64,000 bases of DNA from Candidatus Latescibacterota bacterium (GTDB taxonomy: Bacteria > Latescibacterota > UBA2968 > UBA8231). Within the stretch, counting starts at the first letter, position 1, and the number at the start of each line of letters is the position of its first letter. Location: positions 3,968,001 to 4,032,000 of the forward strand of contig OZ241362.1 in assembly GCA_965200315.1 (NCBI GenBank), read 5' to 3'. The notes under the pieces were generated by a model that searched no databases, was not told the DNA's origin, and was given only the letters and a program-made list of their open reading frames with translations. This document shows positions 1 through 64,000 of this stretch, piece after piece. A program made the translations under genes and the position numbers.

Positions 1-1
1 C

Positions 2-52
2 TGCGACATCGCCCTGATCATCGACATCATCAAAGCCTATATGGCCCATTAG
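2..52 (+). CDS. 3' end of a CDS entering from the left edge (…CDIALIIDIIKAYMAH*), product unknown
   Basis: Open frame with host-like codon usage ending in TAG at 50-52, followed by a short GC hairpin. Confidence 0.3.
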   Translation, partial: CDIALIIDIIKAYMAH

Positions 53-145
53 GGCGGGTTTGGGGACCGCTTCTTGCTATATTCCCATGTAGGGGCAATC
101 CTCGTGGTTGCCCACCCGCGTATCTAACAAAAAAACTGAGGAATC

Positions 146-1723
146 ATGTCCCCCAAACGTCCCGCACCACCCATCATCTTTACCGACGACGGCTGGATTT
201 TCACGGCTGAAGAAAACGTCTCGGTCGCCGACCTCAAGGAAAAAATCGTCGATGGCTATGCTGGCACCGGCGGTGCGCTCTGGTGGAGCACGGGCGATCA
301 CGAGGTGTATCAGTTCGAGACGGAGATTGGCGAGAAATTCGGCGACGAAAGCAGCGACCTCGACGCCACAGCCCCTTCCTTCGTCCACTCGGCCACCCCC
401 GGCGTGGAGGCGCGAATCGCCGCCAATCTACACGGCCTGATCGCCGAGTGCGGCGGGCCATTGACCGCGCTTGCGCGACTGTGCCGGGAGGCGGATATCC
501 CCTTTTTCCCGCGTGTGCGCATGAACAGTCACTACGTGATCGACCCGTCCCATCCCGGCTACGGTCGCTTCCGCCGCCAGCAGCCCCACCTGCTCATTGG
601 TCGCCCCGGCGAGGAGTTCCCCGACAAGTCGGTCGAATGGGGCATCCGCACCGGCCTCGACTACGCCCACGCCGAGGTGCGCGAGCACATGCGGCGCATC
701 GCCTGCGAGGTCTTGGAGCGCTTTGACGTCGATGGCATCGAGCTGGACTTCATGCGCCATTCGGCCTTCTTCCGCATGGCCGAAGCCACGGCCAACAGCT
801 ACCTGATGACCGAGCTGGTACAAAAGGTCAAGGCGCGGCTCGACGAGGTCAGTGCCCAACGGGGCAAAACCCTACAACTGGCCGTTCGCGTCCCTCCGAC
901 CTTGGCCGACTCGCGGCGCATTGGCCTCGACGTTGACGAATGGATCGAGACCGGCCTCGTGGATATCGTCGTCGTTGGCGGCGGCTTTATCTCCTTTGAG
1001 ACCCCGGTCGATGAGTTCGTCCGCGCTGCGGCCTCTACCCCTTGCCTCGTCTATGGCTGCATTGAAGCCACCCGCCACAGCGACCAGCACTTCCTCCGCG
1101 CCTTGGCCCTGCGCTGGCTCACCGACGGAGCCGACGGCATTTACCTATACAACTTCTACACCATGTCGCCCGAGTGGAACCGCCAAACCGCCGCTGAATT
1201 CTCCGACCTCGCAACCCTGAAAAAACTCGACAAGTGCTACGAAATCAGCGGTACCATGTCCTTCAGCCCCACGGAAGGCCACAGCGCCGCTTTCCGCTTG
1301 GCCCATCCCTCAACGCCGCTTCCCGTACCGTTACCCACCGACCGCCCAAGTTTGGGGCCGGCGCTTCGCATCCGCGTCGCCGATGATGTGGCCGACGTCA
1401 CCGGCGGCTTGGCCTTGCGTTTGGATCACTTGCCGCCGGAGGACCGCCTCGAAGTCGAACTCAACGGCCGCGCCCTCCCTTGGGACCAAGCCCAAGTCTC
1501 CGGCGATGGCTGGTCGCGCCAGCAGGCAGCACCGCTGTTTTGGGCCAGCTATCCCACCCGTCCGGTCGAGCAAAAAATGGAAGGGGTCAGCGTGGAATTT
1601 GCAGTGGATGGTTCTTTTTTGCGGCAGGGTACTAACGAGATCGTCGTGCGGCTAGTGGCGGGGCAAGAAGATCGTCGAGAGCAGGTGATACTGACGGGTG
1701 TCGAATTGGCTATTTCTCACTGA
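146..1723 (+). CDS. Glycoside hydrolase-like TIM-barrel protein (GHL10/DUF187-like) with C-terminal beta domain
   Basis: 525 aa; motifs RMNSHY, LDYAHAEVR, DVDGIELDFMR, GADGIYLYN; RBS GAGGA before ATG. Confidence 0.7.
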   Translation: MSPKRPAPPIIFTDDGWIFTAEENVSVADLKEKIVDGYAGTGGALWWSTGDHEVYQFETEIGEKFGDESSDLDATAPSFVHSATPGVEARIAANLHGLIAECGGPLTALARLCREADIPFFPRVRMNSHYVIDPSHPGYGRFRRQQPHLLIGRPGEEFPDKSVEWGIRTGLDYAHAEVREHMRRIACEVLERFDVDGIELDFMRHSAFFRMAEATANSYLMTELVQKVKARLDEVSAQRGKTLQLAVRVPPTLADSRRIGLDVDEWIETGLVDIVVVGGGFISFETPVDEFVRAAASTPCLVYGCIEATRHSDQHFLRALALRWLTDGADGIYLYNFYTMSPEWNRQTAAEFSDLATLKKLDKCYEISGTMSFSPTEGHSAAFRLAHPSTPLPVPLPTDRPSLGPALRIRVADDVADVTGGLALRLDHLPPEDRLEVELNGRALPWDQAQVSGDGWSRQQAAPLFWASYPTRPVEQKMEGVSVEFAVDGSFLRQGTNEIVVRLVAGQEDRREQVILTGVELAISH

Positions 1724-1727
1724 TTAA

Positions 1728-2690
1728 CTACCGTGCCGTTGAAGCATCTTGTTGAGTTTTATATTGCTCCTTCTTTTCGAGTAATGTCATTTGTGTAGGT
1801 TCTTTTGGTTTATCTGGGTAAAGAGCCTCAACGGACCTTTCAAAATCACTAAGAGCGTTCTCATGGCCGCGCAGGAACCAATGTTTATGTTTTTCGAGAT
1901 ACGCTTTTCTAATAGACTCATTACGCAAATCAAGAGGGACACGTTCCATTCTTGGATCGATACTATCGAATCCTATAAACTCTTTTTGCAAACGTTCTTT
2001 TGACATTTTCACGTAGTCGGGGTTCAATTCAATTCCGACACCGACTCGATTGAGTTGTTGACATACCCTGAGTGTCGTTCCACTACCCAAGAAAGGATCG
2101 AGAACTAGCGATCCTTCACTGCTTGAAGCTAATATCATCCTCTCTATTAATCCTTCCGGTTTTTGAGTTGGATGATTCTGTCTATTGTAATTGCAGTAGT
2201 GAACGTGCGAAAATTCCCAAACATCTCCAGGATTTGCCCCTCGCATGTTATTACGCTCACGGTAATATTTTTGAGGAACGCGAATATCATCTAAGTTAAA
2301 AGTAAAATCTTTTGTTTTTGTAAACATTAGAATATCGTCGTGCCGAGGGGAAAAGCCTCTCTTTTTTCCTATTCCTTGCGTATAGTGCCACACTATCCAG
2401 CTATTGAAAAACATTCCAAAATCTCTATCTAGGAGATCATACAGAAAAGAAATAAACCGGAATCCCATAAAAACATAAATCGTTCCATCGGCCTTTAGGA
2501 TCCTATGAGCTTCTTTGATCCAATCTTTTGAGAATGCTAAATATTCTTCAAAGTCTTTAGTATCACGATTATTACCATAGTCCTTTCCCAAATTATAAGG
2601 AGGATCGGCAATGATAAGATCAAAGGTCCCGGAGTTGATCTTCTGCATCCCAGAGACGGCGTCTCCCAAGATTATTTTTTGTTCAATCAT
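1728..2690 (-). CDS. Site-specific DNA methyltransferase (N4-C/N6-A, beta class)
   Basis: Motif IV DPPY near the N-terminus, HPTQKP, motif I VLDPFLGSGTT near the C-terminus; visibly AT-rich relative to flanks. Confidence 0.92.
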   Translation of the reverse strand: MIEQKIILGDAVSGMQKINSGTFDLIIADPPYNLGKDYGNNRDTKDFEEYLAFSKDWIKEAHRILKADGTIYVFMGFRFISFLYDLLDRDFGMFFNSWIVWHYTQGIGKKRGFSPRHDDILMFTKTKDFTFNLDDIRVPQKYYRERNNMRGANPGDVWEFSHVHYCNYNRQNHPTQKPEGLIERMILASSSEGSLVLDPFLGSGTTLRVCQQLNRVGVGIELNPDYVKMSKERLQKEFIGFDSIDPRMERVPLDLRNESIRKAYLEKHKHWFLRGHENALSDFERSVEALYPDKPKEPTQMTLLEKKEQYKTQQDASTAR

Positions 2691-2969
2691 CGGATTTTAT
2701 CCATTCATTTTTATTAGCTAGTTCAAGCCATTGCTCAAATGATCGTCGATCAGACTGAAGGTATTTCTGATCAAGTAGCTGGCAAAACTCCCACGTGGTT
2801 CTTGCTTCAAGTTCAACGTAGTGAATATCCCGTATTTGGATCTGTCCTGTTCCAAGCGCAGGATTATAGTTTATATCCCTTGAAGACAGATAGTCGTGAC
2901 GAAATGCGAGCATTCCGAGTAATCATCGGACTGATGAGGAATTTTGAAGTTTTGTGTTTCGTATGTCAT
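2683..2969 (-). pseudogene. Probable Type II restriction endonuclease remnant (internal deletion/frameshift)
   Basis: RBS AAGGA plus ATG at 2969 gives MTYETQNFKIPHQ… which stops after 32 aa; a different frame (2913-2683) encodes …YNPALGTGQIQIRDIH… and overlaps the MTase start; same AT-rich composition as the MTase. Confidence 0.5.
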
Positions 2970-3128
2970 CGTTGTTCCTTTGCAACCAAACCGTCATCTT
3001 GCGTCCGTATTTCCCAGCAGACAAGACATTGCGGCTAGTGCGAACCCGGTCTAAGGAGGAACACAATAGGTCGATCATGTCTAACGTCTCGCATCGCCCG
3101 CACTCTGTCACGCGTCGCTGTCATCAAT

Positions 3129-6100
3129 CTACACCGCCACCACCGCTTCCGCATCCCCCGCTGCCAACGCATTCATATACGCTAGCGTCATATCGCGGGT
3201 GCGGTATGTGCCAAAGGCGGCTTCGTCTTCGCGGCGGACGATGGGGAAGGTGTCGAGGATGTAGGCCGCGTCTTTTCTATCCAGGCCGTAGAGGTGGAAG
3301 TAGAGCGCGTCGAGGCGGGCGCGGAGGTGGCGGCGTTTTTCTTCGTTCCATACAAAGGGCGGGCCATCGTAGCCTAAATCGCGGGCGAAGGGAGCCATGT
3401 CGTGAGATGTGTACGTGAGACGCAAAACGTGGTCGCGGACGAGATCGCGGGCGGTTATTTGGCCGAATTTTTTGTTGTAAGCGTCAGGGGCGATGACCGG
3501 GAGTTGTTCGACGATGTACCATGTAAGATGAGTGGCCTGAACCTTCTGACGCGCAACGTAATCACAACCGAAGCTGTTGAGATTGGCCAGCAGGCAGGCC
3601 GCGCTCTCGCTGTCGAAGTCGCGCTCGGCCGGAACGAGGACTGGCAATGTGTGTCCGCATCCAACTTGCGGAACGATGGACGCTACCATTGTCCGCTCGT
3701 TAGTTGGGTTCGTAATATCTCGGAACCCCAGCATCCAGCCGTGAGACTGCGGAATGACCGACTCCACATTCGCCGCCGGCACCCAATACTGTGTTTGGGG
3801 CAGAAAACCCGGGTCTGCGTGTTGTGCTTCAGTTACTTCTTCGCTTAGATACGGATTGTGCGTACTCTTGGGGTTGACTCGAACCGAGTTGGCGCGGTGA
3901 TCAAAATGCCAGATCATCCGACCCTGATACAGCGGCAAATAAAGCTCCTCACCCTTCTTCCAACGGTTGCCCTCTACCGGATAAAAGCCTTCCGCATCGA
4001 GTTGTTTAGCTGTCCTGAAGAGATGCGAATCATTCGCCATGTCGAACATGCGCGCGTATTTCACCGGCCACACGCGCTTCTCCTCGCCTTCTGAACGATC
4101 CACCAACACCGGATGGCACTCGTAGATGCGGCGCGTAATCTCAGCGTCCCTCCGACTGCGAAAAACAGGTGCCGTCCCGGTGTTCGGATTCACGCGGGCG
4201 AAGTCGTCCGGCGTCAAGGGAAAGCAGCGATTTTCGTCGTGGATTGTTTTCGTATCGTGCAGAAAAAAGGCGCACTTGGTCTGGTCGAATTGTCGCTTTT
4301 CACCGCCCAAAATGAGGGCACAGAATTTGAAGCGGGAGTCCACATCCTTGAAGAAAATTTTCTTGTTCTCAAAATCGAACAGGCCGCCCACCCGTCCGCT
4401 AGTCGAAACCGACTGGAAGAAACGGGCTGCCGTTTTGTCGGCATAAATGCCCGACGGCGTCAGCAAGCCGACAAAACCATTCGGCTTAATCAGACGCATG
4501 GACCGCTCGACAAACAACGAATACAAGTTGATGTCGCCGCCGCCGAGCAACGGATAATCGCCACCGCCGCGAATGATCGCACTCAGGCTCTCGGCCTGCG
4601 CCTTGGCCGCGTCGAATTCAGCCGCAAGCGGTGCGCCCCGATCGCGCAACCGCTGAATGCCTTTGCGCCGCTCAGCCGCTGTCGCTGCCCGTGCGAGTTC
4701 GGGGGCGCGCGTGGCAAACCACTCAACCTCTTGCAACTTGATGCGATCCCACGGCGGATTGCCAATGACCGCATCAAAGCCGCCGTGCGGACGAGCGTCT
4801 TGCCACTGCCGCCACACCCCCGGAAAAGCCACCTCCCAATGCAGAAAGCGCTCCCGGTTGGCAGTGGTTCGCGCCTCGCGCCACAACTCGGCAAACTCCG
4901 TGTCGTCAGCCACGCCCACTTCCTCCGGCCCGCGTGCCAGCAGTTCATAAGCCTTTGCCGTATGCTGGCCGAGCGTTGTAACCAAGGGGCCCTCAAATTC
5001 ATCGCGTTTTTTCTTTTTCATGCCCGCGGTCCGCCAGTGCCAGCCGCAGAGAAAATCGAGCAGGCCACGCAGGTCAGCGGTCGTCTCCTCCACCCCGTCG
5101 AACAGTGCCGCCGATTCTCGCACCTCGGCAACGGCGGCGTCCGGCATCTCCTCAATGCACTGCATCCCCTCGGTGGCTGCCTCCGCCCCGGAAATGGCAC
5201 TACCGGCAAACATCCCGCCGAGCCGGTGCAACTCATCGGTGGCATCCCGCACCCGCAGACCGGCCAGCGAGTCGCCGCAGCGCAAATGGTGATCGAGAAA
5301 CGACAGGGGCGCACCCACCGTAAAACTGTGCAGCCACAGCGACACCTTGGCCAACTCAACCGTCAGCCGATTCTTATCGACGCCGTAAATGCAGCGCTTG
5401 AGCACCATGCGGCGGATGATGGCTTGGTCCGTAAGCTGCGCCTCGTCCAACACCCAATTCGATTCGGCGGCCCGTTTGCAAATGTCGTCCCGAATCGCCG
5501 CCACGCGCTCCACCAACGGCGACGCGTACTCACCGTCCAGCCACTCTGGAACCGCAGGAACGTATTCGATTAGCTCGGCGATGTAGTCCGACAGAAAATC
5601 CACGGCCGTGACGAGGAAATGGCCGCTACCCATGGACGGGTCCAAGACTTTGAGGTCTAACACCGCCACGGCCGGATCGATCCGCTCAAGTTCAGTCTGC
5701 CGTTCCTTCTTGGATCGACGGTCGCTTTTGAGCGCGGCCGCTTGGTCCTCAAAAGCACCGAGCCGCTCTTCGGCCAGCGGCTTCAAGGTCCGCTCGACAA
5801 TCAGATCGACGAGTTCCTGCGAAGTATAGAAACTGCCGCTGTCCTTGCGGGCATACGGATTGGGGCGAATGGAAATGTTGCCGTCGTCGCCGCGCACCGG
5901 CGTACGCTCCAGCAGCCGCTCGTAGAGCGAGCCAAGCTGCTGCACCGACATGTCTCGGTAGTTGACAAAGCGGCGCCCGCCCTGCGAATCCTCGGCGTGG
6001 CTCAGGTCGTAGATGATGGGTGCGATGTCTGCGTCAGCTAAGCGGACCGCTTCCAGCAAAGGAGCGGCTGTCGCCGCAAACAATCCGCCGTTGTAGGGCG

Positions 6101-7109
6101 GCAGGCCGATAGACTCGTCGCCTTCGTCGATGAGCTTGAACAACGTCGTTAGGTGGTCGTAGTAGTTGGTGGCAATGGCCGAGAACGTGTCCCCGTCCAC
6201 CATTCTGCGCGCAATATCGTCGCGGACGGGCTGGCGCAAACCATAGGCGTCGTACCGTGCGTCGTTGACCGGCAGCAGCCCTCGGTCCTCGGCATAGAGC
6301 ACAAACAGCAAGCGATAGAGAAAGATCAACGCCGCATCCCGGCTCGCGGCGAGGCTTTCTTCCGATTGCTTGGCAAGCGTATTGACGAGGCCGGGAAACA
6401 CCCGCTCGAACACCACCCCCGAAAGGTCCTGCGCCACCTGTTCCTCATAGCGACGGCCCTCAGCCAGCGCCGCTTCGAGAAACGTAGTCGTGGCTCCGTC
6501 CCGGCGCGTGAAGGAGTCGCGGCAAAACAGCAGATGAAAAACGCGCAGATCGTCTTCGTTGCCGGGCTTGAGTACGTCGGTGAGGTTGGCTTCAAAGTAG
6601 CCGCTCGCCCGCGGCCGAGCTCGATAGTCGTACAGCCGCCAGACGCTGCCATTGGTGAGAATACCCCAGCGAATGCGTCCCTCCGACTCGATCTCAGCCG
6701 TCTCCAAGTAGCGGAGAATCTGACCGTGCGGCGTCCCGCTCCGGTCCCGGCTGTCGAGCGCAAGCCCAAAGCGTTTGCTCTCTTCCACTACGGTCGCATA
6801 CTGGAAGGGATTGCCAGACCGCGCCTTGGATTCGGCGTCGGCGAAAAGCAAGTGATCGGGAATGTCCTCATGGCCGGCGGCACTTGGCTGAGGCACGTAC
6901 TCAGTCCATCCCAATAGCGCCAAAACCGGACGAATCAGCTCTTCCTCAGTGCGAGCTTCGTTGGGATTTCGGGAACGGCTGAGCGCGTCGTAATGTCGAG
7001 CAACGCCGTCCCTAAACGCAGCAAACGCCTCCGACTGAGACGCTTGCCACTCAGCCGTGGCCTTTATGCCGTCGGTGAGGAAGTAATGAGTGAATAATTG
7101 GCCGGACAT
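3129..7109 (-). CDS. Type IIG (Eco57I-like) fused restriction endonuclease / N6-adenine methyltransferase
   Basis: 1326 aa; N-terminal PD…ExK (IPDHLLF…VEESK), WGILTNG, motif I DPSMGSGHFL, motif IV IGNPPW, C-terminal target recognition region. Confidence 0.88.
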   Translation of the reverse strand: MSGQLFTHYFLTDGIKATAEWQASQSEAFAAFRDGVARHYDALSRSRNPNEARTEEELIRPVLALLGWTEYVPQPSAAGHEDIPDHLLFADAESKARSGNPFQYATVVEESKRFGLALDSRDRSGTPHGQILRYLETAEIESEGRIRWGILTNGSVWRLYDYRARPRASGYFEANLTDVLKPGNEDDLRVFHLLFCRDSFTRRDGATTTFLEAALAEGRRYEEQVAQDLSGVVFERVFPGLVNTLAKQSEESLAASRDAALIFLYRLLFVLYAEDRGLLPVNDARYDAYGLRQPVRDDIARRMVDGDTFSAIATNYYDHLTTLFKLIDEGDESIGLPPYNGGLFAATAAPLLEAVRLADADIAPIIYDLSHAEDSQGGRRFVNYRDMSVQQLGSLYERLLERTPVRGDDGNISIRPNPYARKDSGSFYTSQELVDLIVERTLKPLAEERLGAFEDQAAALKSDRRSKKERQTELERIDPAVAVLDLKVLDPSMGSGHFLVTAVDFLSDYIAELIEYVPAVPEWLDGEYASPLVERVAAIRDDICKRAAESNWVLDEAQLTDQAIIRRMVLKRCIYGVDKNRLTVELAKVSLWLHSFTVGAPLSFLDHHLRCGDSLAGLRVRDATDELHRLGGMFAGSAISGAEAATEGMQCIEEMPDAAVAEVRESAALFDGVEETTADLRGLLDFLCGWHWRTAGMKKKKRDEFEGPLVTTLGQHTAKAYELLARGPEEVGVADDTEFAELWREARTTANRERFLHWEVAFPGVWRQWQDARPHGGFDAVIGNPPWDRIKLQEVEWFATRAPELARAATAAERRKGIQRLRDRGAPLAAEFDAAKAQAESLSAIIRGGGDYPLLGGGDINLYSLFVERSMRLIKPNGFVGLLTPSGIYADKTAARFFQSVSTSGRVGGLFDFENKKIFFKDVDSRFKFCALILGGEKRQFDQTKCAFFLHDTKTIHDENRCFPLTPDDFARVNPNTGTAPVFRSRRDAEITRRIYECHPVLVDRSEGEEKRVWPVKYARMFDMANDSHLFRTAKQLDAEGFYPVEGNRWKKGEELYLPLYQGRMIWHFDHRANSVRVNPKSTHNPYLSEEVTEAQHADPGFLPQTQYWVPAANVESVIPQSHGWMLGFRDITNPTNERTMVASIVPQVGCGHTLPVLVPAERDFDSESAACLLANLNSFGCDYVARQKVQATHLTWYIVEQLPVIAPDAYNKKFGQITARDLVRDHVLRLTYTSHDMAPFARDLGYDGPPFVWNEEKRRHLRARLDALYFHLYGLDRKDAAYILDTFPIVRREDEAAFGTYRTRDMTLAYMNALAAGDAEAVVAV

Positions 7110-7136
7110 ATCAGGTCTTCTGGGCTAAAAGCTGGC

Positions 7137-7952
7137 TCATTCCTCAACCTCAGCCCACGCCCCCTTAGCCATCAGCCCGCCATCGACGCAGACATTCTCG
7201 CCAGTCATAAACGATGCCTTGTCGCTAGCCAAGAACAACATGGCGTTGGCGATGTCTTCCGGCTGCCCGTAGCGACCGAGCGGATGCAGCTTGGCGTAAT
7301 CCTTGAAGAACTGCTCGCGCTCGTGGCCGAATGCCTCGATCACCTCATCGACTAACGGCGTCTGAATGCCCCCTGGATTGACCGCCAAGACCCGAATCCC
7401 ATACTTGGCGTAGTCGAGCGCAAGCTGCCGCGTCAGGGAGATAATCCCGCCCTTGCTGGCGGCATAAGCCGAAACCATCGAAGCCGACTGCAAGCCCTGG
7501 ACACTCGCCGTGTTGATGATGACCCCCTTGCCCTGCTCCATCATCTGCGGCAGGCAGTGCCGAGCCATGAGGAAGAAGCTCTTCAGATTGACGTCAATGA
7601 TCCGGTCCCACATCTCTACCGGCAGCTCGTGGGCCGGCAAATAGCTGGGCACGGGCTGGATGCCGACGTTGTTGCACAACACGTCGATGCGGCCCCAATC
7701 CTCGATGATCTGTCCCACGGTCTGAGCACAGACCTCGTCGCTGGCCACGTCGGCCGCAAAGAAGCGGATCTGGCCCTCTTCGTTTCGGCTGAGCTCAATG
7801 TCGAAGCCCTCGGCCAAGGCCGCGCCAGCCTCCGCGTCTATATCCAACGCGGCGACCTGCGCTCCGGCGCCCGCGAACGCCCGCGAAATCCCCGAGCCAA
7901 TGCCCTTGGCACCGCCAGTTACGATAACTACTTGACCCGTAAAATCAGCCAT
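7137..7952 (-). CDS. SDR family NAD(P)-dependent oxidoreductase
   Basis: TGGAKGIG, NNVG, YAASKG, VDGG motifs; RBS AAGGAG. Confidence 0.92.
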   Translation of the reverse strand: MADFTGQVVIVTGGAKGIGSGISRAFAGAGAQVAALDIDAEAGAALAEGFDIELSRNEEGQIRFFAADVASDEVCAQTVGQIIEDWGRIDVLCNNVGIQPVPSYLPAHELPVEMWDRIIDVNLKSFFLMARHCLPQMMEQGKGVIINTASVQGLQSASMVSAYAASKGGIISLTRQLALDYAKYGIRVLAVNPGGIQTPLVDEVIEAFGHEREQFFKDYAKLHPLGRYGQPEDIANAMLFLASDKASFMTGENVCVDGGLMAKGAWAEVEE

Positions 7953-8042
7953 GACAATCTCCTTTATGATTTAATGAAATGCTCATTCGCCAATCTAAGA
8001 GGCGGTCTGCCCCCCATGCTTGCTTGGTGTGGGCTAGTCCGT

Positions 8043-8093
8043 AGCCTTGGCGTTAAGCGTTTTCCGAGGGCGAGACGCCCTCGAACCAAGGCT
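8043..8093. repeat. REP-like branched palindrome
   Basis: AGCCTTGG…CCAAGGCT enclosing CGAGGGCG-AGA-CGCCCTCG; intergenic; single copy seen in this window. Confidence 0.4.
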
Positions 8094-8138
8094 CTTTGCG
8101 CCATCTGAGGAGCCGAACTTGGAGTGTTCAGACGGCTT

Positions 8139-9197
8139 CTAAGGCTCAGCGAGCTTTTTCAATTTACAACAAAACGCCTGCTGCCCCAGCACCTCAACCG
8201 GGTACACGCGCTCCATGTACAAATCCGGCCATGCGCTGAATGATTCGGCTAGCAAAGTGCGCTCGCTGGTCAAACACACGGCCACTCCACCGGCCTTTAG
8301 CACCCTTGCCACCTCGCGGGCAAAGCCCTCGTAGAGCGGGCGCAGCGCTTGCGGCGCGCCGATCTTTTTGCCAAAGGGCAAGTTGCACACCACCCGATCG
8401 ACGCTGCCGTCGTCCAAGGGCAAATCCCGCGCATCCCATCGGCGAATGTCAATCGGCTTGTAACGCGGGCCAACGTTTGTGCGGGTGGCAGCCACGGCTT
8501 CCGGGCGAATGTCGCCACCCAAAAGCTGGGCATAGCGGCCGTGCAGCCCTCGCTCGATGAGAATGGTCCCAGCCCCGCACATGGGGTCGAGAAAGACGTC
8601 GCTGTCCGCTGGATCGGATAGCATCACCAAGGCCCGCGCCACGGTCGGCCGCAGCGAAGCCTCCACTTGCGCGACCTTGTAGGTGCGGTGGCGCATGGTC
8701 TCGTCGGAAAGGCGCACCCCGCCGATCAGCTCGCCGGCGACCTCCAAGCCCCACACCTCCAACAGTGCTTGCTCAGCCACGTGCTTCCAGCGCGGGAAAC
8801 GCCACGCTACGGCCTGCTGCAAGGCGCGGCGCATGGCTTGGCGCACATAGCGCTGTTGCCCGCTGCGGCGCTGAGCCACAATTCGGTAGGTGATGCGCTT
8901 GATCCGCTTGGGGCGAGCGCGGCGATGCGCGCCGACCGCGTCCGCAAAAAGCGGCGACTCCGCGACGAGTGCGCCAGCCTGTGCCAAGCCCTCGCGCGTC
9001 GCAGCCACCGGGCCACGTGCCACCAGCGCAAACACATCCTCGGTCGTCCCCAATCCGAGCAAGGCTTGCGGCGGAGCGTCCGTTGCAAAGAACACCACGC
9101 CGCGCTGCTGGCCCTGCGGCTTGGCCCCCAAGCGCACCGCGATTTCTCGTTGGGCGATCTCCTCTAGCCCGGGGGAGACGAACGCGTAGAACTGCAC
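8139..9197 (-). CDS. THUMP-domain RNA methyltransferase (Trm14/RlmL-like, UPF0020)
   Basis: N-terminal PGLE, ASLRPTVA, LDPMCGAGTI, CNLPFG motifs. Confidence 0.82.
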   Translation of the reverse strand: MQFYAFVSPGLEEIAQREIAVRLGAKPQGQQRGVVFFATDAPPQALLGLGTTEDVFALVARGPVAATREGLAQAGALVAESPLFADAVGAHRRARPKRIKRITYRIVAQRRSGQQRYVRQAMRRALQQAVAWRFPRWKHVAEQALLEVWGLEVAGELIGGVRLSDETMRHRTYKVAQVEASLRPTVARALVMLSDPADSDVFLDPMCGAGTILIERGLHGRYAQLLGGDIRPEAVAATRTNVGPRYKPIDIRRWDARDLPLDDGSVDRVVCNLPFGKKIGAPQALRPLYEGFAREVARVLKAGGVAVCLTSERTLLAESFSAWPDLYMERVYPVEVLGQQAFCCKLKKLAEP

Positions 9198-9199
9198 GG

Positions 9200-9961
9200 T
9201 TATTCGTAGAGGTCGTCTAGGTCGGCGGCGGCCAGCTCGACCAAAAACTCGGCGAGTTGCGCGGCCACTTGCTCCAAGCAGCGGCGGCCCTTTTCCGGGG
9301 TGGCTTGGCGCGGGTCGCCAATGCCCGTGTCGTCGGTCGCCTGCGTCCAGTCGCGCTGGGTCCAGACCCAGCCTTCCCGCAGCGCGGCGAGCTTAAACTT
9401 GTGTTCGCAGCCGCTGCCCGCCGCCGACAGGGGCAACACCCAATCCGGCCGCAAGTACTGCATGAGGCTGGTTTCCATTTCGTTGGCGTGGTCGCCGCCC
9501 GCCGCGAAAAGCCCGGTATCGGCGATGCGGTACCAATCCATGCAGCAAATAAACATCGCATAGCGCGGCAACAGCTCCCGCACCATCTGCTTGAAGTCGT
9601 TGCCGCCGTGGCCGTTTACAATGAGCAGTTTGGGGATACCCTGATGGGCAAGGGCCGCGGCCAAGTCTTGCAGGACGGCGAACTGGGTCGAAGGATTGAG
9701 GTTGAGGTCTAACTTGATGTCGAGCTGGCCGGTGTTGACGCCAAAGGGCACAGTCGGCAAGACGATGACCTTGGCGTCCTGCCCCCAAGCGATGTGGGCC
9801 GCGGCCGCGACGATTTCGTCGCACTGTACCACGTCGGTCGAATAGGGCAGGTGGTAATTGTGTGCTTCCGTCGCCCCCCACGGGAGGATCGCCACCTCGT
9901 AAGGGGTGTGCTCTACGGTCTGCCAATTGGTCTCGGCGAGGATGTAAGGTCGGCCGGGCAT
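9200..9961 (-). CDS. Creatininase family amidohydrolase
   Basis: LPWGATEAHNYHLPYSTD, NGHGGN, DHANEMETS motifs. Confidence 0.9.
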   Translation of the reverse strand: MPGRPYILAETNWQTVEHTPYEVAILPWGATEAHNYHLPYSTDVVQCDEIVAAAAHIAWGQDAKVIVLPTVPFGVNTGQLDIKLDLNLNPSTQFAVLQDLAAALAHQGIPKLLIVNGHGGNDFKQMVRELLPRYAMFICCMDWYRIADTGLFAAGGDHANEMETSLMQYLRPDWVLPLSAAGSGCEHKFKLAALREGWVWTQRDWTQATDDTGIGDPRQATPEKGRRCLEQVAAQLAEFLVELAAADLDDLYE

Positions 9962-9971
9962 GGAGGCTCCT

Positions 9972-10523
9972 TTACGATGTAAGCACCGCTCGGTGCAAAG
10001 TCCAATACTCGGCCCCGGTCGGCTTGAGCATACTTTCGATCAATTCTACCGCCTTCACCGGAACCTGCAACCGCGGCAACTCACCGCTCCACTTGCTGCT
10101 TGGTGGGCGCACTTCCGCCCGCACCCGACCCAGCGTCACGTGCGGACGAAAGTCCCGTTCCTCTGGCTCCCAACCAGCGGCGCACACCACTTCTTCAACA
10201 TCCCGTTGCAACGCACCCAACCGTCCGTCCGCATCCGCCACACCAGCCCAAATAACCTTCGGTCGGCGGCGATTGGGAAAGCAGCCGCTTTGCTCTACAG
10301 GCTCGGTAAACGCTTCATGCCGTGCGGCAACCGCCGTCAATCCTTCCCGCAGCGCGGCGATTTGCGCGTCCTCAGCCGCGCCGAGAAAGCGCAGCGTCAA
10401 ATGGAGATTCTCCGGCCGCACCCAACGCACACCCTGCGCCGGCCACAACGGCCGCATCGCGTCGCTCAGCTTTCCCAATGCCGCCGGCACCCGGATGGCG
10501 ACGAAGGCGCGACTAACGGGCAC
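9972..10523 (-). CDS. thpR: RNA 2',3'-cyclic phosphodiesterase (2H family)
   Basis: Two HxT motifs: NLHLTLRFLG and FRPHVTLGR. Confidence 0.9.
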   Translation of the reverse strand: MPVSRAFVAIRVPAALGKLSDAMRPLWPAQGVRWVRPENLHLTLRFLGAAEDAQIAALREGLTAVAARHEAFTEPVEQSGCFPNRRRPKVIWAGVADADGRLGALQRDVEEVVCAAGWEPEERDFRPHVTLGRVRAEVRPPSSKWSGELPRLQVPVKAVELIESMLKPTGAEYWTLHRAVLTS

Positions 10524-11313
10524 CGCAAGCCCGCAAGCAGGCGTTCAAATACCCCCGGCTCTCCGCCGCAATCGTCGCCACCTGCCCCAAGTCGTATTCC
10601 TTGGCACCAATCACTTCCAAGTTGGCCGCCACGTCTAGTCCCGATTCGTGCAGCACCTTGACGTACCCAAACAAATCGATGTGGCCCCGCCCACACGCCT
10701 GTAACTCCGGCGCCCCCGGCCCGCCTTCTGCCACAGCGCAATCCCGGATATGCACGTGCTTGACCCGCGAGATAACCGCCGCCAACGCCTCTACCGTATT
10801 CTCCCCCGCCCGATGGATGTGGCTCGGATCCATATCCACCCCAAACCCCGGCGAGTCGATCCGCTCCATCGCCCGCAACGTGGTCGGCGTATCGTAAATG
10901 CACTGCCCCACGTGCGCCTTAGCGCACAGCGTCACGCCGTATTCGTGCGCCCTGTCGGCCATCTTGCCCAGCAGCGCAACCTGCCGGTCGAAATCTTCCT
11001 CCACATCGCTCTTGCCCCCCGGGCCGACGTTGACGACGGGAATGCCGATCTCAGCACCAGCCGCAAACGCCAGCATTAGCCGCTCTTCGTCGAGCGCGGC
11101 TTCTTCCATCGCCAGTAATTTCAACTCGTATTTTTCCGCTAGCTCTTTGATTTGGTTGGCCTGCGCCTGCCAGTTGTCCAACTCCAAGTGCTCGCACATG
11201 CCCTTGATCGCCGCCAGTTCGACGCCGTCGTAGCCAGCGAGGTGGATATGGCGCATCGCCGTTTCCAGATCGAATCCTGCAAAGAGCACCGAATTGGCTC
11301 CTAAACGAATCAT
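10513..11313 (-). CDS. Sugar phosphate isomerase/epimerase (xylose isomerase-like TIM barrel)
   Basis: AGYDGVEL, DMDPSH, HVHIRD, GRGHID motifs; RBS GAGGAG. Confidence 0.85.
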   Translation of the reverse strand: MIRLGANSVLFAGFDLETAMRHIHLAGYDGVELAAIKGMCEHLELDNWQAQANQIKELAEKYELKLLAMEEAALDEERLMLAFAAGAEIGIPVVNVGPGGKSDVEEDFDRQVALLGKMADRAHEYGVTLCAKAHVGQCIYDTPTTLRAMERIDSPGFGVDMDPSHIHRAGENTVEALAAVISRVKHVHIRDCAVAEGGPGAPELQACGRGHIDLFGYVKVLHESGLDVAANLEVIGAKEYDLGQVATIAAESRGYLNACLRACGAR

Positions 11314-11369
11314 TTTCGCAACTCCTCTTGGGTGATAAGCAATTGATTTTACTGAATTACCGAGCGGTC

Positions 11370-11398
11370 ATTATACGCAGATAAAAAGGGGGCGTCAA
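11370..11398 (-). promoter_or_regulatory. Sigma70 promoter for the leftward operon beginning at 11313
   Basis: Minus strand reads TTGACG-N17-TATAAT. Confidence 0.75.
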
Positions 11399-11454
11399 TC
11401 GGCAGCGTGATTGGCTGGACCTCGTCCTGCCGCCTATATTACGACGCGAAAAGT

Positions 11455-11580
11455 TCGTACAGGACAGGGAAGCACGGCACTGCCCGAACCGCCCGTTTTG
11501 CTGCGGATATATGTCGCCTCAAACGGCACGGACATGGCGGAGGTGCCGGGACAGAATGGTTCCTCACTCATCTGAAGTTC
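11455..11580 (+). ncRNA. Candidate structured RNA (long bulged rod hairpin), family unassigned
   Basis: Nested pairings 11475-81/11542-48, 11482-84/11536-38, 11489-91/11529-31, 11493-98/11521-26 and 11503-06/11514-17; promoter-like TGGCTG-N17-TATATT just upstream. Confidence 0.35.
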
Positions 11581-11657
11581 CTCGACTCAACCGCCGAACT
11601 CCTCGGCCTCAAGACTCACTTCCCAGCGGCCATCGAAGTCGGCTAGACGCTGTTGGT

Positions 11658-11870
11658 CTAGGTATACCGCTGCGCATTTACATCCTCGATATCGCGCACC
11701 TTACGTGTAGTTACTTTGAAATCATGCCCCAAAACACCGAGGAGATTGAAAAGTACATCGAAGCTAACTTTTTCGATCTTGGTTCTATTTTCAATCTGGG
11801 CAATGCGCGGTTGGAAGACGCCGACCATCTCGGCCAGTTGGCCTTGCGTCAAGCCAAGCTTGCTCGCTGC
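11658..11870 (-). pseudogene. XRE-family HTH (HigA-like antitoxin) fragment, 5'-truncated
   Basis: …SKLGLTQGQLAEMVGVFQPRIAQIEN HTH pattern; no convincing start or RBS; no intact toxin partner seen. Confidence 0.5.
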
Positions 11871-11929
11871 ACATCCGTATAGTATACTCTCTGATTCCGT
11901 TCTCCGCCCCTCGCGCCCTACACGAAGTC

Positions 11930-17595
<5,666 letters not shown>

Positions 17596-17599
<4 letters not shown>

Positions 17600-18249
17600 G
17601 CGAATTGTACCTGCCCCAGCGCGCCTTTTTCGAGTTCTCCTTTCGCTGTCCGCGGCGGCAGCAACATCCTAAGATCGACGGCAACTTGCGCGATTGGGAC
17701 GACGCCGAGCGCATACCCGACCTGATGGCTGTCGATGGCCAGCAGCCCTTTGCCTCGGTCTATATGGCCTACGACGACAGCGGCCTGTACTTTGCCTGCG
17801 AGGTCAAAAAAAAGACGACCTACAAGCTCAATCCGCTCCAACCCGCGGCCGGCGACAGCCTCGAACTCTTCATCGACACCCGCGACGTCAAGGAGCATCG
17901 CGCCAACCGCTTCTGCCACCGATTTTACGTCTTGCCCGGCGGCAGCGGCAAGGACGGCAAGCAACCCATAGCCCGCCAGACTTCCATCGAGGATGCCCGC
18001 GAACAGGCACCTCCTTGCCCGGAAGACGCGATTGAAACCGGCTTGCGCCGGCTCAAGCGGAGCTATCAGCTAGAGATCAAATTGCCGACCGCGGGTCTCA
18101 ATGGGTTTGCGCCGCGGGAATTCAGCCGGGTGGGGTTTGCGTACCTGTTGCACGACGCGCAGTACGGCACCCAGTCTTGGTCGTCGATTTCGGATATGGG
18201 CGTGGAACGCGATCCGAGCACTTGGGGCACGGCTGAGTTGGTGGGCTAG
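17596..18249 (+). CDS. CBM9-like/DOMON-like sugar-binding fold protein
   Basis: ATGA overlap with the uvrA stop; PKIDGNLRDW, AYDDSGLYF, GDSLELFIDT motifs. Confidence 0.7.
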
Positions 18250-18323
18250 GGGGTGCATTTTTGGATTGATTTGTTTTTAAGCCTATCTTTTCTCAACGCT
18301 AGATTCGGTTCACAGGAGATGAG

Positions 18324-20087
18324 ATGCACGATACTCTAGCGACGCTATTCAGAGTCGCCGTAGCGCACGACAAGCGCGAGGCCATTCTCACGCGGGAATC
18401 CGGGATATACTCCCCGATTTCTTCCAAGGAGCTCGAGCGGCGCGTCGTCAACTTGCACTTAGCCTTGCGCCGGGCGGGCCTAGGACGCGGCAGCAAGTGC
18501 GCCCTGCTGTCGGAAAATCGCTGGGAGTGGGCCGTTGCGGACTTTGCCATGATGACAGCAGGCATTGTCAGCGTTCCGATCTATCCCAATCTGCCCGCTG
18601 GGCAAGTCCAGTACCTGCTCGACCATTCCGAGGCTCAAGCCGTCGTTTGCTCAAATCGCCTACAACTGAATAAAGTCCTAGCGATTCGCCGAGAACTACC
18701 GCACCTAGATACCGTTATCACTTTCGATCCTATCGCGGAAGAGAACGCGACCCAACTCGACTCCTTGATAGGGACCTCCGATCCATCGCCAGAGGCCAAG
18801 AAGGCTTTCGACGAGGCCATCGATTCCGTCCAGCCTCACGACCTAGCGAGTATCATTTACACATCCGGGACGACTGGGACGCCCAAAGGAGCGATGCTCT
18901 CCCACGGCAATATCACCACCAATATCCGCGACTCCCAACTCGTCATCCGAAGGGACGATGTGGCACTATCGTTTTTGCCGTTAAGTCACATCGCCGAGCG
19001 GATGGCCGATTACGTTTGCTTTAAGATGGGCACGACGATTGCATACGCAGAATCGCTCGAATCGGTTTCTATAAACATTCAGGAAGTTCGCCCGACCGCT
19101 GCGGTGGGCGTACCGCGGTTTTTTGAAAAGATCCATGAGCGAATCGAGGAAGGGGTCGAAAGCGCACCGGTATGGCGCCGCAAGCTGTTCAATTGGGCGG
19201 TAGATGTAGGCAAGGCCGCAGTCCCTTACCGCTTGGCCGACGAACCGTTGCCCTGGTCGCTCAAGCCCAAGCATTGGATCGCGGATAAGCTGGTTTTCGA
19301 TAAGCTGCAACGGGCACTCGGCGGGCGGATTCGCTACTTCGTCTGCGGTGCTGCGCCGCTAGGGCGCAAGCTGGCCGAATTCTTCCACGTCTTTGGCCTG
19401 CCGATCTACGAAGGATACGGTTTGACCGAAGCCTCGCCGCTGGTGTCCATCAGTACGCCGAGCAATATCAAGTTTGGAAGCGTCGGCCAGATCATTCCCA
19501 ACGTCGAGGTGCGCATTGCCGCAGACGGCGAGATCCTAGTGCGCGGGCCGAATGTGATGCAAGGGTACTACAAGATGGAGAGCCTAACAGCAGAAGTCAT
19601 TGTCGACAGCTGGCTCTACACCGGGGATGTCGGCCGGCTCGACGACGAAGGCTTCCTGTGGATCACCGATCGCAAGAAGGACTTGATCAAGACTTCGGCT
19701 GGTAAGTACATCGTGCCCTCGCTCATCGAAAATCGCTTGCGTAGCAGTCCGCTCATCGACACAGCCATAGTCGTGGGCGAGCGCAGGAATTATCCGTGTG
19801 CTTTGATCGTGCCAAATTTTGAAAAGTTGCGGGCTTGGACGCAGTCAGCCGGGATTGAATGCACCAGCGACGAAGAAATTTGCGGCCAGCCCGAGGTGCA
19901 AGACCGCATCATGGCTGAGGTAATTATCCGGTGTGCAGAGTTGGCGCGATTCGAGAAAGTCAAGAAAATCGCCTTGATCGAAAGACCGTTTTCCATCGAG
20001 GAAGGCGACCTCACGCCGACCATGAAGGTGAAGCGGCGCGAGGTCATCGCTAAATACGCCCACAAAATCGACGCCATGTACGCCTAG
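18324..20087 (+). CDS. Long-chain fatty acid-CoA ligase (AMP-binding)
   Basis: YTSGTTGTPKG, YEGYGLTE, TGDVG, LTPTMKVKR motifs. Confidence 0.92.
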   Translation: MHDTLATLFRVAVAHDKREAILTRESGIYSPISSKELERRVVNLHLALRRAGLGRGSKCALLSENRWEWAVADFAMMTAGIVSVPIYPNLPAGQVQYLLDHSEAQAVVCSNRLQLNKVLAIRRELPHLDTVITFDPIAEENATQLDSLIGTSDPSPEAKKAFDEAIDSVQPHDLASIIYTSGTTGTPKGAMLSHGNITTNIRDSQLVIRRDDVALSFLPLSHIAERMADYVCFKMGTTIAYAESLESVSINIQEVRPTAAVGVPRFFEKIHERIEEGVESAPVWRRKLFNWAVDVGKAAVPYRLADEPLPWSLKPKHWIADKLVFDKLQRALGGRIRYFVCGAAPLGRKLAEFFHVFGLPIYEGYGLTEASPLVSISTPSNIKFGSVGQIIPNVEVRIAADGEILVRGPNVMQGYYKMESLTAEVIVDSWLYTGDVGRLDDEGFLWITDRKKDLIKTSAGKYIVPSLIENRLRSSPLIDTAIVVGERRNYPCALIVPNFEKLRAWTQSAGIECTSDEEICGQPEVQDRIMAEVIIRCAELARFEKVKKIALIERPFSIEEGDLTPTMKVKRREVIAKYAHKIDAMYA

Positions 20088-20110
20088 GGATTTAGACTGC
20101 ACGGAGAAAC

Positions 20111-22693
20111 ATGACTAAACATTCTACACATATCCATCGCTTTGTCGGCCTCTTCATTTTCGTCTTGACCTTGGGCGTATATGTCAAGACCCTCGCGCCA
20201 ACTGTGTCGTTTTGGGACTGCGGTGAGTTCATCGCCACGTCCTATATCCTCGGCGTACCCCATCCTCCGGGCGCTCCGTTGTACGTGCTGTTGGGACGAG
20301 TATTTACCTTGTTTCCCTTCGGCGACGTCGCCATCCGCGTCAACTTCATGTCCGCGCTGACGTCCGCGCTGGCGATTTGGTGCGTCTATCTATCGACCGT
20401 CGCGCTTGGGCGGCGGGCGTTGGGCGGCCAGCCCCTGCAACCGCTGGGCGACGCCCGCGACATCGGCGTCCTCGCCGGTGGGGCCGTGGCCGCGCTGACG
20501 TTGGCGTTTTCCTACACCCAGTGGTACAACGCCTCCGAAGCCGAGGTGTACGGCTACTCCATCTTGTTTACGTGTCTGGGGCTGTGGCTGATTTTCTATT
20601 GGGAAGGCAGCGGCGCCGGGGCGGCCAACGACCGCTGGCTGTTGGTGCTGGCCTATTTGTTCGGCCTCGGCGGCGGCGTACACCTGTTGTGCTTATTGAC
20701 GATTCCATCGCTTATGCTGCTGGCGTGGTTTGCCGACCGCGAGCTGCGGCGGTTCATCGTGGTACTGATCGTATGGGGCGCACTTGCGCTCCTGACGATA
20801 GCAGGGATGGGGCCGGGCGTAGGGTCAAATGTAGCGATAGTGATAGAAGGGCTGGCGCTGCTCTATTTCCTGCGGCAGAGCGACCCTCATAAGCAGCGGC
20901 TGTTTTTCCTGCTGCTAGGCGTCCTCGTGCTGTTCGCGCTGGGCTATTCCACCTATGGCGCACTGTACATTCGCTCTGGCCTGAACCCAGCTATCGACGA
21001 AAACGATCCAGAGACCTGGTTGGCCTTCCTCAAGTTCCTCAACCGCGAGCAATACGGCACCGAGAGCATGCTTACTACCATGCTGACGGCGCGGGCGAGC
21101 CGCACCTATCAGTTCTGGGATCAGCAGATGAAATACTTCTTTCAGCAGTTTCCCTTTCCGCTTTTGGAGCGGGTCGAGGTGTTCCGCAAGGCCACCATAA
21201 ATATGCCGGATCCAGTGTCCATTTCGCTAGTGCCGTACGGGCTGGGGCTGTGGGGGCTGTTTTGGCACGGGCGGCGGGACTGGCCGCGGTTTGGGGGCGT
21301 GTTGCTGCTGTTTTTGATTATGGGGTTTGGGCTGTCGCTATACCTGAACATGCCCGACCCGCAGCCGCGCGAGCGACACTACGTGTTCGGCGGGATGTAC
21401 TTGGCGTTCGCGCTGTGGATCGGGTTGGGCTGGCTGGGCATAGTCGAGTCAGTGCGGCAGCAGTGGGGAAAGCACCGGGCGGTCGTGCTAACCGTGGCCG
21501 CGGCGGGGTTGTTGCTGCCGGCCGGAGTGGCCGCACGGCTCTATCACGTGCAAGACCGCACCGGCGACTTTATCGCCTATGATTACGCGTACAATATGCT
21601 GGCTAGTTGCGACGAAGGCTCCATCCTATTCACCAACGGGGACAACGACACCTTTCCGCTGTGGTTCTTGCAAGAAGTAGAAGGATTGCGGCGCGATGTG
21701 CGGGTAGTCAACTTGAGCTTGTTGAACACCAACTGGTACATCAAGCAACTGCGCGACCGCGAGCCGCGCATCGACATCCGCTACACCGACGACTTCATCG
21801 ACTCAGTGCTCACCGACACGCAGATGGTTGATTTCTACAAGCGGTACTGGCCCGAACCCAAAGTGCCGCCGGAGCTAAAGAAACTGGGAATCGACGTGGA
21901 AGTGAGCGCACCTCCTGAGTACCCAATTCTCCGCGTCCAAGACGTCATGGTCATCAAAATTCTGGCTTGGAACGAGTGGAAAAAACCCATCCATTTTGCC
22001 ATCACCGTTCCCACCAGCAACCTGCTCAACCTCGACCCCTATTTGACCATGGTCGGCATGAGCGTAAAAGTCTCGCCCGAACCTACAGACGGCGTCGATG
22101 ACGCGGCCCTAGAGCGCAATCTGCTCAAAAACTATCGCTTCCGCGGCCTCACCGATCCGTCTTTATACAAGGACGAAAACTCCGAGCGCCTCTTGGGCAA
22201 CTACTGGGCTTGCGTCTTGCAATTGGCCCGCAGCTACGAGGATCAGGAGCGCAGCGCCGAGGTGCCGCAGCTCATGCAGTGGGCGCGGGACAACATCTAC
22301 ATGAGTTGGGAAAACCACTATGCGGCGGCCGATTACTTCAGCGAACTCGGCCAGCACGCCATCTCAATCGAGCACATCCACGACGCCGTGCAGTTCCTCA
22401 TCGAGCGCGTCGATGTTGAGCCAGCCGCCACCTACGACAATATCATCGCCCTGACCGGCGTGCTGATCCAAGAACCCTACTCGGCCTACGACCGCGCCGT
22501 GGGCCTCTATCACCAAGCCATCGCCCTCGCACCGAAACGCTGGGAGGGCTACTACGAGTTGGCTGCCGCCCTCCAAGCCAAGGGCGATGTTGCCGGGGCA
22601 CTCGCTGTTCTCCAGCAATACAAAGAGCAGCACGGCGAGCGGCCAGAGTTGGTCGAGGCCGAGGGTATCCTCCGCCAATCCACCACTCCATGA
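20111..22693 (+). CDS. DUF2723 / TMEM260-like GT-C membrane glycosyltransferase with C-terminal TPRs
   Basis: PTVSFWDCGEFIA, LGVPHPPGAP, EAEVY, NGDNDTFPLW motifs; many transmembrane segments; helical repeats at the C-terminus. Confidence 0.85.
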   Translation: MTKHSTHIHRFVGLFIFVLTLGVYVKTLAPTVSFWDCGEFIATSYILGVPHPPGAPLYVLLGRVFTLFPFGDVAIRVNFMSALTSALAIWCVYLSTVALGRRALGGQPLQPLGDARDIGVLAGGAVAALTLAFSYTQWYNASEAEVYGYSILFTCLGLWLIFYWEGSGAGAANDRWLLVLAYLFGLGGGVHLLCLLTIPSLMLLAWFADRELRRFIVVLIVWGALALLTIAGMGPGVGSNVAIVIEGLALLYFLRQSDPHKQRLFFLLLGVLVLFALGYSTYGALYIRSGLNPAIDENDPETWLAFLKFLNREQYGTESMLTTMLTARASRTYQFWDQQMKYFFQQFPFPLLERVEVFRKATINMPDPVSISLVPYGLGLWGLFWHGRRDWPRFGGVLLLFLIMGFGLSLYLNMPDPQPRERHYVFGGMYLAFALWIGLGWLGIVESVRQQWGKHRAVVLTVAAAGLLLPAGVAARLYHVQDRTGDFIAYDYAYNMLASCDEGSILFTNGDNDTFPLWFLQEVEGLRRDVRVVNLSLLNTNWYIKQLRDREPRIDIRYTDDFIDSVLTDTQMVDFYKRYWPEPKVPPELKKLGIDVEVSAPPEYPILRVQDVMVIKILAWNEWKKPIHFAITVPTSNLLNLDPYLTMVGMSVKVSPEPTDGVDDAALERNLLKNYRFRGLTDPSLYKDENSERLLGNYWACVLQLARSYEDQERSAEVPQLMQWARDNIYMSWENHYAAADYFSELGQHAISIEHIHDAVQFLIERVDVEPAATYDNIIALTGVLIQEPYSAYDRAVGLYHQAIALAPKRWEGYYELAAALQAKGDVAGALAVLQQYKEQHGERPELVEAEGILRQSTTP

Positions 22694-23718
22694 CCGAGGC
22701 CGTAACCGTCGTCATCCCGCACTACCGAGCAGACGTGCTCTACGACTGCGTGGCCTCGATCTATGCACACAGCAATTGTCCCGTCCGTGTGCTCGTCGTT
22801 GACGATGGCGGTAACGCGCCTAGCTTGCAGCGGACCAAAGCCGCCTTTCCCGCGCTAGAGGTCTTGCCCAACGAGCGCAATCTCGGGTTTGCCGCAGCCT
22901 GCAACCGCGGCTTGGCGGCCGCCCACACCCGCTACGCTGTGCTGCTCAACGACGACACCCGCGTCGAGCCAAACTGGCTCGCCCCTCTCGTCGCCATGGC
23001 CGACAGCAACCCCCAGATCGCTGCCTGCCAGCCCAAGCTGCGCTCGGCCAGCGCGCCCGACCTCTTCGACTACGGAGGCGGGGCCGGCGGCTATATCGAC
23101 GCCTTGGGCTACGCCTTTTGCCGGGGGCGGCTCTTCGACCGCTGCGAGCGCGACGAGGGTCAATACGATGCGTCCGTCCCGCTCTTTTGGGCCTGCGGTG
23201 CCGCCCTTTTCCTCCGCGTTGCTGCGGCCCGCCAAGTCGGGTTTTTCGACCCCGAGTACTTCATGCACTTTGAAGAAATCGACTTGTGCTGGCGTCTCCA
23301 GCTCGCTGGCTACCAGATCCGCGCCGTGCCGCAATCCGTAGTTTTTCACCACTCGGGCCTTTCCCAGCCTCCGGCCACCTTCCGCAAGACGTACTTCAAC
23401 CACCGCAACAGCCTCATCACCCTGTGCAAAAACGAAGGGCTACGCCGCTTGCTGTGGCTGCTGCCCTTGCGCCTGTGGTTGGAGGTGATGGCCGTGCTCT
23501 ACTACCTTCGCCGCGGCCAGTGGTCCAGCGCCTTGGCCCCTTGTGTGGCCTTGCTTTGGTGCCTTGTACATCCGCGCAACATCTATTGCCGCCGCCGCCA
23601 AAGCCAAGCCATCCGCGGCGCAGCCGTCGCACGCGACGGCGTCTATGCGGGCAGCATCCTTTACCAGTACTTTGCTCGCCGCGTCCAGTGCACCTCCGCG
23701 CTCGTGCCCGAGCCATGA
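22690..23718 (+). CDS. Glycosyltransferase family 2
   Basis: VVDDG, NLGFAAACN, LLNDD, FEEIDLCWR motifs; ATGA overlap with the upstream gene. Confidence 0.9.
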   Translation: MTEAVTVVIPHYRADVLYDCVASIYAHSNCPVRVLVVDDGGNAPSLQRTKAAFPALEVLPNERNLGFAAACNRGLAAAHTRYAVLLNDDTRVEPNWLAPLVAMADSNPQIAACQPKLRSASAPDLFDYGGGAGGYIDALGYAFCRGRLFDRCERDEGQYDASVPLFWACGAALFLRVAAARQVGFFDPEYFMHFEEIDLCWRLQLAGYQIRAVPQSVVFHHSGLSQPPATFRKTYFNHRNSLITLCKNEGLRRLLWLLPLRLWLEVMAVLYYLRRGQWSSALAPCVALLWCLVHPRNIYCRRRQSQAIRGAAVARDGVYAGSILYQYFARRVQCTSALVPEP

Positions 23719-24872
23719 GTCGCGTCGCCCTCGGCTGCGAACGCCTGCTCGCGCAAGCCGACCTGATCCGCAATCGGCGCGTCGGCCTGATTACTAATCA
23801 CTCGGGCGTCGATGCACGTCTGCAATCCACCGCCGACCGCCTGCACCAATCCGATCTCTGTACGCTCGTCGCCTTGTACGGGCCGGAGCACGGAATTCGC
23901 GGCATCGCGCAGGATGGCGAACACATCGCCCATTCTACCGATGAGCGCACCGGCGTGCCAACCTATAGCCTCTATGGGCAAGCGCGAGCACCGGACGAGG
24001 CCATGCTCGCTGGCGTCGAACTGATGCTCTTTGACATCCAAGACGTCGGCGCACGCTTTTACACCTATCTCTACACCATGAGCCTGAGCATGGCCGCCTG
24101 CGCCCAAGCGGGCATTCCCTTCCTCGTCCTCGACCGCCCCAATCCCATTGGCGGCCAAGCCATCGCCGGAAATTGTCTCGACCCGGCGTTTGCCTCTTTC
24201 GTCGGGCAGTACCCAATTCCGGTGCGCTACGGCCTGACCATCGGCGAACTCGCCCGGCTCTTCAACGAGGAATACGGAATCGGCGCGGACCTGCACGTCG
24301 TTGCCATGGAGGGCTGGCAACGCTCCTTGTACTGGGAGGACACCGGCCTGCCGTGGGTGCCGCCGTCGCCCAACATGCCCAGCCCAGAGACCGCGGTGAT
24401 CTATCCGGGAACCTGCTTCTTTGAGGGGACCAACGTGTCTGAAGGACGGGGGACGGCCAAGCCTTTTGAGCAGTTTGGCGCGCCGTTTATCAACGGGGCG
24501 CGCCTAGCCGATGCGCTCAATAGCCGAGCGCTGCCCGGGGTGGGCTTCCGCCCGGTGTTTTTCCAGCCGACAGCCAGCAAGTACGCGGGCGAAATTTGCG
24601 AGGGCGTCCAAGTCCACGTCCTCGATCGCACGGCCTTTGAGCCTGTCGGCGTTGGCTTTGAGGCACTCGCGGCCGTGCGTCGGCTCTATTCGCACGAATT
24701 CGCTTGGCGTGTGCCGGCCGGTGGCGTCCACAACTTCGACCGCCTCGCTGGCACCGACCAAATCCGCTATGCACTCGACGCGGGCGCAGAAGTTGCCGAG
24801 TTGCTGGCCGTTTGGGACGAGGCGTGCCAAGCCTTTGACGCTATTCGCCGCCGCCACTTGGTGTATCCTTAG
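23715..24872 (+). CDS. namZ: Exo-beta-N-acetylmuramidase NamZ (DUF1343)
   Basis: GLITNHSG, GPEHG, DIQDVGARFYTY, LDRPNP, PSPNMP, NVSEGRGT; start reset to the ATG overlapping the GT2 stop. Confidence 0.88.
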   Translation: MSRVALGCERLLAQADLIRNRRVGLITNHSGVDARLQSTADRLHQSDLCTLVALYGPEHGIRGIAQDGEHIAHSTDERTGVPTYSLYGQARAPDEAMLAGVELMLFDIQDVGARFYTYLYTMSLSMAACAQAGIPFLVLDRPNPIGGQAIAGNCLDPAFASFVGQYPIPVRYGLTIGELARLFNEEYGIGADLHVVAMEGWQRSLYWEDTGLPWVPPSPNMPSPETAVIYPGTCFFEGTNVSEGRGTAKPFEQFGAPFINGARLADALNSRALPGVGFRPVFFQPTASKYAGEICEGVQVHVLDRTAFEPVGVGFEALAAVRRLYSHEFAWRVPAGGVHNFDRLAGTDQIRYALDAGAEVAELLAVWDEACQAFDAIRRRHLVYP

Positions 24873-24940
24873 GCAAGGTTGTCTCGCCGCGTGATCTTTG
24901 TTATCGTTCACCGCGGCACTCGCTACCCCTGATACCTGTC

Positions 24941-25531
24941 ATGCCCGCACCGCTCCAAATCGGCACCCTGTTGGTGGCTACGCCCACACTCGAATCGGTC
25001 GCCTTTGACCGTGCGGTCGTGCTCATTACCCACTACAGCGAAACAGATACCACTATGGGCTTGGTGATCAACCAGCCCCTCGGCCAGCGGATCCGGCGCT
25101 ATGCGGCTGAATCCCTGCAACAGCTCGCAGGAGGCGAAGATGTATGTGCGGAGTTAGGGCGGATATTCTATCAGGGGGGGCCGGTACATCAGCACTATCT
25201 TTTCTTTTTGCACCGACTCGACGGCTTGGTCGAAGGGGGGACGAAAATCCTCGACGGCCTCTATTTGGGCGGCAATCTCGATACCACGTACGCTGAGGCT
25301 GAGGTACTCCGGCCCGATGCGCCGCGGCTGCGGTTCTACTTGGGCTATGCCGGCTGGGAGCCGGGCCAACTCGAATCCGAGATTAGTGCTGGCACTTGGT
25401 TTTTGGCCCCAGGCGAGCCCGAGATAGTCCTCGCGTCCACGCCCGAAACCATCTGGCAAACCGCGGTGTATTCCTTGGGGGGCAAATATCGCCCCATCTC
25501 GGTATTTCCCGAAGACCCTTCCGTCAATTAA
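24941..25531 (+). CDS. YqgE/AlgH family protein (DUF179)
   Basis: FDRAVVLI, GLVINQP, GGPV, GYAGWEPGQLESEI motifs; C-terminal PSVN. Confidence 0.88.
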   Translation: MPAPLQIGTLLVATPTLESVAFDRAVVLITHYSETDTTMGLVINQPLGQRIRRYAAESLQQLAGGEDVCAELGRIFYQGGPVHQHYLFFLHRLDGLVEGGTKILDGLYLGGNLDTTYAEAEVLRPDAPRLRFYLGYAGWEPGQLESEISAGTWFLAPGEPEIVLASTPETIWQTAVYSLGGKYRPISVFPEDPSVN

Positions 25532-26515
25532 TCAACACACCATGCCCCGCTTGGCGCGGATGCCGTGCGCGGGCGGATCGTCGCCGATCCAGCGGTCATC
25601 TATTGGCTCGTGGGAACGCTGGTAGCGCGTATCAGAAGACAGGCGAATGCAGTCCGTTTGGTTGTCTGAGCTGGCGTGCAACAGGTACATGCAGAAGACC
25701 AGCAAATCCCCCATCTGGTACTCGGCTGTCAGCCAGCGGCCCTGTAGCTCTTCGCGCACGGCAATCGCGTCGTGCGAGTAGGCCCCGGACGAGTTCCAGC
25801 GAATTTGCGTGCGTTCTTCTGGTGTCAGTTCGCGGGCCTGCTGCTGGGCAGCCGCGACGATTTGGCGTGCGGTAGGGCCGTCGTTTTCGCAAAACGCATC
25901 CACATCGGTCTGGCCGTAGCCTTGTTTCAGGGCTTCGTTCTTGTGCGACCCCTCTAACACCATTAGCCCCCCCATCTCGTAGGGCACATCGCTGAAGGGC
26001 GTCCACGACGTATAGAGCACTTTGGTGCCGCGGCCCATGTAGACGATGTCGCAATGCGGGGTCGTGGCCGTGTGCGTACCCGGCTGCTTAGCGCGGAACC
26101 AAGTGTAGTCGTAGTGCCTAACCGGGCCGCCTAAGAAGAATTCGTAAAAGTCCATCATCGGGCCATCGTAGAGGACCTGGTCCAGCGGCGGGTTGTTGTG
26201 CGCTAAAACGGGCATAAACGGGCCCGTGGCCGCCGGATTAATTTTCTTGCCCGTGGCCACGACGCCTTCCATGGGCGGTCGCGTTGGGTCTAGCACCCCG
26301 GACTTGCAGAGGCGATCGCACAATTCGGCCCGCGCCGCCAACACCTCGCGCCGATCCAAATACCCCGGCAAAAACAAATATCCCTCTTCTTCCATCCGCT
26401 CCCAAAGCGCGTCTCGATCGTCGATTATATCATCCGAGCGGCGGAGCTGGCCCACTTGATCCATCGCGATCGGCTTGCCGCTGTATGTGAGTTGAGGTAT
26501 AGCTGCCGTAGTCAT
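25532..26515 (-). CDS. Phytanoyl-CoA dioxygenase family (Fe/2OG) protein
   Basis: EEGYLFL, HCD, LLHASSDN, RLSSDTRYQ motifs. Confidence 0.88.
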   Translation of the reverse strand: MTTAAIPQLTYSGKPIAMDQVGQLRRSDDIIDDRDALWERMEEEGYLFLPGYLDRREVLAARAELCDRLCKSGVLDPTRPPMEGVVATGKKINPAATGPFMPVLAHNNPPLDQVLYDGPMMDFYEFFLGGPVRHYDYTWFRAKQPGTHTATTPHCDIVYMGRGTKVLYTSWTPFSDVPYEMGGLMVLEGSHKNEALKQGYGQTDVDAFCENDGPTARQIVAAAQQQARELTPEERTQIRWNSSGAYSHDAIAVREELQGRWLTAEYQMGDLLVFCMYLLHASSDNQTDCIRLSSDTRYQRSHEPIDDRWIGDDPPAHGIRAKRGMVC

Positions 26516-26634
26516 AGGTCGTCCTTTCTATATCTAAAATTACGCTACTACCCCTCGTAAGGAAACACCCGTTGACCGAAAGAAAGGGCGGAGTAACCTC
26601 CCCCTTTGCTCGAATGGGAAATGCAACATCTTGA

Positions 26635-26663
26635 TTGACCTAACGTGCCTTAACTATTACATT
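26635..26663 (+). promoter_or_regulatory. Sigma70 promoter for the carboxypeptidase gene
   Basis: TTGACC-N17-TACATT. Confidence 0.55.
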
Positions 26664-26711
26664 TAGACCCATCCCCCACAATCCCTATTGGCTTTTTGAG
26701 CGAGAGAAATA

Positions 26712-27842
26712 ATGTACATTCGTTCGCTATGTGTTGCTGTATGTTTGTCTTGGGTACCGCTTCAAGCTGCCGACTTTGACCCCGGCCCGAAGCCACCGTA
26801 TGCCACCGCCATTTTGCTCGAGGCCGAAAGCGGTACCGTCCTTTTTGCCCATCACCCAGATAGACAACGCTCGCCGGCCAGCACCCAAAAGCTGGTGCTC
26901 GAACTCGTGGTCTTGGAATTGGTCAAGGCTGGCAAGATTTCGCTAGAGGACTCGGTCTGGGTCTCTCGTCGCGCTGCGCGCACCGGCGGCTCTCAGGTTT
27001 TCTTGAGGAAGGGCGAGGTCTTTACGCTGGGGAAACTGATGGAGGCGGTGGCCATTTCTTCAGCCAACGATGCCTGCGTTGCCATTGCCGAGCACATCAG
27101 CGGCTCGACTGCTGGCTTTGTCGAACTTATGAACGATCGCGCCCAAAGCCTCGGGATGCACGACACGCGTGTTGTCAATGTTCACGGCCTCGACAACACT
27201 CCACGCGGCAAGGGCAACCTAAGCACGGCCCGCGACCTCTCCAAAATCGCCCGCGAGCTCATCTTCGCCCACCCGGAGGCCCTGCAATGGTCATCCACCC
27301 GCCGCAAGCCCTTCCGCAACGGCAAGTTTACGCTTCGCGCCACCAACAAGCTGCTGGGGCGGTTCCAAGGGCTTGACGGGCTAAAAACCGGCTATACGCG
27401 GCGCGCCGGCTCCTGTCTCGTTTCCACGGCCATGCGCCACGACATGCGCCTAATCTCTGTGATCTTGGGGGCCTCCTCTACGAACATCCGCAACCGGGAG
27501 ACTCGCCGCCTGCTAACTTGGGGCTTTGATAACTTCTCGCGCGTACCCATCGTCGAAACCGGCGAGCTGATGGGTAAAATCGTGCTCGACTGGGGAATAG
27601 AGCCAGAGGTGCGCGTCTTGGCCCAAGACACCGTAGTTGCCGTGCTCACCTCCGAACAGAAGGAGCAAATCGTCCGCCACTTAGAGCTACCCGAGGAACT
27701 TCCAGCACCAGTCGCTGCCGGCACTGAACTGGGCAAGCTGCGGGTCTCGCTGGGCGACAGCCTACTGGCCGTGGTGCCCATCCACGCCGAAAAGAGCATC
27801 GGCCGCATGGGGCTGTGGGACAAGCTGATGACGTATTTTTAA
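26712..27842 (+). CDS. D-alanyl-D-alanine carboxypeptidase (peptidase S11)
   Basis: Signal peptide; SxxK (ASTQK), SAN and KTG motifs; PBP5-like C-terminal domain. Confidence 0.92.
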   Translation: MYIRSLCVAVCLSWVPLQAADFDPGPKPPYATAILLEAESGTVLFAHHPDRQRSPASTQKLVLELVVLELVKAGKISLEDSVWVSRRAARTGGSQVFLRKGEVFTLGKLMEAVAISSANDACVAIAEHISGSTAGFVELMNDRAQSLGMHDTRVVNVHGLDNTPRGKGNLSTARDLSKIARELIFAHPEALQWSSTRRKPFRNGKFTLRATNKLLGRFQGLDGLKTGYTRRAGSCLVSTAMRHDMRLISVILGASSTNIRNRETRRLLTWGFDNFSRVPIVETGELMGKIVLDWGIEPEVRVLAQDTVVAVLTSEQKEQIVRHLELPEELPAPVAAGTELGKLRVSLGDSLLAVVPIHAEKSIGRMGLWDKLMTYF

Positions 27843-27848
27843 GCGCGG

Positions 27849-28274
27849 CTATTTGTGGTACCGCCCGCCGCTTAAAATGTCAAAGGACCGATACAAGGCT
27901 TCCAACAACAGCAGACGCGCTAGCTGATGAGAAAAAGTCAGCGGCGACAGCGACCACTGCTCTCGTATTTGAGATTCTACCCCCGCCGGCATTCCCTCAG
28001 CCTCTCCTATTGCCAGCACTAGATGTGAGCTTTGGTTCATCAGCCGCTGGAGCCGTTGCGCCAACTGCTCAGAAGTAAACGGCTCTCCTTCCACGTACAG
28101 CCCGACGACATAGGTCCCTTTCAACAGCCGGTCCGCCAAGCCGCCCCGCGCCTTGCCTCGGCAGAGCGCGACCCGTGCCTGCCGCGAGAGCCGCTTGATA
28201 TACTCCTGCTCGGCGGCTTCTAGTACTGGGTTGCGGTGTTTCTCGTAGGAGACAATGCTGATCTGCATCGGCAC
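27849..28274 (-). CDS. rlmH: 23S rRNA (pseudouridine1915-N3)-methyltransferase
   Basis: EYIKRL, SLSPLTFSHQLARLLLLEALYRS, YHK C-terminus; true start may be the ATG at 28268. Confidence 0.9.
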   Translation of the reverse strand: MPMQISIVSYEKHRNPVLEAAEQEYIKRLSRQARVALCRGKARGGLADRLLKGTYVVGLYVEGEPFTSEQLAQRLQRLMNQSSHLVLAIGEAEGMPAGVESQIREQWSLSPLTFSHQLARLLLLEALYRSFDILSGGRYHK

Positions 28275-29326
28275 TAGTAGTGATCTGGCGCAATCGACAA
28301 GGCCCGGTTCTCCAGCGGCAAGGCCACTCGCGCCCCACCCTGCCGATGCGACTCGACAATCGCGAAAATTAGCTCTTGGCTGCGACAGGCGAGGGGCAGA
28401 TTGCCTTGGGTTTCGCCGTCCTCGTCGAGTGCCCGGACGATGTCCTCCATCCCGCGCAGGGTGCCGCTCTCAACGATAGCCTCGGGCGCACCCACCGGGC
28501 GCAATTCCCCGTGTTCGTCTTTCTTGCGCAGGCTATAGCCCATCCCATTGCTCAGGGTGCGTAGCGTACCCTCGGTGCCGCTAATTTCCAATTCCCAGCC
28601 GGGCGCGCCCACCAAATAGGCGTGGACCTCGTTTTTGAACTTTACGTATCCATTGCTGATCCTCGGATCTATAGTCAACCGGTCTCCCTCCCAATCCGCA
28701 GCCTCTGCCTGTACCGTCCCCTGCGCGAATTCCGCCTCCGAGTCCAGCGCGAAAAAGAGCATCATGTCGGCCGCGTGTGTGTGCCCCCATTGCGCCACGC
28801 TGATCCCGCAGTTTGCCACAACCGCCTGCACCTCGCCGATGTCACCGCGCTCGATCATGGCGCGTGCATCGCGGTAGAGCGCGGCATAACGCCGCTGCGT
28901 ACCGTAGTTGAATTTGACGCCTCGCGGCATGCAGGCTTGCAGCATGGCGTCCATCTCGTGTACGGCGTTGCACAGCGACTTCTCGCAATAGATGCCTTTG
29001 ACGCCAGCTTCGGCAGCGAAAATCACCTGCTCGGCGTGCGGCCCCGGCCGGGTGGCAATGCTAACTACGTCGAGGTTTTCGCGCTCGATCATTTCCCTGT
29101 AGTCGGCGTACGCTCGTTGGGCACCGTAGCGGTCGCGGATGCGTTCGGCCTTCTCCTCAATCGGGTCGCAGACGGCGACCAGTTCCATCCGCTCGCAGGA
29201 GACGATTGCCGCGGCGTGCGAATACGGCAGAAAGAGCTGGGCATTGGGGCCGCCTTTGACTTCGTCGTCAATGGTGGCACCCATGCGCCCGCAGCCGATC
29301 AGTCCAACTCGATAGATAGTGGGCAT
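28274..29326 (-). CDS. Gfo/Idh/MocA family oxidoreductase
   Basis: GLIGCGRMG, CEK, THAAD motifs; RBS GAGGAG. Confidence 0.88.
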   Translation of the reverse strand: MPTIYRVGLIGCGRMGATIDDEVKGGPNAQLFLPYSHAAAIVSCERMELVAVCDPIEEKAERIRDRYGAQRAYADYREMIERENLDVVSIATRPGPHAEQVIFAAEAGVKGIYCEKSLCNAVHEMDAMLQACMPRGVKFNYGTQRRYAALYRDARAMIERGDIGEVQAVVANCGISVAQWGHTHAADMMLFFALDSEAEFAQGTVQAEAADWEGDRLTIDPRISNGYVKFKNEVHAYLVGAPGWELEISGTEGTLRTLSNGMGYSLRKKDEHGELRPVGAPEAIVESGTLRGMEDIVRALDEDGETQGNLPLACRSQELIFAIVESHRQGGARVALPLENRALSIAPDHY

Positions 29327-29349
29327 TTTGCTCTCCTCTTTGCGCCATG

Positions 29350-29378
29350 TTGACGCAGTTGGTATGCTGGAATATATT
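29350..29378 (+). promoter_or_regulatory. Sigma70 promoter of tRNA-Val(GAC)
   Basis: TTGACG-N17-TATATT. Confidence 0.6.
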
Positions 29379-29407
29379 ATTGACCCGTCTGTAATTAGAC
29401 AACACGA

Positions 29408-29484
29408 GGGCGATTAGCTCAGCTGGCTAGAGCGCCTGCTTGACATGCAGGAGGTCACTAGTTCAAGTCTAGTATCGCCCACCA
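29408..29484 (+). tRNA. tRNA-Val (GAC)
   Basis: Cloverleaf GGGCGAT…ATCGCCC-ACCA; anticodon arm CCTGC-TT-GAC-AT-GCAGG; T-loop GTTCAAG. Confidence 0.97.
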
Positions 29485-29490
29485 TCTTCT

Positions 29491-29521
29491 AAGCCCCTGA
29501 TTTTTCAGGGGCTTTCTTTTT
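29491..29521 (+). terminator. Intrinsic terminator after tRNA-Val
   Basis: AAGCCCCTGA-TTTT-TCAGGGGCTT followed by a T-run. Confidence 0.8.
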
Positions 29522-29821
29522 ATTCCCTATCAGAGCGTAGATTTGGCGATCAGCAAGCAAGCATTTATAGAAGCCTCCAAGGCAAAGCCGACCTTTACTG
29601 CTGAGCAGGGAGCAGTGGCTGGATGACTTGGAAAGTGGATTAAAAAGCCTTGTGGATTCCTGAGGTTCGGGGGCGCATAAACGTGGAACTCCGTCCCAAA
29701 CTGACTTCTAAGAGTCAAATGTCATTCTTCGCGTAACAAGCAGTTACAACTGCGCCACATACGCGGCTTGTCCCTGCGGGCAACCTGCTTCGCAGGTTCA
29801 GTAACTGCAAGACAATGTCTG

Positions 29822-30050
29822 ATGAAGCAGAAACAACATGAGCCTAAGAAAGTGGCGATTTTGGCCTTCGCCGTGCTGTGTGGGATTGCAGGGTTTTGCA
29901 GCCATGGGGCGGCCCAAGAAAATTGGTGGCGGCTCGGAGGAGAGAGCAGCGTTTCTTGGACGGAAGTAGCGGATTTCAGCCTGATGACGGACGACTCGAC
30001 CGCCGCCGGGGCACTCCAGCCTTTAGAACTCAAGCCGGGACAGCGAGGAT
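29822..30050 (+). pseudogene. N-terminal fragment of a secreted protein
   Basis: Signal-peptide-like MKQKQHEPKKVAILAFAVLCGIAG…AAQENWWRLGGE, after which the sequence degenerates. Confidence 0.4.
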
Positions 30051-30527
30051 CCGTGAACATCTACGGACTTGATTCTCTTGATTCTCTACATCTGCTAACA
30101 ACCTGTCGCCGCTGCGCCGCCTACGGCAACCTAGCTGGTGTTAGGTCCGGCAACAGGCAAAACGTTAAAAGACAGCAAGAATGAGCAACTCCATCGCCGA
30201 GTGTTCAGTGGCCTATTCCGACGAATCCTCAACCTATTGACTGAGATATCGGGAGAGCCCAAAGCAAGCGATCAGACTATGGATGTCTGCTGAGCACCCA
30301 CGGTTCTGGCCATTCGGCCTCCACACAATCTACCTGCGGCAGGTTCGTGGGTGCCGGAAACGATATATGAAATGAAAAAAAATAATCGCCCCTCGCTGGC
30401 CAAGCGGCCCTGTCGCTTTTGCCGGTGCAAAAACAGCATACTCCACTTCCATAAAATCTCAATAGCACTCATTCTGAGCTTTCCCCTACTGGGGGAATCG
30501 ACGACGAAGTTGAGCAAAGGAGCGATC

Positions 30528-31952
30528 ATGTTCGAGCGGATCGGCAAAGGTATCAACGTGGATGTCTCCCATCTTGAAGGTGGTCCACCCGAAAAGGTGT
30601 TGTACGATCCTGCCCAGTATGATGCCGTCAAGGCAGCGGGATTCCAAAGCATCCGCTTCTTCGTTGTCGCTGGAGAAGATCCTGCTCTCTACAAAACTAG
30701 GATACAGGACGCGCTTAACCGAGGTCTTGCTGTCGTGATCTGCTTGTGGGGGAGTGGTCAATGGGTATCGAAGCCGAAAGAGGGGATCGAGGAGTTTGTC
30801 GCAATTTGGGATAGAATTGCTCAGTACTACAAGGACTACCCCGGCAGCCTTGTCTTTGAACTTTGGAACGAACCGGCGGGGCTGATAGTGAAACCGGAAG
30901 GGATTCAGGGGATAAGGGACGGCAAAACCGTCATGGAATACCTCAACTCGGCGATCCCCACCATCAGGAAGACCAACCCAGACCGCATTCTCGGAATCGG
31001 CGGACCGGGCTTTAACGGGGGTCGTGAACTCGCAGAATTCGTCACACCGGAATATCTGACGTACAGGCTAAAAGACAGCTCGGGGTTTGCCGACGACGCC
31101 AATATCATCGGCATCTTCCACCTGTATCAACCTCACAAGTTCACGCATGGAACCTCGGGGCTAGACGAAGTTCCGGGATGGAAGGATGAAGTGAGAGAGC
31201 AGCTATCGCACCCGGTGGCATGGTCGAAGAAATGGAGGAAACCTCTGCTTCTAAGCGAATGGGGCGCTTGGGTGCCGCCCTGCCACACGGTTGAAGACTT
31301 CAAGGCCTATATTGGGTTTGTGACCGACGAATGCAAGAAACACAATATCGGCTGGATGTATTATTGTGCAGGGTTCAACAACCAATGGGCCTTCAACATT
31401 CTCAATACCGAGGATGGTTGGAACCAAGACGCACTTGATATTCTTACGGAAGTAACGGCCCCTCCGCCCCCGCCTATGTCGCCACTGATCAATTCGGAGT
31501 TCAGCCGCGGGACCGATCACTGGACCAGCAAAGGGTCCGTGCAGATGTCCGTGGTGAGGAGCGCAGGCCTGAGCGGCCTAGCCGCACTCAAAGTAGAAAT
31601 CGAAAAATCGGACCGTGCCGAAATCTATCAAGAAACCCCCAAGAGAGAGTGGAGTCCTCCGGGTAGGTCCCTGATCTCCTTGAGAAAGGGGAGGCTCTAT
31701 AAGCTATCCTTCTTGGCCAAGTCCGTGGGTGGGATGGGAACTCTCAAGGTGCGATTGGCCGACGTCTCCGGTCCGAGCGATGGATTTTGGACATCCAAGC
31801 CGGTGACAATCTCGAACGCAAAAAGGGAATATACGATTCAGTACAAGCATACTGGCAGGAATGTAAGAGATGTTCGGGTGGCGTTCCTGTTTGGCGACAG
31901 AGACCAAGTTCTCCTGCTAGATCGAATTGCACTGCACGGCTATCGGGAATAG
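30528..31952 (+). CDS. Glycoside hydrolase family 5 with C-terminal CBM4/9-like domain
   Basis: GFQSIRF, FELWNEP (acid/base), FHLY, SEWG (nucleophile); Pro-rich linker then INSEF…W beta-sandwich; RBS AGGAG before ATG 30528. Confidence 0.85.
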   Translation: MFERIGKGINVDVSHLEGGPPEKVLYDPAQYDAVKAAGFQSIRFFVVAGEDPALYKTRIQDALNRGLAVVICLWGSGQWVSKPKEGIEEFVAIWDRIAQYYKDYPGSLVFELWNEPAGLIVKPEGIQGIRDGKTVMEYLNSAIPTIRKTNPDRILGIGGPGFNGGRELAEFVTPEYLTYRLKDSSGFADDANIIGIFHLYQPHKFTHGTSGLDEVPGWKDEVREQLSHPVAWSKKWRKPLLLSEWGAWVPPCHTVEDFKAYIGFVTDECKKHNIGWMYYCAGFNNQWAFNILNTEDGWNQDALDILTEVTAPPPPPMSPLINSEFSRGTDHWTSKGSVQMSVVRSAGLSGLAALKVEIEKSDRAEIYQETPKREWSPPGRSLISLRKGRLYKLSFLAKSVGGMGTLKVRLADVSGPSDGFWTSKPVTISNAKREYTIQYKHTGRNVRDVRVAFLFGDRDQVLLLDRIALHGYRE

Positions 31953-31982
31953 GTAGCAGCTTCACTTGATGCTGCCTTATCA

Positions 31983-32537
31983 TCAGGGCTTGACGAGTCT
32001 GAAGGACGCGAAAAATCGCTCGATATCCGAGGGGTCGTCAAACGCGGACGGCACTCCGACCGCCATCAAGCTGTAGAGCCGCTGGCCCACCTGTAGGCTC
32101 TGCATTCGCAACAGGCTTTCGTCGGTAGCTTGTATCTGCGTCTGCCAAGCGGGATGACCGTCCATCTCAATAGCGGCCTCCAACAGGATCGTCCCTTGCA
32201 CCTTCTGCAAGATCGCATCTCGGCGCGCGGCAATCGCGCTATCGGCTTGGATGGCCTCGGGCACATCCCCGTAGGCAATGGCGTATTGCACGTCGGCGCG
32301 CTCGAACATCAGGTATTGGAACTCTACCTCGCCAAAGGCCAACGGCTCGCGCAGCTTGCGCAGATTGGGCCGGCCAGCCGTCTGCACTGCGAAAGCCCCC
32401 GGCTCATAGAGCTGCTCCTCCCATTCCGGCTCGCCGCGCACCCAATTGACGACATTGTAGGCGACAATGGCCCCTAGGACGACGAAGAAGAGCTTGACGG
32501 ACAATAGGTCCGTTTTGGTCTTAGGCTCTCGTCCCAT
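31983..32537 (-). CDS. Hypothetical membrane-anchored protein
   Basis: Single N-terminal transmembrane helix; C-terminal ERFFASFRL; overlaps the upstream gene. Confidence 0.65.
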   Translation of the reverse strand: MGREPKTKTDLLSVKLFFVVLGAIVAYNVVNWVRGEPEWEEQLYEPGAFAVQTAGRPNLRKLREPLAFGEVEFQYLMFERADVQYAIAYGDVPEAIQADSAIAARRDAILQKVQGTILLEAAIEMDGHPAWQTQIQATDESLLRMQSLQVGQRLYSLMAVGVPSAFDDPSDIERFFASFRLVKP

Positions 32538-33363
32538 TTTGGCTCAGGCCAGCCCTAGCTTGCTCTTCGGCGCTGTCTGCGGGAATATAGCCCAAGACTT
32601 GGCGCGAATGGTCGATATCGACCCAGCGCCAGCGGTTGTTGGACACTCCGTAAAAAATATCAAAGCGCAAGTCCGCAGGCGCTTCGATGGCGCGCTGCAC
32701 GAGTTGTACCACGTCGCGCTGGCTGCACCAGATGGCCCCGCCCCGCTCGTCGCGCGGGTGGTCTTCGGCATTGACCCAGCCGATGCGCAGACAAGGCACC
32801 GACACATTGTGTACGTCGGCGTAGTAGCGCGCCAGGGCTTCGCCCCAGATCTTGGTCGCCGGATAGAGGCCAGTGGGCCGATGCGGCCATTCGTGGGTCA
32901 CGACCTGTAGCTGACCAACATCGACCGCGTCGAAGCGCCCTTCGGAGATGGCCTTGTACGGGTCCTCCTGCTGGTAGCCCCAAGACACCATGATCGAACT
33001 GGCGAGGACCACGCGCCTGACGCCAGCACGACACGCAGCCTCCAGCACATTGCGCGGCCCAACGATATTGCTGCCGAGCAGACTCTCCCAACTAGCGTCT
33101 GGCCGCGGATCGGCTGCCAGTTGCACGACCACGTCCATGCCCGCGACGGCTTTGGCTATCGCGCTGTAATCGGTCAGGTCTGCGAGGATGAATTTCTCCT
33201 CGGGAATTCCCATATCTGCGTCCCTAGGTGCCCGCTCCGAGAGCTGGGATCGCCTCGCCAAGCCATAGAGGTCATAGCGGTCGGGTTGGGTGCTCAAATG
33301 CCGATACACGGCCCCGGCGATCAATCCGCAGACGCCGGTAATTAAGACTTTTCTGGGGGCCAT
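32521..33363 (-). CDS. NAD-dependent epimerase/dehydratase (uronate dehydrogenase-like)
   Basis: VLITGVCGLIA, LASS, YPATK, LRIG motifs. Confidence 0.85.
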   Translation of the reverse strand: MAPRKVLITGVCGLIAGAVYRHLSTQPDRYDLYGLARRSQLSERAPRDADMGIPEEKFILADLTDYSAIAKAVAGMDVVVQLAADPRPDASWESLLGSNIVGPRNVLEAACRAGVRRVVLASSIMVSWGYQQEDPYKAISEGRFDAVDVGQLQVVTHEWPHRPTGLYPATKIWGEALARYYADVHNVSVPCLRIGWVNAEDHPRDERGGAIWCSQRDVVQLVQRAIEAPADLRFDIFYGVSNNRWRWVDIDHSRQVLGYIPADSAEEQARAGLSQNGTRA

Positions 33364-33929
33364 TGCTCTGGTTCTCCTCTGGCGTGTTCAATTACAGCAA
33401 TGTGGCGCAGGGCGCGGTAACGCTGGGCGCAGTCCATGCCGTAGCCGACGACGAACGCGTCTTCAATTTCAAAACCACAGTAATCTAGCGGCACTGGAAA
33501 CTCCCTGCGGGCGCGTTTGTCCAGCAGCGCACATACTCTGAGTGAAAGGGGTTGCTGCGACTTTAGCTTGGCCAGCACAAAATCTAGGGATCGGCCCGTA
33601 TCAACCATGCCATCGACGATTAGTACGTCCCGTCCGGCCGCTGCGACAACGAGGTCTTTGGTCAACTTGATCTGCCCGGTACTCTCCGTGCCCTGATAGC
33701 TCGAAACACCGATGAAGTCGTAGTCCAACCGCTCCGACAGCTCCTCGGGCAAGTGGTCTATCAGGGCCATCATAAACTGCACTGCTCCGTTGAGGAGGCC
33801 GACAAATAAGGGAGACGACCCAACGTAGTCGGCGGCCAGTTCTTGGGCCAACTCGCCGATGCGCCGTTCTACTTGCTGGCGCTTGATCAGCACCTTTAAG
33901 ACGGGAGTTTCCAACGGACTGCGAGGCAT
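33342..33929 (-). CDS. hpt: Hypoxanthine phosphoribosyltransferase
   Basis: GLLNGA, VSSY, LIVDGMVDTGRSL, FVVGYGMD; start set at MPRSP. Confidence 0.88.
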   Translation of the reverse strand: MPRSPLETPVLKVLIKRQQVERRIGELAQELAADYVGSSPLFVGLLNGAVQFMMALIDHLPEELSERLDYDFIGVSSYQGTESTGQIKLTKDLVVAAAGRDVLIVDGMVDTGRSLDFVLAKLKSQQPLSLRVCALLDKRARREFPVPLDYCGFEIEDAFVVGYGMDCAQRYRALRHIAVIEHARGEPEQWPPEKS

Positions 33930-33962
33930 GTCTTTGATTATACGGCATGGACTGCTTTTTGC

Positions 33963-33997
33963 AAACAAAAGGCACCGGAGCAAAAACTCCGATGCCC
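33963..33997 (-). terminator. Intrinsic terminator downstream of the recA-linked small gene
   Basis: Minus strand GGGCATCGGAG-TTTTTG-CTCCGGTGCCT followed by TTTGTTT. Confidence 0.65.
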
Positions 33998-34050
33998 ATG
34001 TTGGCCCGCTCTAAAAGCGGGTTGTGTGGCGGCTTGAGCTCAGCCGAAGG

Positions 34051-34314
34051 TCAGGCAGCTTGACGGGTGTTGTGCGGCACTTCCGGTTCCTGACCTAAGA
34101 GCGCCTCAGCGGGGATGCTCGGTTGCTCGGGCACCTTCAGGGAGGTAGCTGCAACCAAGGCACTCAGTTTATCGGCACTGGACATATCGAGCTCGCCGCG
34201 CTGATAGGCAGCGTCGATGTGTTCGCACAACAACTCCAAGTCGGCCCAAGAGCGGGCTTGCCCAATGCGCGCCTGCAAGGGGATGGCCGCGGGGCTTAGT
34301 CTGGCAGTCTGCAT
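34051..34314 (-). CDS. Hypothetical 87-aa helical protein downstream of recA
   Basis: Strong RBS AAGGAGGT; host-like codon usage; followed by a terminator. Confidence 0.65.
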   Translation of the reverse strand: MQTARLSPAAIPLQARIGQARSWADLELLCEHIDAAYQRGELDMSSADKLSALVAATSLKVPEQPSIPAEALLGQEPEVPHNTRQAA

Positions 34315-34429
34315 GATTTCACCTCCTTGGGGGAGTTAAGGAGTACGCGCGGGTGCGAGGTGCTGTGGCCGCTTTGGCGTGGGGCCACCAGAGCAAACCT
34401 TGGCACCTCGACCCGCGAGAGCGCAGAGG

Positions 34430-35512
<1,083 letters not shown>

Positions 35513-35571
35513 GATTTCCTCCTCGCGTGTTCTATAAATAAGACGTTCATTAACACCGCCACCTGAACAAA

Positions 35572-35600
35572 AAAATAGTGAATCAATGTTCAGGTGTCAA
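35572..35600 (-). promoter_or_regulatory. recA sigma70 promoter with a putative LexA (GAAC-N4-GTTC type) operator in the spacer
   Basis: Minus strand TTGACA-N17-TATTTT; GAAT-CAAT-GTTC at 35580-35591. Confidence 0.6.
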
Positions 35601-35772
35601 GTGTTTTTTAATTGAAGCAGATTAAACTGCTCTAGCTGCTTACAACAAATGCCGTGCCAAGCGGCAAGAATATGTGCAATTTATTGTTTAATAATATGTT
35701 AGAAGAGCGAGAGGAATGCTGCAAAAAGCAAAAATTGGTAACTGCGCGAAACAGCACTGTAAAGAAAAGGGG

Positions 35773-37146
35773 CTAGCCTGAGCCAAAGGCGAGCGCTTCG
35801 GCTGCCTCCATCCCCCCTACTCCGATCACCTCCATCCCCGCCGGCCGCTTCCACCCCTGCAGGTTGCTTCGCGCTACCAAACACCGCTCAAACCCCAAAC
35901 TTCGCGCCTCGGCCACCCGCCGGTCAATCTGGTTCACCGGCCGGATCTCTCCCCCCAACCCGATCTCGCCAATGGCCACGGTCTGCGCGTCAATGGGCTT
36001 GTTGCGAAAGCTCGATACAATCGCCAGCCCCACTCCCATATCCACCGCTGGCTCGTCGAGGCGAATGCCCCCTACGACATTGACGAAAATGTCCTCGCTC
36101 GACAGATCGTGGCCGCAGCGCTTTTCAAGCACCGCGATAATAATCGAGAGCCGCTTGGCGTCGATGCCGGTGGCAACCCGTTGCGGATAACCAAAACTAG
36201 AGCGCGAGACGAGGGCCTGAATTTCGATCAAGAGCGGCCGCGTGCCCTCCATGCTACAGACGATGGCCGAACCCGACACGCCCTCGGCGCGCTCGGCCAG
36301 CAGAATTTTGGAGGGATTGGCGACCTCGATTAGCCCTTGGTCCCGCATCTCAAAAATCCCGATCTCGTTGGTCGAACCAAAGCGATTTTTGGCGGCGCGC
36401 AGGATGCGGAAGTGGTGGTGCCGCTCGCCCTCTAAATAGAGCACGGTATCGACTAAGTGCTCCAGTACGCGCGGCCCGGCAACCGTGCCCTCTTTGGTCA
36501 CGTGCCCCACTAAAAACGTGGGAATGCCGCTCTCTTTGGCCAAATAGACGAGCCGCGCAGCGCACTCGCGCACTTGAGTCACGCTGCCGGGTGCGCTCTC
36601 TAGCTCGGGCATGTAAATGGTCTGGATCGAGTCGATGATGATAGCCAGCGGGCTGGCGGATTGCAACTGGTCGAGAATAGCTGTGAGGCTGGTCTCGGCC
36701 ATCACGTGCAGGCTTTCGCACAACGCTCCCAAGCGCCCGGCGCGCAGGCGGATCTGCGCGGCCGACTCCTCGGCGGAAATGTACGCGATGCGAAAATCTG
36801 AGGCCGCTAGCTGTCCGGCCATCTGTAACAAGAGCGTCGATTTGCCAATGCCGGGATCGCCGCCAACTAAGACGACCGAACCAGGCATGATGCCTCCGCC
36901 CAAGACCCGGTCGAACTCGGAGACGCCGATTTGCAGCCGCTCGTGGTCTTGGTCGTCGACTTGCGTAATGGGCTGCAATTGGGAGCGGGGCGATACCGCT
37001 AGATGTTCGCGTCGGCTGTCGGGTGCTTGGGGCCGCTCTTCAACGCAGGTGTTCCACTCGCCACAGGCCACACAGCGGCCAAACCAGCGCACGGCACTGT
37101 GGCCACAAGACTGGCAGACATAAGCAGAACGGTTCTTTTTGGCCAT
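35773..37146 (-). CDS. radA: DNA repair protein RadA/Sms
   Basis: N-terminal C4 zinc finger, GDPGIGKST, KNRFG, Lon-like C-terminus. Confidence 0.96.
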   Translation of the reverse strand: MAKKNRSAYVCQSCGHSAVRWFGRCVACGEWNTCVEERPQAPDSRREHLAVSPRSQLQPITQVDDQDHERLQIGVSEFDRVLGGGIMPGSVVLVGGDPGIGKSTLLLQMAGQLAASDFRIAYISAEESAAQIRLRAGRLGALCESLHVMAETSLTAILDQLQSASPLAIIIDSIQTIYMPELESAPGSVTQVRECAARLVYLAKESGIPTFLVGHVTKEGTVAGPRVLEHLVDTVLYLEGERHHHFRILRAAKNRFGSTNEIGIFEMRDQGLIEVANPSKILLAERAEGVSGSAIVCSMEGTRPLLIEIQALVSRSSFGYPQRVATGIDAKRLSIIIAVLEKRCGHDLSSEDIFVNVVGGIRLDEPAVDMGVGLAIVSSFRNKPIDAQTVAIGEIGLGGEIRPVNQIDRRVAEARSLGFERCLVARSNLQGWKRPAGMEVIGVGGMEAAEALAFGSG

Positions 37147-37149
37147 GCC

Positions 37150-38022
37150 TCAACTCGTCTGAGCAGCCGCACGTGCGATAACGACTCGGGGGCTCTGGTT
37201 TAAGTCCGGTCTGATCTGAACCTCTATCAAGCGTTCAGACCGCGCAAGTAGGTCCTCCACGGCCGCGCTTTGGCCGTCTCCTACCTCTAGCAGTAGATGG
37301 CCTCCGGGGCGAATAAAGTCCGCGGCCTCCTGCGCGATGCGCCGATAGTACGCCAAGCCGTCCTCGCCCCCGTCTAGCGCGAGATGCGGCTCGTAGTCGC
37401 GCACTTCCGGTGCTAGTCCCGCCAAATCGCTGCGGCGCACATACGGTGGATTAGCCGCGACGAGGTCAAAAGGCTCAGTGCCGCGAAGAGGTGAGAACAA
37501 ATCGCCACAGTGCCACTCGACGCGCTCGGCTAGCCCGCAGCGCTGGCCGTTGGCCTTCGCCACTTCTAAAACAGCAGCCGATACGTCAGTCGCCACCACC
37601 GCGGCCGCGGCCGCTTCTTGGGCCAGGGACAGAGCGACCGCGCCTGAGCCGCAACACAGGTCGAGAAACCGACCGCCCTCGGGCAAAAGCTCCAAGGCCA
37701 CATCAACGAGCACTTCGGTTTCGGGACGCGGGATCAACACCGTGGGCGTCACGGTCAACTCTAGATGGCGAAAGGCGGCCACGCCCGTGATGTACTGCAC
37801 GGGCACGCGCCGCAACCGCTGCCGCACGTATTCCCGGTAGCGATCCACTTCACTGCGGTGCAAGAGGCGTTCAAACTGTAGGTAGAGATCGAGGCGGTTG
37901 ACACCGAGCACTGCGGCCAGCAGCAGCTCGGCTTGTAGACGGGCGTTTTCCAACCCCTTTGACGCAAAAAAACGGCTCGTGTTTTCGAGGATGTCGAGCA
38001 GCCGCCAAGGGTGCTCGCTCAT
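37150..38022 (-). CDS. prmC: Release factor glutamine methyltransferase
   Basis: VLIPRPETE, LDLCCGSG, ANPPY, ALDGGEDG motifs; adjacent to prfA. Confidence 0.95.
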   Translation of the reverse strand: MSEHPWRLLDILENTSRFFASKGLENARLQAELLLAAVLGVNRLDLYLQFERLLHRSEVDRYREYVRQRLRRVPVQYITGVAAFRHLELTVTPTVLIPRPETEVLVDVALELLPEGGRFLDLCCGSGAVALSLAQEAAAAAVVATDVSAAVLEVAKANGQRCGLAERVEWHCGDLFSPLRGTEPFDLVAANPPYVRRSDLAGLAPEVRDYEPHLALDGGEDGLAYYRRIAQEAADFIRPGGHLLLEVGDGQSAAVEDLLARSERLIEVQIRPDLNQSPRVVIARAAAQTS

Positions 38023-39086
38023 CGGTCTGCCGCCAGCGCGTCCTGCTGGGATGCGAGGGCCAATTGCTCGACGAATTTTTCAAAATCGCCGTCGAGAATT
38101 TCCTCTAGGCGATAAAGGGACAAGCTAATGCGGTGATCGGTAACCCGGCCCTGCGGGAAGTTGTAGGTGCGAATTTTCGCGCTGCGATCGCCGGAACCGA
38201 TCTGGCCGGCGCGGGCGGCGTCGCGCTCGGCCTTTTGCTCGGCCTGCAATTTGTCGTAGAGCCGGGCGCGGAGGACCTTCAATGCCTTGTTCTTGTTTTT
38301 TAGCTGCGACTTCTCGTCTTGGCAGGAGACGACAATACCCGTTGGGATATGGGTGATTTTCACGGCCGAATCCGTGGTGTTGACGCTCTGGCCGCCCGGC
38401 CCACTGGAGCGATACACTTCGATTTTCAAATCGTCGAGAGCGACCTCCACCTCCACCTCCTCGGCTTCGGGTAGAACCGCCACCGAGGCCGCCGATGTGT
38501 GAATCCGGCCCGAGGCCTCGGTTTTGGGAACCCGCTGCACGCGGTGTACCCCGCTCTCGAACTTGAGCTGGCCGAAGGCGTCCGCACCCGAGACCGCGAA
38601 TACCACCTCTTTAAAGCCGCCGGCTGGATTGTGACTGGACGAAAGCTCCTCGGTTTTCAAACCCTTTCGCTCGGCAAAGCGGTGGTACATGCGGTACAGA
38701 TCGCTGGCGAAAAGCCCAGCTTCGTCGCCGCCGGTGCCGGCGCGAATCTCGACGATGGCATTGCGGCTGTCGTTGGGGTCCTTGGGAATCAGCAGCACTT
38801 TGAGTGTTTCTTCTAGCTGCGCCACTTTTCCTTGTAGTTGGTCGCGTTCGGCTGCGGCCAATTCGACTAGCTCTGCATCGCTGCCATCGGCGATGATCTC
38901 CTCGGCCTCTGCAAGCTGTTCCAGCGCGGCGCGGTACTGGCCTGCTAAATCCACCACTTCCTGCAAGTCGCCCATCTCCCGCGCCAGCTTCTGGTACTGA
39001 GTCGGGTTTTGGCTGGTGGCCTGATCGGCCATAAGCGCGCTTAGCTCCTCGTAGCGCAGTTCGTATTCGTTCAGTTTATCTAACAC
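38019..39086 (-). CDS. prfA: Peptide chain release factor 1
   Basis: EIRAGTGG, PKT (PxT), GGQ, RTYNFPQ motifs. Confidence 0.97.
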   Translation of the reverse strand: MLDKLNEYELRYEELSALMADQATSQNPTQYQKLAREMGDLQEVVDLAGQYRAALEQLAEAEEIIADGSDAELVELAAAERDQLQGKVAQLEETLKVLLIPKDPNDSRNAIVEIRAGTGGDEAGLFASDLYRMYHRFAERKGLKTEELSSSHNPAGGFKEVVFAVSGADAFGQLKFESGVHRVQRVPKTEASGRIHTSAASVAVLPEAEEVEVEVALDDLKIEVYRSSGPGGQSVNTTDSAVKITHIPTGIVVSCQDEKSQLKNKNKALKVLRARLYDKLQAEQKAERDAARAGQIGSGDRSAKIRTYNFPQGRVTDHRISLSLYRLEEILDGDFEKFVEQLALASQQDALAADR

Positions 39087-40027
39087 GATGGATTGGCCTC
39101 GACTTCTTCATTTAGGGCGCGGCGCAGCGCGTATAGGGCGACTTCTAACTGGTCGTCGTCCGGCTCGCGGGTCGTAATGCGCTGTAACCATAGCCCTGGG
39201 GCGCTCAGCAACCGGACCAGCGGGGCATTGCGCTTCTTGCCCGAGAACTTGAGCAACTCAAAGCTCATCCCCGCGATAAAGGGCAGCACCGCAAAATGGG
39301 TGGCAAAGCGCTCAAAAAGGCTCTGCGCGTGCCCAAAGACGAGCGGGAACAGCGAATCCACGCAGGCGAAGATCAAGATCGCAAAGAGCACTACGATCAG
39401 CATGAAGCTGGTTCCACAGCGCGGATGCAGCCGACCGAAGCCCCGCGCCGCGACCACCGTCAGTTCGGCACCGGCCTCTAAGGTGAAGATGCTTTTGTGC
39501 TCGGCACCGTGGTATTGAAAGACTCGCTGGATTTCGCGCCACTGGCTTATCGCCCAAAGATAGAGAATCAAAAGCGTCGCCCGCACCGCACCGGCCACTA
39601 GGTTGAATTCAAAGGCGCTCTCCTGTAAGCCCAAGAGCTGGGCAGCTAGCAGTGGCAGAAAGAAAAAGAGGCCCACGCCCAGCGCCACGGAAAAAATCAT
39701 CGTCGCCCACAAGGCCAATTGCTCCCGCCAGCTCTCCTCCCGCCGCTCGACCTGCCCCTCTCCTTGGCTGGCGACATCGGCCGAGAAATTGAGAGCCTTT
39801 AGCCCAATGAACATCATTTCAAAAAAAGATAGGGCCCCGCGCAATACGGGCAGACCCAACAGGCGATAGCGCTGCGCTAGGGAATCGTAGGCTTCCTCGC
39901 GCACCACGATCTGGTGATCAGCCGCCCGCACTGCGGTGACGATTTTGCCGGGTACGCGCATCATCACCCCTTCGATGACGGCTTGGCCGCCGACGGGTAG
40001 ATCTTGCGTGAGTTGTTCTCTGTCCAT
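39080..40027 (-). CDS. DUF1385 membrane protein
   Basis: GGQAVIEGVMM, YHGAEHK, HPRCGTSF, TTREP motifs; conserved position between rpmE and prfA; start set at MDREQ. Confidence 0.9.
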   Translation of the reverse strand: MDREQLTQDLPVGGQAVIEGVMMRVPGKIVTAVRAADHQIVVREEAYDSLAQRYRLLGLPVLRGALSFFEMMFIGLKALNFSADVASQGEGQVERREESWREQLALWATMIFSVALGVGLFFFLPLLAAQLLGLQESAFEFNLVAGAVRATLLILYLWAISQWREIQRVFQYHGAEHKSIFTLEAGAELTVVAARGFGRLHPRCGTSFMLIVVLFAILIFACVDSLFPLVFGHAQSLFERFATHFAVLPFIAGMSFELLKFSGKKRNAPLVRLLSAPGLWLQRITTREPDDDQLEVALYALRRALNEEVEANPSC

Positions 40028-40104
40028 GGACTCGCGTACACGAAAAAGGCGATACGAGCACCCTCGGAAGGGCGTCCTACCACCTTTTCGCATGGAATGG
40101 GTTG

Positions 40105-40362
40105 CTAGGCTTGCGCGCTTTTGCCGTAGCGGCGATTGAACTGTTCGATGCGCCCGCCGCGATCCATAATCTGCTGGCGCTTGCCTGTGTAGAAAGGATG
40201 CGACGCCGAGCTGATTTCGACCCGGATTACCGGATAGGAATTCCCGTCTTCCCACTCCATCGTCTCTTCGGACTTCATCGTCGAACGCGACAGTATCTTG
40301 TAGTCACTGCTAGTATCGAGAAAGATAACCGTTTGATACTCGGGATGTATGTCTTTTTGCAC
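40105..40362 (-). CDS. rpmE2: 50S ribosomal protein L31, type B (Zn-free)
   Basis: KDIHPEY…[10 protein letters not shown]…[10 protein letters not shown]; 85 aa; no CxxC. Confidence 0.93.
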
Positions 40363-40447
40363 CTTTACACTCCTCTGCTTTCTGGGGATTGAAACTCAGC
40401 TATCGAGTCCATAAAAATAGAGGCTTGAAACTCAAAAAACAAGGCGA

Positions 40448-41722
40448 TTAGTCATTCATGGCCTTGAGGAATTCCTCGTTGGATTCTGTACCCTGCATGC
40501 GCTCTTGGAGGAACTCCATGCCCTCAATGACTCCCATCTGATTGAGTATGCGGCGCAGGACCCACGAGCGGTTCAATTCAAACTCTGTGAGCAGCAGCTC
40601 TTCTTTGCGGGTGCTCGTCGCCGTCACGTCAACGGCCGGATAGACGCGGCGGTTGCTCAGTCGGCGATCTAGCTGCACCTGCATATTACCCGTGCCTTTG
40701 AACTCTTCAAAGATCACTTCGTCCATGCGACTCCCGGTCTCTACCAAGGCCGTGGCGATAATCGTCAGGCTACCGCCTTCTTCGAGATTGCGGGCGGCGG
40801 CGAAAAAGCGGCGCGGCCACTGCAAAGCCGTCGAGTCAACGCCGCCGGTGAGGATCCGCCCCGAGTGCGGCGTCACTGTATTGTAGGCCCGTGCCAAGCG
40901 CGTGATGCTATCGAGTAAGATGACCACATCCCGCTTGTGCTCGACTAGACGCCGAGCCTTTTCGATCACCATATCCGCCACCTGCACGTGCCGCGTAGCC
41001 GACTCGTCAAAGGTCGAACTGACGACTTCGCCCTGCACCGAACGCAGCATATCGGTGACTTCCTCGGGGCGCTCGTCAATGAGCAAGACTATGAGAACCG
41101 CTTCGGGATGATTGGTTGTGATGGCGTTGGCGACCTTTTGCAGCAGCATGGTTTTACCCGTGAAGGGCGGCGCGACGATTAGGCCGCGCTGCCCTTTGCC
41201 GATGGGCGAAAGCAAGTCGAGAATCCGCGTCGTCATGTCCTTGGGATTGTGCTCTAACTTGAAGCGATCCGTGGGATGCAAGGCTGTCAGATTTTCGAAG
41301 ATCGTCTTGTTCTTGGTGACTTCTGGGTCGTCGAAGTTGATTGCCTCGACTCGCAGTAGCGCAAAGTATTTCTCGTCGTTTTTCGGCGGGCGGATCTGAC
41401 CGGAGATCGTATCGCCCGTGCGCAGGCTAAACCGCTTAATCTGCGAATGAGAAACGTAAATGTCGTCGGGGCCAGGTAAGTAGTTATAGCTCGGCGAGCG
41501 GAGAAAGCCGAACCCCTCGTCCAGCACCTCCAAAGTACCTTGAGCAAAGATCAGCCCACTGCGCTCGGTCTGGTGCTTGAGGATGGAGAAGATCAACTCC
41601 TGCTTGCGCAAAGAGGTGCAATCTACAACTTCCAGTTTCTTGGCCAGCTCTTGGAGATCCAAGATGTTCATGCGCTGGAGTTCAACAATATTCATTTTCT
41701 GCGTTCTATTGAGAGGCGGCAT
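40448..41722 (-). CDS. rho: Transcription termination factor Rho
   Basis: [36 protein letters not shown]; start is 41722 or 41695. Confidence 0.96.
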
Positions 41723-42009
41723 CTCTTCCTTGCAACCTTTCTTGCGGTTAGAGTGCAGGAACACAAAGGGAATACTCGAGTGCGCTACGGCACTGTAAGC
41801 ACCTAGAGCTATTACGAGGATTGGAGTACATGGGGTAGGACTACTAAAAAACTAAAAACCTACCTAAGGTATACCGTACCTTGGCAAAATTATTTAATAG
41901 CTACAGGAGGTCTATAGCGAAGAATATCTAAAAGGAGAGAGTGGAATTTCAAGCGGAATAAACCGCTGAGGTATTTAATTTTGAAAAGGAGAAATGCGAA
42001 AGAGATTAA

Positions 42010-42038
42010 AGGATACAGATAATATCTTTGTTTGTCAA
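42010..42038 (-). promoter_or_regulatory. rho promoter preceding a long pyrimidine-rich leader
   Basis: Minus strand TTGACA-N17-TATCCT. Confidence 0.55.
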
Positions 42039-42050
42039 GCGTACTACCGT

Positions 42051-42086
42051 AAAAAACAGGACGCCCGCTCGACGAACGGGCGTCCT
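42051..42086 (-). terminator. Intrinsic terminator for the secreted-protein genes
   Basis: AGGACGCCCG…CGGGCGTCCT stem followed by GTTTTTT on the minus strand. Confidence 0.75.
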
Positions 42087-42115
42087 ATCTCTGCAACTTG
42101 CAACTTCTCGTGCCC

Positions 42116-42799
42116 TTATTGATCGACACCAACAGCCATCGCTGTCCGAGCTAAATCTTCATTGGAAGCAAAAGGTGCGACGACGCCAGTTTCGTTGTCG
42201 CCGTCAAAGGCTCGCACGTCATAGATATAGGAGGCTCCACTGGCGACGTCGTTATCGACGAATTCGGAGACACCGGGCCCCACCGTGGCAACCAACCTTT
42301 CGCTGCCCTGTTCCTGAGTTACGGCCTTGCCGAAATCATCGGCGAAGCGAAGAAAATCATCGACATCAATTTGGCCATTGGGCACTATGTCGAAGAACAA
42401 CTCAAAATCCCCATCGGCTTCAGAAGAGCCGAAGCGATCAGCTAAGAGGAAGAAGTCGTCAAAGTCAACCTTATCCCCCTCGCGCGTGAACCAGCCGAGT
42501 ACTATCTCGCCGCTACCGTCCACGGGAGGAAAATAATCCGTGCGGTACACGCGATAGCCGTGTACGTCGCCAGTAGGCACCACTTGGCCCCCAAAGGTCG
42601 TAAACGAACGAGCATCATTTCCCGATAGCGTCCAAGAAAGCGACACGGATGGATCATCACTGGCTGTGGCTTGTAGGTTAGTCACAGGTACAGGAGGAAT
42701 ATTATCGACGGAAGCTACGGGCTCAGAGGTAGTCAACTGAGCGGCCGCGGGAGCAGCGCAAAAAGCAGCCAGCGCGACGATGCGAATATATCCTTTCAT
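42116..42799 (-). CDS. Secreted Fn3-like protein with an inserted dockerin/EF-hand-like pair
   Basis: Signal peptide; PPVPVTNL…LSW…YRVYR…FVD…YDVRAFD; VDFDDFFLLADRFG and IDVDDFLRFADDFG repeats. Confidence 0.75.
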   Translation of the reverse strand: MKGYIRIVALAAFCAAPAAAQLTTSEPVASVDNIPPVPVTNLQATASDDPSVSLSWTLSGNDARSFTTFGGQVVPTGDVHGYRVYRTDYFPPVDGSGEIVLGWFTREGDKVDFDDFFLLADRFGSSEADGDFELFFDIVPNGQIDVDDFLRFADDFGKAVTQEQGSERLVATVGPGVSEFVDNDVASGASYIYDVRAFDGDNETGVVAPFASNEDLARTAMAVGVDQ

Positions 42800-42853
42800 C
42801 GAACTATACTCCTTGTGAAAAGATGAGATACACAGCCATATTGCGGCCGGGAC

Positions 42854-43519
42854 CTACTCGTACAAATCGGTGCCGAGGTTATCGGCCCAAAGGAAAAAGT
42901 CCTCGAGATCAACCATGCCGTTGCCGTCCATATCTGTGGCTGGCTTGAATTCGGCTTGGCCGAAGTTGGCTTGCAAAATGCCGTAGTCTAAAAGGTCCAC
43001 ATCGCCGTCGTAGTCAAAGTCGCCAAGGAGCAACATGTTCTTGACTTCGGCAGACTCGATAGGAGCGCTCTCATTGCCGCTTTCATCGACGACCGAGACC
43101 ATGTAGAAGTACCGCCTGCTCCCCGCGCTCACGTTGATCGAGGCATCAACTAAGGACGTCACGCCGGAACCGACGCTGCCGACTATTGCCAAGCTGCCGG
43201 AGCCATCGGCGAGACGACGCCATATATTGTAACCAGCCACATCGTTGACGTTGACAAAGGTGCCACCCGTCGTAAAGTCACTGCTCGTCGGGACCCGGCG
43301 CACAGTATCGTCATCGGATAAGGGCCAAGAAACGGTAATGCTCCTTCCACCTTCGTTGAACTCAGCCTGTACTTCGCCAACTGGGACAGGCGCAAGGTCG
43401 TCAGTATCCGCTGCCGACTCAGAGACCGTCACCTGTGCTGCCGCCGGCCTCGCACACAGCAAAACGCCGAGTCCCAATAAGGCCAAACTCCCGATAGCTC
43501 CCTTTATGCCTTTCGACAT
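42854..43519 (-). CDS. Secreted Fn3-like protein with a C-terminal dockerin-like domain (paralog of neighbour)
   Basis: RBS GAGGAGG before ATG 43519; signal peptide; GDFDYDGDVDLLD and DMDGNGMVDLEDF repeats. Confidence 0.75.
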   Translation of the reverse strand: MSKGIKGAIGSLALLGLGVLLCARPAAAQVTVSESAADTDDLAPVPVGEVQAEFNEGGRSITVSWPLSDDDTVRRVPTSSDFTTGGTFVNVNDVAGYNIWRRLADGSGSLAIVGSVGSGVTSLVDASINVSAGSRRYFYMVSVVDESGNESAPIESAEVKNMLLLGDFDYDGDVDLLDYGILQANFGQAEFKPATDMDGNGMVDLEDFFLWADNLGTDLYE

Positions 43520-43668
43520 ATCTGATATCCTCCTCTGAATGCTCAATGGATCAAGTTCTGATTTGGCCTCAGCATAGGCCATGAATAAGCGTTTAACGTA
43601 TCAATAATATCAACAGTTCGCTGTAAACTCAAGGAATTAACGCAAATTAGCGTCATTAATTGATTTTC

Positions 43669-43697
43669 TTGACCCGATTAATGGGCCCCCATATTTT
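43669..43697 (+). promoter_or_regulatory. Sigma70 promoter of dnaG
   Basis: TTGACC-N17-TATTTT. Confidence 0.5.
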
Positions 43698-43741
43698 GCT
43701 CAATGGTGCTGTTAATATAGAAAAAAAGCCCCCCGCTAGCA

Positions 43742-45532
43742 ATGCCACGCAACCATGAAGCTGAAGCCATTCGCGACCGCATCCGCGACGCTACCGACAT
43801 CGTCGATTTGGTCTCCGAACACGTCCAACTCACTAGGAGGGGCCGCAATTTTTTAGGTCTCTGCCCGTTTCACGAAGAGAAAACCCCTTCCTTCAGCGTC
43901 AACCCCGACCGCCAATTCTACCACTGCTTCGGCTGTGGCGTCGGCGGCGATATCTTCAAATTCATCCAAGAGATCGACCGCGTCACTTTTGTCGAAGCGG
44001 TCAAATTCCTCGCCGAGCGCACCGGTATCGCTCTGCCCGAGCGTTCGGGGCCATCGCACGAGGAAGCCGAAGCCGCCGATGAACTCTACCGAGCCAACGA
44101 CCTAGCGCAAAAGTACTTTCGTCATCTGTTGCTTAACGACGAGGTCGGTGCCAGCGCCCGTGAGTATCTACAGACCCGCCGCCTCACAGACGAAACCATT
44201 GAGCGCTTCGGCTTGGGCTACGCGCCGCCGGAGTGGGACGCCTTACTGAAAGTAGCCGGTCGACGAGGTTTGAGTCCCCAAGTCTTGGAACGGGCCGGGT
44301 TGGCTCTACCGCGCTCCACAGGCAGCGGTCACTACGACCGCTTCCGCGACCGGATCGCCTTCCCCATCGCCAATCTCTCCAATCGGACTATCGCCTTCGG
44401 AGCACGCGCACTCCAGCCCGACCAAGAGCCTAAATACCTCAACTCGCCTGAAACGCCCATCTATCACAAGGGCCGGGTGCTCTATGGGCTATCCATCACA
44501 CGCGACGCCATTCGCCGCCAAGATGCTGTATTAGTCGTCGAGGGCTACATGGACCTCATCAGCCTAGCACAGGCCGGCATCGAACACGCAGCGGCTACCT
44601 CTGGCACGGCCCTGACCGAAGACCACTGCCGCACGCTCGCACGCTATGCCCGCCAAGTCGTGCTGCTGTTCGATGGCGACGCAGCCGGTTCCACAGCCGC
44701 CATGCGTGCCCTCGAAGTTCTCCTAGGCACTGGGTTGGACGCCCGCGTCGTCTCGCTGTCCTCCGAGCACGATCCTGATACCTTCGTCCAAGCGCACGGA
44801 CCGGACGCACTGCTCAAACGAGCCCAAAATGCCCAGTCAGTTCTCGATTTCTACCTCGAACAGCTCGCCCAGCAGCACGATCTCTCCAGCGTCGAAGGCA
44901 AAGCGCGCACTGTCGAAAGGCTCAAACCGCTTCTGGCCAAGCCCCGCGATGCAGTCCGCCGCGACTTGCTGCTGCGCGAAGTCGCTGAGCGCCTCTCGGT
45001 TGACGAGCAATCCCTGCGCCACGACCTGCAAGCCTCCATGCGCCGTCCCCAACAACCGCGCAAGGCAGTTGCCGAGCCATCCCCAATGGATGTGCCCGAC
45101 CCGCCGCGTCACGAGCTCGAATTCATGGGGCTGTTGTTCAACTTTCCGCAGCTCATACCCGAAACTGTCCGCGAATTCTCCCCCGATTCGCTAAGCGACG
45201 CCCGCACTCAGGTCCTGTGTCGCACGCTCTTCGACCACCATGCCCACGGCAAAGCCATCGACCTCGGCACGATCATCAGCGAGCTACAAGACGATGCACT
45301 CGCACGCCAAGCCGCCCAATGCGCGGCCCAAGGTTTCGACGAGGAGCAGGTCGAACGGCAATGGCGCGACTATTTGCTTTACTTTCAGAAAAGTGCGCTG
45401 CAAAAGCGCATCGACAACGCACGTCAAGCCCTCGCAACGGCATCCGACGACGGCGAAGTTGCACGCATCAGCGCCGAACTCGTCGCGCTCAACCAAGAGC
45501 GCCAAGCGGTCACGGCCCAACAAAGCTCTTGA
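43742..45532 (+). CDS. dnaG: DNA primase
   Basis: CPFHEEKTPSF…CFGC zinc finger; KYLNSPET, VEGYMD, FDGDAAG, DPD (TOPRIM). Confidence 0.97.
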   Translation: MPRNHEAEAIRDRIRDATDIVDLVSEHVQLTRRGRNFLGLCPFHEEKTPSFSVNPDRQFYHCFGCGVGGDIFKFIQEIDRVTFVEAVKFLAERTGIALPERSGPSHEEAEAADELYRANDLAQKYFRHLLLNDEVGASAREYLQTRRLTDETIERFGLGYAPPEWDALLKVAGRRGLSPQVLERAGLALPRSTGSGHYDRFRDRIAFPIANLSNRTIAFGARALQPDQEPKYLNSPETPIYHKGRVLYGLSITRDAIRRQDAVLVVEGYMDLISLAQAGIEHAAATSGTALTEDHCRTLARYARQVVLLFDGDAAGSTAAMRALEVLLGTGLDARVVSLSSEHDPDTFVQAHGPDALLKRAQNAQSVLDFYLEQLAQQHDLSSVEGKARTVERLKPLLAKPRDAVRRDLLLREVAERLSVDEQSLRHDLQASMRRPQQPRKAVAEPSPMDVPDPPRHELEFMGLLFNFPQLIPETVREFSPDSLSDARTQVLCRTLFDHHAHGKAIDLGTIISELQDDALARQAAQCAAQGFDEEQVERQWRDYLLYFQKSALQKRIDNARQALATASDDGEVARISAELVALNQERQAVTAQQSS

Positions 45533-45571
45533 CCTACTTGGGAAAAATGCTAGGTTTTTAACAACTTTACG

Positions 45572-45648
<77 letters not shown>

Positions 45649-45715
45649 TTATTTTTTCCACAGGCGCGGCTGCGAGGATTGGGACACCAATTTTTGTAGC
45701 CGTTTTTTATTTCTC

Positions 45716-47911
45716 ATGCAGAGCGTTATAGCCATCCTGCTATGGGCCACAGCCGTCTGGGGGCAGATGGACGCCGGCGTCAATCGCGGGGATTCGCGTT
45801 TTATGGCGACGGTGCTGGCGCGCCTCGCCCAGCGGGCCGATCCTATTGCCAACATCTATCTGAACAAAGCCCGCGTCGAGGGCCTTAGTTCCCTGCTGGG
45901 GCAACCGATGAGCGTGGGCAAGCGGCTGAACATGCGCCTGCGCATTGCCCAAGAGCAGGTGCGGGCCGGGGATTTGCGCATGGGCATCGAAGAGATGCAA
46001 AGCGTACTGGCAGCCGTAGAGGCCGGGCAGATGCCGGCGACCGAGGGTTTCGTCTATATGCTGCACGACCTGCTCGCCATCGCCTATTTGCGCCTCGGAG
46101 AGCAAGAAAACTGCCTGCACAACCACACCACGAATTCCTGCTTGCTGCCGATCCGCGGCGACGGCATCCACCGCTTGCAGGAAGGCTCCCGCCGCGCTAT
46201 CGAACACTACACCATAAACTTGAACAAACGCCCAAGCGATCTGGGAACGCGCTGGCTGTTGAATTTGGCGTACATGACCTTGGGCGAATACCCGCAAGGG
46301 GTGCCAGAAAACTGGCGCATTCCCCCGCACGTATTCGACGGCCACAGCGGCGGGATCCAACGCTTCCGCGACGTGGCACCGGCGGCTGGAGTTGCGGCTA
46401 TAGGGCTAGCGGGCGGCAGCGCAGTCGAGGACTTCGATGGAGACGGTCTGCTAGACATTGCGGTTTCTTCGTGGGGGCTGCGCGATCCACTGCGCTATTT
46501 CCACAACGAGGGCGATGGCACCTTTACCGAGGCCACGACAACGGCCGGGCTGGCCGGGCAAATCGGGGGGCTCAACCTCGAACAGGCTGACTACGACAAC
46601 GACGGCGATGTCGATCTGCTCATTTTGCGCGGTGCCTGGATGGGGGAAGAGGGCCGCATGCCCAACTCTCTGTTGCGCAACAACGGCGACGGCACCTTTG
46701 TGGACGTGACGCGGCGCGCCGGCTTGTTCTCCTTGCACCCGACCCACTCAGCAGCCTTTGCCGACTACGACAACGACGGCTGGTTGGATCTGTTCGTCGG
46801 CAATGAGTCCGGCAAGCGGCCCCACCCATGCCAGTTGTTTCGCAACCAAGAGGACGGCACGTTTGTCGATGTGGCTCCCGCAGTCGGCATCGATCACGTG
46901 GGCTTTGTGAAGGGCGTTGCTTGGGGCGATATAGACAACGACGGTTTGATCGACCTATACGTATCTCAGTTCTATCGAGAAAATGTCCTCTATCGCAACC
47001 TCGGCGACACACCAGCGGGCTGGCGCTTTGCCGAGGCGGTCGTCGCGCCGGGGCCGAACGAGAGCTTTCCCACTTGGTTTTGGGACTACGACAACGACGG
47101 CTGGCTCGACTTGTTTACCGGCGGCTACAATATGAACGACCTCGGCGACATGGCGCGTGCGTACCTCGGCGAAGAATTTGCCGCCGATCACGCCCACGTG
47201 TATCGCAACAACGGCGACGGCACCTTCACCGAGGTCACCGAAGCGCTGGGGAGCTTTGGCCAAGTCATCCTAGCTATGGGTGCCAACTACGGAGACTTGG
47301 ACAACGATGGGTTCCCCGACTGCTATGTCGGCACTGGGATTCCCGATCTGCGCTCGCTCACGCCCAACCGCATGTTGCGCAACGACGGTGGGGCGCGGTT
47401 TTTGGACGTCACCACCACAGGCGGCTTCGGCAACGTGCAGAAAGGGCACGGCGTGTCCTTTGCCGACTTCGACAACGATGGAGACCAAGACGTCTTCGAG
47501 GTCATGGGCGGAGCCTTTGAAGGCGACCTCTACCAGAACGTGCTCTACGAAAATCCCGGGCACGGCAATCGCTGGCTGCGGCTGTTTCCCCAAGGCGTGC
47601 AGTCGAACCGAGGGGCTATTGGCGGCCGCGTGCGCGTACGCGTGCGGCAACCAGACGGCAGTACCCGCGACATTCACCACCTCATCGGTTCGGGCGGCAG
47701 CTTTGGGGCCAACCCGCTCGCGCCGCACCTCGGTCTGGGGGACGCCACGGAATTGGTCTTCGTGGAAATCACCTGGCCAGCGACCCATCAGGCGCAGCAC
47801 TGGCAGGGGCTGACGCTCGATCGAGCGTACCGCCTGCGCGAAGGCCACCCATCGGCGACTGAAGTAGCCCTGCCGAAATTCCACTTTGCCGCCGGGCACA
47901 ACGGACATTGA
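45716..47911 (+). CDS. CRTAC1 / ASPIC-UnbV family protein with FG-GAP repeats
   Basis: Signal peptide; repeated D(Y/F)DNDGxxD motifs and RNNGDGTF; C-terminal SNRGAIG…HLGLG…ITWP. Confidence 0.88.
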   Translation: MQSVIAILLWATAVWGQMDAGVNRGDSRFMATVLARLAQRADPIANIYLNKARVEGLSSLLGQPMSVGKRLNMRLRIAQEQVRAGDLRMGIEEMQSVLAAVEAGQMPATEGFVYMLHDLLAIAYLRLGEQENCLHNHTTNSCLLPIRGDGIHRLQEGSRRAIEHYTINLNKRPSDLGTRWLLNLAYMTLGEYPQGVPENWRIPPHVFDGHSGGIQRFRDVAPAAGVAAIGLAGGSAVEDFDGDGLLDIAVSSWGLRDPLRYFHNEGDGTFTEATTTAGLAGQIGGLNLEQADYDNDGDVDLLILRGAWMGEEGRMPNSLLRNNGDGTFVDVTRRAGLFSLHPTHSAAFADYDNDGWLDLFVGNESGKRPHPCQLFRNQEDGTFVDVAPAVGIDHVGFVKGVAWGDIDNDGLIDLYVSQFYRENVLYRNLGDTPAGWRFAEAVVAPGPNESFPTWFWDYDNDGWLDLFTGGYNMNDLGDMARAYLGEEFAADHAHVYRNNGDGTFTEVTEALGSFGQVILAMGANYGDLDNDGFPDCYVGTGIPDLRSLTPNRMLRNDGGARFLDVTTTGGFGNVQKGHGVSFADFDNDGDQDVFEVMGGAFEGDLYQNVLYENPGHGNRWLRLFPQGVQSNRGAIGGRVRVRVRQPDGSTRDIHHLIGSGGSFGANPLAPHLGLGDATELVFVEITWPATHQAQHWQGLTLDRAYRLREGHPSATEVALPKFHFAAGHNGH

Positions 47912-47948
47912 CTCAGTAGCCGTTGGAGACTAATTTAAAAACGCTTTT

Positions 47949-48025
47949 GGGCGATTAGCTCAGTTGGTTAGAGCGCCGGTCTCACATACCGGAGGTCCGC
48001 AGTTCAAATCTGCGATTGCCCACCA
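47949..48025 (+). tRNA. tRNA-Val (CAC)
   Basis: GGGCGAT…ATTGCCC-ACCA; anticodon arm CCGGT-CT-CAC-AT-ACCGG; upstream TTGACT-N17-TAATTT. Confidence 0.96.
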
Positions 48026-48030
48026 TTGTT

Positions 48031-48112
48031 AAAGGCCGTGCGAAGCGTATCTCAGCTTCCACGGCCTTTTTTTAGCGATAAAAAGGCACCTACCCGCAAG
48101 TAGGTGCCTTTT
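48031..48112. terminator. Two intrinsic terminators between tRNA-Val and the convergent gene
   Basis: AAAGGCCGTG…CACGGCCTTTTTT and the bidirectional AAAAGGCACCTAC-CCGCAA-GTAGGTGCCTTTT. Confidence 0.75.
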
Positions 48113-48127
48113 GTTCTGCAATCCGCG

Positions 48128-48802
48128 CTATGGATATAGATGCTCTTTTACTAAAGCCCAAGGCGTCGGTAAAATGCTCGTTCCCATGACGGGTTCGGGC
48201 GCTTCGCTCCCATCCGGGAGCAGGTACGCGGGGATGGATCCCGGCGTGCCCAACTCGCTGGCACCCGCATCCCAGCCGCTTTGCTCGGTCGCCGTCGCCC
48301 AGCTTTCGGGCTGGTCGCCGGGCTGGTCAAAGGCGATGCGCACCATGGCACTTTTGCTGGCTGAGTCACCGGCGAAAGGGGCCCCGCGGCCATCGTCGGC
48401 CAAGTCGACGAGCTGGCCTCCAGCTTGCGGGTCGCCGTCGTACAGATGTAAGAGCAACTTGGTGTTGGGCAGCGAAACCGCGGCGTCAACGCGCTGAGGA
48501 TCGACAGCGAGGAGGGAGTTTTTGTGATCGGCAGCGTAGTTAGCGATGAGAAAGGTCTGTCCGGCGGGGATCGTAGCGGCCTCAAGGACGAACATCACCT
48601 TGTCCTCGTCGCCGCTGCGATAGGTCAAAGTCCAGCCGGCTATATCAACCGTTGCGTCGCTGGGATTGTAGAGTTCGATCCACTCATCGGCAGTAGATGC
48701 CGTACTACCCGACCACATCAACTCGGATATGACGACTGGGCCGGGTTGGGCTGAGAGAGATGCGGCGAGAGCACAAAAGATAAAGGCAATGAAAGGACGC
48801 AT
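48128..48802 (-). CDS. Secreted lamin-tail-domain (LTD) protein
   Basis: Signal peptide; VVISELMW, DEWIELYNP, VDIAGWTL, GTPG motifs; RBS GGAGG before ATG 48802. Confidence 0.82.
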   Translation of the reverse strand: MRPFIAFIFCALAASLSAQPGPVVISELMWSGSTASTADEWIELYNPSDATVDIAGWTLTYRSGDEDKVMFVLEAATIPAGQTFLIANYAADHKNSLLAVDPQRVDAAVSLPNTKLLLHLYDGDPQAGGQLVDLADDGRGAPFAGDSASKSAMVRIAFDQPGDQPESWATATEQSGWDAGASELGTPGSIPAYLLPDGSEAPEPVMGTSILPTPWALVKEHLYP

Positions 48803-48847
48803 GGCAGCCTCCAAGTTAGGGTGAGATGGCAATTGCCATGCGCTTAA

Positions 48848-48863
48848 TGCAATATGCGTACCT
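48848..48863 (-). promoter_or_regulatory. Putative sigma54 (-24/-12) promoter of the LTD gene
   Basis: Minus strand AGGTACG-CATA-TTGCA (GG-N10-GC), with an AT-rich tract upstream. Confidence 0.5.
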
Positions 48864-48967
48864 AGGGTTTTCTATTTTTATAACATATTGTAAAATATAA
48901 AAATATAAAATTCACACTGCGCGTATTACCCGTGCTCAGTGCGTCTATTCGGCAACAGTTCTGACAC

Positions 48968-50395
48968 CTAGTCGATACAGGGTGCGCGGGCTGTGAGTGC
49001 CGCGCATAGCTTCTGTTGCAAGCCGCCGAAACCGCCATTGCTCATAAAGACCACCAAGTCGCCCGGGTGGGCTTCTGCCGCTAAAAAAGCGGCCATCGAT
49101 TCGGCGTCGGACAGATAGCGGGCTGTCTTGCCGGTGGCGCAGAGACGCTCCACTAAGCGCTCGGGCGAAAACGGTTCGTCGTCCCGGGCGCGTTTGGGAT
49201 AGGGGACCGCGGTTGCGACGAACGCGTCGGCCAAGGCAAATGCCTCGACATAGCGATCCTCAAAGATAGCGCGGGCATTGGTCGCGCTGGCCGGCTCGAA
49301 AACTGCGAGGAGCCTGCGTTCGGGATGGGCTTGGCGCAGCCCCTCTAGAGTGTGGGCGACCGCAGTGGGATGGTGGGCGAAGTCGTCGATGAGGAGAATG
49401 TCGTCAATGAGGCCAATCTGCTCCTGCCGACGCTTGACGCCGGCAAAGCCGGCCAAGGCCGTGCGCAGGTCGTCGGCAGTTAGGCCAGCGCGGAAACCAG
49501 CGGCCAAGCTGGCGAGCGCATTGCAGACGTTGTAATCGCCGCTCAGCGGCAAGTCGAAAACTCCCACCTCGTGCCCCGCCCGGCACAAGGTGAAGCGCGT
49601 GCCCTCGGCACGAGCTTGGAGGTTGGTAGCGCGCCAAAACGCGCCCTCCTCAAGGCCAAAGGTCTCCACCGGTGCCAGCGCGGCGGGCAGGAGTTCGGCG
49701 ATATTGGGGTCGCTGCCGTTGGCTAGAATCAGACCGTTTTCCGGCACTATGTTGATGAGTTGGCGGAAGGCTTTGACGATTTCGGCAAGGTCTTGGTAGA
49801 TGTCGGCGTGGTCGAATTCAATGTTGTTGACGATTAGCACATCGGGTAGGTAGTAGAAAAATTTCGCCCACTTGGCAAAGAAGGCACTGTCGTATTCGTC
49901 GCCTTCGACGATGAAGTCTGCGCCTTGGCCGAGCCGGTAGGAGCGGTCGAAGTTTTGCGGCACCCCAGCGACCAGAAAGGAAGGGTCCAAGTCGCAAGCG
50001 GTGAAGAGGTGGGCGACGAGCGCCGTAGTGGTGGTTTTGCCGTGGGTTCCAGTTACCACGACCGAGCACTTGCCGCGGAGGAAGAAATCGCGCAGCACTT
50101 CTGGGAGCGACATATACGGGATCCGGCGCGAGAGTACGGCCTCGGCCTCTGGGTTGCCACGCGAGACGGCGTTGCCAATGACGACCAAATCCGGCGCTGG
50201 CACTAGGTGATCCGCCGAGAAGCCGGCCCGCACGTCGATCCCCAAATCCTCGAGCATGGTGCTCATCGGCGGATAGACGTGGCTGTCCGACCCGGTGACG
50301 CGATACCCCTGCTCGCGCAGCATGCCGGCCAAAGACCCCATGGCCGTGCCGCAAGCGGCAATCAGATGAATGTGGGAATCCAAGGGAAGCTGCAT
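48968..50395 (-). CDS. mpl: Murein peptide ligase (UDP-MurNAc:tripeptide ligase)
   Basis: IAACGTAMGSLA, YPPMS, GTHGKTTT, EGDEYDSAFF, DHADI, DDFAHHPT; start set at MQLPL. Confidence 0.9.
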   Translation of the reverse strand: MQLPLDSHIHLIAACGTAMGSLAGMLREQGYRVTGSDSHVYPPMSTMLEDLGIDVRAGFSADHLVPAPDLVVIGNAVSRGNPEAEAVLSRRIPYMSLPEVLRDFFLRGKCSVVVTGTHGKTTTTALVAHLFTACDLDPSFLVAGVPQNFDRSYRLGQGADFIVEGDEYDSAFFAKWAKFFYYLPDVLIVNNIEFDHADIYQDLAEIVKAFRQLINIVPENGLILANGSDPNIAELLPAALAPVETFGLEEGAFWRATNLQARAEGTRFTLCRAGHEVGVFDLPLSGDYNVCNALASLAAGFRAGLTADDLRTALAGFAGVKRRQEQIGLIDDILLIDDFAHHPTAVAHTLEGLRQAHPERRLLAVFEPASATNARAIFEDRYVEAFALADAFVATAVPYPKRARDDEPFSPERLVERLCATGKTARYLSDAESMAAFLAAEAHPGDLVVFMSNGGFGGLQQKLCAALTARAPCID

Positions 50396-50505
50396 GTCCG
50401 TATATACCGTTGGGGAAATATAGATGTCAAGGGAAGCGGGCCAGTTTGTGCGCGGCAATCGGCGATTGTTTTATTGTGGAGCACTTGCTTGCAAGAGAGG
50501 AAACC

Positions 50506-51477
50506 ATGGGCCAAGAGAAAAAAGAAAAAGAAGAGATTTTTCTGTCCCTCGTCATTCCCGTTTTTAACGAAGAGGAAAGCCTGCCTCATCTATGGGACCA
50601 GATCGATAGGGCTTTGGCGACGGTGGAATGGTCTTGGGAGGCCATTTTCGTGGACGACGGGAGCACGGACGGCTCGTTTGCGGTCTTGGGCGAGTTGGCC
50701 AAACAGCATCCGCAGGTGTGCGCCTTGCGCTTCCGCCGCAACTACCGCAAGGCCGCGGCCCTCGCCGCCGGCTTCAAGCAGGCGCACGGCCAAATCATCG
50801 TCACCATGGACGCCGACCTGCAAGACGACCCCCGCGAAATCCCCCGGCTGCTGGCCGAGCTAAACCGCGATTACGACTTGGTCTCGGGCTGGAAGGCCAA
50901 GCGCCACGACCCTCTGAGCAAAACCCTCCCCTCCCGCTTGTTCAACTGGATCACCTCGCTGGTCTCCGGGGTTCGCCTGCGCGATTTCAACTGCGGGCTC
51001 AAGGCGTATCGGCGCGAGGTGACCGAAGATGCGCTGCCTTATCTCTACGGAGAATTGTATCGGTTCTTGCCCGCCGTGGCCCACTGGATGGGCTATCGAG
51101 TCGGCGAGATCCCGGTGCAACACCATCCCCGCCGCTTCGGCCATTCCAAATTCGGGGCCAAGCGGTTGCTAAACGGGTTTTTGGACCTGCTGACCGTGAC
51201 CTTCGTCGTGCGCTTTATGACCATGCCCATGCACGTCTTCGGCAGCTTGGGGCTCGGCTCCACGCTTTGCGGCTCGGTCATTTGCGCCTATGTGGCCTTG
51301 CTGCGCTACGAGCACGGCAACATCCAAAACCGCCATCCCCTGCTCATGCTGGGCATCCTGCTAATCATCGTCGGCATTCAGTGCTTCTCCATCGGCTTTT
51401 TAGGAGACATGATCGCCAGCATGCACCAGCGCGGCGGGCGCACCCCGCGCATTGCCGAGTGCCTAAACGGGCGATAG
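50506..51477 (+). CDS. GT2 polyprenyl-phosphate glycosyltransferase (ArnC/DPM1-like)
   Basis: IPVFNEE, VDDGSTD, MDADLQDDP, DFNCGLK; two C-terminal transmembrane helices. Confidence 0.9.
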   Translation: MGQEKKEKEEIFLSLVIPVFNEEESLPHLWDQIDRALATVEWSWEAIFVDDGSTDGSFAVLGELAKQHPQVCALRFRRNYRKAAALAAGFKQAHGQIIVTMDADLQDDPREIPRLLAELNRDYDLVSGWKAKRHDPLSKTLPSRLFNWITSLVSGVRLRDFNCGLKAYRREVTEDALPYLYGELYRFLPAVAHWMGYRVGEIPVQHHPRRFGHSKFGAKRLLNGFLDLLTVTFVVRFMTMPMHVFGSLGLGSTLCGSVICAYVALLRYEHGNIQNRHPLLMLGILLIIVGIQCFSIGFLGDMIASMHQRGGRTPRIAECLNGR

Positions 51478-52527
51478 CTCTTTCAGGGCCGCCAGCAACG
51501 CGGCGATCTCTGCGTCCGTGCCCACCGAGATGCGCAGGCAATCGGCCAAGCGCGGCGGCGTGGCAAAGTAGCGCACCAAGATCCGGCGCTCCTTGAGCTG
51601 CGCGTATAGTTCGGCAGCGGCGCAGTTGGTCCAGTGCTCGCCGAGCTTGGCGAGCACAAAATTCGCCTGCGAATCCCACACGTAAAAATCCAACGCCCGC
51701 AGCCCCGCACATAGGCGCCCGCGCGTCGCGCAGACGCGGGCGGCGTTTGCACACATCGCATCGATATCTTCTAAGGCAGCCGCGGCGGCCACCAAGCTCA
51801 GCCGATTGAGATTGTAGTGGTCCTTGACCTTCCACATCCCCTCGATCAGCGCGACCGGGGCAAAGGCAAAACCAATGCGCATACCAGCGAGGGAAAAGGA
51901 CTTGGACATGGTGCGCACGACAATGGCGTTGGGGTGTTGCTCGATGAGCTGAATGCAGCCCCCCTGGGAAAAATCGACATACGCTTCATCCACGACCAAG
52001 ACGCCGTCAATCCGCGCACAGAGCGCGGCGACTTCGTCATAGGACACAAGGGTACCCGAAGGAGCATTGGGATTGGCGAGAAAGGTGATGCGGGCCCCGG
52101 GCACGGCTAAACCCTCGGGCAGGGAAAAATTTTCGTCGAACTCGACCGGGACCGACTCAGCTCCCTGGATGTCGATCAGCGGCTTGTAGTAGCCGTACGT
52201 GGGATGGGGATAGGCGATTTTGTCGCCCTCGCCGGCAAAGCTGCGAATGATGACGTGGAGCAGCTCGTCCGAGCCATTGCCGACCATAATCTGTTGGGGA
52301 TCAATGGCGAACACCTCTCCCAATTTGCGGCGCAGGGCCCAAGCGTCTGGGTCGGGATAGAGGCGCAGATTAGCTGAGCAGGCATCGCGCAACCGCGCTA
52401 GCACTAAGGGCGAAGGCGGGTAGGGGTTTTCGTTGGTATTGAGCTTGATGTAGCCCTTTTCGCGGGGCTGTTCCCCAGGGACGTACCCGCGCATACGAGC
52501 GATATTGGGGCGGAACAGGTCCGACAC
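51463..52527 (-). CDS. hisC: Histidinol-phosphate aminotransferase
   Basis: YVPGEQP, KLNTNENP, GNGSDE, DEAYVDF, RTMSKSFSLAGMRIG motifs. Confidence 0.93.
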   Translation of the reverse strand: MSDLFRPNIARMRGYVPGEQPREKGYIKLNTNENPYPPSPLVLARLRDACSANLRLYPDPDAWALRRKLGEVFAIDPQQIMVGNGSDELLHVIIRSFAGEGDKIAYPHPTYGYYKPLIDIQGAESVPVEFDENFSLPEGLAVPGARITFLANPNAPSGTLVSYDEVAALCARIDGVLVVDEAYVDFSQGGCIQLIEQHPNAIVVRTMSKSFSLAGMRIGFAFAPVALIEGMWKVKDHYNLNRLSLVAAAAALEDIDAMCANAARVCATRGRLCAGLRALDFYVWDSQANFVLAKLGEHWTNCAAAELYAQLKERRILVRYFATPPRLADCLRISVGTDAEIAALLAALKELSPV

Positions 52528-52529
52528 GG

Positions 52530-54719
52530 CTAACGGCTTGCAGACTCATCCACGCGCAGCACTTCCAAAACGCCTTCGATGTGCTCGATTTGGTCTATAG
52601 CCTGGCGCAGTTGCTCGTTGTCGGCGACATCAATCCAGAAGTCCTGTTCGGCGATGTGGCTATCGGTGCGGGTAGTAGATTCGCGGATGTTGCAACCGAC
52701 GGTGCTGATCGCCCCCGAGATGTCCGCGAGCAAGGACTTGCGATCCCAACTGCGGGTGCGTAGCTGAACAGTAAAGGCTGGTTCGTCCGTCTGCTCCCAC
52801 TCGACCGCGAGCAGGCGGTCTGGTTCAGCGGAAATCCGGCCGATGTTGTAACAGTTGGTGCGGTGGACCGTGACGCCGCGGCCTCGGGTAACTAGGCCGA
52901 CAATCTCGTCGCCCGGGATGGGACCACAGCACTTACCAAATTGGATCATCAGGTTTTTCATGCCTTGGATACAGATGTCTCTGCGGTCTTGGGGCCGGAT
53001 CGTGCGCCGCTCGGGCTTGGGGGATGCGATTTTGCCGATGACCTTGCCGATTGACAGGTCTCCGTTGCCGAGGGCCGCGTAGAGATGCTCGGCGTCGCTG
53101 AACCCGAATTCCTCCGCCACGGCATCGAGGTTGGGTGGGTCGGCATCCTGACCGGGCCTCAATCCCCTGTCGAGCGCCTCCTTACCATGGCGCACGTTGT
53201 GATCGTATTGCTCCTCCCGCAGCCAGCGGCGAATGGCTTGGCGGGCCTTGGCGGTCTTGACTTGGTCCAGCCAAGCGAGGTTGGGCTTTTGCTGTGGCAC
53301 CGTGACGATTTCCACGGTTTGGCCGCTGCTCAAAGCCGCGCTTAGCGGCACGACGAGGTCGTTTACTTTGGCCGTCGCGCAGTGCAGCCCGATGTCGGTG
53401 TGGATGGCAAAGGCAAAATCAATCGGCGTGGCCCCCTTGGGCAACTGGTGTAGGTGGCCTTTGGGGGTGAAAACAAAGATCTCGTCTTGGGACGCGAGCT
53501 CGGTCTTCAGGTTTTCCATGAACTCGACCGGGTCTGTGGCTTCCTGTTGCCAGTCGAGGACTTGGTGCAGCCAACTCATGTGTTGGTTTAAATCGCCGGG
53601 AGCCTTGTCATTGGATTTGTAGCGCCAGTGAGCGGCGATGCCGATTTCAGCCGTGTGGTGCATCTGCGCGGTGCGGATTTGCACTTCGACGTATTGACCT
53701 TTGAGACCGATCACCGAAGTGTGCAGCGACTGGTACATGTTGCTCTTAGGAGTCGATATATAGTCTTTGATGCGTCCGGGGATAGGGGTGTAAATGTGGT
53801 GGACCCAGCCGAGGATTTGATAGCATTCGCGCGTGGTGTCGGTGATGATGCGTATGGCCAGCAGGTCGTAGATTTCTTCGAAGGGCTTACCGCGCGCCTG
53901 CATCTTATTGTAGATACTGTAGAAGTTCTTGGCTCGGCTCGTAAATTCGGCTTTAATGCCATTGGCGTGTAGGCACTCCTCAATTGGGACCTTGAATTCC
54001 TTTATATAGTCTTCGCGCTCTTGGCGCGTCATGGCCACGCTTTCGCGCAGATCTTGGTACGTTTTGGGTTCGAGGAACTTGAGGCTTTGGTCTTCGAGTT
54101 GCCAGCGGATCCGCGCCAACCCAAAGCGATGAGCGAGCGGCGCGTACACTTCGAGCGTTTCCCTTGCCGTGCGCTCGCGGGATTGGGAGCTTAGGTATTG
54201 GAGCGTGCGCATGTTGTGCAGCCGGTCGGCCAGCTTGATGAGAATGACGCGGATGTCCTTGACCGTGGAGATCAGCATCTTGCGGTAGGTCTCAGCTTGG
54301 CGCACCTCGCGGCTTTCGTATGTTATCTGATCGATTTTGGTAACCCCGGCGATCAGTTCGGCGATCTCTTCGCCAAATTGCTTGGCAACCTCCTCATGCG
54401 TAGCTGGCGTATCCTCAACTACATCGTGCAACAGTCCGGCTGCAACTGTGGTGTGATCCAAGCCCAACTGGGCGAGGAGCCGAGCCACTTCGACGCAATG
54501 GGCTAAGAACGGCTCGCCGGACTTGCGGATCTGTCCCTTGTGATGCTCTTTGGCGAAGTAATAGGCGCGGTTGAGCAGCTCAAAATCGGCCTGGTCGTTG
54601 CAGGAGGAGACCTCAATCAGCAGCATTGACAGCCGCAGTTCGTCGCTCCCCTGCTTAACGAGTTCGTCCAAGTAGGTATTAGGAAGGGCCGCAAGAGGTA
54701 TGGGAGTGGTTTCGGTCAT
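52530..54719 (-). CDS. relA: Bifunctional (p)ppGpp synthetase/hydrolase (long RSH)
   Basis: RKSGEP, intact HD motif (LLHDVVED), ADRLHN, YQSLHT, EVQIRT; TGS, CC and ACT domains. Confidence 0.95.
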   Translation of the reverse strand: MTETTPIPLAALPNTYLDELVKQGSDELRLSMLLIEVSSCNDQADFELLNRAYYFAKEHHKGQIRKSGEPFLAHCVEVARLLAQLGLDHTTVAAGLLHDVVEDTPATHEEVAKQFGEEIAELIAGVTKIDQITYESREVRQAETYRKMLISTVKDIRVILIKLADRLHNMRTLQYLSSQSRERTARETLEVYAPLAHRFGLARIRWQLEDQSLKFLEPKTYQDLRESVAMTRQEREDYIKEFKVPIEECLHANGIKAEFTSRAKNFYSIYNKMQARGKPFEEIYDLLAIRIITDTTRECYQILGWVHHIYTPIPGRIKDYISTPKSNMYQSLHTSVIGLKGQYVEVQIRTAQMHHTAEIGIAAHWRYKSNDKAPGDLNQHMSWLHQVLDWQQEATDPVEFMENLKTELASQDEIFVFTPKGHLHQLPKGATPIDFAFAIHTDIGLHCATAKVNDLVVPLSAALSSGQTVEIVTVPQQKPNLAWLDQVKTAKARQAIRRWLREEQYDHNVRHGKEALDRGLRPGQDADPPNLDAVAEEFGFSDAEHLYAALGNGDLSIGKVIGKIASPKPERRTIRPQDRRDICIQGMKNLMIQFGKCCGPIPGDEIVGLVTRGRGVTVHRTNCYNIGRISAEPDRLLAVEWEQTDEPAFTVQLRTRSWDRKSLLADISGAISTVGCNIRESTTRTDSHIAEQDFWIDVADNEQLRQAIDQIEHIEGVLEVLRVDESASR

Positions 54720-54838
54720 GTGATCTTTCGCTATCTACTTGCCCGTCAATATAAACAAGCATATAAAAAGAAAACAAGTACATACAAGCAGAGTTTGCAC
54801 GCGTTGTAGGAGCGACGTTAAAATTAAAAGGACGCAGG

Positions 54839-55228
54839 ATGCGGTGGCTAAATACCGAAAACGCACCGGCGCTGACGCGAGCGGATAAAATCCTCGCGCT
54901 CGTCGTGGGCTTGAGTGCGATCGGGCTGGTACTTTACGGCCGCTATACAGCCGAAGCCGGCGGCCTGCTCATCGTCGAGTTGGCCGAGGCCGCGCCCGCC
55001 ACTCATGCCCTCTCAAATTACGGGGTCTTGCCGGTTGTAGGACCTTTGGGAGTGAGCGATATCGAGATCGGGCCCAAAGGCGTGCGCGTACTTTCCGCAC
55101 CCTGCGTCTACAAGATCTGCATGCGGCAGGGCTGGATGCAGCGAGCAGGCGATGTGGCTGTGTGCATACCCAATGGCCTAGTGCTGAGGATCGCTGGTGC
55201 CGCGCCCATAGACGCGATGATTCGCTGA
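54839..55228 (+). CDS. NusG domain II-containing (DUF1312-like) membrane-anchored protein
   Basis: RADKIL followed by a transmembrane helix; GPLG, PCxxKICxxQG, VCIPN motifs. Confidence 0.8.
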   Translation: MRWLNTENAPALTRADKILALVVGLSAIGLVLYGRYTAEAGGLLIVELAEAAPATHALSNYGVLPVVGPLGVSDIEIGPKGVRVLSAPCVYKICMRQGWMQRAGDVAVCIPNGLVLRIAGAAPIDAMIR

Positions 55229-55752
55229 TGTTTGCGCACCCTAGAGACGTGGCCCGTTTGGGGCTTATGGCCAGTGCGGCAATCGTGCTCTTCGCCTTTG
55301 AATCGCTAGTGCCCAAACCCTTGCCTTGGATGAAGTTGGGACTCGGCAATTTGCCGGTTGTGGTCGCGCTAGTGAGCTTTGGCGGCGGTCCGGCGTTGGC
55401 CGTTAGTACCATCAAGCTCGTAGTCGGCGGCTTGCTCAGCGGGGGGTTTGCAAGTCCGGCCTTTGTCATTGGCGGCGGGGCTGGCTTGGCGAGTTGGCTG
55501 GTCATGGTTGCGGTCCGCCGCATGGGAGCGCGGCTTTTCAGCGTCGTGGGCCTGAGCATCTGGGGCGCGTTGGCTCACCAGCTCAGCCAGCTCGCTCTCG
55601 CCGCTGGTTATATAGGCCACAGCGGTCTGTTCGCGCTTTTGCCGCTGGCCTTGTTCAGCGCTCTGGTGAGCGGAGGGGCGATTGGCCTGTTGGCTTGGTG
55701 GACCTTGGAACAATTGGAGAAAATAGGCTGGTTGGACCAAGGTCAGTTATAG
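55228..55752 (+). CDS. Gx transporter / heptaprenyl diphosphate synthase component I family membrane protein
   Basis: ES…PLPWMKLGLGN, GLSIWGALAHQLSQL motifs; TGATG overlap with the upstream gene. Confidence 0.85.
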   Translation: MFAHPRDVARLGLMASAAIVLFAFESLVPKPLPWMKLGLGNLPVVVALVSFGGGPALAVSTIKLVVGGLLSGGFASPAFVIGGGAGLASWLVMVAVRRMGARLFSVVGLSIWGALAHQLSQLALAAGYIGHSGLFALLPLALFSALVSGGAIGLLAWWTLEQLEKIGWLDQGQL

Positions 55753-55782
55753 TTATAAATGTATAGACTTTAGGTCGTTTCA

Positions 55783-57741
55783 ATGGACTTGCCCCAAAAG
55801 CCTACCTTGCAAACCGAGCCGGTCTTCAGCGCCAAAGCGCTGATGGCGGGCACCCTAGGGTCGCTGTGCATCGCCGTGGGAGCACCGTACGGCAACATGG
55901 TCATCCGCGGCTCCTACATGTCGATTGATTTCAGCGCCGCGGGTGCCCTGTTCCTTTTCTTCTTATTAACGGGCCTGTTCAACGCCTTGCTGGCGCGCTT
56001 CGTCGCCCCTATAGCCCTCGGTCGCTGCGAGCTCATCGTCGCGTACATTATGATGCTCACGGCCTCGGCCATCCCCACGATGGGCCTCAGCGAGTACTGG
56101 CTGACGATCATCACCGGTGCCCAGTACTACGCCACCCCGGAAAACGAGTGGGCCTTGCTCATCCTGCCGCACCTTCCCGAGTGGATCGCACCACAGGACC
56201 CCGAGGCGATCAAGTGGTTTTACGAAGGAGCACCGCGCACCGCTGGGGTGCCTTGGGCCGCTTGGAGCGGCCCGCTGTGCTATTGGGCCATTCTCATCGT
56301 AGCCCTGTACTTGGTGATGATCTCGTCTATGGTCATTCTGCGCCGCCAGTGGGTGGAGCGGGAGCGGCTAGTTTATCCGCTGGTACAAGTGCCCCTAGCC
56401 ATGGTGCAGAGCGGAGGTCGCGGAGAAACCCTAGGCCCTTTCTTCAAAAATCCTATCATGTGGATCGGCTTTGCCCTGCCCGTGCTCGTCAGTAGCCTCA
56501 ACGCCCTACACGCGTACTTCAACTTCATCCCCGCCATCCAGCTCGTCTCCTCGGTGCCGATCCTGCGCAACACCGTCAGCCTAATTTTCCGCCTGAGCTT
56601 TCCCATGGTCGGGTTCGCCTATCTAATCAACCTCGACATCGCCTTCAGCCTGTGGTTTTTCAACACCATCGCCAAGCTGATCCGCGGGGGGCTGGGCGTT
56701 TTAGGGGTTGGCAGCACCGAAAAGCTGGGCATCTACGGCGCTCCTAGCGAGCCAATTCTCGCCCACCAAGGGCAGGGAGCGATGATCGTCTTAGTGTTCT
56801 TCGGTCTGTGGATCGGCCGCGAGCACCTGCGCGACGTGCTGCGCAAGGCATTCCGGGGCGACAACTGCATCGATGACAGCGGCGAGATGCTATCCTATCG
56901 GGCAGCGGTCTTAACTTGGCTCGCCGGAGTCGCGGTGATGACCATCTGGCTGTGGCAGTCCGGCCTGTCGCTGTGGGTGGCCTTTTTGACCCTGATGCTG
57001 GCCATCCTTATTTTCGTCGGCCTAACTCGAGTGGTAGTAGAGGGAGGCGTGGCAGCGGCGGTCGGGCCGATGATTTCTTCGTCGGCTTTGGTCTCGGCTG
57101 TAGGCTCTTCGGCGATCGGGCCGGCGGGCATGGTGGGCCTCGCGTACACTTATGTGTGGGCGGCGGATATCCGCACGTTTGTCATGGCTTCCTGCGCGCA
57201 CGGTCTCAAGCTAGGCGAGGAGTTGGGGCCGCGGCTACGCCCGCTTTTTTGGTATATGCTGCTGGCGATTGTTGTCAGCATTGTCGGCTCGGTCGCAGCA
57301 ATTTTGTACCTCGCCTACGAATACGGCGGCATCAACCTCAACGCGTGGTTTTTTGGTGGTGGAACTCGCGCCCCTTTTGATTATATTACCACCAAGTTAA
57401 GCGCACCCACCGAGCCGAATATTGATGGCTGGATTCACACTTTTATCGGCGGGGGCATTATGGCCCTGCTCATGTGGGCGCGCCAGCAGCTCTTGTGGTG
57501 GCCTCTGCATCCCATTGGATACCCCATTGGTGCCGTATGGCTGATGGACCAGTTGTGGTTTAGCATTGCCCTCGCTTGGCTCTTAAAGTTGTTGGCGATG
57601 AAATACGGCGGTCCCAGTCTTTTTCGCCGGGCGCGTCCTTTCTTCTTGGGCCTAATCATAGGCCAGTTTTTCATCGCCGGGCTCTGGTTGATTATCGACT
57701 TTTTTACGGGCATGACCGACAATGTGGTCTTCTGGATCTGA
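55783..57741 (+). CDS. DUF6785/DUF6784-like polytopic membrane protein (putative transporter)
   Basis: 652 aa, largely hydrophobic; RRQWVERERLVYPL, WWPLHPIGY, KYGG…RPFFLGLIIG motifs. Confidence 0.75.
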   Translation: MDLPQKPTLQTEPVFSAKALMAGTLGSLCIAVGAPYGNMVIRGSYMSIDFSAAGALFLFFLLTGLFNALLARFVAPIALGRCELIVAYIMMLTASAIPTMGLSEYWLTIITGAQYYATPENEWALLILPHLPEWIAPQDPEAIKWFYEGAPRTAGVPWAAWSGPLCYWAILIVALYLVMISSMVILRRQWVERERLVYPLVQVPLAMVQSGGRGETLGPFFKNPIMWIGFALPVLVSSLNALHAYFNFIPAIQLVSSVPILRNTVSLIFRLSFPMVGFAYLINLDIAFSLWFFNTIAKLIRGGLGVLGVGSTEKLGIYGAPSEPILAHQGQGAMIVLVFFGLWIGREHLRDVLRKAFRGDNCIDDSGEMLSYRAAVLTWLAGVAVMTIWLWQSGLSLWVAFLTLMLAILIFVGLTRVVVEGGVAAAVGPMISSSALVSAVGSSAIGPAGMVGLAYTYVWAADIRTFVMASCAHGLKLGEELGPRLRPLFWYMLLAIVVSIVGSVAAILYLAYEYGGINLNAWFFGGGTRAPFDYITTKLSAPTEPNIDGWIHTFIGGGIMALLMWARQQLLWWPLHPIGYPIGAVWLMDQLWFSIALAWLLKLLAMKYGGPSLFRRARPFFLGLIIGQFFIAGLWLIIDFFTGMTDNVVFWI

Positions 57742-57757
57742 GAAAGGCGTTACAATT

Positions 57758-60700
57758 ATGCCTAAGTTCGCGATGCGGTGGATGGTCTTCGGCTGGATTT
57801 TGGTCGGCGCAGCACTGGCCCCCGCGGACGCCGGGGTCGATTTTGCCGAGCTGGCGCACACGGCCCCGGTCGAGCGCGTACAGCAAACGATGGACACCTT
57901 TGCCGGCTTGGGATCTAGAGTCGCCGGCTATCGAGGCGCCGAGCAAGCGGCCCAGATCGTACAGGAGCGCTTCCGCGCCATCGGCCTCGACGACGTCACA
58001 GTACACGAATACGATGTCTCTATTCCGGTCGATAAGGGCGGATTTCTGCAAGTAGTTGGCAGCGACGAACAAGTGCCAATCCACGGCCTGTGGCCCAACC
58101 TCGTCAAAACCTCGACGCTGCCCGAAGGCGGGATGCCCCGGCGCTTGATAGACGCTGGCGCGGGTGAGTACGCGGACATGGACGGCAAGCAAGTAGAAGG
58201 GTCTGTGGCCCTGATGGACTTCAATTCGGGCGACGCTTGGCTCAATGCCGCTTACCTCGGGGCGCAGGCCATCGTCTTTATCGAGCCGGATTCCACCGTG
58301 TACTTGGAGGGAGAAAAGAAGTTCCTCACCATGCCGCTCGACCTGCCGAGGTTCTGGGTCAATCGCCAAACCGGTCAGCACTTGCGTCACCAGTTGGCGA
58401 CCGAGGGCGAGCAGACGCTCCACCTACAGTACCGCATGGATTGGGAGCGGCGTCCCGCTTGGAATATCCTCGGCACGATTCCCGGATACGATCCCTTACT
58501 GAAAGAAGACGTGATCGTGCTAGAGGCGTACTACGACGCCATGTCAGTAGTGCCGGCCCTCGCCCCAGGTGCCGAGCAAGCCTCTGGCATTACTGCGTTG
58601 TTGGAACTGGCGCGCTATTTCCGTGCGAACCCGCCGGCGCGCACAGTCGTATTCCTCGCCACTTCGGCCCACCACTTGGGCTTGCGCGGGGTCGATGATT
58701 TCATCCAGCGCTACTTGCGCAAAGAGGACCCCTTTATCGAGCACATGCTGGTGAGGCGGGTCGTCGATGCTGCACTCGCACGGAACATGATCGCCCAAGA
58801 CGGCATTCACTACTCCATCGGCGAGGAGGAATTCACCGGTAAGGAATCCCTCGTGCGGGGCGTTGCCGAAGGGCGCACCAACTTGGCCGCGCACGTTGCC
58901 GACGCCGCGCTCGCCGAAGGGCTGCTGAGCCAAGAAGGAGGCGCATTACACGTCGCCGACGAGCAATTCAAAGATCGCGACGAACTGGTCGATGAGTTGC
59001 ATTCGGACGACGACTTGCGCCTCGCGCTCTACAAAACTTGGGTCGATCCCAAAGTCGATTCGCTCGCGGTCAAGCTCTTTATCAGCCTCGACCTTTCGTC
59101 GCAGACCGACGAGCTCGGAGTCTGGAACAGCAATACCAGTTTTTACTACAAGCGCTACTTCGCGCCCTTCGGCAAAAACTTCATGGGTTATGCGCGCAAG
59201 ATCAGCCGCGAGTTGGATTACCAGCGGCGCGACGTGCTAGTCAATGGCATCAGCCCCGAAGGCGGGATGAGTTGGCAAACCTTTGTACCAGGCGAAATAT
59301 CGGTCAACAGCGAATTGGTGTTGGCGACAGGTACGCCGGCGTTGGCCTTTGTCACTGTCAACGACGCACGTTTCCTCGTCGATACGCCCTTAGACCGGGC
59401 CGAGCACGTCAACTACGCCAATCTCGCCAAACAGATCCGGGTGCTCGCCGGCATGTTTGAGATGGCCTTTGAAGACCCAGAGCTTTTCCCGGACTTCAAG
59501 ATGCGCTTGCGCGACACGCTGCGCTCGCTGCGCGGCCGGACTATGGTCTTTCCGCGCCGCAGTATCATCCCCGACTTGCCGCGTGCAGACGCCGTAGCCG
59601 TGGTGCGCAACGGCAAGAAAAAGTCGTATAAAGGCGTGCGCGGCGAGTACTACGAAGTCGTCGATGATAAAGGGGCCTTTTACGTAAATCGGGTGCGGGT
59701 CAATAACGTGCAGATCGAGGGCTACTACATGGACCCGATCACCGGCCGCATCACCTACGCCCCCGACCGCGGCGTACAAGGCGACGAAAGCTACCCGATG
59801 CGGGTCTCCATGGATTGGCGCGACAAGCAATGGATGGTCATTCTCTTCCCCTGCGTACCCTACAACTTTTTCGATATCGTCGATCCACGCTATCTGACCA
59901 AGCTGTCCAACGTGCAGGTCTTCGACGAGACCAACAGCGCACCCGTGGAGTACGGTTATACCATCGGCGAAGGCCCTTCGGCCCAAAACGAGCCGGTCGG
60001 GGTGCTCTTCGCACGGCCTGGTTCGCACATCAAGATGGGGTTCGGTGCTGGCTTGCTGGGATTCCGCTCGCTCCTGCTCAACGCCACCAGCGTAACCGAC
60101 AAGGAAAAGGCCGAGGGCGAGGGCTTTGAGATCCGCCCTGGTACTTCCTTTGCCCGCACGACCTTTCAAGCTGCCCAAGATATGTGGAATCTCGACGAGT
60201 CGCGAATGCGCGAGCTGCGGAGCTTTGCCATTGAAAACCAGCGCCTCAACGACCTCCACTATCGCGCCGAAGCCGAGCTAACCCAAGCCGCCGAGGCTGA
60301 GACTGAGCAGCGCTGGGGCGATTTCGTGCGCCACACGCGCGCGGCCTTCGGGCTGGAGTCGCGCGCCTATCCAGACGTCAAATCCACCCAAAACGACGTC
60401 ATTCAGGGCATTATCTTCTTTATGGCCCTCGTCATTCCCTGCGCCTTTTTTACTGAGCGGCTCATTTTTACGGCGGCCACGATCCGCAATCAGATCATCG
60501 GCTTTGTCGGGGTTTTCCTAGCGATCTGGATCGTGCTGTGGCTGGTGCATCCGGCCTTTCAGCTATCCAATCCCTTCGTCATTCTGCTGGCCTTTATCAT
60601 CATCGCCTTGGCAGTACTGGTGATGTCGATCATCTCCGGCCGCTTTAACGAGCAGATGAAGAAGCTGCGCACCGAGGTAGCCGTGATCCACGACACGGAC

Positions 60701-62515
60701 GTCAGCCGCTCTTCGGCCTCGCTGACGGCCTTCCAGCTCGGGATTTCCAACATGAAGCGGCGCAAGACGCGCACGGTCCTCACCTTTACCACGCTCTTGC
60801 TGCTGACCTTTACGGTGCTCTCCTTCACCTCCATCCGCACGGGCTTGCGGTTCAATCAAATCAGCCGCGACAACGAGGGGCTCTACGAGGGCATCCTCAT
60901 CCGCAGCAAGGCGTGGAATCCAATGGAGGATTCAGTCCTCGAATACGCCCGCAGCAATTTCGGCGATCGGGCCGCGGTCGCGCCGCGCAGTTGGTACAGC
61001 AATAAAGCCAAAGCGCACATCAAAATAAAACACGGGGAAAAGGCCCATAACGCGCTCGGCGTCCTAGGTTTAGCGCCCGAGGAGACTCAAGTCACTCGGC
61101 TCAACCAAGCCCTAGTCGCCGGCCGCTGGTTTGAACCGGGCGAGGACAAGGCCTGCATCCTGCCCATCGACATGGTCAAGGAGGCCCATCTCAATGTCGA
61201 TTTGGCCGACGTTGGCCAAGCGCAAGTCCGGGTCTTCGGCGACTTGTTCACGGTGGTGGGCGTCATCGACTCTAAGCGCATGAAGGACCTCAAAGACCTC
61301 GACGACGAAATCTTGACACCGGCCGACTTCGCCGTCACTGGCGGTCAGGCGGTGCAGGAAATAGCCGAGGAAGAACAGCGCGAGAAACAAGGTCTGGAGG
61401 ACGCCAAGGTCGTCATCAAACCCTTCGTCCACATAGAGCCAGCCAACACCCTAATTATTCCCTACCACACGCTGCGCAACGTCGGCAGCGGCAACCCGCT
61501 ACAGTCGGTAGCCGTGCGCTTCCCCGAGGGCAGCGATGTGCGCGGCGAGGTCGAGGATTTCCTCTCGCGCCTCGCGGTAACGCTGTTCGCCGGAGTCAAG
61601 GAGGCCGGCGATGAATACATCAAAGTGTCGATCTATTCATCGCTGGGCATGACCTCCTTTTCCGGAATGAGCAATTTGTTCATCCCCATGCTGATCGCCT
61701 CGCTTATTGTGCTCAACACCATGATGGGTAGCGTGTACGAGCGCTTCCGCGAAATAGGCATCTATTCCTCGGTGGGCCTAGCCCCCGGCCACATCTCTTG
61801 GCTCTTTATCGCCGAAAGTTGCGTCTATTCGGTGCTGGGCGTGGTCGCCGGTTATCTCAGCGGCCAAGTAATCGCCAAAGTGCTCATCGAATTCGACCTT
61901 TTGGGTGGCTTCACGCTCAACTACTCCTCAGTGGCTGCGGTGCTCTCCTGTATGCTGGTGATGGCCGTGGTCATGCTCTCGACGATCTATCCAGCGCGCA
62001 AGGCTTCGCAAATGGCCGTACCAGACGTGACCCGCAAGTGGAAGCTGCCGCCGCCCGACGGCGACCAGTGGGATTTCGAGTTCCCCTTTACGGTCAGCGG
62101 CCACGAGGTCTTGGGCTTGAGCGTATTCCTCATCGGCTACTTCGACTCCTACAGCGAGGAATCCATCGGCACCTTCTACACCGACGGTGCCCAGCTAAAC
62201 CGCGAAGAAACGCCCAACGGCGAAGGATACATTATCGACATGAATATATGGCTGGCTCCTTTCGACTTGGGCGTCAGCCAACACGTCACCGTGCAGGCCA
62301 TGCCAGAGGCCGAACACAACATCTACTCAGTCGGCCTGCAAATCAAGCGACTCAGCGGCGAGGATGCCTCGTGGCGGCGGGTCAACCAGCGCTTTATGAA
62401 CGTCATTCGCAAACAGTTCCTCATCTGGCGCACAGTGGATGCCGAGGCCAAAGAAGGCTACCGCCAACAGGGCGCGGAAATTCTGCAAGGGCTGCGCAGC
62501 GAAGTGTCGGCGTAA
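57758..62515 (+). CDS. M28-peptidase-like ectodomain fused to a MacB/FtsX-like permease (~1585 aa)
   Basis: Signal peptide; PA-like and M28 fold (SRVAG, NILG, ALLELAR); transmembrane block; NMKRRKTRT; periplasmic domain; NTMMGSVYERFREIG…GLAP…YPARKAS FtsX motif. Confidence 0.82.
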   Translation: MPKFAMRWMVFGWILVGAALAPADAGVDFAELAHTAPVERVQQTMDTFAGLGSRVAGYRGAEQAAQIVQERFRAIGLDDVTVHEYDVSIPVDKGGFLQVVGSDEQVPIHGLWPNLVKTSTLPEGGMPRRLIDAGAGEYADMDGKQVEGSVALMDFNSGDAWLNAAYLGAQAIVFIEPDSTVYLEGEKKFLTMPLDLPRFWVNRQTGQHLRHQLATEGEQTLHLQYRMDWERRPAWNILGTIPGYDPLLKEDVIVLEAYYDAMSVVPALAPGAEQASGITALLELARYFRANPPARTVVFLATSAHHLGLRGVDDFIQRYLRKEDPFIEHMLVRRVVDAALARNMIAQDGIHYSIGEEEFTGKESLVRGVAEGRTNLAAHVADAALAEGLLSQEGGALHVADEQFKDRDELVDELHSDDDLRLALYKTWVDPKVDSLAVKLFISLDLSSQTDELGVWNSNTSFYYKRYFAPFGKNFMGYARKISRELDYQRRDVLVNGISPEGGMSWQTFVPGEISVNSELVLATGTPALAFVTVNDARFLVDTPLDRAEHVNYANLAKQIRVLAGMFEMAFEDPELFPDFKMRLRDTLRSLRGRTMVFPRRSIIPDLPRADAVAVVRNGKKKSYKGVRGEYYEVVDDKGAFYVNRVRVNNVQIEGYYMDPITGRITYAPDRGVQGDESYPMRVSMDWRDKQWMVILFPCVPYNFFDIVDPRYLTKLSNVQVFDETNSAPVEYGYTIGEGPSAQNEPVGVLFARPGSHIKMGFGAGLLGFRSLLLNATSVTDKEKAEGEGFEIRPGTSFARTTFQAAQDMWNLDESRMRELRSFAIENQRLNDLHYRAEAELTQAAEAETEQRWGDFVRHTRAAFGLESRAYPDVKSTQNDVIQGIIFFMALVIPCAFFTERLIFTAATIRNQIIGFVGVFLAIWIVLWLVHPAFQLSNPFVILLAFIIIALAVLVMSIISGRFNEQMKKLRTEVAVIHDTDVSRSSASLTAFQLGISNMKRRKTRTVLTFTTLLLLTFTVLSFTSIRTGLRFNQISRDNEGLYEGILIRSKAWNPMEDSVLEYARSNFGDRAAVAPRSWYSNKAKAHIKIKHGEKAHNALGVLGLAPEETQVTRLNQALVAGRWFEPGEDKACILPIDMVKEAHLNVDLADVGQAQVRVFGDLFTVVGVIDSKRMKDLKDLDDEILTPADFAVTGGQAVQEIAEEEQREKQGLEDAKVVIKPFVHIEPANTLIIPYHTLRNVGSGNPLQSVAVRFPEGSDVRGEVEDFLSRLAVTLFAGVKEAGDEYIKVSIYSSLGMTSFSGMSNLFIPMLIASLIVLNTMMGSVYERFREIGIYSSVGLAPGHISWLFIAESCVYSVLGVVAGYLSGQVIAKVLIEFDLLGGFTLNYSSVAAVLSCMLVMAVVMLSTIYPARKASQMAVPDVTRKWKLPPPDGDQWDFEFPFTVSGHEVLGLSVFLIGYFDSYSEESIGTFYTDGAQLNREETPNGEGYIIDMNIWLAPFDLGVSQHVTVQAMPEAEHNIYSVGLQIKRLSGEDASWRRVNQRFMNVIRKQFLIWRTVDAEAKEGYRQQGAEILQGLRSEVSA

Positions 62516-62528
62516 GGGAGGATAGCGA

Positions 62529-64000
62529 GTGCTCGGAAGAAAAAACAGAAACCCGAACCAAGAGATCGAAGAATATCGGGATCTAATGCAGGTCCCGGAC
62601 CACTTCGAGGACGGCTTCACGATCAAGGCCGTCCTCGGCGTGCTCTTCGTCGCTTTCATCATGGTGCCGGGCAATATGTACTTAAGCCTTATGATCGGAG
62701 GCTCTTTGGGGGCGGCGGCCGAGTGGGTGACCATCATCCTCTTCGCCGAAATCACCAAGCGCTCCTTCTCCTCCCTCCGGCGCCAAGAAGTCTATGTGCT
62801 GTTCTACGTGGCTTCCTCGCTGATTGCCGCTGAGACCGGCGCCTTTGAGGGCTTGCTCTACAACCAGTACTTGGTGCAATCGCCGGCGGCCAAGCAGTTC
62901 GGCATCACCAAGCTGATCCCCACTTGGGTGGCACCGCCGGCCGACTCTCTCGCCATCATTGAGCGCACCTTCCTGCACTCGGATTGGGCGATGCCGATCG
63001 TCCTCCTAGTCTTGGGGATGATCATCTCGCGCATCAACTGGTTCACTATGTCGTACGCGCTCTTCCGGCTCAGCTCCGACTACGAGCGCCTGCCCTTTCC
63101 CTTCGCGCCCGTAAACGCCCAAGGCGCTACGGCACTAGCTGAGACCACCCAAGGGGTTGAGACGTGGCGCTGGCGAGTATTTTCGGCCGGGGCGATGATC
63201 GGCTTGGTCTTTGGCACGATCTACGTAGCCTTGCCGGCCATTACGGGTGCGCTGCTGACCGAGCCGATTCAACTCATACCCATTCCCTTTGTTGACTTCA
63301 CGCAAGTCACCGGCAACTTCATCCCGGCCACTCCGCTGGGGTTTTCCGCGCACTTGGGGCCGATCTTCACCGGGCTAGTGGTCCCGTTCTGGGGAGTAGT
63401 CGGCACCTTTATCGGCGTGGTCGTCGCCTCAATCGCCAATCCGCTGCTCTATACTTGGACGCCTCCGTGGCGCGAGGACGAGGGGCCTTACCTGAACTTG
63501 TGGCAGCAAGGCATGGGCACGGTCGAGACCTTCTTCGTCAACAACGTCGATTTCTGGATGAGTTTCGGCATCGGCACCACCATCGCCATCGCCGTCATCG
63601 GCATCTATCAGGTATTTCAAAGCGTGCGCAGTGCTAGGGCCAACACCGATGAAGGCGAGCTCAAGCGCAGCTTCGCCACGCCCGCGGGCCGTGGCGATTT
63701 CCCTATCTGGCTGGCGCTGGCACTATACGCCGTGGCCACGGCTGGCCTGATCGGCATCGCCGCTTGGCTACTGCCGGGCATTTCCCAATTCATCTGGTTC
63801 TTCCTCTTTTTTGGTTTTGTATTCACGCCCTTTCAGTCCTTCGTCAACGCCCGCCTAGTCGGGATGGTGGGGCAGACGGTGGATATCCCCTTCGTGCGCG
63901 AGGCCACGATTATCTTCTCTGGGTACCGCGGCGTCGACATCTGGTTCATTCCGTTTCCCTTGGGTAACTACGGTGCCCAGACCATGAAATTCCGCGAGAT
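62529..64000 (+). CDS. OPT-like 'peptide transporter' polytopic membrane protein, runs off the right edge
   Basis: RBS GGGAGG then GTG 62529; MLGRKNRNPNQEIEEYRDLMQVPDHFEDGFTIKAVLG…; frame open to the window end; AAEWVTIILFAE, DYERLPFP motifs. Absent from the ORF track because there is no stop. Confidence 0.78.
   Translation, partial: MLGRKNRNPNQEIEEYRDLMQVPDHFEDGFTIKAVLGVLFVAFIMVPGNMYLSLMIGGSLGAAAEWVTIILFAEITKRSFSSLRRQEVYVLFYVASSLIAAETGAFEGLLYNQYLVQSPAAKQFGITKLIPTWVAPPADSLAIIERTFLHSDWAMPIVLLVLGMIISRINWFTMSYALFRLSSDYERLPFPFAPVNAQGATALAETTQGVETWRWRVFSAGAMIGLVFGTIYVALPAITGALLTEPIQLIPIPFVDFTQVTGNFIPATPLGFSAHLGPIFTGLVVPFWGVVGTFIGVVVASIANPLLYTWTPPWREDEGPYLNLWQQGMGTVETFFVNNVDFWMSFGIGTTIAIAVIGIYQVFQSVRSARANTDEGELKRSFATPAGRGDFPIWLALALYAVATAGLIGIAAWLLPGISQFIWFFLFFGFVFTPFQSFVNARLVGMVGQTVDIPFVREATIIFSGYRGVDIWFIPFPLGNYGAQTMKFRE

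Follow-up and report, generated by a model that had tools for sequence, protein, structure and literature searches.

A giant type VII ABC permease gene linked with genes for predicted OPT-fold proteins: an apparently undescribed membrane system in uncultured bacteria and archaea

Introduction

To our knowledge, the characterised type VII ABC systems are exporters or do their work beyond the membrane; with FtsEX and BceAB, the type VII fold serves to regulate partners. The OPT/YSL family (TC 2.A.67) includes barley YS1 (PDB 7wsr), in which Asp446, Asp490 and Asp494 take part in proton-coupled symport; all characterised OPT proteins known to us are importers. We know of no system that joins a MacB/FtsX motor with OPT-fold carriers, though every part has a known fold, nor of any described type VII system that has both OPT-fold carriers and an RRE protein. 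Known OPT/YSL proteins are proton symporters that do not need an ATPase, and YS1 is a proton-coupled elevator carrier (PMC9691689). Many, though not all, OPT/YSL members carry the NPG and KIPPR motifs (PMC3061005). A third point of reference is provided by the ECF transporters, the S-components of which dock on a shared module (PMC4820897, PMC7755397).

Here we describe three genes, A, B and C, at the end of a 64-kb window (the whole stretch of DNA that was analysed), with which a conserved membrane system begins that uncultured bacteria and archaea share and that has apparently not been described before. The genome of the window and its contig are designated G000 and C1. A search of the main texts of openly accessible papers found no publication on the system or on DUF6785, and the terms DUF6784, NOG87454, PF20581 and PF20580 did not occur in the portion of the literature checked.

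Results

Organization of the locus

Three co-directional ORFs were confirmed on the forward strand of the window. Gene A (55783..57741) encodes a polytopic membrane protein of 652 aa with DUF6785 and DUF6784 regions, gene B (57758..62515) a giant type VII ABC (MacB/FtsX) permease, and gene C (62529..64000 in the window, continuing to 64952 beyond it; G000:C1:4030529-4032952) a protein of 807 aa. These coordinates agree with the first-pass annotation of the window, which had described three large, co-directional membrane genes with gaps of 16 and 13 nt: the former separates A from B (57741 to 57758) and the latter B from C (62515 to 62529). The B frame is open from 57722, which gives 1597 aa, and the ATG at 57758 gives 1585 aa; B residue numbers used here count from the in-frame ATG at 57722. 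The operon of the window is surrounded by housekeeping genes. RNA read depth does not rank the genes, and the runs X5 and X7, with small word shares, represent other strains.

The same annotation had supposed that an ABC ATPase and other subunits may lie beyond the 64 kb. Three further genes do follow the edge: D (C1:4032954-4033949), a single-copy gene for a soluble protein of 331 aa, E (C1:4033873-4034322), a single-copy gene for a PqqD/RRE protein, and F (C1:4034289-4034909), with a weak PAP2 match. The ATPase, on the other hand, is not just beyond the edge, none being found among the ORFs of at least 60 aa after C; it is encoded about 480 kb from the A-B-C operon on the minus strand, where gene H (C1:4512258-4513028), for a LolD/MacB-type ATPase of 256 aa, lies beside gene G (C1:4513049-4513750), for a short FtsX protein of 233 aa. 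A cyanophycin-associated-type ABC exporter with DUF1854, 10 kb downstream, was considered as the motor and rejected: its membrane domain is already part of a fused exporter, and it was present in one of 80 loci around B.

The assignment of G and H to the system draws on genomes in which they are part of the operon. The two genes end it in 3 of the 20 loci fetched around D, G is present in 7 of the 80 loci fetched around B, and the G000 orthologs are 56-60% (G) and 74-77% (H) identical to the operon-encoded copies. Further, all operon ATPases group in a single clade (96/94) that excludes four other ATPases of LolD/MacB type in G000, and H has intact Walker A, signature, Walker B and H-loop motifs. 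On the basis of orthology, not adjacency, H is the predicted cognate ATPase of the system. G is single-copy and lacks a periplasmic domain in this lineage.

D has no Pfam family and its Atlas neighbours are all unnamed; it is found in 132 of 151 genomes of the phylum, nearly always as one match. No claim is made from a weak internal two-fold repeat in it (probability 4.9%, E 0.008). E matches PqqD/RRE at E 2.7e-11, which is below every NCBIfam PqqD cut-off, and no RiPP/PQQ-type modifying enzyme (maturase) family was found among the operon genes, for ORFs of at least 60 aa. F is near B in 23 of 80 loci and is probably outside the core of the system.

Domain architecture of gene B

Pfam profiles match B in its Peptidase_M28 (8.6e-10), MacB_PCD (6e-07) and FtsX (3e-15) regions, the last two over the cut-off. 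Together with structural models, these matches uphold the earlier description of B as a fusion of M28-fold, MacB and FtsX parts, with the amendment that the M28 domain is devoid of catalytic residues. The membrane segments of B comprise an N-terminal hydrophobic stretch and seven further TM-like segments. The first ectodomain (57854..59491) consists of PA and M28 folds without the catalytic set, showing AYYDA in place of AHYDS and SAHH in place of GAEE; an insert of about 100 aa within it is missing from six B paralogs. Histidine stands at the position of the M28 catalytic glutamate in 64 of the 68 diverse B sequences that were compared, and His317 of B is invariant. In the 43 bacterial rows of the alignment the next glutamate is never conserved (0/43), the first histidine is tyrosine in 39 and the last histidine position is aspartate in 42, and the first histidine is retained in 13 of 25 metagenome rows. 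An active M28 peptidase was thus rejected, as B has neither the catalytic glutamate nor the two-metal ligand set; judged by its sequence, the first ectodomain is a peptidase-dead PA/M28 domain.

The second ectodomain (59516..60391) has three parts: a transthyretin-like beta sandwich (residues 599-711), whose best match reaches Z 9.9; another beta domain (residues 712-810), with no match listed for it as modelled together with its surroundings; and a helical bundle. Three extra TM helices (60398..60646), starting near residues 893, 925 and 953, stand ahead of the MacB/FtsX core (60707..62017), which is made up of an elbow helix, TM1, a periplasmic domain and TM2-4. An FtsX fold of four TM helices in which TM1 is followed by a periplasmic domain is a feature by which type VII ABC proteins are recognized. 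The core carries the coupling motif VYERxxEIGIYSxVGLAP, and its model matches MacB, LolC/E and YtrF (Foldseek E 1.7e-10 to MacB 5gko; Z 14.6 to YtrF). The soluble C-terminal domain (62060..62440) is predicted to adopt a helix-grip (Bet v1/START/Aha1-like) fold, for which the scores of the model (Z 7.6-8.0) are middling and tied with KA1. There was no Pfam match to this tail and no significant match in a solved-structure sequence search; the helix-grip tail is a marker specific to the B family.

Genes A and C as distant paralogs

In line with its earlier label as DUF6785-like, A matches DUF6785 (E 2.6e-126) and DUF6784 (E 8.6e-31) in Pfam. C, which had been labelled OPT-like, matched no Pfam family and TIGR00728 (OPT) only weakly (E 2e-4, far under the cut-off), and the label is supported by a predicted structure: when modelled with AF2 (pLDDT 92), a C paralog resembles barley YS1 (Foldseek E 4.5e-11), with Z 20.8 and rmsd 4.2 over 552 aligned residues of 7wsr, the next match having Z 3.9. 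C is predicted from this model to have a YS1-like OPT/YSL fold, with YS core and scaffold; it also carries a soluble insert of about 145 aa. Pfam OPT (PF03169) is matched by 22 of the 75 C-family members (best E 5e-18), the A and C of the window being unmatched, and solved-structure sequence searches with A and C yielded no significant match.

The A-family and C-family profiles match each other over their full length (98.7%, E 1.8e-16, 579 columns). The motifs ERLVYP and ERLPFP, from which distant paralogy had first been suspected, share the same columns in this alignment, so that their likeness is more than chance. Profiles were needed to recognize the homology; a pairwise BLAST comparison of the two proteins was uninformative in the portion of the output examined. 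On this profile evidence A and C are full-length paralogs; hence, A may be expected to share the OPT/YSL fold of C.

Conservation, co-occurrence and copy number

The co-occurrence of homologs, which the first-pass annotation had proposed as a check, is observed widely: of 75 loci with sufficient flank, 59 have C as the next gene downstream of B, and 38 of 65 have A upstream of B at no more than 3 kb, these loci being related and not independent. The A-B-C order recurs on archaeal-type contigs, where the fetched flanks of the triplets showed no G, H, D or E, and one ORF of 2119 aa is a B-A fusion. The operon is broken up in many genomes, with D-E often elsewhere; B occurs without A or C in four loci (L102-L105), and C without B in two (L195, L196). 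Among 36 distant genomes of the phylum, A is present in 22, B in 22 and G in 19; each of the three is in 10 of the 18 genomes with a completeness of 90% or more and a contamination of 5% or less. None of A, B, D and G occurs in the 13 genomes of one family (f10), and across the Latescibacterota families these four genes are present or missing together.

G000 holds 35 copies of A, 7 of B, 5 of C and one each of D, E and G, and another genome (G033, 99% complete) has 21 A matches against one B-C-D-E-G-H operon. In a second phylum, exactly one B match is found in 39 of 41 genomes and A in 40 of 41; one B goes with 1-10 A matches, with 2-10 of them in 25 genomes, and one genome (G173) has A matches and no B match. 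Such matches only approximate copy numbers, and related genomes do not count as independent cases. The 35 A genes of G000 encode full-length paralogs and occupy about 70 kb of coding sequence. Twenty-eight of them lie more than 10 kb from any B or C, a multiplicity and dispersion that the earlier annotation could not see, and solitary and operon copies are intermixed in the tree. The 53 scanned neighbours of solitary A genes in G000 include oxidoreductases, PhyH, sulfatase and CBM6 as well as FlgD-Ig, FG-GAP, PPIase, TPR/PMT and restriction genes; an attempt to deduce a substrate from them failed, as this mixed set names no cargo. A glycoside hydrolase or lyase family is near 8 of 18 hand-picked archaeal-type loci, a figure without a background control; the sugar-enzyme count covers 60 of 91 neighbour ORFs and 18 of 56 archaeal-type loci.

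Discussion

A possible modular importer with a shared motor

It is very likely that these genes make up one functional system. Our leading reading, to which we give a probability of roughly 0.4, is a modular importer, with A-B-C in its core operon and a single ATP-driven core serving many carriers; it is supported by the fold of C, the B/G/H motor, the co-occurrence of the genes, the asymmetry of their copy numbers and the B-A fusion. In such an importer, B, the short FtsX protein G and the ATPase H would likely form an asymmetric type VII ABC motor, a B-G-H2 assembly like LolCDE. The dead PA/M28 head of B could capture cargo outside the membrane, and either its extra helices or its C-terminal domain could transmit the ATP stroke to a carrier of the elevator type, such that the motor drives or gates C and A. 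C would be the likely fixed partner of the motor, and the 35 A paralogs would be likely interchangeable, cargo-specific subunits, probably for oligosaccharides, that replace one another on the motor in the manner of ECF S-components. Both D and E, the latter an RRE protein, might be cytoplasmic adaptors. Action of the ATP motor on the carriers is, on balance, probable. Given import, sugar oligomers are slightly favoured as the cargo and peptides are rather unlikely. That known OPT/YSL proteins are proton symporters, and that characterised type VII systems known to us are engaged in export or extracellular action, speaks against shared-motor import. So do the loci with B but neither A nor C, or with C but no B, the archaeal-type triplets with no G, H, D or E in their fetched flanks, and the genome with A and no B match; the mixed neighbours of solitary A genes and the housekeeping surroundings of the window's operon also count against it.

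Alternatively, A and C could be ordinary ion-coupled OPT carriers, and B-G-H2 an ATP-driven helper that all carriers need and that does not power the transport stroke, be it a cargo-loading receptor, a sensor or an assembly factor. This is consistent with the proton-coupled elevator mechanism of YS1 and with the regulation of partners by FtsEX and BceAB through the same fold, and joint presence and absence together with copy asymmetry suit a shared helper as well as a motor. However, that B is fused to A in one case and lies tightly next to C in both bacterial and archaeal-type loci suggests a stoichiometric partner that stays bound, with which a helper is still compatible, and we regard the helper role as unlikely.

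Somewhat more doubtful is the export or maturation of peptides or envelope proteins, in which a peptide or protein from the cytoplasm would be recruited by E and D and moved by the OPT-fold subunits, and the nicalin-like dead M28 head with the transthyretin-like domain would be an outside chaperone, somewhat like the eukaryotic BOS complex. The PqqD/RRE match of E, the widespread D, nearly always a single match, and the several solitary A genes beside secreted FlgD-Ig, FG-GAP, PPIase and TPR/PMT genes would fit this scheme, yet no modifying enzyme family was found among the operon genes and the characterised OPT proteins that we know of are importers. Likewise, the M28 profile of B matches nicalin (E 8e-07), but true PA/M28 aminopeptidases far outscore it (E 2e-14), and the match of the transthyretin-like domain of B to human BOS complex chain 9c7v_B (Z 7.9) is tied with many unrelated transthyretin-like domains. 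Finally, that the genes are co-inherited and work apart, as stand-alone OPT carriers that multiplied in polymer-degrading lineages alongside an unconnected MacB-like system, would accord with the remoteness of 28 of the 35 A genes from every B and C and with the fragmented operons, but is highly improbable in view of the A-B-C order kept in bacteria and on archaeal-type contigs, the B-A fusion, the joint absence from all 13 f10 genomes and the joint presence in 39 of 41 second-phylum genomes.

If shared-motor import is true, the system would be the first type VII importer, would contain the first ATP-coupled OPT protein, and would be an independent invention of the ECF shared-motor design and a new way of powering nutrient uptake; if ATP coupling holds, it would be a new link between primary and secondary transport. 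Still more tentatively, it might represent a new class of primary active importer in bacteria and archaea, with a type VII motor, a dead-peptidase receptor head and elevator-type OPT carriers, up to 35 of them exchangeable. DUF6785 and DUF6784 gain a predicted fold and a set of partners. The system is widespread, with a low-copy core kept in at least two uncultured phyla, and this, together with the extent of the A paralogs, suggests that it is likely central to feeding or envelope building. Single-copy retention in genomes of 1-3 Mb fits a housekeeping role too.

Comparison with known systems

No characterised transporter matches the locus end to end, in keeping with the initial view of its composition as uncharacterised. 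With the type VII ABC systems (MacB, LolCDE, YtrEF, HrtBA, FtsEX, BceAB) it shares the MacB/FtsX core of B, a second FtsX-fold subunit (G) and a LolD/MacB-type ATPase with intact motifs (H). Unlike these, B adds about 950 N-terminal residues, comprising the dead M28/PA and beta domains and the three TM helices, as well as the helix-grip tail; G here is without a periplasmic domain, and OPT-fold carriers and an RRE protein accompany the system.

With respect to the OPT/YSL family, C has the predicted fold of barley YS1 over 552 residues and A is its full-length homolog, whereas identity to YS1 is 12-14%, the NPG and KIPPR motifs are absent from the A and C translations, and known members are self-sufficient proton symporters. 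With nicalin, nicastrin and NOMO (BOS, gamma-secretase), B has in common an ectodomain of M28 fold that is inactive and has a similar loop, V-x-P-x-L-x-x-G-A, and a transthyretin-like domain that comes after it; it differs in keeping a PA domain closest to Bacillus-type aminopeptidases and in being fused to an ABC permease, and neither a TMEM147 nor a presenilin-like partner was seen here.

The group II ECF transporters are alike in logic only, without shared folds. In place of S-components there are OPT elevator carriers of about 650 aa, in place of EcfT there is FtsX, and in place of EcfA there are LolD-type ATPases; neither carrier, permease nor ATPase of this system has the respective ECF fold, and the model of the C paralog matches the S-component 3p5n at only Z 3.0. 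The logic that the two have in common is that of many scattered membrane subunits as against one single-copy ATPase module.

Operon layout and transcription

The genome G000 is a single contig (C1) of 5.36 Mb, in which the window occupies C1:3968001-4032000; close homologs of its genes bear the label Candidatus Latescibacterota. The ORF read-out confirmed the three genes of the first-pass annotation with their coordinates and gaps of 16 and 13 nt: A, the DUF6785/DUF6784 membrane protein (55783-57741, +); B, the giant M28/MacB/FtsX fusion (57758-62515, +); and C, the OPT-like carrier, with its stop at 64952 in window numbering extended past the edge. On the same strand follow D (331 aa, directly 3' of C, without a Pfam family), E (a PqqD protein of 149 aa, E 2.7e-11), F (206 aa, matching PAP2 weakly) and a helicase-like gene (712 aa, RecD2 by eye), with no TM-like stretch found in D or E. 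Upstream of A lie a NusG domain II gene (54839-55228, +) and a membrane gene of PF07456 (heptaprenyl diphosphate synthase component I; 55225-55752, +), which ends ~30 nt before A. We take PF07456 proteins to be ECF S-component-like; a look-alike of the membrane gene (by eye) adjoins B in L072, a locus without A. A cyanophycin-associated-type ABC exporter with DUF1854 sits 10 kb downstream (C1:4043352-4046143, +; L002:1352-4143) and at two further loci in G000; in L194, an ABC pair resembling it is close to A-B-C.

Two metatranscriptome contigs with at least 99% identity, one from each of two runs of the same study, span 56682-66311 (from within A to roughly the end of E) and 56635-66984 (from within A to a little beyond F). 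These spans agree with one operon transcript; the genes flanking the operon are covered too, and contigs cannot prove a single transcript, its strand or its level.

Structural features of B, A and C

The N-terminal part of B aligns to PA-containing M28 aminopeptidases (YwaD, E 4.7e-10), in keeping with the M28-fold ectodomain proposed for it, with AHYDS replaced by AYYDA and GAEE by SAHH. His occupies the catalytic Glu position in 64/68 diverse B sequences; among bacterial rows, Tyr replaces the first His in 39/43 and Asp stands at the last His position in 42/43, and the first His is retained in 13/25 metagenome rows. Judged from these alignments, the head of B is a pseudo-peptidase with a conserved but altered pocket (E285, H317, D457 and D554, counted from the in-frame ATG at 57722). 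A model of residues 590-1590 (pLDDT 84) begins with a transthyretin-like sandwich (best Z 9.9), which is followed by another beta domain, a bundle of helices and three extra TM helices; its core bears out the claimed MacB/FtsX portion, matching MacB (Foldseek E 1.7e-10) and YtrF (Z 14.6, the rmsd being high across the two domains spanned), and its C-terminal domain is Bet v1/START/Aha1-like at middling Z (7.6-8.0).

Pfam assigns A to DUF6785 and DUF6784. When a profile built from 51 A sequences is compared with one built from 75 C sequences, the match covers 579 columns (98.7%, E 1.8e-16), and the ERL motifs, earlier offered as a clue to paralogy, fall in register. The OPT-like nature ascribed to C is supported by Pfam OPT matches, which the window's own C lacks, in 22 of the 75 C-family members and by a model made not of the window's C but of a compact 660-aa C paralog (C1:4687180-4689162; pLDDT 92, pTM 0.92). 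The model of this paralog resembles barley YS1 both in Foldseek (E 4.5e-11) and in VIA (Z 20.8, with 552 residues at rmsd 4.2; the next match scores 3.9). On account of this match C is predicted to have the OPT/YSL fold, as is A through its homology to C. Near its C-terminal third, C carries a variable soluble insert (residues about 556-700, ~145 aa in the window's C); the paralog at C1:374566 (L013:10566-13796) has a longer one with PDZ domains, and elsewhere in the family there are matches to WD40, Reg_prop or FGE-sulfatase domains.

Conservation of the neighbourhood

The survey of homolog neighbourhoods that the first-pass annotation had proposed found C directly 3' of B in 59/75, and A within 3 kb upstream of B in 38/65, genome loci with enough flank, mostly from one phylum. 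Scanning metagenomes with four archaeal-type C proteins yielded 56 loci, with B in 38 and A in 22; B lies within 3 kb of C in 30/36 with enough upstream DNA. The A-B-C order was found again in L175, L178, L180, L194, L200, L203 and L226. C homologs bear the source labels Bathyarchaeia, Brockarchaeota, Thermoproteota and Thermoproteales, and archaeal ribosomal genes (L226, by eye) and an eRF1 gene (L205) are present.

Within the Latescibacterota phylum, D occurs in 132/151 genomes. Among 36 distant genomes of the phylum, A and the B tail were each found in 22 and G, a short FtsX protein, in 19; in the best 18 of these, each was found in 10. None of the three was found in any of the 13 f10-family genomes, a joint absence counted as one event because it concerns a single lineage, and DUF6785 was found in 0/14 control genomes. 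In two other families (L065, L067-L069, L073, L074), D and E stand close together away from A-B-C and adjoin a LexA-like gene (by eye) that is oriented divergently. A D match at G126:C1:264247-265233 (-) lies within a 1706-aa open frame and may be fused to a neighbouring gene.

The order B-C-D-E-G-H, with H a LolD/MacB-type ATPase, is seen in 3/20 loci fetched around D (G033, G035, G044); in G035 and G044, A precedes it together with a TPR-like gene (by eye). The operon-encoded G, an FtsX protein of ~228 aa that lacks a periplasmic domain, is seen in 7/80 loci fetched around B. C-G-H recurs in several metagenome contigs, of which L216 and L224 also carry A, B and two ATPases. The expectation that an ABC ATPase and other subunits might lie beyond 64 kb is supported: D and E follow C, and G000 has a single G (56-60% identical to operon G) adjoining a single H (74-77%) at C1:4512258-4513750, which is ~480 kb away. 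This H groups with all of the operon ATPases and with another ATPase of G000 (C1:1047274-1048023, -; L156; 53-56% identity to operon H, no adjoining FtsX gene) in one clade (96/94) with intact motifs, the placement of that other ATPase being unsure because of its long branch. Two ATPases of this clade lie within the operons of L216, L223 and L224, and therefore a heterodimeric motor is suggested.

Proposed mechanism and cargo

The simplest reading is that A, B, C, D, E, G and the ATPases form one system. B, G and two ATPases would constitute an asymmetric type VII ABC unit with a receptor head, C its fixed OPT-fold partner, the A proteins exchangeable OPT-fold subunits, and D and E two soluble adaptors. 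We tentatively favour ATP-driven or ATP-gated import through the OPT-fold carriers (probability roughly 0.4), a reading in which motor-carrier binding, the direction of transport and the cargo are inferences. YS1 works as a dimer and is a proton-coupled elevator carrier (PMC9691689), and carriers driven by ions with an ATP-driven helper are a rather unlikely alternative.

Named glycoside hydrolase or lyase families (GH4, GH10, GH42, GH57, arabinofuranosidase C-terminal domain, GHL6, oligogalacturonate lyase) occur near 8/18 archaeal-type loci, hand-picked from the 56. GH4-like neighbours had been seen beforehand, 60/91 neighbour ORFs were scanned, and the count has no background control. The RRE protein E and the peptidase-derived head of B would point to peptides as cargo instead. 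Peptide or protein export with maturation is somewhat less probable still than ion-driven carriage. In PMC3061005, prokaryotic OPTs are predicted from gene context to import peptides, and one subcluster xylan oligosaccharides; M28 does not occur in its main text. The 53 scanned neighbours of solitary A genes in G000 are mixed and none names a cargo; several such genes (L231-L250) adjoin secreted FlgD-Ig, FG-GAP/ASPIC, PPIase and TPR/PMT genes.

In the literature searched, with subscription journals and supplements outside its scope, no paper was found that mentions DUF6785 or that brings together three of the terms type VII ABC, OPT, PqqD and M28.

Copy asymmetry and comparison with ECF transporters

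G000 encodes 35 full-length A, 7 B, 5 C and one each of D, E and G, with only 7/35 A within 10 kb of any B or C. Identity among 30 aligned A paralogs is 25-70% (median 37%), and solitary and operon copies are intermixed in the A tree. In G033 (99% complete), 21 A matches stand against a single match each to B, C, D and G. Of 41 genomes from the phylum to which G160 belongs (labelled Ca. Omnitrophota), 39 have exactly one B match and 40 have A, the exceptions being G191 with neither and G173 with A only; in 25 of the 41, a lone B is combined with 2-10 A matches, some being fragments.

B and A are both present in full, each with its complete set of Pfam domains, in a single 2119-aa ORF (G000:C1:1296121-1302480, -; L014), a natural B-A fusion. 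That the genes of the system work independently of one another is very improbable. Split or partial A copies lie at G000:C1:1447277-1449237, 1475967-1476575, 1486107-1486862 and 4868153-4868575, and the A family is therefore undergoing turnover. Tandem module duplications are seen in L123 (X-A-B-A-B), L143 (A-A-B-C), L189 (A-B-C-B) and L220, where B-C also has a weakly C-like gene and two further large genes of FtsX type beside it.

The copy pattern is similar to that of group II ECF transporters, whose S-components share one module (PMC4820897, PMC7755397); the two systems, however, have no common fold.
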